Below, piece after piece: positions 1-64,000 of a DNA stretch of 64,000 nucleotides. The stretch is taken from assembly GCA_030295235.1 (NCBI GenBank), contig AP026136.1:496001-560000 (forward strand). The letters are read 5' to 3'. How positions within the stretch are numbered: position 1 is the first letter of the stretch; every line of letters starts with the position of its first letter. The position numbers were made by a program, and so were the translations under genes. Below the pieces are notes generated by a model. The model did no database searches and was not told the origin of the DNA. It saw only the letters and a program-made list of their open reading frames with translations. This DNA comes from Fistulifera solaris. Lineage: Eukaryota.

Positions 1-411
1 GCAAAACCGAGGACATTCAAGCCGCAAAAGTCGGCACTCAAACCGAGCGTCGTTCTTCGTTTAAAATTGTTAATTACTTGCGGGTAGAAACTCACACCCC
101 ACGCCACAAAGCACGTGTATCCAATCATGGAAGAAATGATTCGATAGAACGGTGTGGGAAGAGACTCATTCTTGGGCATGAGGAAACCCAATAAACTCCC
201 ACACACAGTCACGAATAATAAACCGAAGAAAATAGTCGGTAGAGAGTCTTGATGATCGGTGACCGGAGATAGCATCATTTCTAACCAACGGCCACAACGA
301 TGTCGAAACACATTGCCTGCGTTTTTCTTCCTGCCGCTGCCGCGCTCGTCCTCCTTCTTCATCTACTAGGAGAGGCGTCGATGAAGTCGTCGGGGTCTCG
401 TGAGTTGACAT
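1..411 (-). CDS. Cystinosin-like PQ-loop lysosomal/vacuolar transporter, 5' part (runs off window start)
   Basis: Manual translation of the minus strand gives ...RIISSMIGYTCFVAWGVSFYPQVINNFKRRTTLGLSADFCGLNVLGF, matching the cystinosin first PQ-loop (W.VSFYPQ...NF.R). ATG at 411 with an N-terminal STPLL dileucine-like signal. One frameshift lies near 290-330. Confidence 0.8.
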
Positions 412-993
412 TCTTCTCGGTATGATCGCTCCTGGAATGAAAATGTTCTATAGTCGGATCTTGTCGAAAACCATTTTGTGTTGTCGCGTGCGTCATGCGT
501 TGGAGGTAGTTTTGTGTAATAGTACCGGTAAGATACACAGGGGAGCGAATGCTGACGACAGCATGGTTTGCATTTAATGGAAAGGAAAACCTGGTGGAAC
601 CATCTTGATGATGATTATACTTCTTTGATGTTTACAAGTACATTCAGATGCAGCATGTGCATCGATGAGCGAAGGCTTGTGTGCTTGTATCCGATAGACA
701 GTGGACGGAATGAATTCCATCCTGCACAGCGCAGTGGACTATAGATTAATAAGTGTCGACTGTTTCGGGCGGCGTAGTTTACCTTCCGTGTCTCCTCGTT
801 TATTGCCAAGAGCCGTCCGCCTTCAAGACAGCGAGATTTCTTTTCGTTCAATACGAAGCAAAGGATTGATTTAATCAACAACAACAAAAGAAAAAGAAAA
901 AATGGTAACCGAATCCATTAAAATCGATCACAACCGAATCCCCAAAACTCCGTCGCGTGATTTGCTTTCCAAGTCTCTCGACTATTCGAGCTT

Positions 994-3900
994 ATGGACC
1001 CAGCAACCGCGGTACGTGAACGACACGGCAAGCAGCTGTGCATCAGGAATGATTCTCACATTTCTTTCACCAGAAAACGCCCTTATGCACATCATGTCAG
1101 CGAGCTGTCCAATATATCTCATGCAGGATACCTGCTGAAACGCAGCAATCGTCCTTATCAAACTGTGAACCCGTTTCCACGCGACGACGAAGAAGTGAAC
1201 TTCAAGTACGGACGTCCTCGATTAAAACCGATTCTGTCGTCGCAAATTGAACTGTCGGCCATTGATACGATTGAAACAATACAGCCACCGCGACAGTTAC
1301 TCCTTATACCGCATGAAGTGAACACAGACCCGGATCAACATTTGCCAGACAACAAGACGAATGAGATTGAATGCAGAAACGTGTCGACAACCAATCAGCA
1401 TGATGCCTTTGACCAAACACTGCAATTCGCGGCATCCTTTTCGGTATACCGCTTAATCTTTTACCGAAGAGCCAACAAAAGGACGTGGATTATGACGATG
1501 ATGAATTGACATTTCGGTTTGGCGATCCTTCGTCCCCTCCTTCAACCCGCAGCATACCCATTCGAACGAATAATTCGGAAGCCGATACCGAACGACCGAG
1601 TTCCTTTCGTTTTTCCTTTAGTTCGTCACAGTCCGAAGAACTGAAACATTTGGAGCACCGATCCCTCTCCGATTGCAGTCACCCGGGCGATTTTGTCGAA
1701 GACGATGGTCACATTTGGCGTGCGAGATACTGCATTTTAGAGGATGGCGTTTTGTACTTTTACCGACATCAGCAAGATGCCGAGTCACCAGAAGCTCGCT
1801 TGGAGCGTCAACAAAAGAAAGGAGGGGACGAAGCATCGAAACCACTGCCTCTTGGGTACAGCCCTACTCCCACGATTCATGCAAAAGAACGGGAGGACTC
1901 GCAGGGTGCATACTTATGGGAAAAACGTGTTGCTCTCAACTGTGTTGGAGCGGTACGTTCGGCAGAGTTTGAATACGGCAAGAACTCGTTCGAGCTTGCC
2001 GCGGTGGATGACGAAGGGGAACAAAACGACACGAAACTTGTTTTGCGCGCACAGAGCAAAGAGGAAATGAACCAGTGGATGTTTCAGTTTCACTGCTCCA
2101 TTCAGACTTATATTATGGGCATTGTGGATCATGTGGCTCCTTCACTAGGCGACATTCATCACCCATCCTTATCGATACTGAAGGGGAAAGGTAGTAATGA
2201 TGCGAAGGGGACGAATCGCCCAAGCGATACTCGAGCTCTGCCTCGGTAGCACTCAGTCCGCATTCCCGATGTAGTACAGGAGTTGGAAGTCTTCCTCCAC
2301 TGTCACACGGTCATGGACGAAACTCAATGCATCGACGCCGTGCAAGGGATAATGGGAGCGATCACATCAATATTGCCTCGTCCGTTCCCAATACGCCACT
2401 TTTGGCATCGATTCTCAGTCGGCACAAACGATCACTCGATGAAAAGCCTAGTCTTTCTCAGACAAGTCGACTTGTAACTCCCAGTCCTGTGACAGCTTCC
2501 CCGCTCTCAGCAATTTTTCCCTCGGAGAGCAGCTCACCTGAGCTCTCGGCGCCACAGACTGCTTGCCCGGAGACAGAGCATCCAATACCGAGTAAAAAAT
2601 ACGTTCCGCCACATTTACGCAATCAACAAAAATCAAATAAATACGTACCGCCTCATTTACGAAATAGAGAAGAAGCTGTTCCTAGTCGCAACGAAACGAG
2701 AAGGTCACAGTCGAATGACTACGTGCCACGGCATCTTCGGAAAACGCCGGTTGATGTCGAGCACACTATCGTCAGCTTGTCTCTGGAGGACCGTGCAGCT
2801 AGTCTTTCTATCGCTGTGCCAGATGATGACGTAAAGGCAAGCCCTTTTGCTTTTGAGGCCAAAAATATTGCAAATAGTATGCAGCGTGATTTCAAATTGG
2901 GTGGATGCGCGGACCCATCTGTCATCGCCGGCTCCATTCTAGATGGCGAGTTCATACCGCGAAAGGCCTCGCGGCTTGGGAGAGTTCAAACTGCTCCCTA
3001 CGGCTGCACTTCGAAGACGAGTACATATTCTTCGCCTACAGCTCCTGGACTTCGTTGGGAAATAGGCGCAGTGTCGGAATGCGGAGTTAGAGACTCCAAC
3101 GAGGATTCATACTTGGTTGTCAGCGATGTACTTGAGGCGTTTAAGGTTCTTTCATCAACCGACGAAACGATTTGGGATGAATTTGGAGATCATATTCCGG
3201 GACTTTTTGCTATCTTTGATGGTCACTGCGGCAACCACGCAGCTCGTTATTCAGCTGAAAAGCTCATAGAACACATTCACAAAAAAGTCAATAAGGGTTT
3301 CAGCTCAAGATACCAGTCAATTGTCGGAAGTGATATGTGGCATTATCGAACAAGCAATATTTTGTCTCGACGATGACTTTTGTAACACTTGCGTACAGGA
3401 CGGAAGAGAATGGGATTCAGGTGCTACGGCGGTGATTGCTGCAGTCATTAACCAAAATTTAGTTGTGGCTAATCTAGGCGATGCCCGCGGTGTAATGAGT
3501 CGATCTGTGGATAGCAACGAAAAAGCCAAAGACCTTTACCAAGAAGGATGGAATGAAATTCCAATCCCTGACCAGTTGTGCAGTAGACGCTGTTTCTGGA
3601 AAGACGTCACCGATACTCACAGTCCAGATCGAAACGACGAGAGGATAAGAATTCAGCAAGCCAACGGGTGGGTTACGACAGAGCAAGAAATCCCCATTTC
3701 CCAGCTCAAGCGCTTGGTGCTTGACGATCAAGATGTCGTTGACATTTTGAAACGATGCTTTGCTGATCGCTTTCAGCCGTCCCCAAGAGCAGCTGCACCC
3801 CAAAGAATCATTCGAATAGCAAGAGTGTGTGGTGAATTAGCTATATCTCGCGCCATTGGAGACCGGGATTTTAAAGCCCGTTACAATAACATAGGCAAAG

Positions 3901-4329
3901 ACAATCAGGCCTGGGATGGGTCCATCTTTTGCCCTATCCGGATGATCACAACAGATCTTTTATTGGAGATTTGGTGAGCAACCAGCCTGAATTTCAGTCG
4001 TTCCGACTCGGCCAAGAAGGAATACATGATGAATTTTTGCTCTTGGCCTGCGACGGACTTTTGGGATGTAATTGACTCGGATGATGTGAGTATGGGAGTG
4101 TTAAGGGGTACCGTTATGGAAAGGACAATTCAATTCTCACTCTATATCTTTTCTTTAGGCCATCCGAGTCACTCATGATTTGTTGTTTGAGAAAAAATGG
4201 CCCGCAAAGAAAGCAGCCGCCCGTTTGGCGGAGCTCGCAATTCACCTTGGATCCTCCGATAACATCACTGTCATGGTTGTACGATTTTTCCATGGTCCGG
4301 ACCGATATTCAGACAACGATGATTCATAA
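994..4329 (+). CDS. PH-domain PP2C/PPM-family protein phosphatase
   Basis: PH-like segments (HAGYLLKRS; WRARYCILEDGVLYFY; LVLRAQSKEEMNQW). PP2C motifs RDSNED, FAIFDGHCG, SGATA, VANLGDAR, LAISRAIGD, LLACDG, SSDNIT. GT-AG intron 4086-4158, stop at 4327-4329. Several single-base frameshifts join the listed ORFs. Confidence 0.85.
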
Positions 4330-4904
4330 TGATTTTAAGTATGTTTTGAGTTATTAAGATTTGATGGATGTCTTGTTTGCAAATTTCGGTAACATTTGCC
4401 TAATAAACTTCGTCAGTGGCAATCTAGTCCATAGCAATGGCTGCGCTGACAAGATGAAAGTCGCGTTGATTGAGTTATGGTTAGACCCTCTAGGGACTGT
4501 TACTCCGTATTTACGATTGATTTGGGAAAAAGCTCACGAGGATTAAGTCTTGACCATCCGGGACTGGGACTGCAGGTCCTCATGGTTTAAACGAGAGTTT
4601 CACTGTTCGTATGAAAGACTTTATTCGACATTGTAGTATGTTTTCGTATAACTCATGGCTTACCAGTATCTCTTATCGATCAAGTCATGAAACGTGTTGT
4701 TGTTGGCTCATAGCTCAAAGCATTTCCACTGGCACCCGTACCAACACCGACTGCGATTAAATGGGAAGGACCCGGATTTCTTTCCACGCCGCCCATGATA
4801 ATTACCGCATCATAATAAGCTGCAGCGCATTTTGGTCGCTGCATTTCATTCTCTTTTGGTCGAATAGCCAGTCCTCGACACTATTAAGGCGGACATTTTG
4901 AAGA

Positions 4905-5746
4905 ATGGCGTCCAAAGCGATGGAGACCGAGAGCCCCGAGAAGCAAGCTAAGCCTCCTACTGTGTCAGAACACGCTCCGAACTTGGCTGGTTCGGTGATA
5001 ACAGCAGACGCTTTGGGTGACGAAAAAATTGGTAAGTTCGACAACGGTTGCTCGCCATTTAAGAGGTTTGAAGGGATTCTCATGTTTTTATCTCTCTGTG
5101 GATTTGAATTTCTTAGTCATTCGTATTCAAAATATTGCTTCCACCGTCAATCTAGGTGTTCGGCTGGATTTGAAGAAGATTGCACTGAAATGCCGCAACA
5201 CCGAATTCAACCCACGGCGCTTTGGTGCCGTCATTATGCGATTGCGAGAACCCCGAGCGACTGCTCTCATTTTTGCGACAGGGAAAATGGTAGTGACGGG
5301 CGTTCGATCGACCCACAATGCGGAATTAGCGAGTAAAAAAGTTTGCTTACATTATCGAGCGTGTGGGTTTCAAACCAACGGAAACATTTGAATTCAAAGT
5401 ACGCAATATCGTGGGTACGGCGGATGTTGGTTTTCCCATACGTTTGGAAGGATTAGTTTATGCGCACTCGGCGTTTGCTTCCTACGAACCGGAGCTCTTT
5501 CCAGGCCTCATTTATCGATTGGTGGCACCCGAAAAGGTGGTTTTGCTGATTTTTGTATCCGGGAAGATTGTGATTACCGGCGCAAAGAAAGAGTCCGAAA
5601 TATCTGCAGCCGTTACGAAAATATATCCTACTCTGTTGGAATTTAGAAAAGCACACGTCGCAGCTCCATTGATTCCTCCCGAACCGGCGGCCCCACCAGC
5701 AGCCCTGGCTGACGATGAAACGCTCAAACAAACGAGCACGTTATAG
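4905..5746 (+). CDS. TBP: TATA-box binding protein
   Basis: Two TBP repeats: [11 protein letters not shown]...[30 protein letters not shown] and [18 protein letters not shown]...[13 protein letters not shown]...[16 protein letters not shown]. All four intercalating Phe are present. Intron 5032-5116; one extra A in the A-run at 5335-5340. Confidence 0.97.
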
Positions 5747-6384
5747 AAAAAGAATTAAATGAAAGTATCTCCTGTGTGCTAATAGTTCAATTTCTTTAAT
5801 TGATGAAGCTACTTCACGTCAAATCCCTCCGCCCTTAAGCATTCTTTGTGCGCTTGAATTAGTTTTATGCAGTCGGGGTGCTCTTCTCCTTTTGATACAA
5901 TGCATTCATCTCGCGGTTTCTTTGTGTCGGGACAGCAGCAACAAATCGGTTTTCCAGTCTTGATGCCGAGCTTTTGTTTCGGCTTTTCCTAAAAAAAAGA
6001 GTAGAACGTAAGTCCGAGAGTTGTTTCGAACGACCTCAAAAATGGGCACGATGGAACGTCTACGTACAACCGGTACTTCGACAGCAGAAACTGATGATCC
6101 TTGTCCCATTGTTAATCTAAGAAAAGTGATTATCTTGAATGACCGTTGTAAAAGAGATGCAATCGTGTCGACAACCCTCTATGATTGCGTTTTTTATGAT
6201 GCCAATACGAACGAAACTGCCGAAAGAGAATTCACGCCAACACAGCGCGTAAATGAAGCGAAAAGCATAGGTGCCGTTAAGACATGAAGAGATTTTTTGG
6301 GAAACAACTTCTCGATCCCGGCACAATCTCATCTTAGTTCTCATCATATAAATCGATAAGCAATAAAATAAAATCTTCAGTTTA

Positions 6385-7722
6385 TCACTTCTTCTCGGAC
6401 TTATCTCGGGCAATATCCATATCTGGACGGACCTTCCTAATTTGTGCTACGATCTCTTCGACCTCGGTCCCACTAGCGTTTCCACCGATGACAAGAGAAC
6501 GTAACCGTGAAGGACCTTCAGATGATGATTCTCTTTTCAGGATTGCTTTCAACAAGGAAACAACCGAGTTGACGTCGGCACTGTTTCCAGCAAGATCTAA
6601 AATTTCCAGTTGAGGGGCCACACTGCTATCGTCAACGAGCTCCGAGATTGCTAAGAATCCTTCCGAACCCAGTTGGTTGTTGAATAAGCGCAAGGAAACT
6701 ACCCTGCTCTGCGTCAAGACAGTGCAAGCACCTTGTATTCCGCAACTTGTCTCACTCAGATCGAGAAATTGCAAAGAGTTGTCGTTGAACTTAGCAAATC
6801 CTTTGCTGACTAGCCAGCAAACTCCTTTTTCGGACAACGGGTTACTTGACAAGTCGAGCTTTTGAAGGTAACGCAATGTGCCCAACTGTTCATTTTCTTT
6901 ATTATACAGGCAAGCAATCAAGCTAGGGATACCTTCGAAACTAATGTTGTTTCGTGAAAGATCCAACGATACGATCGCTGACGATCCGAACCATGATAAC
7001 ACTTCCATTCCTTCATTTCCGATATTACTGTTGGAGATGTTCAAAGTACAAATATTCTCCATGAGTGGCTCCAGCGATCGTAACCCCTCCGGACCGAGTG
7101 GATTGTTCGAAAGTAAAAGTGTGCGTTTTACTTGAGAGGATGCGAATTTTGCAAACAAAGCGGAAGCAAATGAATGGGTGATTCCACAGTCGGAGAGATC
7201 GAGTTCCGCTATATTTTCGAATAAAGACGAGGCTGTAATTGCTGCTGCATCCTGCCCAAGGAGAAGGTTCCGAGACACGTTCAAACTCTGGAGCGTTGGT
7301 GATACTCCCAGTGTCTCGAGGACCGACTGAAAGCCCGTTGTAGTCATGTTTTTGTAGCTCAAATCGATCACTTTTAATCGGTGTTGCCGACCCAGTGCAT
7401 GACACAACGCCGAAACACCTTCATCTCCCATGGAACGATCACCAATCGCCAAAGAATCCAGGGGCGTTAAGTGATTGGCGGCAATGGACTGTCCCAATTG
7501 TTGAAGCAATGTGACGGATAAAACATGTCCCGATGCACTCAAAGACATCCAATGCGTGTTTGAATTGCTGTCCAGTACTGCACAGAGACGATGAACTTCA
7601 TCGGCACCAAACTGTTTGGTGGGCAGAATTACGAGATCTTTGAGAGTCGGATCATTCCGTTCGATGCGCTGAATGAGAGAGTCACAAGATCGGAAGGTCG
7701 ACGATACGCCCCAAGCTGACAT
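6385..7722 (-). CDS. Ribonuclease-inhibitor-like leucine-rich repeat protein
   Basis: Intact 445-aa ORF with repeated LxxLxLSxNxI/LGxxG units (LDLSDCGI, LLLSNNPLGPEG, LDLSRNNISFEG, LRLFNNQLGSEG). Confidence 0.85.
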   Translation of the reverse strand: MSAWGVSSTFRSCDSLIQRIERNDPTLKDLVILPTKQFGADEVHRLCAVLDSNSNTHWMSLSASGHVLSVTLLQQLGQSIAANHLTPLDSLAIGDRSMGDEGVSALCHALGRQHRLKVIDLSYKNMTTTGFQSVLETLGVSPTLQSLNVSRNLLLGQDAAAITASSLFENIAELDLSDCGITHSFASALFAKFASSQVKRTLLLSNNPLGPEGLRSLEPLMENICTLNISNSNIGNEGMEVLSWFGSSAIVSLDLSRNNISFEGIPSLIACLYNKENEQLGTLRYLQKLDLSSNPLSEKGVCWLVSKGFAKFNDNSLQFLDLSETSCGIQGACTVLTQSRVVSLRLFNNQLGSEGFLAISELVDDSSVAPQLEILDLAGNSADVNSVVSLLKAILKRESSSEGPSRLRSLVIGGNASGTEVEEIVAQIRKVRPDMDIARDKSEKK

Positions 7723-8027
7723 TCTGAAAGATTTCGACTTTGATTTGAACGAATGATGATATATTGTGTTTATTCCTTTGTTATTTAGCCTATTCGCGTC
7801 CGCCTTCCACCACTTCTTTTCTTTTCCGGGAAAATTTCTTTTATTGGATACGATGAGACGAAATTGATGGGCGGCCAGTCGCGCGCTTTCGCGCGACTTT
7901 CATGGCTGTATCTTTGTCTTTTTTCCTTTTTCATCAGCCACAACTTCAAAGAAAAAAACGTTTGACAGCGAACACTTTGCTTCATATCATCAATTTACAA
8001 CCCGCCCACACTTTTTTCAAAGGCAAT

Positions 8028-8821
8028 ATGAATAACAGGCTGAGCGTGTTCTTGAGTTTACTTGTACTAGGGCTTCTTCTCGACAGTTCCGTCAGCTTTA
8101 TGCCCCGGATAGATCTTCGACGGTCGGTGACGTATTTACCAAGCAAGAACGATGCCATCCTCGAATGCAAAACATTTGATACACAGGATCTGCTGAAACA
8201 AAATCTCTTACGATTGGCTGCTTCATATGACCGAGGCTTTGGGGCGAGCAATAAAGCTAGAGAAGAAGCCAACCAAATCATTCAAGACTTGGAACGCTGC
8301 AATACGGAACAACAAGCATCACGTGGAATGGATGGGACGGGCCGTTCGCCACTGAGAGGCACTTGGCGAATGATTTGGACGACCGCATCAGATGTTTTAG
8401 TTCTGGCGGCGTCGCCGGTGGCGGCTTTGGGTGCCATCTATCAGATCTTTGAACCGCCTCTGGTCACCAATGTGATCGACTTTTCACCTCGCGTTCAAGC
8501 GTTATTTCCTCCGAATATCGTGCCTAGCACCGTGTTACGAGCCAATGTACAAACCAGAGCGGCGATTCGACCCGAAAATTCTAATCGAGTGGGACTTGTG
8601 TTTGAAAAAGTGAACTTGCAACCGCTGCAGCTGTTTGGGCAATCCATCGATGTGTTTCCTCCACTGGGCCTCGATTTACCCAAACTTCCTGGTACTACTG
8701 AGGCTTCGAGTGGACCGGGATATTTTGACGTGACCTACTTGGATACTGACTTGCTGATAATACGACAAAACGCACCAGGTGGTCTTTTGCACTTATCAAG
8801 GTAGATTCCACCGATGTCTAA
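8028..8821 (+). CDS. Plastid lipid-associated protein (PAP/fibrillin), plastid-targeted
   Basis: Signal peptide then VS-FMP (ASAFAP-like cleavage site). Fibrillin motifs LKQNLL..AASYDRG, LRGTWRMIWTT, GYFDVTYLDTDLLIIRQN..GGLF. Frameshift near 8788 restores ...GGLFALIKVDSTDV*. Confidence 0.85.
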
Positions 8822-8903
8822 GGTGTCGGCCTCTGACGCTCTACTGTAGTTAAAAGAATAAAAATGCTATTAGGAGTTGCTACATACTAATTACGAATCA
8901 TGG

Positions 8904-9466
8904 TCAAGAATCGTCTCTGGGATCTAAAATGAGTGCAGCAGCCACTTGTCGATCTTCGCCATTCAAAATATTGAATGTGCCCATCGCGTTCGTTAAGGAT
9001 ACCTTCTCCACAAACGTGTTTTGAGCCCGAAATCTCTTACGAATTCGTTCCATTTCTGCCGGTTGTATTTCTCCTTGATCTGTGCCGATAAATAGGTACT
9101 CCAACCGTGGCTGATGAAGCAAAGCCGGCGATAAGGATTCGAGCGTGATGTCCTCGGCGCGCGAAATATTCCAGAAGAAGCACCCGAACGGAAATGCCAT
9201 AATTGATCCGTTCATGTGCAAGGTTCCCGATTCAACAGAATCATTTGGGTCGACTTTTTGATCACATTCAGTACATCAAATCCAGTCGGCGCGTGGCCTT
9301 CGAGCACAATTTTCGGTTTACTGCCGTGCGTCAAACTGTCGTGTAGTAAATCATGACCCCGTGCCGTCCAGTCCGAGAAGGATTTTGGCCCACGCACTGC
9401 TTTTACACACAATCTAGATATATCGCGGCCAACAATGCCTTGGGACGTGCAGCGAGGGATTAACAT
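8904..9466 (-). CDS. Mth938-domain protein, NDUFAF3-like complex I assembly factor
   Basis: Arg-rich mitochondrial-type N-terminus; motifs GSIMAFP, ITLESL, PRLEYLFIGT, NAMGTFNILNGEDRQVAAAL. One frameshift near 9255-9260. Confidence 0.8.
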
Positions 9467-9971
9467 CCTTGCTTTTCCTTTCAATGCAAAAGTCGTAGAA
9501 TCATCGTCGCTGCATTTCCTATCATTAGGGTTAAAATACATTATTGAGTTACGGTGCGATCAAGGTGCAAGTTCTGAGGGTATCACCTTGCACCTTTTTA
9601 TGGATGGTGAAATGTGAAATTCGCCGACGTGTCGTTTTACCTGGTACCGGTACTCTACCAGGTACGGAATAATGTTTATTGAATCCGATTTCAGAGAGTG
9701 AGAGTAGAAAGTAGAGAACTCCATCCTTTCGTTCCAACGGGATGCGATGAAACAAGCGTTCCGAGATCCGATGTATCTTTACCTTTACCTTTTCCTCGCT
9801 ACATGGTACTCGCCTTTCGGCACATCTTCCTAAGACTCGACGCACGTAATCGGTCATAATCCCACAGACGCAATACGAACCCAAGTTCAGATCGTCTAAT
9901 CGTGGGCATTAATTCTGTTTCTACCGCCTATTTGGATCAAAAGTTGCCGCCTTTCTCACTCATTTCAAACC

Positions 9972-10878
9972 ATGTCCGAGGAAAAACCCGAACCGCAAAT
10001 CTTCGCGATCATGCGCAACGGCCATGAGGTCATTCGAGGAGGTATGCTTGATATGAAGGAAGCCATCGACAACGATGACATTCAAACTGCAAAGGAGGTT
10101 TGGCAGAAGCTGCACAAGTGGACCGAAATTCATAAACGCATGGAAGAAGGAAAAGAACCGGAAACGGAAGGCTGTGGATGCTTTCAGTGAGTATTTCCTT
10201 TTCGCTCTGGATCCTCTAATTGATTCCAAAACTCAGTTTTCATCTTTTTTTTGTCGCTCAGGTCTTTGTTCGGAGGGTCAAAAACAAAGAAGCCTTCGCC
10301 ATGTGGATTCTTCCAGTAAGTGTTCAATCTTTCGCTGCGTGTGACAGTGACCGCGTGATGTTCAACGTCACTTATGCACTTTCCTCGACTTATTTTTAAA
10401 ACAATACAGAGTTTTAGACGAAAAGAGAGATGGAGTGGTGACGAAGAATGGGTTGCACGTACTTCATGCTGAATTAGATAAGGTCGAGAAGGCCGTAGAC
10501 GTAGCTTGTAAGAAATCAGATTTGAGGGCGCTGAAAGAAGCGTTCCCAAAGTTCCAAGAGATGAATGAAAGTCATTTGAAAAAGGAAGAAGATATTATGA
10601 TGCCAAATGTAATGGAGATGAAGAAAGCTGGTGAACCGATGAAGAAGATCATGACTCATGACATTCTTCCCCTCGTTTCGGAAACGTCGGACTACGAGTT
10701 TTTCGTCAAGTATGCCAATCAAGTGTTGGAAAAGCACCATGGAGGAATGCCGCGCGCTCGGGTTTTCGACCATGCACTCTGGGCTGCATCCACACCGGAG
10801 GAATGGAAGAAAGTGGATGGGTGGATTAAAAACACGTTACATGAGTCAACTTATAAGCAGCTTCAAGCCGTGCTGTAA
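9972..10878 (+). CDS. Hemerythrin-like (HHE cation-binding) domain protein
   Basis: Exons 9972-10186, 10262-10315 and 10410-10878 with GT-AG introns splice in frame. Helical protein with MRNGHEVIR, EIHKRMEE, VLHAEL and SHLKKEEDIMMP, i.e. the H...HxxxE...H...HxxxE pattern. Confidence 0.75.
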
Positions 10879-10990
10879 TCATCGATGTAGCACCGATCTC
10901 GTCAGACATTGAACGTTACCAAGAATATCGTGAGTCCGTAGCGATAAAAGCTAAAAATAAAATAGGCCTCTCGTCGTCTAGTCTCAATGC

Positions 10991-11032
10991 GGGGAGTCTT
11001 TGAACATGCCAGGGGAGTCTTTGAACATGCCA
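10991..11032. repeat. Perfect 2 x 21-bp tandem repeat
   Basis: GGGGAGTCTTTGAACATGCCA twice, at 10991-11011 and 11012-11032. Confidence 0.9.
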
Positions 11033-11571
11033 AATAGGTACAGTATTGGGTAGCGGTACCAGGTATTGGGTACCCTACCAGGGTATCCACCAGACATTTC
11101 GTGCAAGAACGCGACTACAGTGCCTGGTACCCGGTACCGGTACGATAAGTGGATAGCAGTTCACACGGGACCTCTGTCCTCATCTCGGACAGACAAAAAG
11201 TTAACACTTGCGTGTGTGATTTGATTATGAATGTTGATGGAAATTAAGCCAATCAAAATCAATACTTCTAACTTCGAAAAGAACCAGTCATGCTTCAAGG
11301 CTGAATCCCCGTCATTCACACATTTTGTCCAAGACACGTTGTGCGGCAACTTCGACGGCGACTACCATCCAATTGTGTACATAATGAGTTCGAGGGCGGG
11401 GAGTCGTCTAGCGTCTAGCGTCGAGTCATCTCTCGTCAATTGATCGTGTCGCTTATCCTCGTAGTTCATTGTGCTTCTCGCAGGTCAAAAGAATTTCGGC
11501 ATAGTCATTCCTACAGTTCCTATCAAAGTAACATGGTTCGGGGAGCCAGCCAGGCCATATGGGAATAATGG

Positions 11572-12393
11572 TTGGCTTTCTCTCCATTTTTCGCTCACCG
11601 AAATCAATTTCTTATAATTCTCCTCCTTTCCCAAAAGCACAACCATCTTCAAATCATCAACCTTGCGAGCATGGTTCCTTTGATGAGCAACATTTTCAAT
11701 CATATCAAAAGCGAGTGCGAGCCTGACGAGCAACTCTCCTCGGTGAGCACAAAGACGACTCCTGGCCGCGCTCGAGTCGATAACAGCGACACTGATTGCC
11801 ATAGTAGTGATATTCTTGTTGATGTACAAAGCAGCAGCCATGTTTCGGAAATAGGCAAAACAGAGGCTCAGGAAGAAGCATCTCATGCCACCGACGAGCG
11901 TCACCCAGACACGCAGAGCTCGCTACCCGATTTTGAATACCTTACCAACGATGGCTTTTTTGATCACAATGAGCCACTACCAGAAGACACCACCAAGGAG
12001 ACAAATTATGACAACCCGGTAGCCGTTTTGTACAAGAAAAAGATATTCAACTCATCGTTCATCTGTGCAAAGCGAGTCGCAAAATTGACCCCGAGCGATC
12101 GATCGCGCCTCTGTGCACTGGTCAAGTTGAAAGCCGATGATCTGCAAAAGGCCATGTTGCATGTGAACATACCACCTTTCCCGACACCGGCCGAAATGGC
12201 GGAGAAATTGGCGATGAAACGAACCTCTCCCCGCAAACGTTCTTCCGATATTGTGTCACGACCAAAACAACCGTCAAAACGGAGGGGATCTTTTTTACCG
12301 AGCAGTTCGACACAATACGTTCAAAAGATAGCCCCGAAGGTCTCGTGGACGGAAGTACAGGAACCGATCCCCGCTACAACGACGAGGACGTAA
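11572..12393 (+). CDS. Hypothetical protein (acidic/disordered N-half, basic C-half)
   Basis: Open 273-codon frame; first ATG at about 11671. No family recognised. Confidence 0.5.
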   Translation: MAFSPFFAHRNQFLIILLLSQKHNHLQIINLASMVPLMSNIFNHIKSECEPDEQLSSVSTKTTPGRARVDNSDTDCHSSDILVDVQSSSHVSEIGKTEAQEEASHATDERHPDTQSSLPDFEYLTNDGFFDHNEPLPEDTTKETNYDNPVAVLYKKKIFNSSFICAKRVAKLTPSDRSRLCALVKLKADDLQKAMLHVNIPPFPTPAEMAEKLAMKRTSPRKRSSDIVSRPKQPSKRRGSFLPSSSTQYVQKIAPKVSWTEVQEPIPATTTRT

Positions 12394-12975
12394 GGGGTCC
12401 GGCTAATGAATTCTGACCAAAACGCGGTGCTTTGCGGTACGCCTTGTTTTTTTGAGAGATGAAACATTGCCGCTAGCTAGCCTGTACGCTATTTTAGAAG
12501 TTTTTTATTTTATACCAGGGTAGTACAAATTAGATGAATAACAATTCTGCAAAAGATTGCCATGGTCACCGACCGTAGGCGCGAGACGACAGGCCGCCCG
12601 TTCATCGTCGCCTTTCGGCGCATTCTTGTTTCATACCGCTTTCTCGAAACAAGAAAGTGTCGCATCAATTGATGCCTACAAGCAAATTAATCAGTTTTCG
12701 AACTATACGTTTTATCTACTCCCTTTAAGTACCAGATAGAAAACTAGCCGGTGCACCTTCGTCACGAGCAAAAATGAGTTCGAAATTCTTCAAAGAAGCA
12801 AATAAATCACTCCACCGTGGAAAGAAGCCAAAAATCATTAAAAGAAGTAACGAACGATAACGAAAAGAACGCTCTGCTTGAAGTTTTCATAAACACTGCA
12901 TCTCTTTTGGTAGTCGAAGATTCTTCTTCTTGGCATCTATATTTCTTCCCATTCCCCTCCAGAAGCTAGCCGCCC

Positions 12976-14192
12976 ATGGGCTTCTTGGAGAAACTCTTTC
13001 ACTTTGGCAACAGCCATCAACAAGGTGAAAAAGGCGGTGATTATCATAACCACTGCCCCATTGTGACCTTATTCTTTGATGCAACCAACCGCAGGACGAT
13101 CGCTGTCTTATCGAAACGCAAGGAAAGCTTGGATGTCTATTTCATGTGTCGTGTGGCGCAAGGAACTGCTTTTGAGAAATCACCCTTTACTACGAGCTCC
13201 ATGGTTATATTCGAGAGAATCTGGTGAAAATTTGTCGTCACGAAGGCTTCTTTCCGGAAGCGATTGCTATTGCTGTGGGGGCTCTGGCCGCCTCAGATGC
13301 TTCTCAGAAAGAGGAATTGACGCGGCTTCGTAATGAACAAATGCAATCCAAATACCAACGACAGTGTGACGAGGCTCTTTTAGAGAACGCTTTGGAAATA
13401 GCACGACTGCATAGACTTTCAAGCGATCTGGACGTTTTGGATGTGTACTGTATGCGGCAAGCGAGTAAAGTTCTCGGACGAGTAGCTGCACGGATCGCTA
13501 GGAACAAGATGCTTTCTTTGAAGTTGCATGTCACACCTTTTGTAGATGGTGTGCTTCTTTCCGGATACTCTACGTTCATGAGAGCCCCTCATGCATCACT
13601 GATACGAATTTCAGAAACGGGGAGATTAATGGAATATCAAAGATGCAACGATATTCCTTTGGAATCGACAGAAACCGATGGGTCGTTCTCACCATCGACA
13701 TCCAATTCGAGCTTTTCGTGGAAATGTGAGGAAATTGCCTTGGCGAATCTTCACAAATGGTGGGGTGATATTGTTGTACGTGACTACGTGGGTCATAAAC
13801 TGGTTGTTTCTTGGACAGTTGACCCGTTGTCGGCCGATGCCTCTACCATCAAAAGCAAGACTATAGCGATCGCGACGGTCCGAATCGATGATTGTCCAGG
13901 ACACGGTAAACATCACTATCAGGCGCCGCATGTTGATGTAGCATTAAACATTCGCAGCACGACTAAGGAAGAATACGGCGTAGCCTTTGCCACCGAAGGA
14001 TCATCGGTCTTGACAAGGGTGAATCTGAGTTTTTGGCCTTGGTACGAGTGTCGGCTCGGTCAGTCGTTACTCAACTGGAACAATCGTACAATCAACAACT
14101 TTTGCGACCCCTTCTCGATCACGAAGTCGATTATCTCGAAACGATCAAGGCCGCTTGTGCACTGTAGAGCACAGGTTGTCGCTCAACAATAG
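12976..14192 (+). CDS. Hypothetical protein, possible degenerate F-box
   Basis: ORFs 12976-13227 and 13224-14192 join by one frameshift. Segment LDVLDVYCMRQASKVL resembles the C-half of an F-box. Confidence 0.55.
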
Positions 14193-14239
14193 ATAGAAAA
14201 AATGATTTAACTAAGAAATGAATCAAGTATTCTCGTTAT

Positions 14240-15172
14240 TTACAATAGTATACAGGGTTCACGATCCTGGCGGTCGACTCGCTGCAACCGCGCTCGCGCT
14301 ACGGCCACCCAATCGGTTTGCCATACTTCTGGAAAGTCCCCCACCGGTATGTGACGCACTTGATCCGGCAAGATCCTCCAATAAGTAAAATTGGCACACA
14401 ATCCGTGACAAGCCCAAGTTACGGTCCCAAATTGCATCGGGGATGATTGATACCGATACATGGGATGCGGAATCCGTTGGGTTGTATGACAATTCCGGCA
14501 TTCATACAGCAAGGGGCATTGACGACCCAAGAAACAGGCATCACAGATGGCATCTTCCTCGACCAGATGATCTTTGATTTGGTGACAAATCCGACAGGGT
14601 CCAGCGGCCGAGACGGTGGTTATGACTTCTTCTTTGATCACCAACCAAGACCGACAACGAGGACACTTTCCGACACGGGACGTCCCATCGGAAGTAGGAC
14701 TCGACAGAAGTAGGATACAGGACGTACAAATTTGCACCGTGCTGGTAGCCTTGTCACAGCAAGGTAATTTGGCAAAGAAAACGTCTTCTTCTAAGCAAAT
14801 TGCACAAGACGATGTATTCTCGGCGTAAGGACTGGTAGGATTACTCGATAATGCGTTTGTGCCTTTCGGGGACACCTTTCTGTCATCATGGATGGGAATG
14901 TCATTCTCCGTCCCGCACAAGTTCAAATAATCTAATTCTTGCGGCAGTGTAGTGATCGTTTGCTGTTCCTCATATTGTGAATGGATGCCTTCCACATAGT
15001 CGACGCAACCATCCATCGAGTCGAGTAAAGCATTGTTGCAATCAACCAAGTGTTCGGGGACGACTAACGAATCATCATTGGTGGCCGCTGGTAATGCTAG
15101 AGTAATAGTAGTATTATTACTGATAGGATCTTGATGACTCTGCAGTTCTTCCTCGTGTGGCTCGTCTGACAT
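14240..15172 (-). CDS. RING-type zinc-finger protein with extra Cys clusters and C-terminal CaaX
   Basis: CAICLEE...LPCC...ICTSC...KCPRCR RING-like pattern, then CRICH, CDAC, CRNCH, CHGLC. Ends ...PCILL*. ATG at 15172. Confidence 0.75.
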   Translation of the reverse strand: MSDEPHEEELQSHQDPISNNTTITLALPAATNDDSLVVPEHLVDCNNALLDSMDGCVDYVEGIHSQYEEQQTITTLPQELDYLNLCGTENDIPIHDDRKVSPKGTNALSSNPTSPYAENTSSCAICLEEDVFFAKLPCCDKATSTVQICTSCILLLSSPTSDGTSRVGKCPRCRSWLVIKEEVITTVSAAGPCRICHQIKDHLVEEDAICDACFLGRQCPLLYECRNCHTTQRIPHPMYRYQSSPMQFGTVTWACHGLCANFTYWRILPDQVRHIPVGDFPEVWQTDWVAVARARLQRVDRQDREPCILL

Positions 15173-15636
15173 TGCCGTATTGTTCTGGCTAGCGAGATGT
15201 CTTCTGGTAGAAAACAAATAGTTGCTTGGCGTGTGATGGGGGATCGCTTCGCGTTTTCCTTGTTTTCGTTTTGTGTGTTTATTATTAGGATGTCAACACG
15301 TGCCATGGCCATGCGGCTGTTGCGGAGCGCGGGCGGGAACCTCGTCTGTTGTCGCGCTGCAACCAGGCTGGCGCGCTCGTGCGTGCGGCAGCCAAGTCCC
15401 GCCAGCGCGCGCGGCTCCGGAGGATGATGGAGGGAAAAAACGACAGAGACATCCGACAAAAAAAAAAGATCATTGCTGTGCGCATCATTCTAAAATTTTG
15501 GACATTGTCTCTCAATCTTTATTTTGTGAAACAAGTCGTCTTTTATAATCTTTATCACTTCAAATAACGTTCGAAGGAACGAAGAGAAGCCTTTGATTTT
15601 GCGTGTGACTTTTTTCAGACTGCATTTTGATTGACC

Positions 15637-18600
15637 ATGTCATCGAAACCGTTGAAACAAGGAACGCTCTTTTCGTTCTTCAATAAACACCAACCTCCTG
15701 CCGCACCTGCAGTACCAGCAGTACCGAAACCAAAGGACGCATCCGAACCAGCCACTACAAAAGATCCTTTAGTGAAAATAGGAGATCGTATTGAAGTGTA
15801 CTGGAAAGACGATCAAGAATATTATGCCGCCAAGGTAACACAACAACGTCAGGCTTCCTTCTTTTGGAGTACGACGATGGTCAAACGGAATGGCTGGATT
15901 TAGCACAGGAACAATTTCGTATTCTTCCGAGTAGTCGTTCGAAACACCGACGATCGATTCGAGATGATGATGATGAAGAAGAAGAAGAAGAAGCGGAATT
16001 TGATGGGACTTTGGAAGAATCCGACGATGGATCGGTCTACGAAGACAAAGAGGAACCGCAGGACGATGTTTCCGAAGAAGACAAATGGCTCGTCTCGGAT
16101 GAAGAAGAAGAAGAAGAAGAAGAAGAAGAAGAAGAAGAAGAAGAAGAAGAAAAGCGGCCTGAGAAGAAACTCAAAGTGACGAAACACAAAGCAACGCCCG
16201 AGTTAAAAACACCTTCGGCAAGCAAAACGACGGCTTTTCAGTTCGGGCACACACCCAAGAGTGTCATTACACCGTCTTCCCAATTCTCCCCTCTGGTCGT
16301 ACCTACACCTGTGGCAGCAACTACCAATACTACTGCTAACAAAGTCGCGGCAACTTTTGCGGCTAACGAAAACAACAAAGTCACGCCCTTCGTGAAAGAC
16401 GCGGTCAACCCCGCGGGGAGTCATGTGCACAATCATTTGCCATTTTTGCAGAATCCACGTGATTTGCAACGACGATCCCCGGACGACCCTCAGTACGATC
16501 CACGGACTTTGCTCGTGGTCGAGCGGGATTGGGTCAAAATCATGGGCAAGGAAATGACGGACGCCGTGAAACAATGGTGGGATTTGAAGTCGCAATACTT
16601 TGATACTGTTCTGTTGTTCAAAACCGGTAAGTCGTCTGGGGGTCTCGTTTAAAACAAAAAGTCTTCCGCCTCACGCATTTGGAAACCAGGCAAATTTTAT
16701 GAAATGTTTCACATGGGTAAGTGCTAATGGGGAGTGTCGCTGACAGAACGTTCCGTGTTGAATACTGATCCTATTCTTTTCATGTATTCTTCTAGACGCG
16801 GACGTCGGGGTCCAGGTACTCGGATTGCTCTACATGAAAGGCATCGTGGCGCATGCGGGGTTTCCCGAAATTTCCTACGGGGCCATGGCGGACAAATTAG
16901 TTCGTGCGGGGTACAAAGTAGCCCGTGTGGAACAGACAGAAACCCCAGAGCAATTAAAAACTCGCAAGTCGCAACACAAGAAAACCAATGGTCCGTCCCC
17001 CAAAGTTGTCAATCGTGAAGTATGCTCGGTGATGACGCTGGGCACTCGGACGTTTTGCTACCTCGATGACGGAAAGGATGTCCTGGACGAAGGCGGTGCT
17101 GTTGGGCCATTACTCGCCATCCGTGAAATTTTGATCGATCATGATGTGGAGGAAGAAACTGATGTGGTCCGACCTGTTTGCGAGTATGGTATTACTGCGA
17201 TTGATGCTATACGTGGTGTTGTGACCATCGGTCAGTTCGCGGATGATGTTTTGCGAAGTCGCATGAACACTCTTTTGGCTGCGCTGGCTCCGTCAGAGGT
17301 GCTTTTGCAAGCCGGCGTAGATGGAGCCTCCCCCTGTACTGGAATCACTGATCAAAACGCATCAAAGCATGTGCCCGCATCCATTTCGAGTTGAAAAAAT
17401 CAGGGTAGAGGAAAGCTTCCCCAAATCAACTGCACTCAGCCCGGAAGTACGCCAAGCCATGGATCGAGGAACCGGACGATTTGTGGGTGCGGTTCATCCT
17501 TGGGATGTAGAAGAAACAGTTCAGGAACTGCATCGTCGACGCTACTTTCCGCAGGCATCGAAATTGTCTACTGATCGATTTAGCGCGTCCCGTTGGCCTC
17601 CTGTCTTACGTTCAGCAGTTGAAGGCAAAGCCGATTTGGCCATGAGCAGTTTCGGCGCAGCTCTCTTTTACCTACAACGTAGCTTGATCGATACCGAGAT
17701 TCTCACCATGGGTATTGTGAAGGCCTATGTCCCACCGTCTTTGGCAAATACTGACGCTGAAGTTCGTGAGACGATGCAAGTGCTTGCAGCGCAAGAAAGT
17801 CGCACATCCATCGAGGGAGCGATAGCAAATCCTGCTAGTGTACCTGCACATAAAGAAGGAAGCGAAGGTACAAATTCTTTTTGGCTGAGAGCCAGATCGA
17901 CCACATGCAGCTGGACGGGACGACGTTGCACAATCTAGAAATTCTCACAAATGCCGTCGACTACAAGGTGGCTGGGAGCGTGTGGTCCAAAATCAACTAC
18001 ACCAAGACACCACATGGAGCGCGCCTTCTTCGAGCTTGGCTTCTAAGGCCTCTATTTCGGAAAGCGGATATTGACCGACGAGCAGATGCAGTTCAAGAGC
18101 TTGTGTCTGGTGCTGCTGCGGTTGCGCTGACTGAAGCCTCTGCAGTGCTTGCAAAATGCGGTGATATTGAGCGCTTGCTAAGTCGTATTCATAGTATGAG
18201 CGGTAGTACTGGCTCAGAACAAGACGATGACAGCGAAGGTATTCATCCTAGCAATCGAGCCGTTTTGTACGAAGTAGGAACGTACACGAAGCGAAAAGTC
18301 GGGGATTTCTCGAAGATTTTAAATGGTTTGCAGCAGGCAGCCCAGGTCCCTGAAATTTTTCAAGGAATAAACCTTCAAAGTAATCTTTTGCAAAAGATTG
18401 TGCGTTCAGTCGATCAAGGAGGATGTTTTCCGAATATGAGCGATCAATTGGATTGGTTCATTTCGAACTTCGACTGTGACAAAGCAGCCAAGGGTCTTTT
18501 CGAGCCTAATAGAGGTATTGATGCAGCGTACGACGAAGCTTGCGAGACTATTGATCGCATACAAGCTGATTTATTGGAATTCAAGAAAGTTATGTGCGAT

Positions 18601-20023
18601 ACCGTTTTGAAGCCACGATCGTTGGCGACATCATCTTGGAAGTATGTGAATGTTAACCCGGAATCAAAAGACAAATATTTAATCGAACTTCCTGCGTCGA
18701 TTGCTGTCCCGGACGATTTTATCATGAAGGGGAAGAGAGGAAGTGGTTCGAAACAAGTCAACAAATACCAGACTGCAGCCGTGCAAGAGTTAGTAGATGA
18801 ACTAGAGCACGCTTACGAAGTCCAAAAAGAACGAAAGTCGAAAGGTCTACAGCTCATATTTGCGAAATTCGATGCGTCGAGGAATGTTTGGGCGGCGGCT
18901 GCTCAGGCAACGGCTCTGCTCGACGCCCTTGGATCCCTAGCTCGTGTTGCTTCAAAGGCAGGATACATTAGACCAACTATTCTAGAGTGCTTTCCAGACG
19001 ACTCGCCGAAAATAAATATTGTACAAGGCCGACATCTTTGTGTTGAGAATAACATGGGGTCAACTGGTTTCATTCCCAACGATCTGAGGCTGGGTCTCGA
19101 AACAGCAGATGACGTAAGCCCTCGTGTTCTTCTCCTCTCCGGTCCCAACATGGGTGGAAAGTCTGTAAGTCATGTCTTGTCCGAAAAACTTTCTTCCTTA
19201 TTGCTCAATACAGCCTCTAACCGGCACCGTCCTTTTTCACGCAGACTTTACTCCGCCAAACATGTTTGATCACAATTTTAGCTCAGATTGGAAGTTTTGT
19301 CCCCGCCGAGAAATGCGAGATCACTCCCGTCGATCGCATATTCACACGGCTTGGTGCGTCGGACCGATTGCTTTTAGGTCAATCAACTTTCTTTGTTGAG
19401 GTAAGTGCTTCTGTTGGGCAATCGTTTAAATTTGTAGATGAGCAACAAACTGATCACCTTGGCTCTCTTAGCTTGCAGAAACTGCAGCAGCGCTTCGGGG
19501 TGCAACTCGCAGGAGTTTGGTCATCATGGACGAACTAGGGCGTGGTACGAGTACTTTCGACGGCACGGCGATCGCCAGTTCCGCTGTTAAACATTTTGTT
19601 GAGAGAAGTAAATGCCTTCTGCTTTTTGCGACGCACTATCATTCCTTGTTGGAGGATTGGAAAAACAAATCGAGTGTCATTCTTGGGCATATGGAATGCA
19701 TCGTTGGAAATGGTTCTTCTGAAAATGAGCAAAGTGGAAACGACAATTCCATCACCTTTTTATACACTCTCGGGTCGGGTGTCTGTCCCAAAAGCTTTGG
19801 CATCAATGTCGCCAGACTCGCCGGAATACCGGAAGATGTTTTAGTGAAAGCAAAGTGTATCAGCTTGGATTTTGAAAAGGAATTGCAAGGGAACGACGAC
19901 ACTGTTCGCGTTGTCACGGCCAAAAATGCACCCGCTCTGCAATCGAAAGTGAAGGATGCTATTGAAAGAAAAGATTGGGAATCACTATATACAATCTGGA
20001 AGCAGTTACAGCATTTAAGCTAA
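15637..20023 (+). CDS. MSH6: DNA mismatch repair protein MSH6
   Basis: N-terminal PIP box KQGTLFSFF, Tudor-like domain, [30 protein letters not shown] (across intron), HAGFPE, Walker [39 protein letters not shown]. Introns at about 16626-16690, 16716-16795, 19165-19244 and 19401-19471, plus several frameshifts. Confidence 0.96.
16101..16151 (+). repeat. (GAA)17 microsatellite encoding poly-Glu in MSH6
   Basis: Uninterrupted GAA run; the ORF track shows 17 consecutive E. Confidence 0.92.
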
Positions 20024-20076
20024 AAGACGAATTACAACTCATAGTGCGTAACAATAAAATCGAATTTTCATGACAA

Positions 20077-23000
20077 TCAATGCAGTGCATTACGAGTGTC
20101 TTCCAACTTTTCATAATATCCCCAGGACTTCGTTCAAGCTCTGCCGCAATTTTGGTTTGCTTATCATGAGGCAAAGAATTGAAAGCTTCACACAATTCAC
20201 CATCAATAACGTGTAGTGCTGGAGCATAGTAAGACCTATACGACTGATGGTCGCGGCCTGTAGGGCGAAGAACCTCAGTTCGCAAGGCCGTCTCAAGTTG
20301 CGTGAAGAATTCGACATCAGCACGGGAAGAGAACGGAACCAAAGCACCGATACGGCCGCATGCGGTGACGTAAATAATTGACTCTGCGCCACCTGCGACC
20401 AGTGAAGAACGAGTCATTGCCGTCACAACCTCCCCGACATAGTACTGGCAAAGAAGTTCTAGCTTCGGCGTTGAATCACTTCTAGACGAATCCCACAGGA
20501 CTCGCTGCCAGGACATGTCGATTGCACCCGCCTCTGCACCTCTCGGCATCCGAAGAATTGATATGTTGCCGAATTTATCGCTAACTGCAACTGTATTGAA
20601 ATCAAGCAGCTCTTGGGACACGATTGGACGGGGACTTGGATCAATTGCCAAGGTAACAAAGCGATTCGCCATTGCATCGTAACGAAAAACTTGTATAGAC
20701 TGCATCATATCACCGACAAAGGCACGGTCGCCAACAGTTTGAATGGTCTTTACGAAAGTTGGGAGCCCACGCTGCTCACACTTTCGCAGCAGCTGCCTCT
20801 TCCCCATTTCAAATAGGCGGAGTGATTTACCAATCCCTGCAAGCAGTCGACCTTGGAAATGAGCCAACGCAAGCACCGGTCCATCCTCTACAGCAGTCCT
20901 GTGCAGCAACTGCAAGCGCCCACCATCGACTACTCGATATAGAACAATGTGGCTTGCAACCTGTTTGAGAGGATTCATAGTCATTCCAGTAACTGTGCCT
21001 ACTGCAAGGAGGGGTTCACCACCTTTCGAATGATAAAGCGAACAGAGGCGCAACAAAGTGCAGCCTCGTTTCGTCCCATTTCGATACAGTCTAGAGTCGA
21101 GCAGTTGGTCGACGGGTCTAAGAGTCGGATACAAGACCCCCATGTTCCCGGCTTCGAAGGCAAGGGGCCACGGACAGGTGTTTTTCGTGCATCATTTTCC
21201 TCTTCATCTTCATCGCCATCACCTTCAGGTAAATCCTTTTTCTCTCCTTCGTCGTCACTATCTTCATCCATATCCATGGCGTCAGCATCGTCACCCTTCG
21301 ATGACAATTTTGCAGTCGGATCAAAGCCCATTGCTTTCTTCTCTTCCAAGCCATACTCGTTGCAGTCACTTTCCACGACAACCAGAACAACCTTTCTCTG
21401 ATCAGTTGTATTACTGACGGACACCAGGGTCATTTGGCGTGGTGTGTATCGTAGGTCGGTTTTATTGGTATTAAAAGCTTCATCATCGCCCCCGCCCATG
21501 CCATCCGTGTTTACTGATAAGATTCGCAGCGTTTTCCCTGCAGTTGCAACTATGCCCTCGGGAATGGCATCAGAGCGAAAGGAGCATCCGTGGTCTAAAG
21601 GAACATACGACAAAGGAGCCATCAGATGCTTTCCCGTCGATTCATCACGTCTGCTAATCCAAGGTCTAGATGACAAAAGGAGCGTGGACTTTTGACCATT
21701 AAGTTCAATACGTGAGACGGAAACAGGAATCGCTCCAAGAAAGCGGCGTGAAGGGCTTGCTTCAACGGATCCGGTGACTGGATCTAGGAAGACTCGAAGT
21801 GAGCTTCCGTCGTCTAAACCAATATTTAATGTCAAATCATCCTGTCCGTTTGGTTTGCCTTCCATATCTACCCCCTTGATGCTTTGAATAACGACGGAAT
21901 GCGGCCTGGATTTCAGAGCCAAGCTACTTTTTTGAGTCAACAATTGCCCCGGTTCCAAGCTTACAATACGAACCGTTTGATCACGACACCCTATTGCCGC
22001 GAACAAACTTCGACTCTTTCCACTATCAATAATTCCAATATCCAGGCAGCAAACATCAGTTCCCATATCCTTCGTGGAGCTTTCCGTGAGGTTAGCGCTA
22101 ATAGCGTCGAGTTCAAAGTAGATGATTTCTCCACCGGCCAAGGCAATGAGAACCTGGCTGGTATTGGCACTGGCGAACTCAATTCGCTTCAATCCTGGGC
22201 AATGCCATTGCCGAGCTTGGCCTTTCTGAATGTGACGAACTCCGGCTGGATGAACTTGACAGACAGACCCATCTTGACCTAGTGCAGAGCAAGCTAAAGT
22301 CGGGGCGGTAATCAAAAGCCAGACTCCTTACCCACCTCTTCGACCGATTCACCCACACTCAAAACAGAGTGGCGTCAGCGAAGCTGACTACAATATACTG
22401 ATCCTTCTCCCCGGAAGCGTCTGCTACTGTAAAAATTCCACCTGGTACTCCGGGAAGGTCACTCACCGCCAATTCGGTAACAGCAGCACCGTGTCTCATG
22501 GTTCGAATGGTGCTATGAGGACCACGGCCTGTCAAGGTGTAAATCTGGGGACTAACTTCGTTCCCGGCCAGCTCGCCCACCAAGATATTGTTGGTGGGCG
22601 CTGCATTATCTAATGACCAAATCTTACGCAGATTCTGCAGTCGAGTGACCGGAGCGAATGTCTTGGCCAAAGACACGGCCTTGGCAGTGGTCAGATCCGT
22701 TTCCTCCACGGATGTGTTCGACGGCGCATCGGGCAAATCAATTCGCTCGAATTGGTACAGTGCATGGTCCCCGAATTCAGCCGCAACAAATAGCAGTCCC
22801 AATTTACTGACATTCAATGTATTGGCTGTGGGTAATGTATCGAGAAAGGAAACTTCCAAGCCACAAACTGCGGACTTGTCCTCGTTGAGCGCAATCGAAA
22901 CCTTGTACACATCACCCAGTTCCGACTGTGCCAAGGCAAAGAATTTGGCCTTTTTCTGACGGTGTACCGTCAATGTCGTAATCAATATACCCTTGGAGGT

Positions 23001-23850
23001 ATGCATTTCCCGGCGAGGAATGGGACACACGATCTGATTCTTTTCGTGCACATAGTACAACCAATCCTCCGCACCCATCAAGACTCCGCCGGGTCCGTCG
23101 GCTCCGCCCGGCAACGCCGCCAGAGAACAGGCAGTTAGGGCCACCGGAGTCGCCCACCGCCGACTGACGTGATTCAATCCCAAATCGAGTTCATAATACG
23201 CCAATTGCAGTTCCGGTTCGATGTTGTTTTGTTCCGTTTCTTCCGGATACTGCCATTCCAAAGTCGCAAAAATCGGATTGTCGTAGCCATTGTCGAGTCC
23301 CACGGTGGCCAAAATCAAGTTGCGCGTCCGATGTGCTTCGAGGGGACTCGAGAGGGTGGTCTTCCCGTCCGCATTGCGGTTCAACACGTACACCAATTGG
23401 CGTTTCTCGACGGCCGATACCATGACCGCGCGTCCTTTCGGATCGGCCGCGAGATACTGACCGGGCGTCGCCCGACGACAACCAGTTTTACCGAATGTGA
23501 CATTGTGAAGAATTTGGAAGGGTTGGAATTGCAGAATTGACAAGGCACCGCTGTCGGATGTGATCACCAAGACATCGTGGGAGGTTCCGGGAAAACGGAC
23601 GGCCACGCCGTGACGCAAAATCGATCGCGTTTCGACACGCGTCAATAGATGGCATTTTTCGTCCGACAATTTGTACAATTCAATGACACCACTGGTTTTC
23701 AGGAGAGCCAATTCGTGGGGTCCGGTGAATTCCCCCCAAAACGGATTGTACAATGGCGGTCGATGGTTGTAAACGAAGATCGAGCAGTTTCATGGCCACC
23801 GCATGGACCGGCTGTGCCTCGATCTCGTCTACGACGGCATTGGGGGGCAT
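20077..23850 (-). CDS. SF3B3: Splicing factor 3B subunit 3 (SAP130/Rse1)
   Basis: TFGKTGCRRATPGQYLAADPKGRAVM, LSSPLEAH, DNGYDNPIFA, YELDLGLNHV, GLLFVAAEFGDH, ELAVSDLPG, LFEMGKRQLLRKCE, GRDHQSYRSYYAP. ATG at 23850; about four homopolymer frameshifts. Confidence 0.96.
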
Positions 23851-23863
23851 GTTACTGTTTAAT

Positions 23864-23888
23864 TGTGATGTGATGTGATGTGATGTGA
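23864..23888. repeat. (TGTGA)5 pentanucleotide repeat just upstream of the SF3B3 ATG
   Basis: Five perfect copies then degenerate TTTGA; reads (TCACA)5 on the gene strand. Confidence 0.85.
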
Positions 23889-24316
23889 TTTGATTCTAAG
23901 TACAAACAAAGTGAAAAGCCGTTGTTGTTTGAAAATAAATAATGATCGAATCGACAAACACCACCACGCTACAACGGTACTTGTACCGGTACTGTACGTA
24001 ACGTAGACCGCAGGCATCTCGCAATCTCGTCGTCTCGTCCGCGGTTTGCTCTTTTACGATGCAACGGAGCGGAGGGCGGACGAACAAAGCTCCGAACTGT
24101 TAGGCAGGAGCTTCCACCGATACGACATCCCGGATTCCCGAGACAATAATGCTAAAACCGGACAGCTCGTCGACGATCAGAGCGACAAGTACACGTACTT
24201 CTATTGCTCGCCATCTGCCTTTCTTCTATTTTCTACTACTAGGTACAAAAAACTATAATATCTCAAAAGGTCAAAAAAAAACATAATATAATGACTGTTG
24301 TTTCTTTCTTGTTTGT

Positions 24317-25609
24317 TTATTCCACCATGACCTGAAACAATGCCGGTTGAAACCATTCTTGTCCCGAGATCAAGTCCACGACCACACAACCATCGACGGT
24401 CAGTAATCCGGTATCCCGCGCCAACAAACGACCCGTTACCACCGTAGAACCACCCCGGGGGCGAGTTCTCCCAGCGACTGAAAATGACGACCACAGGCTA
24501 ACGAACTGCGCAATTGCCACTGGACAGACAGGGATTGTTCGGCGTGATTGACGACGAGGAATTGCACTTTTGTGGGACGTTGAGAATGAGTTTGGGGGGA
24601 GGATCAATAGGTTCGACAGTTACCGGGAATCGATGCAATAGTTCTTGACGGTCCGGTCTGGAAGATATAGTCGCTGCGGCAGCCGCCAAGTCCACGGAAA
24701 GTCCGGAGCGATTCACCATTGATGTATCGACTGGAGGGCAAATCGCCGGGGAAGACGAACATTCGCCGGTTTCTCCCATGGCTTTTCTCCACCGAAATAC
24801 CGCCTTGCCAATGACATCATCCGCGGATATTCCCCGAAGAATGGCTTCGGGCGTTACCGCTTCGACACGAAATAAATACCGAAGGCACGATCCTTTGTTC
24901 AGTATGGTACACTGATCGAACAAGGAAAGTGCTGTTATGCTCTCATTTCTGCGGGAGGGGTGTATTCTCAAGGCCTCCAAACCATCCGAGGGCACAAAGG
25001 ATGCTTCACTAATGACCAAAGGTGTTTCGCTCGCCGTCTTGTTTTCCGACGACGACGACAAATTGTACTCGACATCAATCGTCACGAAACAGCAACTATC
25101 GCCACAGCGAAATATAGATTGCCGTATTTCGAGAGGAGCTATTACCTGGAATCGGTAAAATTTCCGGAACGTTTTGGATCCACCATCGGCGGTCATGTAA
25201 GCTACTTCAACTCGCAGAATATGCTGACCTTGTTCCTCAATCAAATGCGACACAATGGCATCTTTGCCCGAAAGCGGCTCAATGTCGATGCCCCCGTAAC
25301 ACTTTCTAACCGCGAAGGCAGCTGCCATCGTTGACTGGGCGTTTGTAATTGTGCCGAAACCCGCAAGCGACGAATCGGCCAATTGGAAGACGTATTGAGA
25401 ATACCCAAATACGCCGTAAAGCACTCTCCGACATAGACGGCCAGAGAATCTGGCAAGCAGAGTGATCTCTCGAGTACTGAATATCCTTCTTCTAAAGTCC
25501 CGGCGACTGACTGGTGTAATTCCGGCGACTGCAGCCTCATCACACGAAGGGTCGGTACGGCGGTGGTCTCCTGGTCGAGAGTAGATGATGAAGTAATGAC
25601 CTCGGTCAT
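24317..25609 (-). CDS. TRAPPC13: Trafficking protein particle complex subunit 13 (DUF974)
   Basis: LRVMRLQSP, LCLPDSLAVYVGECFTAY, VSAQLQTPSQR, EEQGQHILRVEVAY, TFRKFYRFQVIAPL, FRWRKAMGE. Frameshifts near 25295 and 24400-24600. Confidence 0.85.
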
Positions 25610-26694
25610 ATTATTCGCTTTGAGTAATTAGTGCAATAATGTAGACTCTGTATCGTTAACTCTATTTTGATTTTTGGTGAAAAGAAATAATAGGATAAAG
25701 GAATAAATTGTAAGTATTGCAGATCATCCAGCTTGTCACTGCAAAGCAATACAAGTACCTGGTACCTGGTACTGGTATCGTTGTGTTCGATGTTCGCGAT
25801 GTTTGATCTTCCCCCTCCCACTCCCACTACCAGTTACCTGATACCGGTACCGGTACCGCTGTGCCCTTTTTTTTTACGTTTTGGTTTACAAATTTTTCGT
25901 AACCCCTTGCATTTCCGTTGGAAAACAGATCCGCGACCCGTTGTCCGTTATCTGTCCGGTGTCCGAAGGCCAGATGGACTATGACGCACTGGCACAAAAA
26001 GAACTCTACCAGCTACGGTTAAAGAAAACCGCAGACCAACGCTTGACAGCCGTGCGGGGCGATTTGGAGGCGTTAGTTAACCGTTACTCGTTTTCCTCGC
26101 TCACTTCTTATTGCAGAGTCCAAGGAGCGGATGGCTTTGCCAGGATCGGCCTTACTTGCGCGCTGCGATGTTGGTACCTTATAGAAGTAATTCGTCTACC
26201 AATGCTATTTAGAAAGAGCATGCGGCAAGTTCCCTAAGTATTCTTATGGCGGCGAGGAGGGTCGAGCTGTTACTTAGGTGGTCCGTCGGTACACAGATAG
26301 CGGTTGATGGAAAATCACAACTTTGCTCTCTCGTGGGCGAGAAGGGAAAAGGAGCGAGCACTTGGCCACCATTGTTATCTTTGGGATTTCGTCACAAGAT
26401 TATTTTATTTTCTCTTTTGTGAGTGAGGTAAGAACAACAACAAGTTTGAAGCAAAGCTAAAAGATTCCAATGAAGTCAATTCATTGGATCGTTTCATTGA
26501 GGATATCTTTCCTATAGTTTTCGCGGCGATGGTTCGACTGTCAGCGATACACCGCTTTGTCTTGCAAAGAGTTACGATATTTCTAGATATATATACATAC
26601 TTCGACGTCACTTGTTGGACCCTTCTTCACGTCTGTGCTGATTCTAACCTTTCTTTTTTTTCTTTCTTATTCATCTCGCAGGTCAAATTAGAAT

Positions 26695-28560
26695 ATGATC
26701 TCCGATATTGCCAAGCCCTCCAGGGCGAAAAAGGTCTCGTCCCTACGAAAATGGGGACCGGCGATGCTCGCCATTGGTTTGGTGATTGCTCTTAACACGG
26801 TCTTGTTCAGCGGTGGAGTCCCGGAGCTTTCGGAGCGTGCTCAACGCAAACTTGCTCTCTCCCAAGAACGAACTGCCGCGGTCGAGAGTATGGAAGCTAC
26901 CTCGTTCGATGTCCGCAGTGGATTTGGATCTCGAAATCTAAGTGAGGAGGAAGGAGGTGTTATGGAGTACACTCGTCGTCGTCATCGCTATCTTGGCGAT
27001 TACGTCCACATTGACAAATCTGGATTTTTCTCGAGCTTTGGAAAATGGTCGACGTCTCTTATCTACTTTGCGTTTTGGGTCTTTCTTATGTTCCCCAACT
27101 GGTTCCTTCCCATCGGACGACCTGGTATCGCCTTAGGCGGAGGTCTCATGATGGTTGTTTGGCGATACATCCTTCTCAGAATTGGACATGGACCGGCTTT
27201 CGATGCAGAACGTGTCATCATTATGGAGCCCCTCTTTCTCCTTTTCGGACTTATGCTTACCACTATCTACATTGAAAAGATGGAGCGTGGAGGACTTTTC
27301 GATAAGTTACGCGACTCACTGGACGATCCTGTGAATTGGAAGCGTTCAGCAAAGATCATGGCTATGTCAACGATTGGTTCGGCCGCCGTCATGAACGACT
27401 CCGTTGTCCTTATCTTTTCTGGTGTTGTTGTGGATTTGTGCGTGCGCCACAAGGTCGCCAACTCGCTTCCGTACCTCTTGTCCTTGGCAACGACCGCCAA
27501 CATCGGCTCCGCTTTGACTCTCACTGGTAACCCGCAGAACATCTTGATCGTTTCCCTTGCCTACGATGACATTGGATGGATCGAGTTTGCTAGCAACATG
27601 GCTATCCCTGTGCTGGCTGCTTCTCTCATCAACGCCTTTATGATGTTCGTGTACTACGGATCCGAGTTGTTCCCCGGTTCATCTGGTTTCTTCGAGAACT
27701 TCGGCATCATGTTTTTCGGAAATCGCACTCCCGAAATGCTCGCCCAGGAGCACGCCTTTTACGCTCGTCAGGCCGCGGCACAAGAAGAGAAAGTTGGAGA
27801 ATCGAGCAGCTGGACGGTTTGGTCTCGGATTCAGCTCATCATCGTCATCGTCTTCTTGTTCTTCTTCGCTGCTGGATACGATGTCTGCGTCGTCTCGATT
27901 ACCGCCGGAGCCGTTCTGATGGTAATTTCGGCATACAAGAGACAGCACTACGATCCCAGACCCATCAATGCTCAATACGATGAAGACGGAAACCCTCTTC
28001 CTCCTAAGAAGACCTACGATATGGATGGAAATGAAATCGAGCCCGAAGAAGAGGAGCTCGTCACTGAGTCAGAAACAACCCTTACGGAAGTCGATTACGG
28101 TCTTCTCATGCTTTTCATCGGGCAGTTCCTTCTTATCGGCTCGTTCGATGATACCGGTGTTCCCCAAGCATTCTTTAACTTCACCATGGGAGGATGTGCG
28201 GCCCAAATGGCGGAAGGCCTATGTGTATACTGGTTTGTCATGATCGTCACAGTACTGTCCAATATCGCCTCCAACGTCCCAGTCTGCCAGATGCTTGCTG
28301 CTACCTTCCCATACGCGACTCCTTACGAATGGATGCAAGTTTCATTCTCGGCCACCATTGCTGGTAACTTGACCATGCTTGGATCAGCCGCCAATATGAT
28401 TGTTGCATTCCAAGCTGCCAAGGTTGGCGATCGCACATTCACCTCCGAACGTCATGCTCCATTCGGCATCCCCAGTACGCTCCTTTGCCTGTACGCCGGA
28501 ACCTTTTGTTGGCCACATTCCACACTGCCAAGGAGTGCTCTGAACGACTAAATCAATGCT
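26695..28560 (+). CDS. Lsi2-like (ArsB/CitMHS, IT superfamily) transporter, putative silicon efflux transporter
   Basis: Multi-TM ORF with motifs paralleling plant Lsi2: LPIGRPGIALGGGLMMV, PLFLLFGLM, SAAVMNDSV, LLSLATTANIGSALTLTGNPQNILI, VDYGLLMLFIG, LSNIASNVP, TIAGNLTMLGSAANMIV. Probable 5'-UTR intron acceptor at about 26681; probable frameshift near the 3' end. Confidence 0.88.
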
Positions 28561-29461
28561 AATCTGTGACCACGTTCTTCGGTTAAAGTCGATATATATA
28601 TAATATTTACTGTTTACAACAAGTTTTGATTTCTTTTAGATGGACAAAGAAAGAGGCTTGTTTGACTTCCTGATCATCTGCTTAGGCTAAGGTGGCTCGA
28701 TACTTTGTAGTCTCTTGACTCTTTATAGAAATACGGAGTAAGTGGCATCAGTCCCGAATTCGACGATAAAATTGATGATGTCGTAGTCGACATTTCGGAT
28801 TTTTATTTGAATGATACGTTGTATACCGGTGCAAATGTCAATACCGTTTTACAGCGATCGCTGAACGTGGAATTTCGCAATGACCGTGGTTGTAGGTCGT
28901 GTTTCTCTTTTCTTGGTATTCGCATACGTAGTACATTCAATTTTATACTCGTATCCCTATCATGTGTCACACATAAAGAGAGTCTTAGTTTAGTTTAGAG
29001 CTGAGGAATTTTCGCAGGGCTGACATGCGTGATTTTGTCAACAATTTAGGGATTTCGCTACTATCTACATCTAAGTATCGTTAGCAAATTTATCGAACGG
29101 TGTTCTAATTTAACGGCACCACGATAATTGTCTATGTAAAAATGGTGATCGGCGCTCGCCACCTTTTCCCTTTGCTCGAGTTGGAAACGAACGGAACGAA
29201 AACCAAGGGTTTTCTCTGGCTCTCACAGTCCCTTCCGAGTCATCGTGTCTTGTCCATGGTGACGGTCTATTTCCACGTTTTATTCATCGTTTTTCGCGTT
29301 TAGTTTCGTAAATCGAGTAAAGGCAGAAGTCGGTTGAGAGTGTCTTGTAACGTCGAGAGGGTGCGAGTCGATCTATCTTCATTGCTTTTTGAAAGTTTGA
29401 AGGTATCCCTACAAATCTCCAATTTCAACCATCGGTGTTTCTCCTAAAAACTCAGGTCATA

Positions 29462-31359
29462 ATGAATATCAACATGAGATCACGAATGACGCGTATTCTC
29501 CGTGGCAAGTCTCGTTTCCGCAAACCCGATCCTGAAGATGATCTTACCGTCGAAACAGACATGCTTGAAGCTGAAGTCTCGTCTACCAGCTCCGGAACAG
29601 GGAGCCAGTTTGACGATGATGCCACCGCTTACGGCTCATCCGGAGATCCGTATGCGGATGTCCGTGATCGTATGGAAACTCTAGCCGCTCGTGATAAGGC
29701 TCAATTCGCCCTGCGCTCGAGCGACAGTGAGCATTTGCACACCGAACCACAAATTCCTCTCTTTATTGCGTATACGGTTTACATGTCTTATGCTGTTCTG
29801 ATCATTATTGGTCATATACGGGATTTTCTGGCGTTGGTGTTCAAGAACGGTCGCTACATTCGCAAGGAAACGGGATTTCCGAGTGATGATCGTGATTCTT
29901 TCGCACCTCTGTTGAAAAGCTGGGAGCATTTTTACACAAGGCGCTTGTACACGCGTGTGCAAGATTGCTTCAACCGGCCCATTGCCTCCAATCCTGGAGC
30001 TCACATTGATGTCGTCGAGCGTTGCAGTTACGATCAACAGAAATCGATGAAGGTTTTGGGATCGCTTGATAACTTAGACAACGATGCGCAGCGTCAGGAG
30101 TACAGACAAGGAGAATACTTTGTAGAATCGGAGAACGGATCTGCCGTCCGCAGATGCGTGAACTTAGGCAGTTACAACTACCTTGGATTTGCTGATGATT
30201 GGCAGGTCAGTTGCGCGAAAGAGGTAAAGGCGTCTCTCGATGATCTCGCCGTCTCTACTTCTTCTTGTCGCAACGAATACGGAACCAGCAGCATCCACCG
30301 ACAGGTAGAGAAGACTGTTGCCAGATTTCTTGGCAAAGAAGATGCGCTCGTTTTGAACATGGGATTCAATACCAACGCAACCACTATCCCTGCTTTAGTA
30401 GGACGGGGCGACTTGATCATTAGTGACGAGCTGAATCACACTAGTATTGTCAATGGGGCTCGTGCTTCCGGTGCCGCTATTCGTATCTTCCGACACAACG
30501 ATACCAGCAACCTAGAAGTGATCTTACGCGATGCTATCATCAAGGGCCGCCCGCGAACACGTCGACCTTGGAACAAAATTTTAGTTGTTGTGGAAGGTAT
30601 CTACTCAATGGAGGGAGAGTATTGCGACCTGCGAAATGTTGTTCGGGTATGCAAAAGTATGGTGCTTATGTCTATCTCGATGAAGCTCATTCAATCGGTG
30701 CCATGGGGCCCACCGGTAGAGGTTGCGCTGAGTACACTGGTGTTGACACGGCAGATATTGATATCATGATGGGCACCTTTACTAAGAGCTTCGGTGGTAT
30801 GGGCGGATACATTGCAGCTTCAAAAGAGACGATTGCTTTCCTTCGTCAGCGATGTGCTGGAAGCGTGTACCACAACTCGCTGAGTCCGGTTGTCTGTCAG
30901 CAAGTGCTGACTTCGTTCAAGGTAAGTGATCGATAAATTTTACTTTGAACTTGCTACTGGAAATACCCTTGTCTAACCGCCGATTATCTTCAGGTCATCA
31001 TGGGTGAAGACGGAACAACCATCGGAAAGCAAAAGCTTCAGGCTTTGCGAGATAACTCAAATTACTGCCGTATGCGTCTCCAAGAAATGGGTTTGCAAGT
31101 GCTCGGCCATTACGATTCGCCCATCATGCCGGTCATGCTGTACAACCCATGCAAGATCTCTGCCTTTTCCAGAGAATGCTTGAAGCGTGGAGTGGCAGTT
31201 GTAGTGGTTGGATTCCCAGCGGTGCCGATCCTGATGTCAAGGGCGCGTTTCTGTATCTCTGCAGGCCACACCCGTGAAGATCTTGACAGAGCACTCAAGG
31301 AAATTGACGAGATCGCGGATATCTGCAATTTAAGATATGCTCGATCTATGTTCGGCTAA
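29462..31359 (+). CDS. LCB2: Serine palmitoyltransferase subunit 2 (LCB2)
   Basis: FYTRRLY..VQDCFNRPI, NLGSYNYLGFA, MGFNTNA, SDELNHTSIVNG, VEGIYSMEG, DEAHSIGA and PLP-lysine motif GTFTKSFG. Intron 30922-30993; one frameshift at about 30655. Confidence 0.95.
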
Positions 31360-31872
31360 TCTACACAGTCGATATTTAACTGCTTCTGCAACCGAGAAAC
31401 AGTTGTTGAGAAGGGTGACAGGCTATTTGTTAATTGTGAAACTGTGATCTAAATAGAAGTATTCATACGCCATCGCCGCGCGGATCTTGCACGAATGAAC
31501 CCGCTTGAAGCATCGGCACTTGGTACATAACACACAACGAGGTTTAAATCGCTCTATATGACAAATTTTTACCCTGTAGTCAAACTCTTCGTCTTATCGT
31601 TGCATCCGGTTTTGGAACGGAGGTCGGTCTCTCTATAGTTCTCATCGATAACTTGTCGATCTGCCGATGGCAAGACGAAGCTGCATCATCCTCCAAAAGA
31701 ATTCGGACTGTAGCTCTTGGTGTACAGATCTTTCCATGACCTCAACCAAAATTTGGATCGAAGAATTTTGAGCCAGCGAGCTATTGACAACTATTGTTCC
31801 GTGTAAGACCTCTACTGATCAGAACGCCAAAGAGAGTGGCTTCTTGTTCCTAACGCACTAATTAAAGAGAAA

Positions 31873-32750
31873 ATGATTCATCCACGCGATAAAATGGAGC
31901 CGGAAATGGGAGAAACGACTACCGTGAAAGAAAAAAAAGCGGACAATAGTGCGGATGAGTTGGGTTCTACGACTACGAGCGATTCCTCGAGCTTCTCGGG
32001 TGAGGAGAATTTTTTCGAGGCATTGGGGTCCGACTTTCGACTCCTTGCTGCCTCCTTTCGTGAGACGGCGGGAGGAGTAGCCAGTTTTGTGCAGCGTTCC
32101 GCTATGACAGTTGCGGCGGAACTGTCGCGCTTGGAAGAGAGTGAGCTGACTGGGGAATGTAAGTCTGGCGAAATTATCCCACTCAATTTGCCGTGGGTCA
32201 TCAAAGTCGACGAAGACAGCGATTATCAAGAAATTTTAGTTTTGAAAGAACGGATTATGGCATTGAGTCGAGAAGACAGCACGTTCTTTGGATCGCACGC
32301 GACAGCTGATTCACCTTCGTTTAGCCTTGACGAGCCGAGGATTCAACTGATCCGGCGTCTTTTGGAACTCGACGAAAACTTAGCGACGTCACATGCTAGA
32401 TTATCGGGTAGAGTTGACGTAAAAGAGACGGAATTTTGGAAAAATTACTTTGATCGGTGCCGACAAGAAGTAGAGGGCTACCTAAGTCAACACGACCAGA
32501 CGAATGATGTACAATATCAAGCAGAGCCCAATGCGCCGAATCAACAATTAGAAGGAAGCAACGCAGATTGCAATATTGGCACGGGCTCTCCCAATTCTCT
32601 CGTGAGAGCCGATACACCTCCGGAACCAGATGTCGATTTTGTCTTGGCCACTCCCCCCAATGAGTGGGAACTCTGTTGGCGGAAAGAGTGTAGATAGCTT
32701 TGTTATCATCGACAAGTTTTTGCAGAGGTAAAATATTAACTCCACGGCAT
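31873..32750 (+). CDS. BSD-domain protein
   Basis: LPW...LKERIMALSRED..F then LLELDENL...VKETEFWKNYF, the BSD FWxNYF signature. C-terminus probably frameshifted near 32655, so the end is approximate. Confidence 0.75.
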
Positions 32751-33058
32751 GTAATCAGCTATCAGATTGTTCCTTGTTTTCGCCGAGTCGAAATTCCAAG
32801 TGTTAAAGTTACGGAAAGTATTATAACTCCAAGCACCTTTAGCAATTTATGTAGAACCCGTCTACTAGTTACTCTTTAGGACGGCGGTGTTTGGCCAGCG
32901 TATATTGAAGTGCAAGCAGTAAAAAGGCGTTCCTATCAATGTTTGCGTCTTATTTTACTTCCCTGCTCTGTGATAATACAAATACTATAGCGCTGTTTAA
33001 CCGCGATTACTTTCGTGAACATGATCACGACAGGACCTGATAGATGAGCGACAATTTG

Positions 33059-34645
33059 CTAAGTCAGACTCATAAGCTCTCGCATCAACACTTCATCTTC
33101 CTTCTTCACGAAACGCCCTTTTACACGCAGTCTACTATTGGCGAAGTTCTTTCGAACATCGTATTTTACAGTTTTTGCCCAAACACGGTGATTGCGCTTT
33201 TGCATGAAACGCTCAATCCGTACTCGCCTACTATCCGGAGAATACGCTCCAACCCAACCTTCGGGTCGCTCGACTTGTTGCAGCCCGTCGGCATCATACG
33301 ATGTCTGAATGTTGGGGTCGCTAAAGGATCGTGGTCGTCCTGATCCTGGGACGTGTTCTACTTTTTCGGCTTCCTCGGTTTCTTTCTTCTCGCGTCCCTT
33401 CTTTTCTTTACGTTCCAGTTTGGCTTTCTCCTTCTGTTCTTTTTTTAGCCTCCTTTTCAATCCTCTTTCGTTCAGCTTCTAATAAACTGGCACCGATACC
33501 GCTAGTGGCTTCGTCTTGTTTAGGAACGACCGGTTTCTTAGGAATGAAATTGTGTCGGTCCATCCACTTTCCATATTGATTATCTTGAGACGTAGGCAGG
33601 GATGTGTTGTTGCTCGAAGTTTTTGAGTCGTTCAAAAGGGCGGAAAAAGAGAATTAGACCGTATGCGCTGCTCATACTCGGACATATTGCTTGCTTCACC
33701 GGGCGAATTAGCGACTGATGCATGTTTGGAGTCGTATTCTTGAAACTGCATAAAGTCGGACTGATCTGACATCAGGTCCCCGGCAAATTCCAAGTCTCCT
33801 ATGCCATCATAGCTAGGGGTAACCATCCCCATGTTGGATTTCCTCGGAGTGTCGTGTTGTATGCCCCCACTTTCCTCTGATAATGGAAAGGCATTGTTGG
33901 TGTCTGTAGAAAGAGTCGCGGATAGCCTCATTGACTCGATATTCGAACTCATCTCCGCACCGATGCCATCGCTCATTGTTAAGAAATCAAAGTCCAGATC
34001 TCCAAGAAGGTCGATATCATTAGGCAAGCGGTTTTGTAAGGCTCCGCTCTGAATCATTTCCTCCAACTTCGATGGATCACCAGCTTCGTAAAAATCTATA
34101 GCACTTTGAAGTTCTTCATCTCCAATGATAATAAGATCTTGCAATATACCTTTGGTATTTCTGTCAAGTAATCCCTTCCGCTCCAGATATTCGGATGCAG
34201 ATCGTAAACGGCCCGAAACACTTCCCGCTCTCGCTCGCTTTCCGAAGTGAGATATTTCGTACGAAGACGCCATACTGGGGGGAGTGTGTGATAGAGGTAG
34301 TTGAGGATTTAACATACTGCTGAGAAAAGCGGAACCGGAACTTCCCTGTGAACTCGGCAGTGATTGTGGTTGAAACACATGTGACTGCTGCGAAATTGCT
34401 TCTTGCGGAATACGAATAGGTTTTCCCTTCATTGATGCAAACGATGTGGATTCCATATGCACGGCAACATGTCGTTTATCCTCTTCGTTCCCATGTCCCC
34501 GGACTAACGCTTCGCCGCCCACTGCATCTTCCGAGTGATTTGAATCTAAAAGAAAGTCAATATGCGCCGACTGCGGACCACCTTCCACGTCAAACTCTTC
34601 TCCGCCCTCATCTTCGCTTATTCGTTTAACTTTCCTTTCACTCAT
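33059..34645 (-). CDS. CCT-domain (CONSTANS/CO-like/TOC1 motif) protein
   Basis: C-terminal RRVRIERFMQKRNHRVWAKTVKYDVRKNFANSRLRVKGRFVK is a CCT motif. Three ORFs are joined by frameshifts at about 33635 and 33450. Confidence 0.88.
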
Positions 34646-34823
34646 TGTAGCGCGATCTTTCCCTTAATACTTGGAATGTTCAGATTTGTTTGTTGAGACG
34701 CTACTTCTGTTGTTTGTGTCAGCGTGATGATGGGGCAAAATCACGAACAGCCGAATTCAGAAGATTTTCATTGCGAGTATAGCTATTTGAGTAGGTCACC
34801 ATCGTGAGGATTGTGACGAGAAG

Positions 34824-35201
34824 TCTTAAAATCCACAGGTGCCGGAGCCGTCTATGGATTGGGCTTGACAAAATTAACTTGGTGCAAACGGATTGCTGCA
34901 AACGGATTGCTTGTTAAAATTATAAGCTAGTAAATGAAGTTATCCTATTGATATCAATCTTGTTCTTGTCTTCATTGTTCTCATTTTGATTCATGTAGAA
35001 TATGCAGAAGCTGCTGGCATTGTTCTTTGTCAGTAATAGTTAGGTTCTTTCGGCAGCTGTTAGTTCTTTGAATAACGAGGGTTCGAGTTTTGGTAGATTG
35101 CTGTTCGCTTCTCGTTTTCATTATCATGTAATATGTAGTTGCACTTGTCATTCCGTTTATTGTAGTCACGTGCGGGACTGTGCGGGACTGGTTATTCAAC
35201 A
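34824..35201 (-). repeat. 3' LTR
   Basis: Element strand TGTTGAATAACC...GGATTTTAAGA. By eye it differs from the 5' LTR by one substitution and one indel. Internal duplications TGCAAACGGATTGC x2 and GTGCGGGACT x2. Confidence 0.95.
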
Positions 35202-35211
35202 CTCCCTCTCG
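35202..35211 (-). other. Polypurine tract (plus-strand primer)
   Basis: GAGAGGGAG immediately precedes the TG of the 3' LTR on the element strand. Confidence 0.85.
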
Positions 35212-35221
35212 AACTGCGATC

Positions 35222-38200
35222 TTACCATCCGAGAATTGCTTTCCGATGTTTGACGAAAAGGTCGAGTGTGAGCGGCTTTGTCAAGATATCTGCGGTTTGT
35301 TCGAGAGTATCGATCTTGTGAATTGTTATATCTCCACTATCAACGTATGATCGAAAATGGTGCAGTTTGACATTCAAATGTTTCGTTCTTGGTCGAGCCT
35401 TCGGAACTTTTGCTATTTCCAGAGCTCCCGAGTTGTCTTCGAATACTTTGCAATGAACCTTCGGTCTCCATTCTTTTACGTCAAATCCGAGTGATTGCAT
35501 TTCCTTCAAAGTATTCATGATGGGAATTGCATCTCTAAGTGCATAACTCAATCCAGTAAATTCGCTCTCTGTGGAACTCAATGCAATTTCTGTCTGAAGT
35601 TGGCTTTTGTGATGCAATAATATTCCGGCGTAGGTGATGAAAAAATCCGTGTCGGGAGCGAGCTGTATTGCGGTCCTCAAAAGCTATCTCTGGATCCCAA
35701 TTGCCTGCGAAATCGGCGTCAACATGAACTTCCAAGCTTCTAGAAACGTCCGGGTGCAAAATCATTCCTTTGTCTCTTGTTCCTATCAGGTATTTTGTGA
35801 GCCATCTCATTGCATCTCCATGTTCCTTTCTTGGGTCTGACGCGAAGCGCGCATTGATGGACTGCATAAGCGATGTCTGGCCTGGATCCTCTCGTGAGGT
35901 AGTTCATTTTTCCTATGACTGAAGTGTAATGAAAACTTTTGTCAAATGGCGGTGATTTGGGATGTTTCGAAAGTAGCTTTGATGATGCCATTGGAATTTC
36001 CTTTGTTTTAATTTCCTTCTGGTCGAATTTCATGTCTTTGATTATTGAGTCGATAAGATGCGGTTGCTTCAATTCGATTGTTGATTCGTCAATTCTGTTG
36101 ATGTTGACTCCCAGAAAATCCGATAAATCTCCCTCAACTGTAATGTCTAGCTTGATCTGTTTCATCTTTTCAATAATTTCTTCAATCTCTTTCTCATTTG
36201 GACCTCCAAGAATACTGTCGTCGGTATATAGGACATACATCGTGCCCTTGTAGTAAAATACACACTCGTCGTACTCCGATTGCTTGAAACCAATCTCAAA
36301 TAGCTTCTTTCGCAAATAAAGGAACCATGTTCGACTTGCATCCTTTGCTCCATAAACATTCTTGTGGACTTTCAGTACATAATCATCTGGGGATGCTCCG
36401 TGTATTGTATATCCCTTTGGAATGGACAGATAAATTTCTTTGTCGCGTGGCGCTTGAGGAAATGCCTGAACATAATCAAGTTGTTTTGTATGCCAACCAT
36501 GTATGATCACCATTGCAAGTAACAAGCGGATTGAAGTCCAATTAGCGACTGGAGAGTAGGTCAGTTCATAGTCGCGACCATATTTCATCCGTGACCCATC
36601 AATTGTCAGTCGCGCTTTCCACTTTTTGACTTCACGTGTCATAATGTCTCGTTTGCGACGAAGTTGCCACACCGTTGGAAGAATCGTTGCTCCCTCTGGA
36701 ACTTGACTTCTTGGAAATAATGAGAAATTTCCATTTGCCATTTGATCCTCAATTTCGGTATCCATTCCTTTGGAAAACTCCGGCCAATCGGGTTCTTTGC
36801 GAGCTTGATGCAAATACATTGAGTCAGGATCGGCACTTGTCTTAAAAACATAGAATGGATCTGGTGGATTGAGTTTTGCTGAGGCAGTTTGAAGAGTTTC
36901 GTAGGCAAATAATTCCCCTTTGATGGCGGCCGATGATTGACTGAGTTCATTTACAAACATTGCAACCATGATCTCTATTAATCGAGTAACGGGACGGCGT
37001 TGGCGAGTGCTTCGTCTCTCCCTCTGAGATGGTGGTGGCGGTGGATCGGAAAGGGGCTCAGGTTCAGGTTGATGATCGGTGGATGGAACAGTGTCATCAG
37101 GTTGATCGGTGGGCGGTATCGGCAAAGGAGAGAGGTCGGGAATCGGAGAAGTGGGTGAATCCGACGAGGAAGGCGCTGATTGTTGAAGGGTTGTGCTTGG
37201 AGCGACAAGAAAGCCGGCTTTGAGTTGCCATAAACATGTTTTCGCAAGGTCCGGAACAGTTTGGAATTTCGAATCAAATTTGACGTGAAACTGGGGACTG
37301 ACGAGTCCTGTGTCGGGGTTCAGTACCAGGGCGACAGAACGACTGTGTACTGGAGATCGTCCCAAATAAATTCCGAGATGCGAGCGGAGACGCCATTTGT
37401 GAAATATCCGACTTTTTCCTCCTTGGAGCGCGGCATCGAGCACAAAGACTGGGCAACCGAAAGGTTTCCAATGAATTGGATTCGAATGAATCTCCGTGTT
37501 GGTGAAAAGTTGGTAAGGTGTACGGCGCTCAGCGTGTTTCATGTTTGGCATGTGATTGATGGAATCGTTGGCCATTCGTAAAGCGTAAGGCCACAGGTGG
37601 GTAGTGATGGCTTGCGGCCACTTGTGTTGTGCGTCAATTAACATAGCGCGAGTGAGTTCCTGCAGTTGTCGAATGCGGCGTTCAGCTCGTCCATTTTGAT
37701 GATGGGCTCCCACTCCGGCAAAAGAAAGACCTTGACCATTTGTTGCGCAATCGTTGACCCAGGTGTTTGAATTGAAAATTCCGTTATCAGCATGATAGTG
37801 TTTGATCTTCTCAACTCCACAATTGCGAGCGTATTGTTCAAATGCATGCTTTGCTTCCAGAGTCTCAGTCGCACTTTGTGTCTTTTGCAGATGAACATAA
37901 CTCAAGTTTGAATACAGGTCCACGAAGACTGTTGCGTATAGATAGCGCTTCGTTGTCAGAATTCCTGTAAGCTGAGCAATGAAGCCGGGAGTAGGAGAAT
38001 TCATTTGATCCACAGCAACAACTTGTCCAGGGTGAGTAGGTTTTTGAAGCTCTTTACCCTGTTTGGCTGGTTTCGTTCGCCATTGACGCTTGGTTGCTTT
38101 TCCATAAAGACAGGCAGTACATACAGGTGTCGGGCATTTTGCGAGTCGGCGTGGAAGAACGCCTTGCTTTGCTAATTCTTGAAGCTTTTCCATTGGTGCG

Positions 38201-39303
38201 TGTCCATAGAGTCGATGGTAGGTAAGTAACTCTGCTGCTGGAACTGTTTGAGTTGTTGCAGTGTCACTTTCTTGAACCACGGCTTTGTCTGTGTTGCCGT
38301 CAAACTCGAAGTCGACTGTACGGCTTTGGAACGGTGCTGCTCCCTCTGAATCTGCATTTTCTCCCTCTGAAGCGACTGGGGTGTCCGCGTTGGCATCGAA
38401 ACAAAGCGGATCATCGTCTTCGTCGTCAGTAATTGATGCTTTGGTGCAGAAGGCTTCAAAGTTGCGGAAGCCAGGGGCTGAGTAAAAGGTTGCGACGTTT
38501 GAACGAGGATCAATTGGAATTGTCTTCTTGTTGCTGCCCCAATAAAGAATCGCGTGTTTGCTTGTTGTATCACATCCAGAGAGTTTGTGTCTGGTGTATT
38601 TTGCCCAATGTTGCGGTGATAAAAGTCTGACCTTGCCGTCTGGTACGTAATATGAATTTGGAATCGTGAAGGATGTCATCTTGCCCTCATCATTTTCCCA
38701 TGACCATTTCAGAGTTCCTTTCATCACGTTGCTGGTGCGAGTACCACCAAAGCCCTTGATAATCAAATTTGTTTCTTGTAATTCCCCAACAAAGTCCGTC
38801 AGCGACATGGGAGATGCATGCTGAGCATCTATTGTCGACACCCACTGGAACGGAGTCGGTATCAAAAGTGGTGGTAAGTATTTGTGGGATCGCATTTGCA
38901 CTGAAACACATAGCTGTCATCATCAGCACATATCTCCTTTGACGCACTTTTCGCTGTCTCCACCATCTGGCTATTGGATTGCGGAATCGAATGAGCGCGT
39001 GTGAGAAGTGTATGTTGCCTTTCGTGCTGCTTGTTTCCTTTTGTGAAGGATTGCGTGGGACTTGCAGTTTCGTGTATCCATACTGTGTGAATGCGGACCA
39101 GGTAAGTCTGAATTGGACTGCAAACGCGTTGACCAAATGTTTTCAATCGCTTGCTAATGGGTTTCTTTCGAAGTCTCTTAGGAATATAGCAAGTTGCTGA
39201 CGTCATTAAAATGGTCAAAGAACAAACAGTATATCAGGGATGCGGTGAAGATAAGTAGCCAGTCCCAGCTAAAGCTGAGGTACCGCCAGATGGACTTGGT
39301 TAG
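35222..39303 (-). CDS. pol: Copia pol polyprotein (protease, integrase, reverse transcriptase, RNase H)
   Basis: Protease region FDTDSVPVGVDNRCSACIS. Integrase H-H-C-C (YHRLYGH...CTAC) and D-D-E (VAVDQM, HADNG, AERRIR). RT motifs WKARL, LDYVQAF, YGAKDA, LYTDD. RNase H motifs VDADFAG, ALSSTESE, EDN, ADILTK. Several frameshifts. Confidence 0.95.
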
Positions 39304-40561
39304 TCATTCGCTGTCGCTTGCCGTTGTCACTTTCATCCGAGTACTCTTCGTCATTGTCGTCTTGTTCGCTGTCGCTATCGTCAAGGAGTGCAGCAAGAGC
39401 TTTGACAAGTCGCTCTTTCTTTGCTTCAGGCTTCGAGGTTCCCGGTTTTCTAATGTTGGCTTGGCGACAATCAACCATCTTGTGTTTTCCCCACGAAGTT
39501 GTGCTTATCGCACCAGAAGTACTCGCTTTCGACTGTCTTCTGCTTTGGCTCGTCATCCTTGGGAGGTACCGACATCCAGTCTGGCTTTGGAGTGTTTCTG
39601 TTGCGTTGGGGTTTGCCTTTTACCTGGTGCTTTGGCTTGTTTTCGGTCTTTTTCTTGCTTTCCAACTTTTGAAGTTTTGCCTCTAACGTGAGAATCTTTT
39701 TCTTCTTCCGGCGAGGGCGCTCCAGAGAGAAAGCTGTACCAAGGTCTTGTACTTGTTGTCTGCTAGGTTCATAAGGTGATCCGGAGTCATCGGAAGACCC
39801 TCGTGGTAATCTTCTTCTTTCTTCAGGATGTAGTTGACAAAGGTGCGATCGGATGCTGCCTTGTAACCCTTGAAGAGATTTGCAAGAAGATCATTTGTGG
39901 TTTCGCCACGAGCTGCCAATCCTTCCAACAACTGTTTGACTTGCTGATTCATCTTGGTGATGTTGAGCTGGATTTTCGGTAAGTACTGGTCCAAACTGGA
40001 GAGCTGTGTGCGAATGTGTGTGACAGTTGCGTTTGTATCGATGTATGTCTCACGGATGATGACTTTGAACAAGCAAGGGCCACTCGGGATACCGTTAATG
40101 GTATACTGGTCACGCCAGATCGTGATGCGATCAATGGCGGTCGGGCTTAGAGAGGAAATGAGGCAGTTGGCTGCCATGTAGGAATCTTGTGCTGCGCGGG
40201 ACGGAGTACTGATGTACGTCAGCGTGGTCTTGGATATGCTCCAAGGTGATGTCTCCGTAGTTGGAGAGGAGGTTGGTGGTGTTCTGGACGATGGCTTCGA
40301 TATTGTCGGGGATGTTGAAGATCGGCCCCCAACCAAAGTTGCTAGCACGGATGCTAAGTCCTTCAATGAAGGAGCGCATGCGACCAGGGTCGCAGTCGAA
40401 TCGTTCATCTCCAATCTGCTTGGTCGCCATTTCGTGAAAGGCGAGATCCTTCAGCGAGTAGAGAAGTCGATGACTTGGTGGGAGCTCAAGCCGGGCTTAG
40501 AGCAAAGGGAGCTGCGACGGGAGCAGCGATGTTAGGGTCGGCGTTGTTCGCAGTCAGCCAT
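39304..40561 (-). CDS. gag: Copia gag-like protein
   Basis: ATG at 40561 after the leader. Helical capsid-like region (SGPCLFKVII...LFKGYKAASD), basic tract, WCDKH..WGKH....C knuckle and acidic tail. Heavily frameshifted. Confidence 0.8.
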
Positions 40562-40653
40562 TTCGTCAGAACGGCGGTAGTTGTTATAAAGCCGGAGCTT
40601 TATGGTCACTTATAAAGTACGGAGCTTTATAGTCACTTTAAGCAGAGGAAGCG

Positions 40654-41032
40654 TCTTAAAATCCACAGGTGCCGGAGCCGTCTATGGATTGGGCTTGACA
40701 AAATTAACTTGGTGCAAACGGATTGCTGCAAACGGATTGCTTGTTAAAATTATAAGCAAGTAAATGAAGTTATCCTATTGATATCAATCTTGTTCTTGTC
40801 TTCATTGTTCTCATTTTGATTCATGTAGAATATGCAGAAGCTGCTGGCATTGTTCTTTGTCAGTAATAGTTAGGTTCTTTCGGCAGCTGTTAGTTCTTTG
40901 AATAACGAGGGTTCGAAGTTTTGGTAGATTGCTGTTCGCTTCTCGTTTTCATTATCATGTAATATGTAGTTGCACTTGTCATTCCGTTTATTGTAGTCAC
41001 GTGCGGGACTGTGCGGGACTGGTTATTCAACA
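40654..41032 (-). repeat. 5' LTR
   Basis: Near-identical copy of 34824-35201. Confidence 0.95.
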
Positions 41033-41835
41033 GAGAAGTTTACATTTTTTGAGTCCCATGCAAGACTCGCGATCGCGAAGCGATCTTCATCAGGCTTGAC
41101 CACCGTCTCGTATCGGTACTCCTCTAAGATTGACATGTAGGAGCCTTTTTCTCCGAAAGCTACTCCTCTCCACATCCAGATCTCAGTCTTGTCTACAGCT
41201 AACCGCAAAAAGATCGCAGGCGAGGGCACATTGTAGACATAACATGGTGGGCGAGAATACCAACGAAAATATTGACTTTTACGTGTTGCCGTAGTTGATG
41301 ATTCTGTAATGATGTAGGCTAGTTTCAATGCTCAACTCAGAGAGAGTATCTTAATTCAGTCCCGAAAAGAGTATCGAATTCCCAGCATCTCTTTTCACGT
41401 TGTTATCAGTAACCTAGATAATCCATGAAAATCTTTCTTTGCTCAACGCACTGTTGCTGACAAGAGTTTAATAGGAGACCAAATAGAGCATTTCGATGAG
41501 TGGCAAGTCCAGCGTGCGTGCGCTGCGATCAACTTCTAACCTTGCTTTTTCGGGAAGGATGACTGGGTGCTTCTAGGGAAAAGCGGAAAAAATAGCAAAG
41601 TTTGTTGAGCTTCATTATTAATTGCACACGATCTCATTTTGGTCTACCTGCATCATTCTGATCCACTTCAAAGCATACTTATAGACGATCGTACACATAT
41701 GACAACATTCGAGACTCGACAATTCTCCATCTTCATCACATGCATCAAAGACCAAGTGGGAGATTGAAAATTTCTTGTTACGACTCACCACACTAGTAGC
41801 GTTTCTCCAGGAAAAGGATCGTAGCGGCTGCCGCA

Positions 41836-42352
41836 TCAACGCGAAGGGGCACTCGTGCGGCTCATGGTGCCTATTCCCATGCACTTATCCAAATGTTGAG
41901 CGAACCGAAGAGTGTTGACCAGTCGTTTGCAAAGGGGACAGTCGATCATCGTCTCGGGTTCTTTGTTTGGCAAACGACCCCAAATATCCAATTGCGTCTG
42001 TTGTCGCGTCATTATGCCTTCACTCTCGGTCGTCGGTTCTGTAATTTCAGTTGAATTGATATTGTACTGAATAGGGGCGTCACCCTTAACATACTCGACT
42101 CCATTGGCGATTAAATCGTCTTTGAGTTCGTCTACTGAATTGTACAAGCCAGGATACAATGCCATTCGATCAAGAAGAATAGATTCTTCGACTGATACAC
42201 TACTCTTCTTGTTCTCTTCAATCATTTTATATTTATCTTCTTGCTATTTGCTGCAACGCTATACTTTCATGCACATGCGATGAAATAGGAAACGGGTATT
42301 GTCATCATCGTCTTGAAATGCATCTCGGTTGCCCAAAACTTGCTTGACATCA
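41836..42352 (-). CDS. SGF11: SAGA deubiquitination-module subunit Sgf11/ATXN7L3-like
   Basis: DIWGR...DCPLCKRLVNTLRFAQHLDKCMG matches the Sgf11 zinc finger (CxxC...RFAxHLxKCMG). The 5' end is uncertain. Confidence 0.82.
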
Positions 42353-42607
42353 TCGTAACGGTATTCAATACCGGTGCGGGTTGATGGAATAACGAATGTA
42401 GCTTTCAAAGTTTTTGAACAGGCTATACGGTACTAAAATACCTTATATCCAATCCGTCATGGGCACTTGAGAAAATGCAAGGGGATACATGCTTTGACGT
42501 GCAAAATGAAAACACATCATCTTTCGTATCATGAGAGGATCCTGACGAATGAATCAAATCTTATTGTTCTCCTCCATTGAAAAACGTCATTTAAACATTG
42601 ATTCACT

Positions 42608-44743
42608 ATGGCTTCGCTTCGTGGCAGTCCGGACATTGTGGATTTAACGACGGATTACGGGATCGCGAATAGTACTCACGTCGGTCGAACACAGTTCGCC
42701 TCCCGACAGGCTTTCAACCGGAACGAAGTGATCGCCATAGACGACGAACCAAGAAGAGACCCGACTCAGCAGTACACGGTGAAAGCGAAAAAACGAAAGC
42801 GACCGACGGAACCACACGGTCGATACGATGTCGTCGACCTTCGACAGCCCCTCCATCCATCGGAAGTTGTCGACCTCATCAGTGGGGGGAATGGCTCATC
42901 TGTCGAACCAAAATCCCGTGGCTGCTTCGATACCTACATCTGCGAGTGATAATTCTTACTTCAACCAGGTTCTTCAAGTTTTCCCTGACGTGAATGATGC
43001 ATACTTGAGAAAATTACTTGCGGAGAACGGCAACAGCGTCGCTGTGGTAGTGTCTCTCTTGGCGGATCAGTCCTCGTATCCCAAAGCCGACCATCGAAAG
43101 CTCCCTCCTTCTGATGCTACTCTTGTTGCAGTGGAAGGAAAGAAGTGGACGTATGACTTTATGTCTACGGAGAGTTTTGAGTCGAAGGGACATTACCATC
43201 AGCAAGCCCAAGTACAATTGCTGATTGACTGTAAGTACGCTTCGTCGCTGACATCCGATTCTTTGCAATGTGCTGACAGGTGCTCGCTAGTTCCGTATCT
43301 TTCCAAGGCCGGAGCACTCGCCTTTCTGACTCAGTCCAAGGGTCACTACGCCGTCGCTCATGACCGCATTCTGCAACTCGTAAAAGGGCAAGGGGGATTA
43401 CAAGAGCAATACACCCGAGTCCAAAGCGGGATGTTCCCACCCACGATTATTGGCAACGTTCTGTCGCCCAAACATGTCCTCCGGCGGCCGCGAAAAAAGT
43501 CGGCCATTTACCACACATCGATCCTGGATGGAGTACTCGCGGAAGAATGTCAATACGTCCTAGGCAAATTGTCCGAGTGGGAGCGGCAAACAGCCAAAGA
43601 CTTGCTTCGGATGAAACAAAAAGAAGTCTGTGATCGGGAAGGCACGGGTGTGGAATGCTTGTGCTGTTGCGACTCGTATCCGATTGAGGACATGGTTCAG
43701 TGCAACGACGAAGGTCATTTGTTTTGTTGTGAGTGCTTGAAGCAGCAAATCGAAACTCTCATTTTTGGGACGGGGAATCTGGGTGTGGACCGAACGACCA
43801 AGAAATTAGCGACAGAACTACAATGCTTTCAGGGAGACTGTACATCGACCTTTTCCAGAAAGTGCTTGGAGAAGGCATTGCCTCACAAGACGATGGAGAA
43901 GTACGACAAGGTGCAATTTGAAATAAGGTACGTGCGCTTTGTGTATTAGTCTTGGTTTGACAATCTCAAGTACACATTGACTAATTTCTTTACAAAGTGT
44001 TCAGCAAGCTGGTGTCGAAAATATGGCTGTCTGTCCAAAATGCAACTATCAAGTCGTGTTGTCATCGGCAGATCAGCGTGTCCTCGAATGCCCTGTCACA
44101 ACCTGTCGTTACGAATCATGGTAAGTTCTCCGATTTCAGGGCCATCGATCTTTTCTTGTGTACTATGCGCTAACCCGTATTACCTGACAATAGCGTTCTC
44201 TGTGGGGAGGCGTCGCATGTCCCTTTAAGATGCGAGGAGGTCGAAAAAGATAAAAAAGAAACCAGTGGCCGCTTGACTGTCGAGGAAGCTATTTCTGCAG
44301 CCAAGATTCGTCATTGTCCAAAGTGTCGTAAACCATTCATAAAAAAGCGACGGATGGTGAGTTACACAAAGCCTGCAGTGACACTTGTTTCGTTTGTATC
44401 TAACTTTTGCTGTCTCGTTCGTACTTCTACTTCGAAAAGCAACAAAATTGTATGCGGCTGCGGCGCGAAAATTTGTTATGTCTGTAGGAGTTTGATCACG
44501 AGCTCCACTCCTTACACACATTTTTGCCAAACGCCTCACTGCCAACATCAACGATGTAACTTGTGTCCATTGTACACAAAGGATGCAGAGGATGATGCAC
44601 GTGCGATGCGAGAGGCTGGTGTGCAAGCTGCACAACAGGTGCGAGAGAAATTGCAACAAGATACAAGCGCTTCAGGACGCAAGCTCTTGGATCTAAATAT
44701 TGACGTTGATGCTATTTTGAGAAACCCCAATCAGCGCCCCTAA
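42608..44743 (+). CDS. RBR-type E3 ubiquitin ligase (RNF216/TRIAD3-like) with CUE-like domain
   Basis: CUE-like QVLQVFPDVNDAYLRKLL; RING1 ECLCCCD...QCNDEGHLFCCEC...CFQGDC; IBR CPKC...CP; RING2 region TVEEAISAAKIRHCPKC...NKIVCGCGAKICYVCR...HFC. Introns at about 43231-43290, 43928-43997, 44121- and 44357-. Confidence 0.88.
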
Positions 44744-44817
44744 ATGACGACGGCTCTCTAGTTTGCCGAAACTATCGGAGTTTATTGCTTTGATGATTGA
44801 GATAGTAATCGTTTTAT

Positions 44818-47323
44818 TTACAGCCATGTTTGTTTCTTCATTTTCTTCGCCGCCATTCTATCGACCACAAGCACAGTAACCAACAAAGCAGCGACAACCA
44901 GGGATAGTAAGGGACGATTAAAACTGTCTGGGAGCAGGTCAAAGCCTCTAGCTGGCGAAGTTCGAGCAAAGAAGATGTCGGGGCCACCGAAAGCCAAAAC
45001 TAAAGACTGCGACTCCAAATCAGTTGAGGCGCTGATTACGGTGTGCGCAGACTCTACTGTCTGATTGTAGTTGATCGTCATGTAGGGAACAATAGGGATG
45101 AGTTCAGTATACGGACGCAATCCTTCTTTCTTCTCGGAGTCCTTTAATTGCCCCAAAGGTCGCCGTGGGTCTACCAATTTTCTGTCCACTCCTGTAATTT
45201 GACCATCAACAGTTGCCAACAGTAGTCTTCGACTGCTGATTCCACTTCTCGAAGTTGTGACCCCAAGAGCAGACACTGGCTTAGCCAAGCTATAAAGCTT
45301 CGAAAGTACGACAGGCTTAGAATCGCGGGCATCAAGACTTGAAAACGTTGACGAATACTCTGGTGACGTGAATGCCGTCACTCCCTTGCTGCCAATCATC
45401 CCCTCGTACTTTTCAGAGTTAAATGTTAGTGTTATGATTCCAAGGACAAGAATCAGCGACGAGATGAGCAATCATACATTCTTACCAAGGATAAAACACC
45501 AAGCTCGGATCGTCGCGTTTTGGAGTTTCCGAAGGTATAGTAAATCCAATTTTCCGAAATGACAGCTTGAGGCTTAGGAAATTTGGCCGCATTAGCGTGA
45601 CTTACACGGTACAAAACTTGACCAGATACGGTATCGACCACATTGATAAACAGATTAGGTTTGGTACTGGGTACACTGACCTCCATGCTATCAGACTCGT
45701 CTGTGGCCCCAACTGGTTTTCGGTTGACTTGAAACATTGCAGACACCATTTCATCATCTTTGTAGCTTGAAACCTTCTCGGTGATAAAAACCGCTAAATG
45801 CGGATTCAGATATTTGAGTAAAAGAGAGTCGTCTCCCATAACTGAACAAGGGGATTGCACCGACTCTTGTCGCGGAGGATACGCTAAGCTAATAATCTTT
45901 TCTCCGTCAAAAACTGTCGAGCCCATCGTAAGTCGGCTGGTGCCTCGAAGCAACAAGGTCTTGATGGAGTTCTCCTTATCCACTACGTGTGTATAGAGCC
46001 CTGATTCTGGGATGGTGACTTCATCGCTACTTGGAATAGAGTGGATGCTCTGATCCTGAGTTAGTATGAGCGCCCCTTGACGACAATCGGTTGAACTGGT
46101 CTCGACCGGGATGATTTGCGCGACAGGCGATTTCAGCTGGATGGCGCCCTTTGCAAAAGCTTGCCAGTTGGCCCATCCCAACAAATCCACTCGAGTTGTT
46201 CGTTGCGAATGTTCGATAAAGCCAAGTAATCACCGTGATCACCGTGATAGCCGGTCCCAGGACCACCATGGACTAATCGGTGCCAATTTGCTTCAGGTAA
46301 ATCAATTTGGTAACGAATATTTCGATCAATTGTATCTAAAGCCCAGATTCGATTCGCCGACGTCGACATAAGGATTGCGATCTTGACAAAACCAAATAGA
46401 TGGTTTCGTCGGTCGCTGCGTTCGGTGGTGAAAATTGAGGTGATGGCCTTCCACTGGGATTGCAATCGATTCGGCAACGAAAGCAAGTCGTGCGATGTAC
46501 CTTCTCCACCCACATAGTGACTCGCATCTACCAAAGAACCCACTGAAATAGTTGACAACCCTTCTTCTGCTTGCCAAAGAGTTGTAATTTCCTTCTCTTC
46601 AATTGCAATCACCTTAGTGGTACCGCGTTGCGTGGATATCAATACATGTGCTACTGTGGCTGAACATTTCAAAAAAGTAACAAGAGCAATCGGATCAGTC
46701 TCGGATGAAGCTTCCCATTCCACTGCGAGCGAGTCTTGATTTCCGTTCGCAGAATCCCAAACTTTTAAGGCGGATCCTTGAAAATTCAGTAAAAGCTTTG
46801 CCTCCGCACAGAACGTTACAGGTTTCACGTCAGTGATTCGTCCAGATTTTTCTGGAGCTAGCGCACCTGTTGCCATGTGAAAATAAGAATAACTATTTCC
46901 TCCACAACTCGCTACGACATAATCTTCATTCTTTTCGGTGACAACCCCCAAGCGCGGGGTGCAATTCGGAGAGACAACGACTACATCCCAAGCCAGAAGC
47001 CCATTTTCCGCATGCCACGCTCGCAAAATTCCATTATCATCTAAAGTAGTCACGTACTTCGATCCTACCGCCATCGCGTGACCTTTCCCGGTGGTAGACG
47101 AACAAACATTGTGCCGCCAGAGTAAGGAGCCGTCACCAATGTTACGGCTGGCCGTGTAACAAGAGTCGGGGTTGCTGGTGATGACAGCATCGTGAATCGC
47201 GTAGGCTACTTGAACAGGTCCATGACCTGTTGTGGCGATATGGAAATCGAGTTGACCGGCCTCTTCTTCAAACAATGCCGAAGAGAAAGGGGCGACAACC
47301 CAAAGGAAAACCCAAAATTTCAT
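44818..47323 (-). CDS. EMC1: ER membrane protein complex subunit 1
   Basis: Signal peptide then ALFEEEAGQLDF; PQQ-like propeller; VMGDDSLLLKYLNPH, VIS-ENW, TDLESQSLV.AFG.DIFF.RTSP...FDLL.DSFN; C-terminal TM. Intron at about 45415-45485. Confidence 0.92.
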
Positions 47324-47953
47324 CACGAAAAATGAAAATGGAGAACAGTACTGTTGCAAGCTTCAAAGAAGAGTTGAGCAGAAAACTTTCTATGGAGAAG
47401 CTATCAAGTAGGAAAGGAAGTGAACAGAAACTTTGCTTTTGCTTTATGCGCAATACGGTTATGTTGCAAATGAATGATATCCATTTCATCGCCATCGTCG
47501 CTACCGTATCGTCGTCGCTTTGCAAAATCTCGCGTCCTGCGCCGTGTCGCAAAATATGATGCCGTAGCGGAGGACAGACGCTTGTAGCTCGTGACCCGCG
47601 ACTCGTGACTTACTTATCCACGAATTATCGTCTGTGCGTCGTCACGTACATCACTCTCGTCTGCCAACTGCCAATACCCAATACCCTGGTACAAAGTACA
47701 AAGTAAGAAGAAAAAATTGTATGGAGTAAAAATTAAAAAATCGCAACATGAGACATGAGCATATCCGACTTGATCTAACCATACGAAGAATAGCTGGACG
47801 GATCCCCAAAGCTTAAAAATCAAATGAATAAAAAAATGACAAAAAAGAGGAAAGCAGCCAGGTTGAGCGGCTCGCAGCAGACGGGAACGAGTACAAAGCA
47901 AGACGACAGGACCGAGAATTCTTCCTGCTGTATCCGAGTCACAGCGAATAGAC

Positions 47954-49355
47954 ATGATGATGTCGAAGAATCTCTTTGCAACAACTATTAGGACCGTTAT
48001 CCAAAGATATATTTATGTCGCAGTATTTTCGTTCAAAAGCAGTGCACGTGAAATCTTCTGTCGCACGCTTTCAAGGTTTAATGGACGAATTGTCCGATGC
48101 GGAACGAATTCTACAAGAAACGTCATCGGAATCGATCTTCGTATGGCTACCTTCGAACCAATCTTCGAAAGAGTCTCACATCAAATCAATTGAAGTTTCG
48201 GATCCAGGAGCAGCTTATGCCCTACTGCAAGCAGGACATGCTACGTATTGTCGAGCGCTTTCGCACATTGAAGAACATTTAGTACGCCGACTCTTGCAAG
48301 ATACGCAGGTTGGTTGTGGGTGTCAACATTCTGCTTTGGCGAGAGGAGAAGTTGAAGTCTTCATCGGAGCTTCTTCTGAGCAGGTCACAGGATGGCACAT
48401 GGATTTTCAAGAAAATTTCACCATACAATTGACCGGGAAAAAGCAATGGGACCTAAAAGCGAGCACCGTCCAACATCCGTTACGAGGCGTGACTCCTCAT
48501 TATGCATCTCCCGAAATGGTGGAACCACAACTTAAAGCGGCTCGATTGGCGGATCCCAATTTTCAGTTTGATCATCCCAACGAGAGGAACAGTGTTGGTG
48601 AAATCGAAACGGTAATTTTGGGGCCGGGTGACGTGTTGTATCATCCAGCGGGGATCTGGCACAGAGTCAAAGTTCTTGAACCTGGTATTTCGATCAATAT
48701 ATCGCTCATGGCATCGAATTATGCAACGTTAGTCTGTCAGTCCCTACAGCACTATCTATTGGAACGTCCAGCTTGGCGACAACTTATACAAGGTGCGACT
48801 CCGTTGGATGGTTTGCTCGCGGAGCTGCCCGACATCATCAATCAATTCATTCGCGAAACAGGGACGAACGGTATACTTCCACCAGTGATTCAAGAGGGCG
48901 GGATTAAAACTACTGAAGGCGAAGGTGACAACGATGAAATGAGCGACAATGATAGTGAGACGACGAGTGTTGCTGCTGTTGATGTTGAAATTGTAGATGC
49001 AGACTCCTTTCCAGCGCATTACAGTTTGGAAGGCTTTGAGAGCCTTGTCTTGACAATCAATCCTTTGGCATCCCTTCTCGATCAAAAGGAAATCCGGAAG
49101 TATTACCACGGTGCGTCTGAGATTAATACTCTTGAAAGCATCAAGATTTTGAACGTCAATTTTGCGGGAAACGAGAACCACGAGAGCCTAGTGCGGGTAA
49201 TCTTTCGAACAAATCATTACGATATAGTAGAACAGTATTTGAAGAAAACAGACGGAGGTCTACTGCCGCGAGAGGCCGTTCCGTTGTCAAATTTCTTGAT
49301 TCACTACGGATACATCATCGCCAACGCCGGTAGCGGAGATGAAGCGATGATATAA
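47954..49355 (+). CDS. JmjC/cupin-4 2-oxoglutarate oxygenase (ROXA/RIOX-like)
   Basis: LLGPLSKDIFMSQYF; WHMDFQENFTIQLTGKKQW; LGPGDVLYHPAGIWHRV. The HxD...H iron triad is intact. Start is approximate. Confidence 0.85.
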
Positions 49356-49654
49356 GTGACAGAATTATTCATGAATAGAATATTGGCTGTTGTAGAATTT
49401 AGTCAACTTTCGTCTAAGTAGCTTCGAACAAGATCATAGCTCCAAGTCACAGGAATTCGTGATTTCAAGTAGACCGTATCACACGTCAACGATCAACGCT
49501 CGGACACGGACGAGTCACGCATGGAGAAGCATTTTTCCAACGACGCGTGTGTGCGCCGCTTTTTGTTCTTGAACGACGAATCTTGTAACACACTAGTTAT
49601 ATTGATCTCTCTCCCTTGCATCAGAATTACTTTACGACGAACTCACTGTTTATC

Positions 49655-51557
49655 ATGAATAGTTTCGTTCCTCGAGTGGCGACTCTGCTGTCCCTGCCGC
49701 TTCTTCAGCCAGCCGCGTCTTTCCAAGTACCTGGCTTCACGAGACCTCATCGACCTACATCTCTTCGAGTATCCGAGAATTTTCTTAGCTTTGAAGACGT
49801 TTCCGGTCCGGCTACCAACACGCAAATTGCGCCGCATGCGGATGACCCGATTGTGGGAGAGCTGGTACCGGAGCACGAACGACCTAACGGCGAGTCGGAT
49901 ATTTTGACGACCCTCCCTCGTCATTCGAATCCTCGTGTGACCGAGATTCTTATCAAGACGGAGCAGCTGCTGCAACAGTTCCACAAAGCGGCACAAAATA
50001 TGAAATTAGAGGAAGCCGCTGCTGACAAAGAATCAGAAGAACGGGAAGAAAGTATCTTTGCAAATAATTACGTGGATCTGGGAAAAATCGACACTATTGG
50101 CTTCGATTACGACTATACACTTGTGACGTACACAGACGATCTTCTCGACCTCATTTACGAGAAGGCCCTCGCCCGCTTGGTGAGCGATCGTCAGTATCCG
50201 TCCGAAATGCTTGATTCGGGGCTGAAATATGATCCTTTCTTTTCTATTCGAGGCTTGGCGGTCGATAAGGAGACCGGATGGATTACCCATTTATCGTACA
50301 CTCACAAAGTTGCAGTTGCGTGGGAGGGTAGAACGAAGCTTCCCACATCACGTTTGCTACAAGAATATCGCATGAAACGAGCTCTCGATCCTGCTGGTCG
50401 TAAGAAGCGCTTAAAACCCCTGAATGATCTGTTTTCGATGTCGGAGTGCTGCTTGATTGCTGATACCATTCAATTCTTCAAAGATCGCAATATAGCGTAC
50501 AGTCCTAAAAACGTCGTCAATGACGTTCTCCAGGCAGTGACAGAAACTCATTTATCCGGAGAATTTCACCGACTTGTTGCAGCTCACCCGGAACGATATT
50601 TCCGACCAACCCCACACCTTTCTCAGGTTTTGAGCAATTTCAAAGCTGCCGGAAAGCGTCTTATTTTCGTTTCCAATTCTCCTTTCTGGTATGTTGATGC
50701 CGGGATGAAATATATATTTGGTCACGACTGGCTGAAGGAGTGGGATGCTATCATTACAAGTAAGTGACGTGAAGTGATAAGATGTTCTTGTGTATTCGTG
50801 CGTCGTACTAAAGACAACAATTCCTCTCAGGTGCTGGTAAGCCCAATTTCTATACAGACACGTCGCGGCCCTTTCGAGAAGTCTGCCTTGAAACAGGTCG
50901 TCTACTTTTTCGCGAAGTTGATAGTTTCGAAGCAGGAAAAGTCTATACCGAAGGTTGTTTGAATGAACTAATGAGATTAATGGATTGGTCGCCAAAGCAC
51001 AACACAGACTATGAGCTAAATCTGGTCAGCGGCTCGCACGATGTCGCCACTGCCAATGTACTGTACATTGGCGATTCTCTCTTGCCGATTTAGTGGATGC
51101 AAAGCGCCAGTATGGCTGGACAACCGCAGCAGTAACACCCGAGGTCGGTTATGAAATGGATGTGCAAAACAAAGCGGACTTTGTGATGTCGCAGCAATCG
51201 ATCGAACTTCTCTTGAACGCCTTGCGGATGGTTCAAGATCAGTTGGGAATCACCATTAGAACAAGAGAGGATAAGAAGGTCCTCAACGAGCTGGAAAGGC
51301 TCGTTTCCCTGTGGCGTGACCGCGAGACCAGCATATTGGGTAATCCCTTTGGAAGTGTGTTCAGAGCGCGATACCAGCCTTCTTTGTTCGCTCATTCGTT
51401 GCGAAGGTACTGTGACCTTTACATGACATCAGTAAGCAGCCTTCGTTTCTATAGTCCCGAACACCGGTTTTACCCAGAGCAAACACACCGCCTTTTGGCG
51501 CACGAAATCCAAGATGGTCCTACTTGCTTCGATTTTGACGGCTTGATGAGAGACTAA
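49655..51557 (+). CDS. HAD-superfamily IG 5'-nucleotidase (cN-II/NT5DC-like), plastid-targeted
   Basis: Signal peptide with AAS-FQVP; IFANN, GFDYDYTLVTY, IRGL, LIFVSNSPFWYV, AGKP.FY, LYIGD, GWTTAAV.PE, NPFGSVFR, RYCDLYMTS. Intron 50760-50830. Confidence 0.9.
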
Positions 51558-51711
51558 GTTTCTTGAGCTAGTTACATTAAAGAGAGACGGGGATGTGTCG
51601 ATACGCCATGCAGTGCGCTCATTACACACATCCATTAACAACATGTTGTGTTACTTTTATGTCTGTTTGATAATGCTAGAACGAAAATGCGCTCGCAGTC
51701 AACCATCGTCA

Positions 51712-52671
51712 TTAACCTGTCATGAAGCGGTAAAAGAGCAAACTACAACTGGTTGACAAAAGGGAAGAAAGTCTCAATGAAGCAAAGGCTTTTGAAGTCT
51801 CGCGTGTTTCTGGGTAATCGATCACCCCTATGTTTTGACTAGGCGATTCGCTTGTTGATCCGTCGCAAACAAAGTTCTCCGGAATACTTTTTGAGTTTTG
51901 ACACAAGACGAGCTGAATCCAAGGGTACATCGAAGACACCCTGACGCTAAGAAGAGCCAGGGCAGGAGAACTACAGTCGATTGGACTAGCAATAACAGCA
52001 ACTTGCAGAGCAGACCCTTCGGAATTCAGTAGAAAGGGCGCACCAGCGTCTCCGCTGCAGACTGAAGATCTTTTGCTGTGAGGAATCGAGCAAAGTGAGT
52101 GTTCAATAATATCGTCACGATAATAAATCGTCTCGTTGGGCTTCTGCCCCCATGATGCGATACAGGCGCCGTCCGGCACGTACGTGTACGTAGCTGTGAC
52201 AAGCTGGTCTGAAATGTGAGAGGTATTCCAGCCGACGGCAACTAGATCAGCGGAACTTTGTGGAATCAGTGGCTTGTCGTTTAGTTGAACGGGTGATTGA
52301 GCTATCTTGCCTGAGTCAAAAAAGATCAGACCAAGGTTGTAGGGGTCTACGCTGACACCTCCACTTGAACTTGGATCTCGCCCAGTGTACTCAGGATGTT
52401 TTACTGCTTTCCTAATTGGGTGCGTTTCGTTCGATCCGGTGCCTACTTGTACAACAACTTTTAAGCAATGGGCGGCCGTGAGGACTGTGTCGTGGGCGAT
52501 TAGTGTCCCACCACACTTATGATTTCCATCTTCGTCTTCCAAGGTTACCATGAAGGAGAACCTGTCATCAAGGACCATTTTACCATTAAAAATGAGGGAA
52601 CGATCAAGTAGACCAGTTGTCTGGTGTAAACTAGCCACTAGCGCGCAAAGTTTCACTTGGGCCATCATCAT
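51712..52671 (-). CDS. Trypsin-like (S1A) protease homolog, predicted catalytically inactive
   Basis: IFNG N-terminus and CGGTLIAHDTVLTAAHC, but GDAGAP instead of GDSGGP and YNLGLI at the Asp position. Signal peptide and hydrophobic tail. Confidence 0.85.
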   Translation of the reverse strand: MMMAQVKLCALVASLHQTTGLLDRSLIFNGKMVLDDRFSFMVTLEDEDGNHKCGGTLIAHDTVLTAAHCLKVVVQVGTGSNETHPIRKAVKHPEYTGRDPSSSGGVSVDPYNLGLIFFDSGKIAQSPVQLNDKPLIPQSSADLVAVGWNTSHISDQLVTATYTYVPDGACIASWGQKPNETIYYRDDIIEHSLCSIPHSKRSSVCSGDAGAPFLLNSEGSALQVAVIASPIDCSSPALALLSVRVSSMYPWIQLVLCQNSKSIPENFVCDGSTSESPSQNIGVIDYPETRETSKAFASLRLSSLLSTSCSLLFYRFMTG

Positions 52672-52982
52672 GACTGGTGTATTGAGGACTTGAGTTATTT
52701 AGTGGCAATTTTTGTCGTCATGCTGATCAATAAGGTATTTCACACGAAAACCTTTCGGACCACCTTTTCACAATTAACCGTCGGTTTCACACAATGAATT
52801 TCCCTTGATGTGCAATGTGCTCACGACATAACCATGTCACCGGCCCTCTCAACAGTAACGAACTTATGATAAACAGAAAACAGCTAGTTTAATGAAACTA
52901 TAACTGCATGAGACAGGAACATCTGTCTTGGAAAACAAGTAAGCTTGTGGACTCTAGCCATCGCAAGGTTAATGACGACGAC

Positions 52983-55900
52983 TCAATTCGCACGATAGTC
53001 AAGTGTCTTGAGCCCAACGAAAGTTAAAAGACGTGTCGCGACGACCAGTACAATCAGATACAGAATATTCCACGGGATGCTGTCGGTAGACCAATCCGAG
53101 AACGAACTCTGCACCCAACCTTCCGCAGTGCCTACGCAGATCTCTTCTGCGTTTGTGCAACCAGAGAAATAAAGAAGGGGCTTCCGGGCGATGCTTCGAT
53201 TGGGGTGTTGTCATTTTCGTACTGACTCATAAAGATTCCTTCAAATATGTAGTGACCAGGTGTCACCCAATACATGAAAATCCAAAAGATAGGGATCTCA
53301 CTGGGTCTTGTCATTATACCCGAAAACATAGCTGTTGTACTAACAAGTACTCCACCAATAACTTGAGCCGTCTCCGCATCACGCAACAGGCTCACAAACA
53401 TCTGACCCAGAAATGTAAACGAGCAAAAGCCTAGCGTAACAAAGAGATAGAAAAGGAAAAACTTCCCGGCATCGATATCGAACCCCATAATAAAATAAAA
53501 TGGAATGACGTACATGGTAGACGTCAGTAAGACAAATGGGATTTCACAAAAGTGAAGGCCATTGCGACCGCGGATGGACGATACATCCCCGCGGCTTTGT
53601 GACGATAGTACATGTTTCTTTCAAATTCGAACACAGCCAGGACAGTGTTTTGAGCATTGACGCACAGGAAGAGAGTCGCTATAAAGACGGAGTTGACACG
53701 CGAGTTCATATCGCTCTCGCTCTTAGGTACCCTTTGGGATGCGTAGACACTGGCGAACAACATCGCCACCAAAAACGACACCATGACTCTGGTCAAATTA
53801 TACGCCGGCGAGCGGAAGTAAATTCTGAAAGCCCGTTTGAAAACAGCTCTTGCTTGAGTGTCTCTAGATGACGCATATCGTGAAGAATATGTCACCTGGT
53901 TTGCGTCGCTTATCTCGTTAGCGAGCTCTTGAATTCGTTGGAGACATTTTTTGTGTAAATCAGATTGCGCGTAACATCCCGCAAAATCAAATGGCCTCCC
54001 AGCAGTGGCGTGGCTTCCCGCACCGATCGCTGTCAACATCCAGGTTGCAGGGTTTTCACCAGGCTGAATTCGTGGAGTGGCGTCGTATCGTTCAAAATAA
54101 CGAATCAAATTTTCGGAATGTTGGCCAAGGTCCCCATGGAACACAACTTCACCGCCACGCTTTAGCAAAAGAAGACTGTTGAAGTCATTAAAGATTGCAA
54201 CGGAAGGTTGGTGAATTGTTGCGCAGACGGCACGGCCTTCGGACGCAATACGCTTCATGCCCCGCATGACAATTGCGGCCGCACGAGCGTCCTGAAAGAA
54301 GAGGTGTATAAAGTGTGTACCTATTAGATACAATTTAGGAAATACTAAAAAAATTCTGCACGTACCAGTCCACTGGTCGGCTCGTCCAGAAACAAAATAG
54401 ATGGGTTAGCTGCAACTTCCACCGCGATACTCAACCGCTTGCGTTGCTCAAAGGACAATCCTCCCTCTTCGTCTGAACCAACTTGCAAATCTTGCAAATT
54501 CGTCAGTTCCAACATGTAAAGGACCTGGTCAACGAACTTGGGAATCGCCTCTGATGGTGTCGTATTCTCGTCCAACCGCAATTGCGCACTGAACTCTACC
54601 GTCTCTCTGATAGTTAACTGAGGAGACTGTGTATCGAATTGCTCGACATATCCAGTGCACCGTCGAAACGACTTCTCTTCTTGGGGATGCCCGTTCATCA
54701 AAATCTTTCCCGAAACTTCTCCCGTAGACTTACGAAGGGCAAGGACGTCCATGAGAGTCGTCTTACCAGCTCCTGAGGAACCCATCAACTTTGAAGAGAC
54801 GAATATAAATTTAGGATTCAAGTATCATGAGGGCTGGTGGTCTGCAGTGTGCACTTAACAGCCCTGTGCGGGCCTAAACTGCTTCGTGACTTACCGCTGT
54901 CATTTTCCCTGCCTCTATTACGCCATCTACCCCCTTGAGCAACTCCAATTTCTCGTTCGTTATACTGGATTGAACGACATAGTGCACATCTTCAAAAGTC
55001 AGGCTGACACGCGGAAATGGAATCTGAACATTTTCTTGGGGCACCTCCATCTCCTCGTCACCATGGTCTGTCACTAGAGATTGTCCCGTAGCAAACCGGA
55101 CGTTATTGAGAAAGTAGGTCGTTAGTATGACTGCTACCGACGCGCTTCCTATTGCAAAGAGAAGTGCATACCAAGCCCAATCTCTAGTATATGGGTCGCC
55201 ACTTTCATCGGTAAATCCAAATCGTACCAAGGCCATCTGTCCCTCCGTGAAATTAGTCCCAGGAACAATTGAATCATACTTTCCCGAGTCGAATTCGTTG
55301 ACAACAAGCCCTCGGAGGGCCCATGCAGTGAAGTTCAGGTAATACAACCAGATGTAGTAGTTCGGTATGACATCCGGTTGGACAGTGAAGCCCGAGAATA
55401 GAACAAACAAGATCGCTGTTAATGCCATACACGCCTGAGAAGGTGCATGTGAGCGACTGGAGTTACAAGACATTCCAAGGGCTCGCTGCCGACAGCTCGA
55501 CACTCACCTGAGCAACTGTCAGTGTTTGTACACCAGCAGAAAAGAATCCGAAGAACAATCCACTCGTCAAGCTCATTGTAAACAGTAAAAGCCAAAACAA
55601 GAAAAAGTTTCCGATCGTTGCTCCATCATTGTGCGCTAATCCAGCCAAGAAATAAACAGCCGTTCCGTAGATGGTTGCGTCCATCAACGCATTGGGAATT
55701 GAAGCTAGACTGCGTCCAGCAATATAACACCAAGTAGGAAAGAAATTAGCGTCTTGCTGCTTGTAGAAGATGCTCCTGGCTGGAAACTGTTTTATCACTG
55801 AGGTCATACCACCGACAATAACGAAGAAGACGCTTTGGAATAGAACGCCCACCACACTCTGAATGTCGCTCAACTGAAAGTAAAGTGTCCCAACGATGGT

Positions 55901-57497
55901 CCCCATGATAACAGTCTGCATAATCTTGGCCTTGATTTGATACTTGTCCCTCCACCACAAAGTGAATTCGCGGTCTATCAACAACTGGAGAGACTGAAAC
56001 GAAGTACTTCGGTAGCGTATGGTTGCCATGGTTTGGACAACCGGAGGCGTTTCGTGCTGTTGCTCAATCTTTTCGAGGATCGCTTTACCCATTTCACTGG
56101 AGTAGAACTTTTCGTGGAATTGTTGAGTCGTTAAATGTTTCTGATTTGGATCCTTCAGGTACATCGATCCATCTTTCGGAAGAGCCTGCAGCCAGTCTGC
56201 CGCATCCATTCGCTCAGGAATTTCGTAACCCAACTCTTCGAAATAAGGAATAGCGCGGTCGACCGGGCCGCAATAAATAATTTGACCTTCACTGAGCAAA
56301 ATGAGCTCATCGAAATTAGCGACAGTTTCCGGTGGTGGCTGCAATAAACTCACAATTCTCACACTGGACGTCACGCGGCTGGCAGCCGCCATGTCGCGAG
56401 TAATATCGTATGTTGTGGCCGCATCCAACCCAGTACTGATTTCATCCATGCAGCACACAGGGGTGGATAGCACCATCATTTCGGCGACAGTAACACGCTT
56501 CCTTTCGCCACCACTCACACCTCGCACTTTTTGGGAGTCTCCGACAAACGTGTCTTTGACCCGGGCGAGACCCAGCAGCTCCAGGACACGCTTCACGACA
56601 AAGAAATCTTTGTCCATTTGAGCCACCATCGCTTCGACATCGGCTCCTTCGCCAAACAGTTCTCTGTGATGAGTACCACCGGAACGACACAGCCAGGCAA
56701 ACTTGCAGGTCTCTTCGACAGTCAAAAAGGGATGCAAACGATCAATTTGATCAATGTAACCCACCAAGTTCGTCCACACAATATCTTTCGTAGGCTCGAT
56801 ACCGCACACGCTCACTTTTCCTCCAAATTCATGATTCTTGGACAGATGCAAGCCCTGTGAGATCATCTTGAGCAACGTGCTTTTTCCACTGCCCGGAGAA
56901 CCGAGCACCAAGTACAGCTTTCCGGCTTCCAAATAAAGATGCGCATTTTGAAAAATGGTCTTTTCAACCTTTTTTGGTACGGTTGCCACGCAACCATTGC
57001 AAAATCTTGTTGAGCGGAGATTCGGTGCCGACCGTGCGGATCTTCTGCTTGGCGCGGCGGTGCCCGCTGTTGTCAATCTCTTCCGACGACGCTGCCTTCG
57101 AAACGAAATTGGTTACCTTGTATTTTCCATTTTTGAGTACAACGTTGTATTCCGGTTGCGTTGCCTTGAGTTTGGCCAATAACTCACGAATCTCACTAGC
57201 AATAGCGACGTCTTCTTTCAATAATTCGAGTTGCAACTTTTCGTGGTTGGCCGCCATCGCATCGGCTTGTCCGGACATGCGACGACAAACGGACGGATCC
57301 AACAATGTGTCTTTCAAACGCTCCGGAACTTCCACATTGTTGCTGCGAGTGTTTCGTGTGAGATGTGATGCATGTAAAAACAGACCCCGGTTCCTTCCTT
57401 CCCTTTTTTTGACTTACGAGGCACACAAATCCAGCAATTCCTGGATGCCGAGCCGGAGACGCTCAATACGACCCGCCGCTTCATCTTCCTCACTCAT
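52983..57497 (-). CDS. Full-size ABCG/PDR-type ABC transporter
   Basis: NBD1 GSPGSGKSTLL, VRGVSGGERKRVT, MDEISTGLD, SLLQPPPE; NBD2 LMGSSGAGKTTLMDVLA, GLSFEQRKRLSIAVE, FLDEPTSGL, TIHQPS; two TMDs. At least four introns and several frameshifts; ends ...KTLDYRAN*. Confidence 0.93.
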
Positions 57498-58212
57498 CTT
57501 GTTCGCGATCACTCCCACCCTTCTAAAAGGTTTTTTTAAAAACCTATTAGAAGCAAGAGATGATGAAATAATAAAGGCAACCAAATCAAGGTGAGGAATG
57601 GGGTTCGGGTTGGCAGAGTTTCGGAAAAGATACGGTTTTTTGAGAACGACACGCGTTTTATCTCGCGTCTGTAAATAATGACCGTGACTGAAGGACGGAT
57701 CGGATCGAGGTGGAGTGAAGTCTGTCAGTCGACTCCGAAGAATGCGCATGTTCTTGGTTCTTGCGCGTAGGGTCATAATGCCACCTTCGCTCCCGTAACT
57801 CAGTGTAGAAGAGTACACAGTCATACGTCACACTGCAATTGGCAATTGGCACCTTCAACGCAGAAGGCGCATCAATTGCCTTGTACATTGTAGACCTATT
57901 GTTCCTTAGAAATCAGTAAAAAATTTTTAAACACTATCGAGGATACAATGGATTCAAAAGGGAGTGCCGGGTGGCGGAGTGGACGTCGGACCACCCTGCC
58001 GAACAACTTTGGGAACAAAAGGAACTCAAGCCATCAAAAAAAAAAACATCACTCCCTTTCTTTCGCGTTGATCGTCGTTTTTGCCATTTCCCGACTTTCA
58101 GAGCATAAAAAATAAAACACACACGAAAGATTCTTGACAACGTCTGAAATCGCATTGAACAAATCAGTTGACAGAACCAGACATTTTCGAAATACTTCAG
58201 TCAAGAGAAGAA

Positions 58213-60534
58213 ATGACAACTCGAGCAATAAATACAGACGACGATCAGGAAAATGCTACGCACCAACACGATAGCCGTTCCACGTCTACAATGAGAAAAA
58301 CGTTTTCAGTCGACTTTACACGGCTGCGACGGCCCGCGCCGCTTCATTCGCGTACCGGAGATAAACATATGGCTTCTCAATTCAGTCTCCGTGCTGCCAG
58401 AGGTAGCTTTAGTTCCGGGTAAGTGCACCCATCCCATGGTCGATGATGTCAAAAGCCGTAGATGTTGCCAAACGTTGTCGACATAACCTCATCCATAATG
58501 TGAGAAAATTGTGACGTGTTGTTTCGGCTTCCACCCGTTTTCTCCCTCTCTCTCTCTCACCATCAAGGATGACGCGGAGAAGAAATGGTGTCATCACACT
58601 CTTCTCGATGATTCGATGTTTTTTCTCCCTCCATACCTGGTACACATGCCAACCCAGCGTGTTCCGATGAATCACATGGTGTCGAAAATGTACCGCTGTT
58701 TTCATTTCGTTCACATGAGCCGCTCCTTTATCATCTGACACCATTCTATTTTTACATTTGTTCATTATTGCTGTGCAGAATGTTTCAACTCGAAGAAAAC
58801 TCACTCGACGAGCCTTCCTTACATAAACCACTTTCCGAGTTGGATCCATTGTGTCAGATTTCACCGAGAACGGTGGCGACCTCTAGGCGTACTTCCACTT
58901 CGTGGGAAAATATACCGCCATCGAATACGAGTGAAACTTTGCTATGGGGAGATGTTTTGCGACGTGCTGCACCGAAAATATCCGTTTTTCTCCTGCTGCT
59001 GGGTAGTTTGACATCCCAATGGGAAATGAGTCCAACTGGTGTAGCGTCGCGAGGATCCTCGATCAGCCTGGGGTCTGCTGCTATCTCCTCCGTGACGGAT
59101 ATTTTGTCGCCCATTTTACCCTTTGCGGGTGGACTGGATCTGAGACGAGAAGACTATCAGTTTTGGTCGACTGGTAACTGGTGGGAGCGCTTACAAGATG
59201 TTGTAGAGCAAGTGAAGGACGCTTTTGAATCAGCGAACGGAGACTTGGCTGGTGACGCGACTAGAGATATCAGGCAAAAAGTAAAAGACCTCAGTTCGAA
59301 GAAAACAACGCAGTACAACACTGTGATATCATCACCGACGATGTTTGTAAGCTTGGATATGATCAGCCAGTTGACTTTGGGAGAAGTAGCACAAACATTC
59401 AAGTTTGCTGTGGAAAGCAGCCAGTCCAGTTTCTCGGAACAGCATTTCATGAGCGGTCTGTCTGCGCGCTTGAAACCCGTCATTGTATCCATGCAAAGCG
59501 CCGTTGCGAAGTCCAGGATGGGTGCCAGCAGTAGGATCCTATCTGTTGGTGGTAACAACGGCCAGGTAGATGCTCTCAAGTTTGCAGCAGCTATGCGCAT
59601 TTTTGCGGAATGGCGGCTGTTACGGCAAGTTCCTGAAGGGTACAAGGGTTACGCGGTCGGGATGAGTCTGGGACACAAAGACGTCGTACAGAATGTCGCC
59701 AAAATCGAACTGGCTTCTCAACAATGGCTTGACTATCAAGAAGGACTGCGCATGCTGGAAGGGACAGCCTCCTGTTCCTGCGGTGACGGCGAAGATCTTT
59801 CCAGTCCAACTTTATTCGACCTATTGAACTTTGAAGTTGAACTCGATATTCATCCTGCCCTTCCACGATTGAAAGAGAAGTCTGCGGCCATGGGCTTGCT
59901 GTGGGTGAAGCGTCAGCTGTTGTATCAGTCAAGTATTTTTGAGAATATTGTCCAAGTGCCATCGCGTTACGAGTCTGCAAAAGATGCCGTGGATGCTGCT
60001 TACACTCGTGTCTACGGCAAATACCACGGATGGGCTGTTCAGAAGATTTTTAAGTATTCATTCCAAGCAGCCCCCGAAACGGAAAAGATTTTCCGACACA
60101 TGAATCCCAGTAGGTTGAACGAAGCAAAAGCCGAGGCTTTTCGAACATTTCGAACGACTGACATGAATAACAACTCCGAAGATGATGTCGATTTGCAACA
60201 CGAGGATGAAGTGTCTGACAACCCGTTTGTCGCGTTTTTTGATCACATTGGTGGAGAATGGGACAAGTTCGCGAACCATGTTGCGGGAGAATGGGACAAA
60301 TTTGCTCACCATGTTGTCGAAATCTTTGATAACAAATCGAGCAACGGTAATGATACGGAGGGACAAGTTGATGGCTCCGCGCTGAGTGAAGAAATGGAGA
60401 CATTTGTGACCGAGTTGATGATCCAAGACGCCGGCGCCCAGATTGCGTCGTTTTTGACGATTGTCAACCCCTTACTGACGGACTTGGAGCTCCTTTTCGA
60501 CAAGCTCAACATGGATGACCCTACAAAAGTCTAA
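58213..60534 (+). CDS. Glycolipid transfer protein (GLTP)-domain protein, paralog 1
   Basis: KDVVQNVAK, SAAMGLLWVKRQL, AY...YGKYHGWAVQKIF, LNMDDPTKV. Upstream exons inferred from GT donors at 58419 and about 58640 and an acceptor at 58778. Confidence 0.8.
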
Positions 60535-61424
60535 TAACTGTATACATTGAAGACTCGGGTTTCAAGGCTATTTATATTATTAATAACAACATTACACAAA
60601 ACACAAATCTAGCTTAGACATTCGAAAGTCTATATTGCACCGAGGGATTGGCTCACAAGTATGGCGAAGCTCGTTGCAGAAGTGTGTGATTCGCCCTTCC
60701 GAAAAACGGCGTTCGACATACATGTCAAAAGTAAGATATATTCTGGGCTAGCATCGGAACTAACGGAGTTCATCACCGTTATTGAGGCTAAGCTTTGCTG
60801 AATCTATAGATACACCTTGACCCTCGGGATTTGATGATGTGGTTGACGACGAACGACGGACTGATGTCTGGGTGTCAGAAATTAATCGGCACTCGAAAGA
60901 ACTCTCGCTCACCGCTGTAGGAGCGAAGTGTAGTCGTTTCATGTGTTCAGGTACATTATCGAATGCCGCGGACATTCGTTATTCAACCCAAAGTACTCTT
61001 GGTCAGAGTCTTTGCAATTGCGTCAGATCACATGAAATCTCGAACCGCGACAGCATCTTCCACATCAACCATCAACCAGCTTTTACCGGCTAGGTCTCAA
61101 AATGCTGCTGCAATATTCCATGCAAACCAAGTTTATTTGAAGTGCCTAACAACCTACTTCATCATCGAGGTCTCGCCTAAGTGCTTATTGTAGCTGCAGA
61201 GATGTGTATATCAATCAATAACCTCGGGAGCGATTGCCAACTGCGGAATACGACACAACAAAATGCGTGCCCCACGCGTTCTCGTGAAAGTATTTCCGTC
61301 AAGTCCTTACCAACCGCGGTCGTGAAATTGCCTTGGCGATACTTTCTTTGGCCCTTTTGCAAATAACGTAGAAGAATGGCTTCTGCTCAAGGAGGATCAG
61401 AGACGAAAAATTTCGCCGTCGCTG

Positions 61425-62861
61425 GTGATTGCTTTGATCATAATTTTAGCGGTCAAGATAAAGGTTGTTCGAACTTGGATGAATCAAGTATCCAAGACAA
61501 CGACATCGGCACTTTCCAGTGTCACTTCATTAGAGACTTTGTCAAGGATCCGAAGTTCCGTTAATCGATCGATGAATTCTTCTTCGATGCGTCTTTTTAC
61601 ACTGGCATCAAAATGTTCGCCCTTCCATGCGAATGATCGTAAACATTGCCTGTCTACCGGCGATTGCTTTCTTTCACATGATGATACCGGAAAGCTTTTG
61701 TTATCAGATATCAAAGAAGTGTTTTCATTCTCAGCAATGCTGAATCAAGCCAAGACTGAAAAAAGCTCGCCCGGGCGTCGTGCGTGCTTACAAAAGGCCC
61801 TCGACTCGGTGGAGGCCGCCATCGCATTTTCCCGAGGACCGAATGCGAGAACAGTGCTTCTGAAAAACGATAGAAACACTCTTACATTCGGTGATATGGA
61901 TGCTCTAGCTTTTATTGCGGCATGTCGGATATTTGCGGAATGGAGGAGCATTCGTTTAGTACCCGACGGATACCCACGATACGCAATGGGGATGGGCGTG
62001 GCGCGCCGTGATTTGCTGCAAAACTTGGGAAAGGTAGAAAAAGCAATTCACGATTACATGGAGAAAAACTCGAGCTCAGATGATGTCGGTAGAACACCGA
62101 CCTTGCGCCAGCTTATGCGCCACGAGATTTGTCGGAATATGCACCCTAATCTTCCGCGTCTCACCGACCGATCCGGAGCCAACGGGCTTTTATGGACCAT
62201 TCGACAAGTTAGATACCAGACTTTGATTTTCTCTAATCTACGACAGACTCCTTTTCTATTTCCGGACTCCAAAGCCGCAAATCAAGCAGCTTATCATGCC
62301 ACCTACGACAAGTACCACGGCTTTTTCACACGCCAAGTCTTTCAAGCCACCTTCGATGTGGCTCCACATGCAGACATTGTCATGGAGCATATGAATGTAA
62401 GCGCTCCAGAAGATCTTTTCTGTGTGGAAAGTGCTACCCAAGCAGAATCGATGGAAGCCGAATCTATCAATGAGAATGGCAACGAACCCGACGATACATG
62501 GATCCATCTAGATCTCGAACTGACAGAGCGCCAACCCAACACGGACGATGATTTAGAGCCACATCGTATTGTGGACGTGCCGAAAAGGGTGAAGCCTCAG
62601 CACCCTTTGGAGTGCTTCGGACATCATTTACAAGTTGAGTGGAATCGAATGATCAGCCAATGTGCAGGAATGACGGAGCAACCTATCCCGAATGACTCAC
62701 TTCATGCGTCGGTAATTGTCGATGCACCACTGCGACGAGAAGCTTCATTCAAGCTGGCGGATGTGCAATTTTGTTCATTTATCGACTTCATGCAGCCCCT
62801 CCTCCATGATTTAGAGAACATGATGGAGGAATTGAATATGAACGACCCGAGTCGAGTCTAA
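61425..62861 (+). CDS. GLTP-domain protein, tandem paralog 2 (5' end unresolved, probably further upstream)
   Basis: Colinear with paralog 1: DALAFIAACRIFAEWR..R.VP.GY..YA.GM, RDLLQNLGK, SGANGLLWTIRQ, YDKYHGFF, LNMNDPSRV. Confidence 0.8.
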   Translation: MIALIIILAVKIKVVRTWMNQVSKTTTSALSSVTSLETLSRIRSSVNRSMNSSSMRLFTLASKCSPFHANDRKHCLSTGDCFLSHDDTGKLLLSDIKEVFSFSAMLNQAKTEKSSPGRRACLQKALDSVEAAIAFSRGPNARTVLLKNDRNTLTFGDMDALAFIAACRIFAEWRSIRLVPDGYPRYAMGMGVARRDLLQNLGKVEKAIHDYMEKNSSSDDVGRTPTLRQLMRHEICRNMHPNLPRLTDRSGANGLLWTIRQVRYQTLIFSNLRQTPFLFPDSKAANQAAYHATYDKYHGFFTRQVFQATFDVAPHADIVMEHMNVSAPEDLFCVESATQAESMEAESINENGNEPDDTWIHLDLELTERQPNTDDDLEPHRIVDVPKRVKPQHPLECFGHHLQVEWNRMISQCAGMTEQPIPNDSLHASVIVDAPLRREASFKLADVQFCSFIDFMQPLLHDLENMMEELNMNDPSRV

Positions 62862-62967
62862 ATGGTACATCATACCATAAACATGATCCCTAGACATACA
62901 CAAGAATAAAAAAAGTGTATAAAGAATAAGTCTATTGCGTATTTTTGCGCAGAGCATTTCACACAGC

Positions 62968-64000
62968 CTAAGCTTCTTGACTTTTTCGTTTTTGACGGTC
63001 CATCATCACTTGCTGCCATTTTTCCATTTTCCGCATTTGATGTTCTTCTTTTTCTCTGGCACGACGTTGCATCCATCCCACCAACCCGTTGGATTCGACT
63101 TCGTCCGGTGCCTTTCCGGCAATATCCTTGGCCGTCAATTGCACGGGACGCGTGGTCGTGATGGTACTGCTGACAGCGTCGGCCGGCAATTCCGGTGCCG
63201 GCAACGCATTCCGGGGTACCAGACCTCCCAGCCCGCGACTGGATTGTTGCAGACGATCGTAGCGAATCAAGTTGATGCGTCGTTCGATCTCATCGGCAAT
63301 CTGATCGGAATCCATTCCGTGATATTGTCGCAGGAGCGTAGGAATGTCACCGTAATTTTCCCGCGCAATTTCAATCAAAGGGTGTAATGCGTTCTAACGC
63401 ATTGTCGGTTCGATCGGAGGGATCCGTGTAGGGTTTGATGGGAATGACATTGTAGGGATGGAATTGGACTTCTTCGGGATCATCATCCAGGACAACAATG
63501 CGATTGACGTTCCGATTCAATCGATCCAAGTCTTTGATGTAAACACCATTTTTGTAGACCGTAGCATCTCGATAGAGCCGATGCATGATACAGCCTTCTT
63601 TATCTAACGATGTAACGACCGGATCGGCCATGCCGTCGATACTGGGCGAAAAGAGGACAATCTCGTAATACATGGCCATTGTTCTTAAAAACTGATCGAC
63701 TCCGGGTCGTTTTGCATGACGATACCCGTATTTACGATCCCACGTAGAACTGACCAAGGTATTGTCGAGATCAATCACCAGTGTGTGCGGGACGGGAATA
63801 TCGTGTGGCACATTCGGCATCTGAAGAGCGAGTGTGAGGTATCCATTTGCTAAAGAAAACAAAGCTGCCGTTAGCAGCCTTTCCGGCTGGCATATTCAAT
63901 CACGAAAGACTTACTTGTGACCAGTCGGGCAATAACTTGTCGTATTGTGGGACCGCCATTTCTTCAAATTTGTTACGGATCCAACCGGCCAACCCTATCG
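62968..64000 (-). CDS. TIM50: Mitochondrial import translocase subunit TIM50 (5' part outside window)
   Basis: TLVIDLDNTLVSSTWDRKYGYRHAKRPGVDQFL...YYEIVLFS...LYRDAT.Y.NG..IKDL..LNR. Intron at about 63850-63914; frameshift at about 63378. Confidence 0.88.

Follow-up and report, generated by a model that had tools for sequence, protein, structure and literature searches.

In copia-type retrotransposons, control of the Gag:Pol ratio is known from a few models, namely frameshifting in Ty1 and splicing in copia and in plant elements, and the case of Tca2 has not been settled. Tca2 (pCal), a Ty1/copia element of Candida albicans, produces Pol from a full gag-UGA-pol RNA, so that the stop codon has to be bypassed (Forbes et al., 2007, PMC2194720). 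The original prediction for the locus described here, which regarded copia elements as usually relying on a single reading frame, splicing or frameshifting, overlooked this system. Readthrough signals of Type II consist of UGA-CGG or UGA-CUA and a 3' stem located 7-9 nt downstream, and are used by alphaviruses between nsP3 and nsP4 and for the replicases of tobra-, peclu-, furo- and pomoviruses; UGA-UGG has been noted for one furovirus. Murine leukaemia virus (MuLV) represents Type III, in which UAG-G is followed, after 8 nt, by a pseudoknot (Firth et al., 2011, PMC3159437). For the CoDi (copia of diatoms) elements, the main text of the description by Maumus et al. (2009, PMC2806351) is silent on the frame relation of gag and pol, stop context, readthrough and RNA structure. 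Our literature search found no paper on readthrough in diatom copia elements.

The window, a stretch of 64,000 nucleotides from Fistulifera solaris, contains a young Ty1/copia-type LTR retrotransposon on its minus strand (34823-41032), and the gag/pol junction of interest lies inside this element (Table 1). Both hallmarks of an LTR retrotransposon, two LTRs and a target-site duplication, were found, and the alignment of the LTR pair contains one substitution and one single-base gap. The domains follow the Ty1/copia order of protease, integrase, reverse transcriptase (RVT_2) and RNase H, and on a frame of 1058 aa the Pfam matches are arranged as gag_pre-integrs (227-273), SH3_retrovirus (482-550) and RVT_2 (738-976). 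The C-terminal part of Pol could be aligned with 120 Pol relatives at their ends, and the named relatives obtained by protein search are diatoms (Fistulifera, Fragilaria, Cylindrotheca and Chaetoceros). Among proteins of 581-1852 aa, no Pol of more than 53% identity was found. The frame preceding the protease was also searched against longer proteins and gave no match, hence no near-identical Pol N-terminus.

Table 1. Features of the element and its gag/pol junction, given in positions of the window and ordered along the minus strand.
Feature	Position	Strand	Details
Target-site duplication, 5 bp	41033..41037; second copy 34818-34822	-	TTCTC on the minus strand
5' LTR	40653..41032	-	380 bp; self-BLAST: 378/380 alignment columns identical to 34823-35201
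gag coding region, split into frame pieces	39307..40561	-	frameshift-aware alignment to P0122; pieces seen by tblastn
gag frame breaks relative to P0122	near 40552, 40497, 40453, 40437, 40220, 39721, 39699, 39527, 39497, 39322	-	frame shifted at 9 places, 1 codon lost
gag stop TGA, candidate readthrough site	39304..39306	-	stop of P0122 aligns here
CTA, first post-stop codon (UGA-CUA context)	39301..39303	-	Type II class according to PMC3159437
pol start in the TGA frame	39196..39303	-	basic/amphipathic LTKSIWRYL, then hydrophobic WDWLLIFTASLIYCLFF
Outer stem as originally proposed	39259..39299	-	39299-39292 with 39265-39259; -10.4 kcal/mol, compared with -15.9 for the minimum
Putative minimum-energy imperfect hairpin	39258..39287	-	10 bp, two bulges, loop UUUA; begins 19-20 nt past the stop
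Basic motif YIPKRLRKKP...	39140..39186	-	Y[VI]PKS[KR]RW in relatives; reached only past a frame change near 39195
Protease motif FDTDSVPVGVDNRCSACISH	38807..38866	-	third frame; the frame change at ~38801 comes after it
pol remainder (integrase, reverse transcriptase, RNase H)	35225..38802	-	frame changes at ~35848 and ~35640
3' LTR	34823..35201	-	379 bp

The end of gag was located by means of P0122, a hypothetical protein of Fistulifera solaris of 422 aa, in which 415 of 416 aligned codons are identical to the gag of the window. Its C-terminus, ...ASDSE followed by the stop, falls exactly on the TGA at 39306-39304. Because an intact and near-identical gag protein ends at this triplet, the TGA and its frame are far beyond chance, and the alignment identifies the TGA as gag's own true terminator. 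In the tblastn comparison, all eight full-length gag relatives (398-436 aa) terminate with an acidic tail and then a stop. The letters on which the original prediction had been built were all confirmed on the minus strand, that is, the TGA itself, CTA at 39303-39301, CCAAGTCC at 39299-39292, GGACTGG at 39265-39259 and CAGC-TTTA-GCTG at 39277-39266. As had also been claimed, the frame stays open past the TGA, reading LTKSIWRYLSFSWDWLLIFTASLIYCLFFDHFNDVSNLLYS until the next stop. As assembled, the frame of the TGA contains no more than the last five codons of gag (ASDSE); the rest of the acidic tail (DDSDSEQDDNDEEYSDESDN) is in another frame, and the two frames join via a 2-nt deficit near 39322.

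Small indels are not restricted to the gag tail. Ten indel places in gag stand against one amino-acid change per 416 codons, and the whole element contains about 15 such places, leaving both gag and pol without an intact frame, so that this copy is unable to make its proteins as assembled. As indels far outnumber substitutions, most of the roughly 15 are probably assembly errors. The 120 Pol relatives read uninterrupted through the positions around 35848 and 35640. In the contigs of run X1, the indels listed include one base missing at 38801, an additional GT at 35848 and a loss of one base at 35640, and a single near-identical contig covers 39093-39830 with five other letters and ten gaps. 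The frame link from gag through the TGA to pol in this copy depends on reading through indels. Two nearby single-base indels, which had been assumed to account for it, are too few, as the 2-nt deficit immediately precedes the stop and three or more frame changes separate the stop from the main pol frame. The case also draws attention to the many small indels that this assembly has within repeats.

Starting with its first residue, the peptide encoded behind the TGA can be aligned to the peptides that follow the stop in four relatives (L010, L005, L001 and L060), and it contains a hydrophobic stretch and a Y[VI]PK module, as found at the N-terminus of Pol relatives. Judged from these alignments, pol is homologous and in the gag frame from the first codon behind the TGA.

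The arrangement of gag, stop and pol was then compared among 78 metagenome loci, which share phylogeny, so that the counts given here do not represent independent events. Both a gag end and a pol match were present at 35 of the 78 loci, and at 31 of these 35 a single stop (30 TGA, one TAG) is all that separates gag from a pol in the same frame; the other four have pol in different frames and appear decayed. The pol frame was judged by the length of the open frame and the frames of tblastn matches, a stricter filter for the protease motif having caught only five loci. When grouped into sequence families, 30 of 36 informative families show gag, stop and pol in one frame. The post-stop frame remains open for 100 to 1436 codons in 30 of 41 families, leaves the contig in eight and meets a second stop in three. 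No gag relatives were found in the genome-contig or viral-contig collections. One frame, exactly one stop and an open frame from the next codon onwards, as readthrough demands, were found in the window and in its relatives alike, and these counts indicate that the in-frame layout of gag, stop and pol is conserved among them.

The stop codon itself is TGA in 38 of the 41 families and TAG-G in two. It is followed by C in 23 families, and the next codon is CGG in five, CTA in three and TGG in seven of the 41, with CGG, CUN and UGG being equally common. Relatives had been expected to preserve gag-TGA-CTA-pol in frame; the TGA and the frame are indeed kept, but the CTA is not. The window with its UGA-CUA thus has the Type II combination of UGA with CUA or CGG, which is not fixed in the clade, and its UGA differs from the UAG-G stop of the MuLV type (Type III). 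Decoding of UGA as selenocysteine or by a variant code was considered and set aside, with TAG occupying the same place in two families and TGA closing gag in the annotated P0122.

The RNA structure behind the stop differs between the window and its sister lineages. The stem-loop originally proposed for the window can be paired, but its pair probability in the ensemble is at most 0.0055, and the minimum-energy fold uses other partners. Dinucleotide shuffles folded as well as the window in 42 of 200 cases for a 54-nt segment (z -0.79) and in 24 of 200 cases for the 66 nt of the original prediction (z -1.16), and z otherwise ranged from -0.8 to +1.4 in the window. When 675 native 45-nt windows of the element were compared, the 45 nt past the stop of the window ranked in the top 0.9% by stability. 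The consensus of the window and its eight nearest relatives comprised only a 6-pair helix of -1.37 kcal/mol and no supported shared stem. Going by the shuffles and folding models, the stem-loop proposed for the window does not stand out from chance.

Across 40 families, the 45 nt past the stop were ranked by stability among the native windows of their own locus; they lie in the top 5% in 26 families and in the top 1% in 20, and a stable post-stop fold is absent in 14. In sister lineages (17 sequences), a hairpin located 7 nt past the stop had 91.2% of its cells paired, compared to 29-48% when the position was slid, and 28 cells with double changes. Its covariation score of 0.413 was reached by none of 500 shuffles and compares with at most 0.154 for slid positions. 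The individual hairpins of L011 and L037 reached z values of -3.1 and -4.0, respectively, and those of the relatives are generally compact (7-11 bp with loops of 5-12 nt). As far as covariation and folding indicate, the strong covarying hairpin is a property of sister lineages and has no supported counterpart in the lineage of the window.

The conserved in-frame layout with one stop supports readthrough because readthrough predicts this layout, whereas other routes of bypass do not require it. At the level of the family, programmed readthrough of UGA is well supported by the comparative sequence data, and for the element in the window it is likely that Gag-Pol is made in this way; we infer that readthrough, rather than another bypass, would give rise to Pol. 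The original prediction of programmed readthrough therefore stands in its core, with a true gag TGA, pol in frame and a layout kept in relatives; it does not stand with regard to the CUA, the specific stem and the count of two indels. In the proposed mechanism, most ribosomes would terminate at the UGA (39306-39304) and release Gag, and a small share would, most likely, decode the UGA by a near-cognate tRNA and continue into a Gag-Pol fusion, which would later be cleaved by the element's protease. A high Gag:Pol ratio would be set thereby, as in murine leukaemia virus. The putative signal would consist of a leaky UGA and a favourable 3' neighbour (C, in the window CUA), to which many related lineages would add the compact hairpin about 7 nt downstream.

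Pol could also be imagined to arise differently, with a real and conserved UGA but a non-canonical bypass, internal initiation or re-initiation downstream, or a separate subgenomic transcript as its source. In S. cerevisiae, readthrough was not obtained with the isolated Tca2 junction, and the same study describes a minor internal promoter (PMC2194720); in addition, the lineage of the window has no supported 3' structure, and a stable fold past the stop is missing from 14 of 40 families. Separate initiation, however, needs neither the gag frame nor an opening at the next codon, and both were observed at 31 of 35 loci. With the post-stop peptide being conserved from residue 1 and the hairpin spacing of 7 nt being typical of readthrough stimulators (PMC3159437), we regard such routes as unlikely. 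Still less probable is the splicing of an intron across the stop from part of the transcripts, yielding a gag-pol fusion, or the formation of an RNA with gag alone, of the kind made by plant copia elements. Splicing is the strategy of Arabidopsis Ty1/copia elements (PMC5580714), but none of the joints listed from sequencing-run contigs (34812->41033, 35783->36470, 37064->37150 and 38995->39074) crosses the stop, the codons behind the stop are conserved as protein, and the conserved 7-nt hairpin fits recoding better.

The many indel places, which leave neither gag nor pol intact in the assembled sequence, might also point to a dead copy, in which the TGA and the open stretch behind it are an accident of decay or an assembly error. 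This reading appears largely refuted by sequence comparison, as the intact P0122 ends at the same TGA and the layout recurs in relatives. The near-identity of the LTRs (378/380) and the presence of the target-site duplication also speak against it, and a single amino-acid change per 416 codons next to ten indel places is unlike natural decay. It is accordingly the least credible of the alternatives, with hardly any weight left to it.

Compared to readthrough in this element, a broader generalization is put forward with less confidence, although we lean towards it: that a diatom-wide Ty1/copia clade makes Pol only by UGA readthrough, using Type II contexts (UGA-CUA, UGA-CGG or UGA-UGG), with most lineages adding a compact and covarying hairpin at a distance of exactly 7 nt downstream. 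If true, diatoms would have their first defined family of recoding signals, and copia-type elements their first readthrough strategy that is both broad and backed by structure. In that case, the lineage of the window would represent a natural variant without the hairpin, which it would have lost, and would depend on context or on some further structure, as yet unseen. A large group of diatom elements would seem to have adopted a retrovirus-like solution with one leaky in-frame UGA. For diatom biology, the junction is the first candidate for a recoding element, and the covarying 7-nt hairpin is small and easily testable. Junctions with a strong, a weak or no hairpin form a natural series for dissecting the drivers of readthrough in a stramenopile. 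For annotation, gag and pol of such elements should be treated as one readthrough unit instead of being split into two genes or labelled a pseudogene.

Among described diatom elements, a likeness exists to the CoDi elements of Phaeodactylum and Thalassiosira with their haplotype-specific insertions (Maumus et al., 2009, PMC2806351). With the Type II signals of RNA viruses, the elements share UGA followed by CUA (the window and three families), CGG (five) or UGG (seven) and, in the relatives, a compensated stem 7 nt past the stop. However, the viral stems are long-range structures of 11-12 or more bp that close loops of about 100 nt, whereas the hairpins of the diatom elements are compact (PMC3159437). 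Moreover, the carrier is a retrotransposon and not an RNA virus, and the lineage of the window is without a supported stem. The closest precedents are MuLV and Tca2. As in MuLV, gag, stop and pol are in one frame, a structure is located (in relatives) about 8 nt past the stop and a Gag-Pol fusion, here predicted, is formed at low frequency; the elements differ from MuLV (PMC3159437) by UGA instead of UAG, by a hairpin (in relatives) instead of a demonstrated pseudoknot, and by their copia-type order with integrase before reverse transcriptase. Tca2, likewise of Ty1/copia type, also has one UGA between gag and pol and may form an RNA structure 3' of it, but it is fungal, its proposed structure is a pseudoknot and its junction alone failed to give readthrough in S. 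cerevisiae (PMC2194720). In contrast to Tca2, the support for the diatom elements is comparative, coming from many lineages and from a simple covarying 7-nt hairpin in sister lineages.

The junction lies within an LTR retrotransposon of the Ty1/copia type, as the long minus-strand frame at 38916-35740 carries the domains gag_pre-integrs, SH3_retrovirus and RVT_2 in this order. Direct repeats of 380 bp (40653-41032 versus 34823-35201; identical at 378/380 positions and differing by a substitution and a gap of one base) enclose a 6210-bp unit, and the 5-bp duplication TTCTC (minus strand) is present on both flanks. Each LTR harbors two short tandem duplications, CAGTCCCGCA x2 and GCAATCCGTTTGCA x2 on the minus strand, which may be repeated regulatory boxes. 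Among the matches listed (at least 120), Pol of the element shares 45-53% identity with other proteins; named matches among these are from the diatoms Fragilaria crotonensis, Cylindrotheca closterium and Chaetoceros tenuissimus, and one carries a cyanobacterial MAG label. One contig of the sequencing run X1 (depth 18.8) links 34812 to 41033 without the whole element and with 7 letters between. This joint consists of left flank, the target-site duplication in one copy and right flank and, thus, represents an empty-site allele or homeologue; probably only one of the haplotypes carries the insertion.

The original prediction had proposed a UGA-CUA readthrough signal with a downstream stem-loop at the gag/pol junction, and all of its letters were found in place on the minus strand. 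As assembled, the junction reads ...GGC AAG CGA CAG CGA ATG ACT..., corresponding to AGC GAC AGC GAA TGA CTA ACC AAG in the predicted phase, and the frame indeed remains open past the TGA for 41 further codons (LTKSIWRYLSFSWDWLLIFTASLIYCLFFDHFNDVSNLLYS). A protein search with a one-frame translation of the junction region, in which stops were written as X, identified P0122 (422 aa), recorded as 'hypothetical protein FisN_3Lu402 [Fistulifera solaris]'. In a frameshift-aware alignment, 415 of 416 aligned codons were identical to the window, and the end of P0122 (...DESDNEASDSE-stop) fell exactly on the TGA, which is, judged by this near-identical protein, gag's own stop, as had been suggested. 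Only ASDSE-TGA of the window's gag end is in phase with the TGA; a deficit of 2 nt near 39322 puts the acidic tail before it into a different frame. In each of the eight full-length gag relatives (398-436 aa), too, an acidic tail precedes the stop.

Features at the gag/pol junction and the start of pol
Feature	Position	Strand
TGA	39306-39304	minus
CTA	39303-39301	minus
CCAAGTCC	39299-39292	minus
CAGC-TTTA-GCTG	39277-39266	minus
GGACTGG	39265-39259	minus
Hydrophobic stretch	TGA's frame	minus
YIPKRLRKKP	reached after shift near 39195	minus
Protease motif	38866-38807, after another shift near 39135	minus
Main pol frame	begins after shift at ~38801	minus

The assumption that two nearby single-base indels are assembly errors proved too modest. 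Compared to P0122, gag alone has ten indel places, nine of them frame-shifting and one a lost codon, and at least two more frame changes occur between stop and protease and three in pol. Natural decay would not be expected to leave ten indel places but only one changed amino acid in 416 codons; we infer that most of the indels are probably assembly errors. Among the listed differences, X1 contigs restore the frame at 35640, 35848 and 38801 in pol and at 40219, 40436, 40453 and 40492 in gag; over 39093-39830, a near-identical X1 contig differs from the window by 5 letters and 10 gaps. Within the internal region (35202-40652), the copy and its nearest protein relative differ almost only by small indels. 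Eleven of 15 approximate indel places are located no more than 4 nt from a CpG, compared to 43% of all positions, a weak hint that long reads may be systematically wrong at methylated CpG sites of a silenced repeat. At 40288 in gag, a fraction of the X1 contigs (depth 106 of 256) have six extra nucleotides that keep the frame, CAGGCT on the plus strand, indicating several diverged family copies in the X1 sample.

Upstream of the protease, Pol relatives possess an N-terminal module consisting of a hydrophobic stretch followed by the motif Y[VI]PKS[KR]RW, about 100 residues and then FDTDSxPVGIDNRCSACISH. In P0008, P0088, P0119 and other relatives the hydrophobic stretch resembles a membrane helix, and the motif is very basic. 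Both are present at 39303-39140 of the window, in two frames, and pre-protease parts and protease together are spread over three. The window's post-stop peptide aligns from its first residue with those of the metagenome loci L010, L005, L001 and L060 (LTKSIWRYL versus VAKRAFRAL or LARQAFRAL and, further on, SLIYCLFF..ND versus MLIYVSFYVND). At the sequence level, Pol is thus predicted to begin at the codon right after the TGA, in the frame of gag.

This arrangement recurred among relatives. The gag alignment A2 was used to fetch 78 metagenome loci. For 35 of them, positions could be assigned to the gag end as well as to a pol match, and in 31 of these (30 TGA, 1 TAG) pol continued the gag frame without an additional intervening stop. 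It was out of frame in L058, L063, L076 and L077, whose short pol frames (about 220-370 codons) suggest decay of these copies and not a sub-lineage that uses frameshifting. No downstream pol match occurred in 24 of the 78 loci, and in 19 the contig was too short for the walk starting at the gag match, a match that in some of them had already crossed the stop. Grouping by 85% junction identity yielded 41 families from 50 loci with a located stop; the families share kinship, so that counts are not independent events. The post-stop frame was open for 100 to 1436 codons in 30 families, the contig ended before 100 codons in eight, and a second stop followed within 100 codons in three; with three out-of-frame families included, 30 of 36 informative families have the in-frame open layout. 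The stop was TGA in 38 families, TAG in two and TAA in one, where only 10 codons of contig remain after it. C followed TGA in 23 families and T in 12; the next codon was TGG in seven, CTC, CGG and CTT in five each and CTA in three. Hence, of the UGA-CUA context, the UGA is kept in relatives but the CTA is not.

The predicted stem-loop was not favoured. Its outer stem lies 4-5 kcal/mol above the minimum, with a pair probability of at most 0.0055, and the 66 nt concerned scored z -1.16 against dinucleotide shuffles. The minimum-energy fold is an imperfect 10-bp hairpin (39287-39258) beginning 19-20 nt past the stop, not 7. Post-stop folds gave z -0.79 (54 nt), +0.52 (74 nt) and +1.39 (104 nt) against such shuffles; the stretch nevertheless ranks in the top 0.9% of the element's 675 native windows, indicating that its stability stems from local composition. 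The window and its eight nearest relatives have only a 6-pair helix in common (-1.37 kcal/mol), and individual relatives differ, L001 having a long stable hairpin (z -3.0) and L010 no such hairpin (z -0.3). Given this weak fold evidence, context alone may suffice in the window's lineage, or it may use an undetected structure; the window's sequence may also be wrong in this stretch.

In many junctions of sister lineages, the TGA is followed by 7 nt and then GCCCAnnn...nnnTGGGC. The first 45 nt after the stop belonged to the most stable 5% of the locus' own 45-nt windows in 26 of 40 families and to the most stable 1% in 20. Across 17 distinct sequences, an 11-pair helix 7 nt after the stop was paired in 91.2% of cells, compared to 29-48% when the 3' side was slid by 1-3 columns. 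Both sides had changed in 28 cells (1-8 when slid), and the covariation score of 0.413 (at most 0.154 when slid) was reached by none of 500 shuffles. Single hairpins gave z -3.1 (L011) and -4.0 (L037). The loop (L008-L078, columns 22-26 of the hairpin alignment A5) contains GCGU in 12 of 17 sequences, which may stem from a Cys-Val in the protein, from a contact made by the loop or from a pseudoknot. This covarying hairpin at 7 nt, recurring in many lineages, is the feature that most merits experimental attention.

Readthrough of a stop between gag and pol is textbook knowledge for gammaretroviruses, and recoding signals in LTR retrotransposons are reportedly the subject of Gao et al. 2003. Our literature search, which covered the main text of Maumus et al. 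on diatom elements, yielded no publication that describes readthrough for copia elements of diatoms. Programmed readthrough is the most likely explanation here, by which ribosomes would read through gag's UGA to produce a Gag-Pol fusion; the conserved in-frame gag-stop-pol layout speaks for this part of the original prediction. The main rival, non-canonical bypass or separate pol expression, was left open for Tca2, the Candida albicans element that is the one copia element with a known gag-stop-pol layout, and draws on the finding that the Tca2 junction by itself did not bring about readthrough in S. cerevisiae (both according to PMC2194720). It is less likely and does not account for pol being in frame immediately after the stop. 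That splicing produces Pol, or that the element is a dead copy without function, is also regarded as less likely than readthrough.

According to Firth et al. 2011 (PMC3159437), Type II viral readthrough sites have UGA-CGG, UGA-CUA and UGA-UGG contexts. The relatives' junctions resemble these sites in such contexts and in the 7-nt spacing of their hairpin, which is also similar to the 8-nt spacer in murine leukaemia virus described in the same paper.

Follow-up and report, generated by a model that had tools for sequence, protein, structure and literature searches.

Which RNA starts reverse transcription in an LTR retrotransposon whose 5' LTR is followed by none of the usual tRNA complements? 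Neumann et al. (2019) list three kinds of primer for LTR elements, the complete tRNA, the half tRNA that arises through a cut in the anticodon stem and the self-primer (PMC6317226; the PMC numbers given here refer to portions of the respective articles). For a copia-like element in a 64,000-nt stretch of DNA from Fistulifera solaris (hereafter the window), the original prediction had placed the primer-binding site (PBS) in 14 nt following the 5' LTR, where it saw neither a TGG of the 3'-CCA type nor a complement of the tRNA anticodon arm, and had proposed as primer a 5' fragment of the initiator tRNA-Met (tRNAi-Met) of about 24 nt, paired in two separate parts. The absence of both types of site after the LTR was confirmed in the window. 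The nature of the block that stands there instead, and the tRNA part it would pair with, are discussed below on the basis of the element itself, of its relatives and of the tRNA genes which carry the complementary stretch.

The window element and the edge of its LTR

With RVT_2, an integrase upstream of the reverse transcriptase (RT), two LTRs, a polypurine tract and a short target-site duplication, the element in the window is a Ty1/copia element (Pseudoviridae) on the minus strand (Table 1). In its pol frame PF07727 is matched at residues 733-971 (E 1.4e-36) and gag_pre-integrase at residues 222-268. The nearest named relatives of the Pol protein are found in Fragilaria, Cylindrotheca and Chaetoceros (46-49% identity), and the closest metagenome protein is 55% identical. 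Comparison with the closest relative, P0001, by tblastn revealed at least two changes of frame, at about 35640-35650 and at 38910-38950, and the occurrence of these changes despite an identity of 99-100% between the members of the direct-repeat pair (34823-35201 and 40653-41032) suggests a young but defective copy or, alternatively, small indels of the assembly. The two LTR copies differ by one inserted base. Tandem repeats also lie within the LTR, namely TTGCTGCAAACGGA in 2.4 copies (40709-40741) and, near the LTR 5' end, GTGCGGGACT in 2.1 copies (41001-41021). No tRNA gene was found in the 64,000 nt of the window.

Table 1. Features of the Ty1/copia element, with positions counted from the first base of the window
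Feature	Position	Strand	Remarks
5' LTR	40654..41032	-	379 nt, starts TGTTG, ends ..TTTTAAGA; placed by the direct repeat and by the 3' LTR ends of relatives
3' LTR	34824..35201	-	direct repeat with the 5' LTR
Putative PBS block, 14 nt	40640..40653	-	adjoins the 5' LTR; complement corresponds to the D arm of initiator-type tRNA-Met
Tandem repeat, about 27 nt, 2.1 copies, 89% matches	40584..40638	-	in the leader, shortly after the PBS
Open frame at the gag position, 243 aa	39683..40414	-	without Pfam match
pol open frame, 1053 aa	35740..38901	-	gag_pre-integrase domain, then RVT_2; integrase precedes RT; polyproteins of diatoms and of metagenomes match at about 50-55% identity
RNase H part of pol (C-terminal), frame shifted	35222..35680	-	tblastn with P0001, frame change near 35644
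Polypurine tract GAGAGGGAG	35202..35210	-	directly upstream of the 3' LTR
Target-site duplication, copy	41033..41038	-	CTTCTC on the element strand; 5 or 6 bp
Target-site duplication, copy	34818..34823	-	CTTCTC; partner of 41033..41038

The end of the LTR was placed at the A at 40654 because of comparison with the 3' LTR ends of relatives, which before foreign DNA read ..AATAATCACA followed by GACG (L030), ..AATAATCACA followed by CCGG (L006) and ..GTATTTTAACA, also written ..TTTTAACA, followed by ATCG (L021). The L021 end nearly matches the sequence that precedes CGCTTCC in L010 and L031, and the LTR start of L021 is preceded by the same polypurine tract GAGAGGGAG as in the window. Read on the element strand, the order at the LTR edge of the window copy is ..TTTTAAGA, CGCTTCCTCTGC, then TTAAAG... 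Both window LTRs end with GA (40654-40655 and 34824-34825) where CA stands in 34/34 related contexts, the last three letters being AGA in the window and ACA in the family. With the boundary at A 40654, the CTTCTC duplication has 6 bp, unless one base matches by chance and the length is the 5 bp usual for copia.

The predicted 14 nt, AGCAGAGGAAGCGT, are indeed present beside the 5' LTR as the single exact occurrence in the window (40641-40654, plus strand), and two matches were found in the window when up to two mismatches were allowed, against 0.44 expected from shuffles. Since the LTR ends at 40654, the last letter of this 14-mer belongs to the LTR.

A block shared by related elements

By means of a Pol protein profile, 59 related loci were fetched from metagenome contigs. 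Upstream of gag, 36 of the 59 carry ACGCTTCC[T/C]CTGCG on the coding strand, and removal of identical contexts and of one false match in a coding region (L026:2093) leaves 34 distinct contexts. Among these, the three letters ACA at the LTR edge are found in 33, 34 and 34 contexts, respectively, and every position of CGCTTCC is the same in 34/34; a T (31) or a C (3) follows, then CTGCG (34/34), and the position after it is C in 31, A in two and G in one. Flanking columns outside the block reach at most 27 of 36 rows for their commonest letter, in a 36-row table that includes the window and the false match. The block of the family thus defined has 14 nt, CGCTTCCTCTGCGC, and begins at the first base after the LTR, which fits the definition of a minus-strand PBS. 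Its position and its conservation can be read directly from the alignment: as it recurs next to the LTR in 34 distinct relatives, the block is, by this comparison, conserved far above chance. Loci bearing the motif occur on all major branches of a quick tree of the integrase region, with Pol proteins that are about 45-55% identical.

The window copy agrees with the family consensus at 40642-40653 (CGCTTCCTCTGC) and has TT at 40640-40641 where the family has GC; the T at 40641, the 13th PBS position, stands where 34/34 related contexts have G. As far as the aligned sites tell, the window element is a slightly mutated member of a large diatom-associated family with a common site. Both the assignment of the block as PBS and the expectation that the post-LTR sequences of relatives should preserve it are therefore borne out by the place which the block occupies next to the LTR in the 34 contexts. 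The leaders that follow it in the relatives are short, the gag ATG often lying about 25-40 nt from the PBS, and the leader tandem repeat of the window copy (Table 1) is absent in the relatives' displayed leaders.

Regarding the 23 loci without the motif, eight stretches from seven of them (L001, L002, L020, L021, L046, L049, L055) were inspected, and the remaining ones were assessed by their open frames alone. L001, L002, L020, L021 and L055 start inside the gag coding sequence, so that the leader is missing; L046 has just 202 nt before its long open frame, with the motif absent, and L051, another related locus without it, is degenerate. The exception is L049, with 396 nt upstream of gag which lack the motif and consist of short repeated units. 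Its near-identical twin on the tree, L023, begins inside an open frame, and its leader therefore lies off the contig. In the long-branch lineage of L049, the leader may be long, or priming may use another site.

Identical (100%) terminal overlaps of 122-127 nt were observed in L006, L008, L011, L013, L018, L025, L036 and L039, and one of 133 nt with 93% identity in L007; long self-repeats occur in L030 and L042, where they are exact, and in L045 (99.8%). In these contigs the assembly has produced circularly permuted elements with a single LTR, and repeats within them therefore cannot show the LTR edges.

Complementarity to the D arm of initiator tRNA-Met

Written on the tRNA-sense strand, the family consensus reads GCGCAGAGGAAGCG(T), which is the unbroken sequence of gene positions 10-23(24) of initiator-type tRNA-Met. 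The cloverleaf given by ARAGORN has the acceptor strand at 1-7, the D stem at 10-13, the D loop at 14-20 and the returning D stem at 21-24, and in this layout the complement of the PBS spans positions 10-23 without interruption (stem 10-13, loop 14-20, stem 21-23). In the matching tRNA-Met genes the D loop has 7 nt, AGAGGAA. The original prediction of a complement in the first quarter of the initiator tRNA-Met was correct, the matching part being D-arm positions 10-23.

The consensus 15-mer was scanned in two collections, viral_contigs and genome_contigs. In viral_contigs, 111 stretches hold the 15-mer, and in 41 of the 111 its complement lies in sense inside a tRNA gene (40 tRNA-Met(CAT), one tRNA-Pro), genes which, being found by way of the motif, hold it by construction, many of them in giant-virus bins or on unassigned contigs and none tied to a diatom. 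As the search was directed by the motif, the information lies in which genes carry the stretch and where in the gene it is situated. A T loop of the GATCGAAAC type, which we take to be a hallmark of eukaryotic initiator tRNAs, is present in 33 of the 41. All 15-mer matches preceded by AC in viral_contigs (30/30) are tRNA genes, so that no copy of the copia PBS was found among them. In genome_contigs, one of the matches listed (at least 120) falls in a tRNA gene, L202.

This L202 is a 543-nt contig in a Bacteroidetes MAG, with two tandem initiator tRNA-Met genes of eukaryotic type, and probably represents eukaryotic contamination of a bacterial bin. Contigs of giant-virus bins (L061-L170 and L291-L331; for example, L079, L087, L093, L296, L306) carry many tRNA-Met genes of the eukaryotic initiator type, often within tRNA clusters and with a purine at the variable D-loop site. 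No tRNA-Met was found in the 59 related loci, the sole tRNA predicted in them being a tRNA-Ala that lies within the pol match of L038, and no RVT_2 match was obtained in the genome behind L202 or in the one tRNA-bearing viral record that was searched.

Folding with tRNA positions 1-23 (from L148) in RNAduplexfold gave 12 unbroken pairs for the window PBS and 14 for the PBS of L003, the structures showing a few scattered extra pairs farther out. The window copy has lost the two distal pairs and retains 12 contiguous ones, or 13 if the terminal A of the LTR is counted opposite U24; its own 15-mer lies in none of the tRNA genes (0 among 107 matches).

The sole variable base within the PBS core (T/C) faces the sole variable base of the D loop (A/G). 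The C variant is found in L006, L018 and L030, and the C-variant 16-mer, taken from L018, gave 41 matches, of which 20 lie in tRNA-Met(CAT) genes that have a G in the D loop. Among the matches listed in an N-pattern scan (at least 120 stretches) were 44 distinct tRNA genes, 44/44 of them tRNA-Met(CAT), with A (20), G (14), T (6) or C (4) at the D-loop site. As judged by base pairing, the PBS variants correspond to the two purines that occur at a tRNAi position subject to natural variation. The three C-variant elements fall within one subclade of six rows in the quick tree, so that a single origin is possible and covariation with the host cannot be called.

Alternative readings of the block

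In our judgement, the block is probably the minus-strand PBS of diatom Ty1/copia elements, a contiguous complement of tRNAi-Met positions 10-23 that would be primed by a 5' fragment of about 23 nt.

It is unlikely that the block instead binds the D arm of tRNAi-Met for packaging or positioning, with priming taking place elsewhere, at a hairpin or by self-priming. Contacts of this kind have been reported for Ty1, where the RNA, beyond its 10-nt PBS, touches tRNAi-Met in the T and D regions (PMC3592414), and fungal GalEa copia elements without a tRNA-type PBS have a conserved hairpin there instead (PMC5445492); a mere packaging role is nevertheless at odds with a block that starts at the very first post-LTR base in every element, is not palindromic, and is followed downstream by no other conserved block and by no conserved TGG-type PBS, either in the window or in the family consensus. 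With regard to self-priming, the longest LTR complement to the PBS has 6 nt, a length reached or exceeded in about 40% of 1000 shuffles and hence at chance level. By these comparisons, both the 3' end of another tRNA and the LTR itself, which had been named as possible better partners of the block, fit poorly.

Quite improbable, too, is a primer in the form of another host RNA ending ..GCGCAGAGGAAGCG-3', or of a non-initiator tRNA with the same D arm. While the one tRNA-Pro among the 41 tRNA genes with the stretch would agree with such a primer, the remaining 40/41 are tRNA-Met(CAT), the initiator-type T loop is found in 33/41, the 44 distinct genes among the listed N-pattern matches are tRNA-Met(CAT) throughout, and copia elements usually use tRNAi-Met (ICTV profile, PMC8515867).

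The two-part pairing first proposed, which loops out nt 8-16 of a tRNAi 5' fragment of about 24 nt and pairs its nt 1-7 and about nt 19-25, can draw on the composition of the window 14-mer (AGCAGAG plus GAAGCGT) and on the existence of tRNA-Met genes starting with AGCAGAG (L098, L202), but is hardly tenable, since the acceptor half is specific to the window copy (G, not T, in 34/34 related contexts), the D arm pairs contiguously at 14/14 positions with the consensus and at 12-13 with the window copy, no loop being needed, and the window's variant 15-mer occurs in no tRNA gene among its 107 matches. The acceptor-stem half depends on the single base at 40641, which, on the tRNA-sense strand, is a C to A change that turns CGCAGAG into AGCAGAG. 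In tRNAi genes with A at the D-loop site, GCAGAG stands both at positions 2-7 and at positions 12-17 (e.g. L098), and it is because of this repetition in acceptor stem and D arm, together with the one substitution in the window, that an acceptor match appeared. The contiguous match had remained hidden as the tRNAi underlying the prediction was of the human type, with a C in the D loop (..GCAGCGG..). What survives of the original prediction is the 5' tRNAi fragment as likely primer, of about 23-24 nt by complementarity; the looping out of nt 8-16 has to be abandoned in favour of one contiguous D-arm stretch.

A proposed mechanism of priming from the D arm

The complementarity of the block to D-arm positions 10-23 is itself an observation, and it is from this complementarity that we infer which host tRNA is used, its cleavage and the priming. 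In the proposed course of events, the D arm of tRNAi-Met would be unfolded and annealed to the PBS, and the tRNA, unless it arrives already cut, would be cleaved behind position 23, which is G24 in the usual numbering. Minus-strand strong-stop DNA would then be primed by the 3' OH so created at position 23. The primer would consequently be a 'quarter tRNA' of about 23 nt from the tRNA 5' end, as compared to the half tRNA of 39-40 nt that serves copia and Ty5. The cut could be made by a host nuclease which produces 5' tRNA fragments or by the RNase H of the element acting on the RNA duplex; the RNase H of Tf1 reportedly acts on an RNA duplex to free the primer of that element.

Two modified bases that are frequent in eukaryotic tRNAs, m1G9 and m2,2G26, prevent Watson-Crick pairing. 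They would bracket the paired stretch exactly, and m1G9 would halt plus-strand synthesis along the primer and so account for the end of conservation at position 10. Fragments of 22-24 nt from the 5' end of tRNAs occur in many eukaryotes. In 30 of the 41 matching tRNA genes, the stretch continues as ..GCGTGT, the complement of the terminal ACA of the LTR, and the initial duplex could therefore comprise 17 bp, with the cut made inside it; this match may also be coincidence, because ACA is the usual terminus of Ty1-like LTRs (PMC4139406). We lean, if only by a little, towards the broader view that a widespread diatom copia clade primes from a 23-nt 5' tRNAi fragment cut in the D arm and would thus constitute a further primer class, in which the modified bases of the tRNA would set the length of the 14-nt PBS and the size of the primer would be that of the 22-24-nt 5' tRNA fragments.

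Comparison with known systems

Elements of the hemivirus type (Drosophila copia, 1731, Ty5, Osser) likewise belong to Ty1/copia and use the initiator Met tRNA, in which DNA synthesis sets out from the anticodon stem-loop, with the 3' OH provided by nucleotide 39-40 (PMC1181622, PMC6317226), or by nucleotide 40 according to PMC1181622. There, as here, an internal part of the tRNA, and not the CCA end, pairs with a PBS adjoining the LTR, and a 5' tRNA fragment must therefore supply the 3' OH. The two differ in the part concerned, which is the anticodon stem in the hemivirus type and positions 10-23 in the diatom family, where the 3' OH would be shifted by about 16 nt towards the 5' end; in setting this mode apart from that of copia and Ty5, the original prediction was right. 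The PBS of the Pseudovirus type, as in Ty1 and in metazoan GalEa (TGGTAGCAGAGC; PMC5445492, PMC3587641), shares the primer tRNA species, but has as its complement the 3' acceptor end with its CCA and therefore starts with TGG, whereas the site of the diatom family corresponds to the D arm and has no TGG. The CoDi-like elements of diatoms have been grouped with the Ty and GalEa clades in Copia 'branch 1' (PMC5445492).

A further likeness exists to the auxiliary contacts of Ty1, where element RNA close to the PBS also pairs with the D region of tRNAi-Met. In Ty1, however, the auxiliary boxes accompany a normal 3'-end PBS, whereas in the diatom family the D-arm complement is the sole conserved block and occupies the priming position; the Box 2.1 contact of Ty1 was not confirmed inside particles (PMC3592414). 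Auxiliary D contacts of this kind are a possible evolutionary source of a D-arm PBS in a related clade. The hairpin site of fungal GalEa and the self-priming of Tf1 are likewise non-canonical solutions at the PBS position. The former is a 9-bp palindrome which includes the last A of the LTR and has no tRNA match (PMC5445492), whereas ACGCTTCCT.. is not palindromic; in Tf1, the PBS is complementary to the start of its own transcript, while the diatom block has only the 6-nt, chance-level complement in the LTR.

Significance for diatom elements

No description of a D-arm PBS was found in the literature covered (main texts of openly accessible articles). The available portions of PMC5445492, PMC2806351, PMC3587641, PMC8515867, PMC4139406, PMC6317226, PMC1181622, PMC3592414, PMC5776459 and PMC7466962 mention neither a D-arm PBS nor the PBS of CoDi elements; a term search in the main text of Maumus et al. 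(2009), who described the CoDi elements, found neither tRNA nor a primer-binding site mentioned there, and in the literature listing the motif string appeared in unrelated PCR-primer contexts only.

The genera of Pseudoviridae are separated by the ICTV through the length of the primer (PMC8515867), and a family-wide D-arm PBS, if true, would add a fourth kind to the three listed primers of LTR elements. Pipelines that require the PBS to match a tRNA 3' end, for example the LTRdigest filter used in the Cyclotella cryptica genome paper (PMC7466962), could miss the diatom D-arm family, and the conserved 17-mer ACACGCTTCCTCTGCGC offers a marker of the 5' LTR edge in metagenome contigs. The D-arm PBS predicts a 23-nt 5' fragment of tRNAi joined to strong-stop DNA and, if priming indeed proceeds in this manner, would link the making of 5' tRNA fragments to the replication or control of retrotransposons in phytoplankton.
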